A program made the position numbers and the translations under genes. From NCBI GenBank assembly GCA_048882025.1, contig JBHLSA010000042.1, positions 1 to 10,336 of the forward strand: a stretch of DNA of 10,336 bases. The letters are read 5' to 3'. The notes beneath the pieces are model-generated. The model did not search any database. It was not told the DNA's origin and saw only the letters and a program-made list of their open reading frames with translations. Positions 1 to 10,336 of this stretch are shown one piece after another (positions within the stretch are counted from its first letter, which is position 1; the number at the start of each line of letters is the position of its first letter). The DNA is from Candidatus Thorarchaeota archaeon (GTDB lineage Archaea > Asgardarchaeota > Hermodarchaeia > Hermodarchaeales > Hermodarchaeaceae).

Positions 1-341
1 GCTTGGTTAAGCATTTTCGCGGATAATTATGAAAACCATTTATTGCTTCGAAGTTTGTGGTAAATTTCTTAGATAGTTCCTTTGTTTTCTTCTAAGCCAA
101 TCAAAAAAGCATTAATTGCTCTTGTGTATAGGCGACGTAATTTTCTGATTAGATTTGTGGATATATTAGGTAGACGCAACCACACCGTTCGCGTTACGAA
201 ATGTGTTTTAGTCCATTGCTGTTGTCTATCGACTGTAGCCACAAAGCATCACTTAAGTATAAAATTGCTAAACTTGGTTATATTTTCTAGAGACCTTTGT
301 ATAATTGAAATCACCAGGCGGCAAGAATTTACTAGATAAGA

Positions 342-349
342 TTTATCAA
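342..349 (+). promoter_or_regulatory. Candidate archaeal TATA box (TTTATCAA) upstream of tRNA-Pro
   Basis: A/T-rich octamer whose 3' end lies 30 nt upstream of the tRNA 5' end (379). This fits a transcription start a few nt upstream of the mature end. There is no other support. Confidence 0.3.
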
Positions 350-396
350 GGAACGCGTCTTTTTCCTTTACGCGCATCGGGCCGGTAGTCTAGTTA

Positions 397-423
397 TCCA
401 GTTACAATACGTGCTGGACTAGA
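397..423 (+). other. tRNA-Pro intron 1 (D-loop position); boundaries uncertain (27-31 nt)
   Basis: Helix T391-T394 / A418-A421 (extendable to 389/423), 3-nt bulge T395 A396 T397, inner helix C398-G401 / C414-G417. The BHB cleavage rule gives 397-423. A 31-nt excision (about 394-424) would instead give a conventional D loop AGCGGTA. The repeated TAG makes the junction ambiguous from sequence alone. Confidence 0.55.
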
Positions 424-438
424 GCGGTATGATGCGAG

Positions 439-468
439 AAGAAAAACGGGTTCTGTTTTTCTCGCAAG
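439..468 (+). other. tRNA-Pro intron 2 (between anticodon-stem positions 30 and 31), BHB motif
   Basis: Central 4-bp helix T433 G434 C435 G436 / C463 G464 C465 A466. Bulges A437 G438 A439 and A467 G468 G469. Inner 8-bp helix A440-C447 / G455-T462 with a 7-nt loop. Cutting after the 2nd nucleotide of each bulge removes 439-468 (30 nt) and yields the required anticodon stem CGAGG/CCTCG. Confidence 0.75.
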
Positions 469-514
469 GTTTGGGACCTCGTGGTCCCGAGTTCGAATCT
501 CGGCCGGCCCACCA

Positions 515-521
515 TTCTTTT
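515..521 (+). terminator. T-rich tract (TTCTTTT) directly after the tRNA 3' end
   Basis: Archaeal terminators are typically oligo-T tracts, and this one directly follows CCA. A similar TTCTTTTCCTTT tract follows the 5S rRNA. Confidence 0.3.
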
Positions 522-545
522 GGTTCCGCGGGGAGTTCGCAACAC

Positions 546-553
546 TTTTATAG
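546..553 (+). promoter_or_regulatory. Candidate TATA box (TTTTATAG) for the 5S rRNA
   Basis: TTTTATAG ends about 19-20 nt upstream of the predicted 5S 5' end (572/573). This is near the spacing expected for an archaeal TATA box centred around -26/-27. Confidence 0.45.
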
Positions 554-571
554 CGGAGTGGATGTCTGCTG

Positions 572-693
572 GGTGGCGCGGTCATAGAAGCTGGGTCACA
601 CCCGGTCTCGTCAGATCCCGGAAGTTAAGCCGGTTTCGTCGCCCTGAGTACTGATATCCGCGAGGTGTCGGGAAAAGTGTGAACTGCGCCACT
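572..693 (+). rRNA. rrf: 5S ribosomal RNA (stand-alone, not linked to 16S/23S in this window)
   Basis: Helix I GTGGCGC (573-579) pairs with GCGCCAC (686-692). The highly conserved 5S core CCCGGAAGTTAAGCC is at 617-631. Length is about 122 nt, with G+C visibly above the flanks and a T-rich tract following. Confidence 0.9.
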
Positions 694-704
694 TCTTTTC
701 CTTT
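693..704 (+). terminator. T-rich tract (TTCTTTTCCTTT) after the 5S rRNA
   Basis: Pyrimidine/oligo-T run immediately 3' of 5S helix I. Confidence 0.35.
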
Positions 705-796
705 CGTGGTTGTGATGGGTTGATGTAACCATACGCAAAGGTTTTTATGGCACGCCGAAACCGTTCCGCTGGCAGCGCTAAAATATGTGAGGTACG

Positions 797-1897
797 ATGA
801 TGCAGATTACTGACTTTACCTGGATTATCAACATTATTTTCATCGTGTTTTTCATGTTTATGTACCTATATGGAACACGCCTTCAGACGTATGTGATGAC
901 CCGGCAAGCGGAGGCGGGGTTAAATCAGCTTGAAGTCTTAGTAAAACAGGGGAAGCAGATAGCCTATCGGGCTTTCAAGGATTTGAAGGTTGAAGAAAAG
1001 GATATGAAAGCCGCGGTCGATGACTTCATGGAGTTCTTTGTGATTGAGCCTGTCAATGTGGATCCCGCGGGAATTTTGGGAAGGTTGGAGCATCTGTTGG
1101 ATGTTAGGACCACGCGGTATGAAGCCCACGTTACACGAGTGGCGCCGAAAGCGACCCCTGTGCAAGTGGCAAACGCGGAGAGTGTATTAGCCGGTTCGAT
1201 GGCGTTGTATTATGTGTTCCGTGTTGTGCGTCATTTCTTGATTATGGGCAAGAAGACGAAGAGCATCTATTATGTGATGCAGTTGCAGATGCAATTACCA
1301 GAGATTATTCAAATAGCGAAGGCGTATTTTGAAGCAATTCGTGCCTTTGCTGATGGTAAACCCATAGGAGATGGCATGGGACCGTTAGCTGTCGCTCATT
1401 TCGCGCGAGAAATCAGAGCTAACAAACCTAAAGAGTTGGATCCGCGGACAGTAAGCCAATCCGGAGAATTTGAAGGCCGAACTATTTGGTTTGTTCGAGC
1501 AAAAGGACATGGAAGCTATGTGGGCAAACCCGGTGATGGCATCAAGAAAATCGTGGACCAACATAAAGGAAAAATTGCGCGAATTATCACTGTTGATGCA
1601 GGTTTGAAGCTAGAAGGTGAGGACACAGGCCATGTTATTGAAGGGGTTGGTGCAGCTATTGGAGACCCAGGACCGGAAAAATTCAAGATGGAAGATTCAG
1701 GAGTCAAATACAACATTCCTATTGACGCTATCGTAATCAAGGAATCAATTATAGATGCACTTGGCCCGATGAAGAAAGCATTAGTCGATGCGGTTCCTAA
1801 AGTGATTGAAAAACTGAAGAGTGCAATTCTTCAACGCACAAACAAGGGAGATACAGTCATTATCGCAGGAATTGGGAACACGATTGGAATCGCCTAA
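797..1897 (+). CDS. Membrane-anchored protein of unknown function, probably the archaeal DUF1512 family
   Basis: 366-aa ORF with one N-terminal hydrophobic segment (FTWIINIIFIVFFMFMYLY) followed by a soluble domain. GAGGT (789-793) lies just upstream of the tandem ATG ATG (797/800), and the spacing slightly favours 800. Size and architecture match my recollection of DUF1512 (archaeal, about 370 aa), but I cannot verify this. Confidence 0.8.
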   Translation: MMQITDFTWIINIIFIVFFMFMYLYGTRLQTYVMTRQAEAGLNQLEVLVKQGKQIAYRAFKDLKVEEKDMKAAVDDFMEFFVIEPVNVDPAGILGRLEHLLDVRTTRYEAHVTRVAPKATPVQVANAESVLAGSMALYYVFRVVRHFLIMGKKTKSIYYVMQLQMQLPEIIQIAKAYFEAIRAFADGKPIGDGMGPLAVAHFAREIRANKPKELDPRTVSQSGEFEGRTIWFVRAKGHGSYVGKPGDGIKKIVDQHKGKIARIITVDAGLKLEGEDTGHVIEGVGAAIGDPGPEKFKMEDSGVKYNIPIDAIVIKESIIDALGPMKKALVDAVPKVIEKLKSAILQRTNKGDTVIIAGIGNTIGIA

Positions 1898-1975
1898 AAC
1901 TAGAATTTGATGCAAATCTGGCATGTGGTAAAGCTTTTTCAGCAGAATATTAGAGCATGGCATGAGGACTGAGCT

Positions 1976-2470
1976 TTGTCCAGCCAACCGTATAAGTGGG
2001 CAGCTATTGGTGGTACCTTTGATCGGTTACATAAAGGACATAAGACACTCCTTCGTCGCGCTTTTGAGCTAGGAAAGAATGTGCTTATCGGATTAACGAC
2101 GCAAGATATGGTCAAGCACAAACCGGATTGGGAAATTATTGCCAGCTATGATGACCGAAAAAGCGAATTAGAAAGCTGGCTCGATTCAGAAGGTTATAAT
2201 GGTAGATATATCATCCGGCCTTTGCATGACAAATTTGGACCAGCTATCTCAATGAGTGAATTAGAGCTCATTGTAGTCAGCGAAGAAACATGTCCTGTAG
2301 CTAAAGAAATTAATGAAATTCGAAATGAAGATGGTCTTTCATTATTACATATTGCAGTGCTAACAATGGTGATGGCAGAAGATCATACCTCAATTTCTTC
2401 TACTAGAATTCGTGCAGGACTTATTGATCGGGATGGACGAGTAATTTATCATGAAGTTGAAAGTCCATAG
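1976..2470 (+). CDS. coaD: Phosphopantetheine adenylyltransferase, archaeal/eukaryotic type (CoA biosynthesis)
   Basis: Nucleotidyltransferase signature GGTFDRLHKGH near the N-terminus, then LIGLTTQDM, IVVSEET and C-terminal ISSTRIR. This is the pattern of archaeal PPAT (about 160 aa). TTG start at 1976 is preceded by GAGGA (1964-1968) at 7-nt spacing, and no in-frame ATG lies upstream of the motif. Confidence 0.85.
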   Translation: MSSQPYKWAAIGGTFDRLHKGHKTLLRRAFELGKNVLIGLTTQDMVKHKPDWEIIASYDDRKSELESWLDSEGYNGRYIIRPLHDKFGPAISMSELELIVVSEETCPVAKEINEIRNEDGLSLLHIAVLTMVMAEDHTSISSTRIRAGLIDRDGRVIYHEVESP

Positions 2471-2640
2471 TGGAAGTGTTTAAGAGGCGCCGTTGTAGTT
2501 TTGAATTCTGCAATGAAAGGATAATAGCTGTTATCGAGGACGAATCTGAAGACTCGTCTTGTGAGGATTCGTGCAAAATCACAGCGACACTGGAGCGGCG
2601 TCGAAGGTTATGCGGCATGTGACAGGCTCCTGCTTGATCT

Positions 2641-2826
2641 ATGACGGGTCGTCAAGAGGTGATTGTGGGGGCAACCCACGATGTCCACACTTCGGCGCAG
2701 GGTCGCATTAGGCTCATTACGCCCGACATATTAAGAGAGGACCTATCGGAGGGTTTACGGCGTATCGCCCACCAATGAGGATGGGGCGTTAGTGTATCGG
2801 TCGACAGAGCTGACGCGACCCATCAT
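2641..2826 (+). ncRNA. Candidate structured RNA of unknown class (independent sRNA or 5' leader of taw2)
   Basis: G+C-rich island closed by a long-range helix: 2641-2654 pairs with 2811-2826 (13 bp, one mismatch, one 2-nt bulge). Internal 8-bp hairpin ATTGTGGG (2662-2669) / CCCACGAT (2675-2682) contains a G-U wobble that exists only on the + strand. A further stem is CGCCC (2765-2769) / GGGCG (2784-2788). No ORF of 60 aa or more lies wholly inside it. A T-rich sequence follows (2826-2832). No known RNA family motif was recognised. Confidence 0.3.
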
Positions 2827-2849
2827 TTCTTCAAATTCTCGATATTCAG

Positions 2850-3713
2850 GTGAAGAAAATACCACCCAATCAACGCAAGTCTTTCTATCGATTTCTCCAA
2901 ACCCAGCTAGGGGGGCAAATACCTCCAGAGCTTCTACCACGCCGTCTTCGCGTTTTAGGCCATGTTGCGATTTTGTGGTTGAATCCAGAAATCATACATT
3001 TCAAGGAGTTGATTGGACAAACCGTATTGGAGTATAACCCCAAAATCAAAACCGTTTTACATCGAACAGCCGCCATCAGTGGCCCTTATCGCCAGCCTGC
3101 GGTGGAACTGATAGCTGGTTCAACTAATACAGAAACTGTATTCAAGGAGAATAAGGTGATTTTTCATATTGACCCAATGAAGGTGATGTTTTCACTTGGA
3201 AACAAAGCCGAACGGGTTCGGATGAGTAAGCTGGGATCCGATGAATTTGTGGTTGATATGTTTGCCGGTATTGGTCACCTATCAATGCCTATGGCAGTAC
3301 ATGCCAAACCTAAAGTCATCCATGCAATTGAATGGAATCCTGATGCGTTCCATTACCTTACGATGAACATTCAGGCGAACAAGGTCTTGAAGCTATTCAA
3401 GCCACATTTTGGCGATACACGTGAAATAGCGCCCATTATCAGTCAAGGTCAAGCAGACCGGGTTATTATGGGGTTAATTCAAGGAACTACCCGTTATCTT
3501 GAACAAGGCATTCAATGTCTTCGTCCAGGAGGAGTTCTGCACATTCATGAAATCGGTCCTAGGGGAGATATGGCAACAGAGCTTCTCTCCACGTTAAAGA
3601 AAAAAGCAACAGCGATGAATCGCACGGTTAACCTTGTAACGACGCGGACGATTAAAACATACAACCCAAGATATGATCACTTTGTTCTTGACGTTCAGAT
3701 AAGTGATGCTTAA
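2850..3713 (+). CDS. taw2: Taw2/Trm5-family (Met-10+ like) SAM-dependent tRNA modification enzyme, probably the wyosine-pathway enzyme Taw2
   Basis: Class I SAM-binding motif VVDMFAGIGHLSMP. Also KVMFSLGNKAERVRM, and DRVIMGL in place of the Trm5 NLP/NPPY-like motif, as I recall for Taw2 of Pyrococcus and Methanocaldococcus. The C-terminal end ...YNPRYDHFVLDVQI also fits. GTG start at 2850 is the first start codon after the in-frame stop at 2811. The Taw2 versus Trm5 distinction comes from memory of motifs only. Confidence 0.8.
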   Translation: MKKIPPNQRKSFYRFLQTQLGGQIPPELLPRRLRVLGHVAILWLNPEIIHFKELIGQTVLEYNPKIKTVLHRTAAISGPYRQPAVELIAGSTNTETVFKENKVIFHIDPMKVMFSLGNKAERVRMSKLGSDEFVVDMFAGIGHLSMPMAVHAKPKVIHAIEWNPDAFHYLTMNIQANKVLKLFKPHFGDTREIAPIISQGQADRVIMGLIQGTTRYLEQGIQCLRPGGVLHIHEIGPRGDMATELLSTLKKKATAMNRTVNLVTTRTIKTYNPRYDHFVLDVQISDA

Positions 3714-3732
3714 ACAGGTATTGTCTACCTAG

Positions 3733-4872
3733 TTATCTGATAATCCATGATTTCTTGAAGTAATTTCTTTGCTTCGATATTCTCATCAAAGTATCGGCGT
3801 ATCGGTTCGAGAAATCACAGAAAGCCGTGGCAGCCGCTTCTTTAAGATCCAATGGATGGATCGCTCCCGCCGCATAGAGAGTTTCAAGTTCATCAGCACT
3901 AGTAATGCTTAATGAGCCACCAAATTTTTCTGCGCGTTCTATGTGCAGGGTATAGCCATCTTGCGTGAAGAGGATGTTACGAATATAACTCAATATAGGA
4001 TTATTTTCTACCTCTTCGGCCGGACAGTAAGCTTTCTTAATTTTCCTCTTAATCTCTCGCGTTGAATCATGAATAAATATGGCATCGCCAGGTTTTGATT
4101 TTGACATCTTTGTTTCTATAGCTAGGTCTTGAGCTGAGAATTCAGAGGCAACATCCATGCGGGTAGTGCCAGTAAGACCGGGCAGAAGGGGCATGTGAAT
4201 ACCAACCGGTTTCCAACCTAGTTTCATCTTATCAGCCACTTCACGGGCAAGCACATGTGCCCGTCGTTGATCCATTCCTGAAAGACAGATTTCATATTTT
4301 TGATCAATAATATCAGATACTTGCAAAAGTGGGTAAATAAGCTTGGAAAAGTCAATAGCGGCTTCTTCTTCTGTACGGCCCATTATGTCCGTTGAGCGAC
4401 GAACTCTAGCCAGAGTGAGGGTTTTTGCAACGCGAAGAATTTTCTCCCAATACTCGAGCCTACGCATCAAATCCTCAGCCGTTACAATATGAACCTTATG
4501 AGTATCCACCCGTAGAGCAACAAAACAGTGACGAAGATATTCAGCGCACCGCCGAATTCTTTCAATGTTACCTCCAAATTTATCGTTAACTTGAGCGTGC
4601 CAAGTAGCCAAGAGAATTTCCATTCGAACACCCAAGTCCACAAGCTGATTGAGTTTCAGCACCCAACCAATCCAGCCTATATGAAATAATCCACTAGGTT
4701 CAACCCCTATGTACCCTCGAGGCTTCTCTTGGCGTGCAAAGACCTCCACTAAATCTTCGATAGTAAGGACTTCTTGGGTATGCTTTACAATTTGCTCAAC
4801 GCTTGGTGGGAGACTGTTCACAGATAACACATCTATAGTTTCGGGCATGTTATGTGTGCTATAAAAGTACAC
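3733..4872 (-). CDS. tyrS: Tyrosyl-tRNA synthetase (long archaeal form)
   Basis: Class I aaRS motifs: GVEPSGLFHIG (HIGH region) and KMSKSKP. TyrRS-specific blocks are YPLLQVSD, GMDQRRAHVLARE, KKAYCPAEEVENNPI, EKFGGSL and HPLDLK, closely paralleling M. jannaschii TyrRS as I recall it. The longest ORF starts at GTG 4872. The ATG at 4848 (MPETID...) is an equally plausible start. Confidence 0.95.
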   Translation of the reverse strand: MYFYSTHNMPETIDVLSVNSLPPSVEQIVKHTQEVLTIEDLVEVFARQEKPRGYIGVEPSGLFHIGWIGWVLKLNQLVDLGVRMEILLATWHAQVNDKFGGNIERIRRCAEYLRHCFVALRVDTHKVHIVTAEDLMRRLEYWEKILRVAKTLTLARVRRSTDIMGRTEEEAAIDFSKLIYPLLQVSDIIDQKYEICLSGMDQRRAHVLAREVADKMKLGWKPVGIHMPLLPGLTGTTRMDVASEFSAQDLAIETKMSKSKPGDAIFIHDSTREIKRKIKKAYCPAEEVENNPILSYIRNILFTQDGYTLHIERAEKFGGSLSITSADELETLYAAGAIHPLDLKEAAATAFCDFSNRYADTLMRISKQRNYFKKSWIIR

Positions 4873-5069
4873 CGCTAATAGTTCCAGAATATCAGAGAAA
4901 CATAAGAAATTATGTTTTCAAACTAACCCCATAATGATGGCTAGTTTGATGTGATTTTTGTGCGGGGCATCCCGTAAACGGGTATATGGTTATTCAGATT
5001 ATGGTGTTCAATCATTTGGGAGTAGCAGTGCAGGTGATTCGAATTTTAAGGATTAAGCGTGTTGTTGTT

Positions 5070-5219
5070 TTATGTTTTGGTTAGTCGTTTGTAGCCGAAG
5101 ATGGCTACCACGATTATGGCGTAAATGGTGTAGAGTATCGTTCTAACTAGATTGTTCCATTCTGGTTGAACGAGGCCAAATATTGAGGTGAACAGGACCA
5201 GTGAAAAGTTTGATGACAT
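5070..5219 (-). CDS. Possible small (49 aa) two-TM membrane protein
   Basis: My own translation gives ATG (5219-5217) ... TAA (5072-5070): MSSNFSLVLFTSIFGLVQPEWNNLVRTILYTIYAIIVVAIFGYKRLTKT. It has two hydrophobic stretches separated by a polar turn and a basic C-terminus. It is below the ORF-track length cutoff, with no SD and no recognised homology. Confidence 0.3.
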   Translation of the reverse strand: MSSNFSLVLFTSIFGLVQPEWNNLVRTILYTIYAIIVVAIFGYKRLTKT

Positions 5220-5376
5220 ATGAAAAAAGATAATTAACCAAGACCCTGTATTACAAATTAAAGCTGAATTGTAGCATCTTTATTTCTAATATGAGTAGCA
5301 TAATACTAGGCTGTTTGAACTACCACCCAAGAAAGCACACTAAAGGTTACTCTAAGCATAATTGAGGCGAAAGTTC

Positions 5377-5796
5377 ATGTGTTCTCAGAGAAAAGCTACT
5401 CAATCAAAACAGGAGAGGCTAATCGAGCGATTCGAAAAGGGGCTTCAGCGTTTAATTGAACTCTCAAATGAGGATGTGCCAATTGTCGTTGAAGGTATTA
5501 AGGACATAACGGCCTTACGTGGCTTAGGACTCACAGGACCAATACACAGCCTAGCGGGGCATAATATCGTTAGTTTAGCAGACGAACTTACCCACTATCG
5601 TCGCTTGCTCATACTATTTGATTTTGATAGGCGTGGAGGACAATTAACTCGACACCTGATTAACCAGCTAGAAGGGCGGGGCGTTGTCATTCTTCATCGA
5701 GTACGACAGCAACTAAGGCGAGCATTTTGTTGGCGTGTTCGAGTGATAGAAGGGCTAAAGCCAATAGACCAATCTCCGAAAGGCACAAAGTTTTAA
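5377..5796 (+). CDS. Small Toprim-domain protein (primase-like / RNase M5-like)
   Basis: Toprim signature: conserved Glu in PIVVEGIKDITAL and the DxD motif in ILFDFDRRGG, in a protein of about 140 aa. ATG 5377 is preceded by GAGG (5364-5367). The ORF-track start TTG 5362 overlaps that SD-like sequence and is less likely. Confidence 0.8.
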   Translation: MCSQRKATQSKQERLIERFEKGLQRLIELSNEDVPIVVEGIKDITALRGLGLTGPIHSLAGHNIVSLADELTHYRRLLILFDFDRRGGQLTRHLINQLEGRGVVILHRVRQQLRRAFCWRVRVIEGLKPIDQSPKGTKF

Positions 5797-5930
5797 TGGG
5801 GTTTATTCGTGAAGCTAACTACATCACATTTACCATATTACCTCATCATCACTAACTAATCACATGATGGCGTGCTCAATATCACACGCCCGCACTAAAC
5901 ATCAAAAATTACTATTACTAGGTGGCGATT

Positions 5931-6054
5931 ATGGGAGCAAATGCAGAAAGCACCAGTACTACTAAATATTGTATTCGTGGAAAAATCGAAATAGATGGAG
6001 TTGTGGAAACCCCCGATGTGGTAGGCGCCCTCTTTGGCCAAACTGAGGGCCTAC
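5931..6054 (+). CDS. dnaG: DnaG primase, exon 1 (N-terminal 41 codons plus 1 nt)
   Basis: ATG 5931 is preceded by GGTG (5922-5925). Translation is [41 protein letters not shown], the conserved archaeal DnaG N-terminus (KYLI..K.E.DGVVE.PDVVGAIFGQTEGLLG). Read straight on, this frame stops at TGA 6072-6074. The segment is absent from the ORF track because it is under 60 aa. Confidence 0.8.
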
Positions 6055-6082
6055 ACTTCATATCGTTGATTTGAAGGGGCAT
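6055..6082 (+). other. Candidate 28-nt bulge-helix-bulge intron within the dnaG coding sequence
   Basis: Central helix G6049 C6050 C6051 T6052 / G6077 G6078 G6079 C6080 (3 Watson-Crick pairs plus 1 G-U). Bulges A6053 C6054 A6055 and A6081 T6082 T6083. Inner helix C6056-A6060 / T6072-G6076, extended by ATC (6062-6064) / GAT (6068-6070). Cutting after the 2nd bulge nucleotide joins ...GGC CTA C to TC GGC GAA GAT TTG, which reads G L L G E D L. Confidence 0.6.
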
Positions 6083-7227
6083 TCGGCGAAGATTTGGATT
6101 TAAGAGAGCTTCAACAGTCGGGGCGAATTGGTCGAATAAAGGTCGAGTTACGGTCTGAAAGTGGTAAATCACATGGAACGATTACGATACCTTGTAGTCT
6201 AGACCGAACGGAGACTGCAATTCTTGCTGCAGCAATGGAAACCGTTGATCGAGTTGGTCCTTGCGCAGCAAAAATTACCCTTGAAAAATTAGAGGATGTC
6301 CGTGAAGAAAAACGGAAGCGTATTATCGATCGGGCTGTAGACTTATTACGAGATTGGGAAGGAGAAATTTCTCCTGATTCCCAAGAAGTAACAGATACTG
6401 TCCTTAAGGAATCGCGTACAGCAGGTATCATTAAAATCGGCAAACAAGCACTTCCTGCAGGTCCTGAAGTTGAAGCTTCAGATACCATTATTATTGTTGA
6501 AGGGCGTGCAGATGTGTTAGCGCTCCTTCGATCAGGCATTAAGAATGCCGTTGCCGTTGAAGGCACTTCCATCCCGAAGAGCATTATCAATCTAGCGAAA
6601 TCTAAGACCGTCATTGCGTTCCTTGATGGAGATCGAGGTGGCGATTTAATTCTCAAAGAATTAGATCAAGTAGTAAAGGTAGATTATGTAGCACGGGCAC
6701 CAACTGGGCGAGAGGTTGAAGAACTTACTCATAAAGAAGTTACCAAAGCCCTTCGAAACAGGGTTCCAGCAGAACAAGTCCTAACCAGAGTTAAACGACG
6801 CGCACCAAAAGCTACTCCACCTTCGGTAAAAGCTAAACAGCGAACTCGTCAAACTTCAACTGTAAAACCCAAAGCACCCCGCAGCAGAGCAAGAACTAAA
6901 CCCACTACAAAGGCCCCAATTAAACCTAAAGATCTCGGTATTCCCAAAACTGTAATTGAAACTGCGGAAAAAGTCCAACAGACGATGATGGCATTCGTTC
7001 TTGACTCGGATTTAAAGCAACTAAAAGAAACACACGTTGGGGAGCTAGCCAATGATTTACAGAAGCTCAAAACGGCTAAAGTGCTTGTTTTAGATGGCGT
7101 GATAACTCAAAGGCTAATAGACATTGCAGAAGAACGAGGCGTCGAACTAATAATTGGCGTCAGAATTGGTAATATTGTCAAAAAACCCGCGAAAATGCGA
7201 ATTCATACATTTGGAGAATTAAAATAG
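6083..7227 (+). CDS. dnaG: DnaG primase, exon 2 (Toprim core, basic linker, C-terminal domain)
   Basis: Continues (L)GEDLDLRELQQSGRIGRIKVEL...SLDRTETAILAAAMETVDRVGPC. The Toprim motifs are IIIVEGRADV and AFLDGDRGGDLI. The ORF track reports this frame from TTG 6094, but the frame is open from 6070 and homology begins at GEDLDL (6085). join(5931..6054,6083..7227) is 1269 nt, giving 422 aa. Confidence 0.92.
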
Positions 7228-7315
7228 CACACAACACATCTGTCAAGGTAGCAATGCTTAAATAGCGAGCCCCCGCATTTCGCCTCAATTCTATCATCTC
7301 AATGAGCGTGATTTC

Positions 7316-7603
7316 GTGGCTGAAATTAACACCAAACTCATTGGAATTCTCCGGGTTCTTGGAGTCATATTCCTAGTTGGCGCGGGTTTGGTTGTGATAG
7401 CAGATCTAGCTTTTAACTTGGATTGGAACCAAACATCCTCACTCTTCTTTCTAAGCTTTCTTCTTATCTGTGGACTTTGCTTTGGCATAACAGGCATTAT
7501 GTCTGAAAACCCAGAAAGAACGCGAAAACTGTTCTTTGAATGGTTAGTTGTCATTACAGTTATTCTCGTGTGGGTTGTGGGAGTTTACGCATTTCTTCCT
7601 TGA
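7316..7603 (+). CDS. Hypothetical small membrane protein (about 3 TM segments)
   Basis: 95-aa ORF with three clear hydrophobic stretches (LIGILRVLGVIFLVGAGLVVIADLAF, LFFLSFLLICGLCFGITGIM, WLVVITVILVWVVGVYAFL) and a GTG start. The antisense ORF 7294-7554 is basic and low-complexity, so it is disfavoured. This does not resemble the ATPase proteolipid: there is no Gly-rich helix or conserved carboxylate pattern. Confidence 0.55.
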   Translation: MAEINTKLIGILRVLGVIFLVGAGLVVIADLAFNLDWNQTSSLFFLSFLLICGLCFGITGIMSENPERTRKLFFEWLVVITVILVWVVGVYAFLP

Positions 7604-7612
7604 GGGATTACC

Positions 7613-8266
7613 TTGTCTGAATCGGCAGGAATCATTGCAGGTGTTCGCCCAACCAGAATGGAATTATTAGCCCTCAAAGAACGACGTGAACTCGCTGCCC
7701 GTGGTTATGAATTGTTACGAGAAAAACAGGATGCCCTTGTCCGAGAATTCTTTGCGATTCTTTCAGAAGCCAAGAAATATCGCGAAGAAATGGAAACCAC
7801 TCTCACTGAAGCATTTGAGTCACTAATGGAAGCTAAGCTAGTTGAAGGGGGAGCTAAACTTGAAGAGCTCGCCCTGGGAGCAAAAAGCCCCCTTGACTTT
7901 GATGTTGAAACCCGAAACATGATGGGCGTCTCCGTTCCTATCTTTCGCATCACGGAACAAGAAGAAGTAGTCCAACTGCATTATAGTCTGGCTGGTACCT
8001 CTGCAGCGGTAGATAAAGGAGCACAGAAGTTTCGAGTAGCATTAGATAAAGTGGTTAGGCTTGGAGAAATTGAAGCAACTGTAAAACGACTTGCATCTGA
8101 AATTGAAAAAACTAAGCGCCGCGTGAATGCTCTTAACTACCTAGTTCTACCGCGAATTAACAATACTATTCGATACATCGAACTAATGCTAGAAGAACAA
8201 GAGCGAGAAGACCTTTTCCGAATGAAACGTGTTAAGGCTATGTTAGAACGAAAATCACAAGCATAG
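7613..8266 (+). CDS. atpD: A/V-type ATP synthase subunit D (central stalk)
   Basis: Family-typical N-terminus VRPTRMELLALKERRELAARGYELLREKQDALV and C-terminus KRRVNALNYLVLPRINNTIRYIELMLEEQEREDLFRMKRVK, in 217 aa. TTG start is preceded by GAGGGA. Confidence 0.9.
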   Translation: MSESAGIIAGVRPTRMELLALKERRELAARGYELLREKQDALVREFFAILSEAKKYREEMETTLTEAFESLMEAKLVEGGAKLEELALGAKSPLDFDVETRNMMGVSVPIFRITEQEEVVQLHYSLAGTSAAVDKGAQKFRVALDKVVRLGEIEATVKRLASEIEKTKRRVNALNYLVLPRINNTIRYIELMLEEQEREDLFRMKRVKAMLERKSQA

Positions 8267-8271
8267 CGGCA

Positions 8272-8703
8272 CTAATTTTCAGTTAGTACAATTATCGCTT
8301 TGGCTAGGTTTCCTTCTGCAGCCTTTAGTGCATCTCTAGCCGCATCCTCGGATACATTAGCCTGGCTTGCGACTAGTTGTACATCTTCTTCAGTAAATGT
8401 TTGAACAGGTGTAGCAGGAGTACCTTCTTCCATTTCTGTTGAAACCGTAAGACTTCGTTCTTCTGCCTGGCCCACGATTTGATATACATTGTCACCTTGA
8501 GCCTGCATCATGAGCACTTGGGGTTGAGTTAGTACAATTTCCTTATCAGGGAGACGAATGAGAACTTCAGTAACATCATCTATTTGCTGAAAATCAACTC
8601 CCATACGACGCATCTGACGTTCCATCGATCGTTTCTTTGATTTTACCTTTCTTACCTTAACCAAGGTCAATCCCTCAAACTTACAGCAATGTCGCATAAT
8701 CAT
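8272..8703 (-). CDS. nac: Nascent polypeptide-associated complex protein (archaeal NAC: NAC domain plus UBA domain)
   Basis: N-terminal MERQMRRMGVDFQQI, NAC beta-barrel VLIRLPDKEIVLTQPQVLMMQAQGDNVYQIVG, and C-terminal UBA-like EEDVQLVASQANVSEDAARDALKAAEGNLAKAIIVL. The longest ORF starts at ATG 8703. Its first 26 aa (MIMRHCCKFEGLTLVKV...) look atypical, so the true start may be ATG 8625 (MERQMRRMG, 117 aa). Confidence 0.85.
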   Translation of the reverse strand: MIMRHCCKFEGLTLVKVRKVKSKKRSMERQMRRMGVDFQQIDDVTEVLIRLPDKEIVLTQPQVLMMQAQGDNVYQIVGQAEERSLTVSTEMEEGTPATPVQTFTEEDVQLVASQANVSEDAARDALKAAEGNLAKAIIVLTEN

Positions 8704-8733
8704 TTATGCTAATTTAGTTTTTTCTTTTCTTAC

Positions 8734-9027
8734 CTATTTTGCACGCCTCTTTATTGAATGCCGTGTTTTGACTGCGACCCCACGTGACAAGTCAAGGATC
8801 TCTACTGGACTAAGATGCGCTGTTCCTACTGCGAGAAGGACATCTTCTTCATCCACAACAAGGACCTCGTCACCAGCCCGAAGTCTTGGATCTAGGTCTT
8901 TGACGTGTTTAGCAAACACGCTTCGACCTTCGCCTATGAAACTGGCTACCTGTTGCTGAACAATTACGCGAAGTTTCGGAAATGCAACTAGTGTGTGTAG
9001 ACGTTGAGCTCCCGCTATAGTTAGCAC
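8734..9027 (-). CDS. pre-PUA/PUA domain RNA-binding protein. Coordinates give the minimal ORF from the only canonical start (GTG 9027); conserved coding sequence continues upstream to 9243
   Basis: PUA-like C-terminal half PKLRVIVQQQVASFIGEGRSVFAKHVKDLDPRLRAGDEVLVVDEEDVLLAVGTAHLS...GVAVKTRH. My translation of the same frame upstream (9243 to 9028) gives VNLKKLRRAKSQNNEHLYRARGIANYQFSDTIGDQLFPDDCEVEISKRSGRLRQILRNSQVLATVRANDGRL. This matches the N-terminal (IADYQFG ... LFP ... TGRIRQI ... LATLRA.DG) domain of stand-alone archaeal PUA proteins as I recall them. See findings. Confidence 0.8.
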   Translation of the reverse strand: MLTIAGAQRLHTLVAFPKLRVIVQQQVASFIGEGRSVFAKHVKDLDPRLRAGDEVLVVDEEDVLLAVGTAHLSPVEILDLSRGVAVKTRHSIKRRAK

Positions 9028-9243
9028 AAGACGCCCATCGTTGGCCCGGACTGTTGCTAAGACCTGAGAATTTCGTAATATTTGTCGAAGACGCCCCGAA
9101 CGCTTGGAAATCTCTACCTCACAATCATCCGGAAACAGTTGGTCTCCAATTGTATCACTGAATTGGTAGTTAGCTATGCCTCTTGCTCTGTATAGGTGTT
9201 CATTATTTTGCGATTTAGCTCGCCTCAGCTTCTTTAGATTGAC

Positions 9244-10336
9244 CTAACCATAAATGTCTGCTGTCTCGCTACGGTCTGCTAGGCTACCTAATACTTTGGA
9301 GATTGCTTTGTTAAAGTCTTCTCGGTAAACAACATCACGGAGTTCGCGAATAGCAAACATCCCTGCTTCTGTACAAATTGCTTTGAGATCGGCTCCTGAA
9401 GAATTAGCTGTTTTTGAAGCCAAGACACTAATATCGACATCTGAATGAACATTCATGTTTCGCATATGAATTTTAAGAATCTGTATTCTAGCGTCTTTAT
9501 CCGGATATGGAAACTCAATGATGCGATCAAAGCGCCCAGGTCTTGTAAGTGCAGTATCCAGAATATCAGGGCGATTTGTTGCCGCTAATATTCGAACATC
9601 ACCACGTGGATCAAAGCCATCTAACATGCTTAGAAGTTGCATTAATGTACGCTGCACTTCCCGATCTCCGCTTGTAGCAATATCAAGCCGCCGACTGGCC
9701 ACGGCGTCCAATTCATCGATAAAGACAATGCTGGGAGCACGTTTTCGGGCCATATAGAAGATTTCGCGTACAATTCGAGCGCCTTCGCCGATGAATTTTT
9801 GCACTAATTCCGAACCGATAACCCGAATAAACGTGGCTTTGGTTTCGCGCGCTACTGCTCGAGCTAATAAGGTCTTTCCTGTACCCGGAGCACCACAAAG
9901 TAGAACGCCTTTTGGTGGTTCAATCCCAACTTTTTCGAAGAGTTCTGGATGAAGAAGAGGAAGTTCTACGGTTTCCCGAATTTCAGCAATTTGTTCTTCT
10001 AATCCTCCAATATCTTCGTAGGTAACATCAGGGCTTTCCTCAACATTCATAGCTTGGACAAACGGGTCAATAGAAAGGGGTAAGATATCAACAACCGCAA
10101 GTGTCCTTTGATTTAATGCAACTTTTGCCCCAGATTCTAATTTACTTCCAACAATTGATTCAGGATAATTGACGACGAATTGGGGTCCAGTACTGCTTTT
10201 TACAATTACACGCCCATCATCTAGCACATCAATTACAGTAGCTGAAACTAAAGGAGGTTGCCGTAGTTTATTGAGCTCCGCTTGAAGTATCCTTACTTCG
10301 TTCTCAAGCCGAGTCCTTTCAGCCACAATTTGTTCT
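9244..10336 (-). CDS. pan: Proteasome-activating nucleotidase PAN (AAA+ ATPase), 5'-partial at the window edge
   Basis: Coiled-coil N-terminus followed by PPL and an OB segment. Walker A is [11 protein letters not shown] and Walker B is IVFIDELDA, with the second region of homology [20 protein letters not shown]. The C-terminal I-Y-G fits the HbYX proteasome-docking motif. The frame stays open upstream of the track start (GTG 10326) to the window end, and only about 23 aa precede PPL, so the true start is probably beyond 10336. Confidence 0.95.

Follow-up and report, generated by a model that had tools for sequence, protein, structure and literature searches.

The dnaG gene of a Candidatus Thorarchaeota archaeon is broken over two reading frames, and the 28 nt between its two parts (positions 6055–6082, + strand) are very probably an archaeal intron of the bulge–helix–bulge (BHB) type, in the relaxed HBh′ form, situated within the coding sequence. 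The window—the whole stretch of DNA analyzed here—has a length of 10,336 nucleotides. Comparison of the locus with its relatives strongly supports the intron interpretation, and, as judged by these sequences, the element adds a new gene and a new phylum to the known archaeal BHB pre-mRNA introns. For more than 20 years, endonuclease-type introns have been known from no archaeal protein-coding sequence other than cbf5 of Crenarchaeota (PMC7714728, PMC2738675). Another one, deeply conserved and in a different gene, would show that mRNA splicing by the endonuclease route is not a crenarchaeal oddity; in Asgard archaea, the prokaryotes most closely related to eukaryotes, it would be the first, none having been reported before.

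The interrupted gene and its spliced product

Exon 1 of dnaG (5931–6054, + strand) encodes Met1 to Leu41 and contributes with C6054 the first base of the Leu42 codon. Exon 2 (6083–7227, + strand) begins with UC, bases 2 and 3 of this codon, and continues from Gly43 to Lys422 and the stop. In frame A, translation runs from the ATG at 5931 to FGQTEGL, the last Leu codon being CUA at 6051–6053, and ends at a UGA at 6072–6074; frame B has a UGA at 6067–6069 and is then open to the stop at 7225–7227. That the DnaG blocks sit in different frames, as a preliminary description of this DNA had stated, is confirmed by the translations and by the list of open reading frames, in which the gene appears as two pieces (5922..6074 and 6094..7227). 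The sequence AGGTG(G/A)CGATT is found immediately 5′ of the exon 1 ATG and is kept in relatives.

Deletion of 6055–6082 yields a 422-aa product reading GL-L-GEDLDL, with CUC (C6054, U6083, and C6084) as the Leu42 codon, and the near-invariant DnaG motif GQTEGLLGEDLDL is regained. The preliminary description had proposed that cutting after the second nucleotide of each bulge restores the consensus, and this holds: under the rule, Leu-Leu results from excision of 6055–6082 only, and moving the deletion by 1 to 3 nt either way replaces the conserved Leu residues by F, H, or P. Matched to the NCBIfam profile NF003108 (DnaG), the spliced product scores 522 bits and covers the whole profile, with residues 12–417 on profile positions 1–419 of 419. 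It aligns without gaps to 20 intron-less DnaGs; all of them share G40 and L41, and conservation reaches at least 90% at L42 and G43.

Archaeal DnaG is an exosome-associated Toprim protein that acts as an exosome cap protein. Its motif GQTEGLLG(E/D..)LDLRELQ is free of gaps at the junction in intron-less DnaGs of Asgard, TACK, Euryarchaeota, and DPANN, which bears out the earlier statement that these blocks are contiguous in orthologues; no archaeal DnaG examined outside the clade is interrupted at this site. A search of PDB sequences returned no archaeal DnaG. In the AlphaFold model of an intron-less Thorarchaeota homologue, the junction region features a helix-loop-helix with a pLDDT of 83 to 87, so that the junction appears, in this model, to fall into an ordered and confidently predicted part of the protein.

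The protein databases mirror the interruption. All 52 protein clusters with at least 64% identity are either N-terminally truncated or start with a read-through of frame B, and protein searches with the full-length product and with the spliced N-terminal 143 aa returned no contiguous spliced-form DnaG from the clade. The 68 more distant matches listed cover 98 to 100% of the query, with the exception of two Freyarchaeia DnaGs (P0092 and P0111), in which a long C-terminal insert breaks the alignment and the N-termini are contiguous. Intron-containing loci were the only clade loci returned by a scan of metagenomes. An annotation error is thereby exposed—every one of the clade's DnaG clusters is truncated or carries a spurious N-terminus—that affects any alignment or marker set including these clusters.

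RNA structure and conservation of the insert

The central helix H consists of 4 bp between GCCU at 6049–6052, at the end of exon 1, and the intron bases GGGC at 6077–6080 (both + strand), and is paired in every single-sequence fold. It is followed by the 5′ bulge ACA at 6053–6055, which is unpaired in every such fold and in which cleavage is predicted after C6054, and by the inner hairpin h′ at 6056–6076, with a stem of 6056–6064 and 6068–6076 and a loop of 6065–6067. The stem has a U-U mismatch at 6061/6071 in the window, and these positions are paired in most relatives. On the 3′ side, the bulge or loop AUU occupies 6081–6083, with cleavage predicted after U6082 and with U6083 as second base of the Leu42 codon. 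The fold set out in the preliminary description (6049–6052/6077–6080, bulge 6053–6055, 6056–6060/6072–6076, and 6062–6064/6068–6070) is identical to the minimum-free-energy fold of 6044–6088, which has an energy of −12.7 kcal/mol and a z of −2.0; 7 of 200 shuffled sequences fold as well.

Both the 5′ bulge and the inner helix of 9 bp conform to the canonical BHB. The motif is poorly formed in its 3′ half: single-sequence folds show a 2×2 internal loop at the 3′ site instead of a clean 3-nt bulge. The outer helix, already described as weak, indeed has at most one closing pair, G6048–C6084, and the pair counts over 17 sequences give it no covariation support. A strict hBHBh′ motif, with two 3-nt bulges between outer and inner helices, is thus not present. 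The element features the parts of the relaxed HBh′ form, namely helix H, one well-formed bulge with an adjacent helix, and a second site in a loop two nt past H. A scan of both strands of the window for the relaxed motif gave 302 matches versus 289 in shuffled sequence, so the motif alone proves nothing; the chance of finding it at a given start and length is about 1.4 × 10⁻⁴. Hence, the exact position and length of the dnaG element exceed chance, whereas the relaxed motif by itself does not. RNAalifold on a 60-nt alignment recovered the inner hairpin independently and did not predict helix H, one strand of which is used by a competing exon-1 hairpin. No Rfam match was found at the dnaG site. 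A dispersed repeat resembling a MITE was considered and rejected since the element occurs once per locus, and only in dnaG, among the loci examined.

When the orthologous dnaG loci of relatives are compared, as the preliminary description had called for, the insert lies at the identical nucleotide in 25 of the 25 loci covering the site, with a length of 28 nt in 24 and of 31 nt in the remaining one (L161). These relatives are metagenome-assembled genomes labelled Hermod- or Thorarchaeota, with DnaGs 64 to 82% identical. Pairs were counted over 17 sequences, with L161 left out because its MAFFT placement was structurally inconsistent; folded separately, it shows the hairpin rebuilt from different sequence. 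Overall, 98% of cells are paired, compared with 35 to 49% in slid controls. The inner hairpin (97.4% of cells paired) carries two compensatory double changes, C-G to U-A at 6059/6073 (L003) and A-U to G-C at 6062/6070 (L163), and its loop is hypervariable. In the 17 sequences, 98.5% of the cells of helix H are paired. Its pairs vary between G-C and G-U and between C-G and U-G: the changes are one-sided only, without a double compensatory change, and include a single G-A mismatch (L085). The ACA of the 5′ bulge is invariant in all 17.

Codon-type variation has a different distribution. Counted over 19 distinct relatives, the variable columns at codon positions 1/2/3 amount to 2/3/26 in the last 30 codons of exon 1 and to 36/14/97 in the first 100 codons of exon 2, a pattern indicative of strong purifying selection on both exons. 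The insert has 13 variable and 15 invariant columns out of 28, lacks codon periodicity, and is more often invariant than synonymous exon sites. Judged from these counts, coding-type variation is confined to the exons and the insert is conserved in the manner of an RNA, not of codons.

The junction itself is constrained beyond its coding content. Third positions are invariant in only 7 of 130 codons around it, and two of these, Leu41 CUA and Leu42 C|UC, are the codons that make up the predicted splice sites. Both residues have six-fold degenerate codons, and intron-less genes use CTT, CTC, CTG, CTA, TTG, and TTA at these places; A6053, a synonymous Leu position, never varies in the clade. On the 3′ side, relatives have U, A, or G at position 6082, and U6083 and C6084 never change—the pattern expected if the cut falls between 6082 and 6083.

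The same contig encodes a tRNA-Pro(UGG) with its CCA at 379–514 (+ strand). ARAGORN finds no tRNA at 379–514 in the raw sequence and recognizes it only after removal of two introns, one in the D-loop (396–424, + strand) and one in the anticodon stem (439–468, + strand), both of which the motif scan recovered exactly. Each consists of helix H, a 3-nt bulge, and an inner helix, as does the dnaG element. The tRNA had been described with a single intron obeying the same cut rule; the rule stands, and the number of introns is two. Since this tRNA-Pro needs two relaxed introns to be removed, the genome depends on the splicing of relaxed BHB motifs.

Competing explanations

The DnaG frames could also be joined during translation. 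A programmed +1 (or −2) ribosomal frameshift from frame A to B, aided by the hairpin, would produce a DnaG with 9 to 10 extra residues in GLLGEDL. Such a shift is permitted only downstream of the final stop in frame B and upstream of the first stop in frame A, an interval that the preliminary description had narrowed to 6070–6074; the sole +1 interval found is 6070–6071. There, AUU at 6069–6071 is the one codon at which a shift is permitted, and the UGA at 6072–6074 comes immediately after it, in a loosely RF2-site-like arrangement. An insert length of 3n+1, as seen in both variants (28 and 31 nt), is needed for a frameshift and not for splicing, where it amounts to a 1-in-3 coincidence, and cbf5 introns were formerly taken for frameshifts (PMC2738675). 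However, the permitted interval lies at intron nt 16–17 in the window and in six relatives (L002, L003, L007, L008, L085, and L087) and no later than nt 11 in L001; L163 has no such interval, its frame-A stop beginning at nt 9 and its frame-B stop extending to nt 15. The intervals do not overlap between relatives, so that they share no conserved shift site free of stops in both frames, and L163 is left without any solution. The insert lacks codon periodicity and varies most in its hairpin loop, and the product would carry a variable insertion of 9 to 10 aa in a motif that is ungapped in 20 other DnaGs. A frameshift is, hence, very improbable. Still less credit is due to translational bypassing in the style of T4 gene 60, in which the peptidyl-tRNA would leave before the hairpin and land beyond it. 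A stable hairpin is situated at the gap, and the window offers possibly matched take-off and landing codons (GGC at 6048–6050 and at 6085–6087), but a hop from GGC to GGC would lose Leu-Leu-Gly of the invariant motif, and covariation of the Gly codons is absent: they are GGC/GGU in L001 and GGU/GGC in L003. A stop after the take-off codon is lacking, so the combination of matched codons and such a stop that marks a gene 60-type bypass is not found, and since no Leu-type landing codon precedes the GGY, a hop cannot yield the consensus.

Split genes occur in archaea, and dnaG might be one of them: exon 1 would yield a peptide of ~47 aa by itself, and exon 2, read from a start of its own, an N-truncated DnaG; the two would associate noncovalently or the N-terminal module would be dispensable. 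Gene callers annotate this split form, with ORFs of 47 to 50 aa and of 365 to 411 aa, and purifying selection on exon 1 holds under either model. Against it, exon 2 has neither a conserved start codon nor a Shine-Dalgarno sequence: the first possible start in frame B varies in position between 32 codons upstream of Gly43 and 86 codons downstream, and near the junction none is an ATG. The break would also disrupt the N-terminal domain in its most conserved motif, a helix-loop-helix in the homologue model, and would leave unexplained the conserved helix, bulge, and hairpin, the synonymous junction sites that never vary, and the exact consensus residue created upon excision. We regard a split gene as improbable, if somewhat less so than the two translational routes. 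An artefact or a decayed gene—an indel from sequencing or assembly, or a pseudogene—might be suspected of a single 10-kb contig of a metagenome-assembled genome whose annotated protein is truncated. This explanation is effectively refuted: three independent assemblies from different runs reproduce the window at 99.9 to 100% identity, 19 distinct sequences, obtained from many samples, carry the same insert, and the strong purifying selection on both exons argues against decay.

Proposed splicing route and related systems

For the intron reading, we infer a route of cleavage, ligation, and exact junction as follows. In the pre-mRNA, the intron would form a 9-bp hairpin stacked on the 4-bp helix of GCCU and GGGC. 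The tRNA-splicing endonuclease EndA would cut within the ACA bulge, after C6054, and symmetrically on the 3′ side two nt beyond the helix, after U6082. An RtcB-type ligase would then seal C6054 to U6083, which would create the Leu42 codon CUC and allow for synthesis of the 422-aa DnaG. The intron was probably gained once, at the base of the Hermod-/Thorarchaeota-labelled Asgard clade, and retained since. Asgard archaea, a Thorarchaeote included, possess an (αβ)2 EndA whose L1 loop makes it less specific (PMC5829648), and Asgard tRNAs are rich in non-canonical introns (PMC11291895). The genes for EndA and RtcB both lie outside the window; that the host encodes a broad-specificity enzyme is indirectly suggested by the tRNA-Pro of this contig, which would require one.

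The closest known counterpart is the BHB intron in the pre-mRNA of cbf5, a pseudouridine synthase gene of Crenarchaeota (Watanabe 2002; Yokobori 2009, PMC2738675). Both introns are short, interrupt a protein-coding sequence of a gene of RNA metabolism, are restricted to a clade, have a relaxed cleavage motif (a frequent one in cbf5), and occur in lineages with a hetero-oligomeric EndA of broad specificity; in both cases, the frame is disrupted, and gene callers misannotate the gene or suspect a frameshift. They differ in the host gene, dnaG, and in the phylum, Asgard archaea instead of Crenarchaeota; moreover, splicing was demonstrated by RT-PCR and in vitro cleavage for cbf5, whereas we infer it for dnaG. 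The preliminary description had named cbf5 as the sole established case, which is correct for protein-coding sequences and too narrow for mRNAs: a second BHB intron is known from the 5′ UTR of the HVO_1309 mRNA of Haloferax volcanii (PMC7714728). There, too, the tRNA-splicing endonuclease acts on an mRNA, as predicted for dnaG, but the HVO_1309 intron is untranslated, has a canonical BHB cut by an α′2 enzyme, and breaks no reading frame. Non-canonical tRNA introns with relaxed hBH or HBh′ motifs (Marck & Grosjean 2003, as cited in PMC5829648) share with the dnaG element, as do those of the tRNA-Pro in the window, the 4-bp helix, the 3-nt bulge, the inner hairpin, an outer helix of 1 to 2 bp, a size of 28 to 30 nt, and the cut rule. 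The dnaG element differs from them by lying in an mRNA, without a tRNA body for docking of the enzyme.

In eukaryotes, HAC1/XBP1 mRNA undergoes unconventional cytoplasmic splicing, in which IRE1 cuts twin stem-loops and a tRNA ligase (RtcB in metazoans) seals the ends. As proposed for dnaG, a small frame-shifting mRNA intron is removed by a structure-specific endonuclease and a tRNA ligase without a spliceosome; the differences lie in the endonuclease, IRE1, in the twin stem-loops instead of a BHB, and in the regulatory role, which is established for HAC1/XBP1 only. The strong conservation of the dnaG intron, together with the location of both archaeal coding-sequence introns in RNA-processing genes, leaves room for a role beyond tolerance. 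A far-reaching and rather unlikely extension would see in the dnaG intron the visible tip of a wider layer of Asgard mRNA splicing, hidden in genes annotated as “truncated” or “frameshifted,” and an EndA/RtcB-dependent switch on DnaG synthesis as a counterpart of HAC1/XBP1. A search for split ORFs whose frame break carries an HBh′ motif could uncover more mRNA introns in the intron-rich Asgard genomes, and positions 6030–6100 constitute a defined substrate with a natural series of variants.

Split reading frame of dnaG

The dnaG gene on the plus strand of this 10,336-nt contig consists of exon 1 (5931–6054) and exon 2 (6083–7227), separated by a 28-nt insert (6055–6082). Frame A opens with ATG at 5931, preceded by the conserved AGGTGGCGATT, encodes the first 41 residues of DnaG, and then reads HFISLI before UGA at 6072–6074. 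Frame B is closed by UGA at 6067–6069 and is then open as far as the stop at 7225–7227. In silico deletion of 6055–6082 yields a 422-aa protein reading ...GQTEGL-L-GEDLDL..., neighbouring 28-nt deletions placing Phe, His, or Pro instead of Leu. This product matches NCBIfam NF003108 "DNA primase DnaG" at 522 bits (cut-off 300), its residues 12–417 aligning with profile positions 1–419 of 419. The split frames and the restoring 28-nt excision of the preliminary description are borne out by both translation and profile match.

The interruption is real, conserved, and clade-wide, the clade being Hermod- and Thorarchaeota-labelled Asgard MAGs. A protein search divides cleanly into 52 near clusters and 68 more distant listed matches. 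The former share 64–100% identity with the query but never span more than 93% of its length, and they start inside exon 2 (MDLRELQ...) or with frame-B read-through, e.g., MAKLRAYASHRRCEGVIGEDLDL; P0001 is the window's own annotated DnaG, truncated to 377 aa and labelled "Candidatus Thorarchaeota archaeon" (Asgard). The latter—from Jord-, Loki-, Freya-, Baldr-, Sif-, Atabeyarchaeia, and other groups—feature 98–100% coverage and a contiguous FGQTEGLLG(A/E/S/V)ELDLRELQ; the two exceptions on coverage (P0092 and P0111, Freyarchaeia) carry a long C-terminal insert that breaks the alignment to the query, and their N-termini are contiguous. Relatives' DNA was taken from a genome scan (L001–L009), a metagenome scan (L081–L088), and exact protein look-ups (L161–L166 and L169). 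The comparison of relatives' dnaG loci proposed earlier finds the insert at the identical nucleotide in every clade locus including the site; it measures 28 nt in all 24 of these other than L161, where it measures 31 nt; the same regular expression gives uninterrupted 15-nt spacing in 18 non-Asgard archaeal loci. An assembly error is ruled out because L170–L172, three assemblies from different sequencing runs, are 99.9–100% identical to the window, insert included. A dispersed repeat was likewise rejected, as in the DNA compared the element occurs once per locus and in dnaG only. Neither the protein searches nor the metagenome scan returned a clade member in spliced form, be it protein or contig.

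All 52 clade clusters (P0001–P0052) are N-terminally truncated or bear a spurious frame-B N-terminus, and databases list the exon-1 ORF (47–50 aa) as a hypothetical protein of its own; this clade-wide mis-calling is a systematic annotation error. At about 1380–1460 of L084 (SMTZ1_10036733), ~74 nt of exon 1 are missing compared with its near-identical neighbour L083, ATGGGAG being joined directly to ACCCCCGATG; either misassembly at a short repeat or a genuine deletion could account for this.

Fold and conservation of the insert

The minimum-free-energy structure of RNA 6044–6088 (−12.7 kcal/mol, z = −2.0) features a central helix (6049–6052/6077–6080), a 3-nt bulge (A6053-C6054-A6055), and a hairpin (6056–6060/6072–6076 plus 6062–6064/6068–6070), so that the helix, 5′ bulge, and hairpin initially described are all present. 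The motif is poorly formed on its 3′ side: the 3′ site falls in a 2 × 2 internal loop in thermodynamic folds, and the outer helix, as already recognized in the preliminary description, amounts at most to G6048–C6084 and lacks covariation. RNAalifold recovers the inner hairpin alone and offers a competing exon-1 hairpin. The relaxed motif alone is not enriched (302 matches in the window versus 289 in shuffled sequence); the chance of a match at a given start and length is about 1.4 × 10⁻⁴, and the statistical weight of the motif lies in exact placement and conservation, not in frequency.

In an alignment of 17 distinct sequences, 98% of cells are paired in the proposed structure versus 35–49% with the 3′ partners slid by 1–3 columns. 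Compensatory double changes occur at two stem pairs, C6059–G6073 to U–A (L003) and A6062–U6070 to G–C (L163), and several further stem pairs alternate between Watson–Crick and G–U. The central helix carries one-sided substitutions only, with one mismatch (L085). The three hairpin-loop positions are almost random among relatives, and in L161 the top of the hairpin is swapped for a different sequence, 3 nt longer and still pairing. Variable columns fall on codon positions 1/2/3 as 2/3/26 in the last 30 codons of exon 1 and as 36/14/97 in the first 100 codons of exon 2; in the insert, 13 of 28 columns vary with no periodicity in any phase. As judged by these substitution patterns, only the exons carry a coding signal, and the insert behaves like structured RNA, not like coding sequence.

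Of the 130 codons on either side of the junction, just 7 keep the same third base throughout 20 distinct sequences. Two of these 7 are the six-fold-degenerate Leu codons at the predicted splice sites: CUA, whose last base is A6053, and CUC, split after its first base and ending at C6084. Intron-less relatives use CTT, CTC, CTG, CTA, TTG, and TTA for these two residues. If the cut lies between 6082 and 6083, the former position should be free to vary and U6083 fixed, as seen: the former is U, A, or G depending on the relative, and the latter never changes. Alignment columns 45 and 52 change jointly in 15 of 17 sequences. Column 45 holds 6080, where the 3′ strand of the central helix ends (C/U/A), and column 52 holds 6087, the wobble position of Gly43 (C/U); the joint change could reflect shared ancestry or a structural link.

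A +1 frameshift inside the insert would also join frames A and B, and both known insert lengths are of the form 3n+1, which splicing does not require. However, such a shift has room only downstream of the last frame-B stop and ahead of the first frame-A stop: at intron nucleotides 16–17 (6070–6071) in six relatives as well as the window, at nucleotide 11 or earlier in L001 and L086, and nowhere in L163, which a single shift cannot rescue. The tight limit given in the preliminary description thus holds but is narrower than its 6070–6074, and no +1 shift site is conserved across relatives. Were exon 2 translated independently from its own start, the first possible frame-B start would lie anywhere from 32 codons upstream to 86 downstream of Gly43, and it is never a conserved ATG. 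The break, moreover, interrupts the N-terminal domain at its most conserved motif, whose contiguity in orthologues was stated correctly in the preliminary description: the motif has zero gaps in 20 other DnaGs and forms an ordered helix–loop–helix (pLDDT 83–87) in the predicted structure of an intron-less homologue. A gene-60-type hop over the insert would lose Leu-Leu-Gly, and the codons available for take-off and landing are not a matched pair that co-varies. The best explanation, and a highly probable one, is a relaxed bulge–helix–bulge (BHB) intron removed by the tRNA-splicing machinery.

tRNA-Pro introns and known BHB introns in mRNA

In the raw window sequence, ARAGORN finds no tRNA, and Rfam gives just a weak tmRNA-like match at 448–514. 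The region 379–514 (plus strand) carries a tRNA acceptor stem, T-arm, and genomically encoded CCA, and ARAGORN accepts it as tRNA-Pro(UGG) only after in silico splicing of two non-canonical introns, both of which have to be removed: 29 nt in the D-loop (396–424) and 30 nt in the anticodon stem between positions 30 and 31 (439–468). Their 4-bp helices are CUAG/CUAG and UGCG/CGCA; in both introns the 5′ bulge is 3 nt long, the inner helix stacks on the 3′ strand, and there are just one to two outer pairs, and cutting after the second bulge nucleotide gives a functional product for both. The motif scan recovers both intervals exactly, as it does 6055–6082. The precedent drawn from this gene stands in that the anticodon-stem intron obeys the cut rule, but not in assuming a single intron. 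Since tRNA-Pro needs both introns removed, the genome depends on an endonuclease handling the relaxed HBh′ form (helix, one bulge, and inner hairpin). This agrees with the (αβ)2 splicing endonuclease EndA of Asgard archaea, including a Thorarchaeote, whose L1 loop is tied to broad specificity (PMC5829648), and with Asgard tRNA genes crowded with non-canonical introns (PMC11291895). On the same strand, 60 nt past the end of tRNA-Pro, is a 5S rRNA (574–692; 76.8 bits for Rfam RF00001), and the two may share a transcript.

The proposed mechanism is a known one; new would be the host gene, dnaG, and the phylum, Asgard. The one BHB intron in archaeal coding sequence named in the literature covered is that of crenarchaeal cbf5, whose motif is, like that of the dnaG insert, often relaxed, which is tied to the hetero-oligomeric endonuclease, and which was likewise confused with frameshifting in the past (PMC2738675). 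The earlier statement that cbf5 is the only case holds for coding sequences in the literature but not for mRNAs, as Haloferax HVO_1309 has a BHB intron in its 5′ UTR (PMC7714728). A 2025 structural paper on splicing endonucleases still limits its mRNA citations to cbf5 work (PMC12397907), and literature searches turned up no earlier account of the dnaG element. Archaeal DnaG is an RNA-binding exosome subunit (PMC7667871); therefore, both coding-sequence introns reside in RNA-metabolism genes. The proposed dnaG intron is of interest for specialists and directly testable.

Neighbourhood of dnaG

Directly upstream of dnaG lies a 144-aa Toprim-domain ORF (5362–5796). The pairing is syntenic, with 123–139-aa ORFs in the same position in relatives, some with weak Toprim_4 matches; the ORF would encode a minimal Toprim protein in addition to DnaG. 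The spacer 4873–5361 (490 nt) separates it from a divergently transcribed class-I aminoacyl-tRNA synthetase gene (Trp/Tyr family); neither this ORF-free spacer nor that at 2471–2849 (380 nt) has an Rfam match. On its other side, dnaG is separated from the gene for V-type ATPase subunit D by a conserved 94–96-aa ORF without Pfam match (7316–7603), which is found at this place in almost every clade locus examined.
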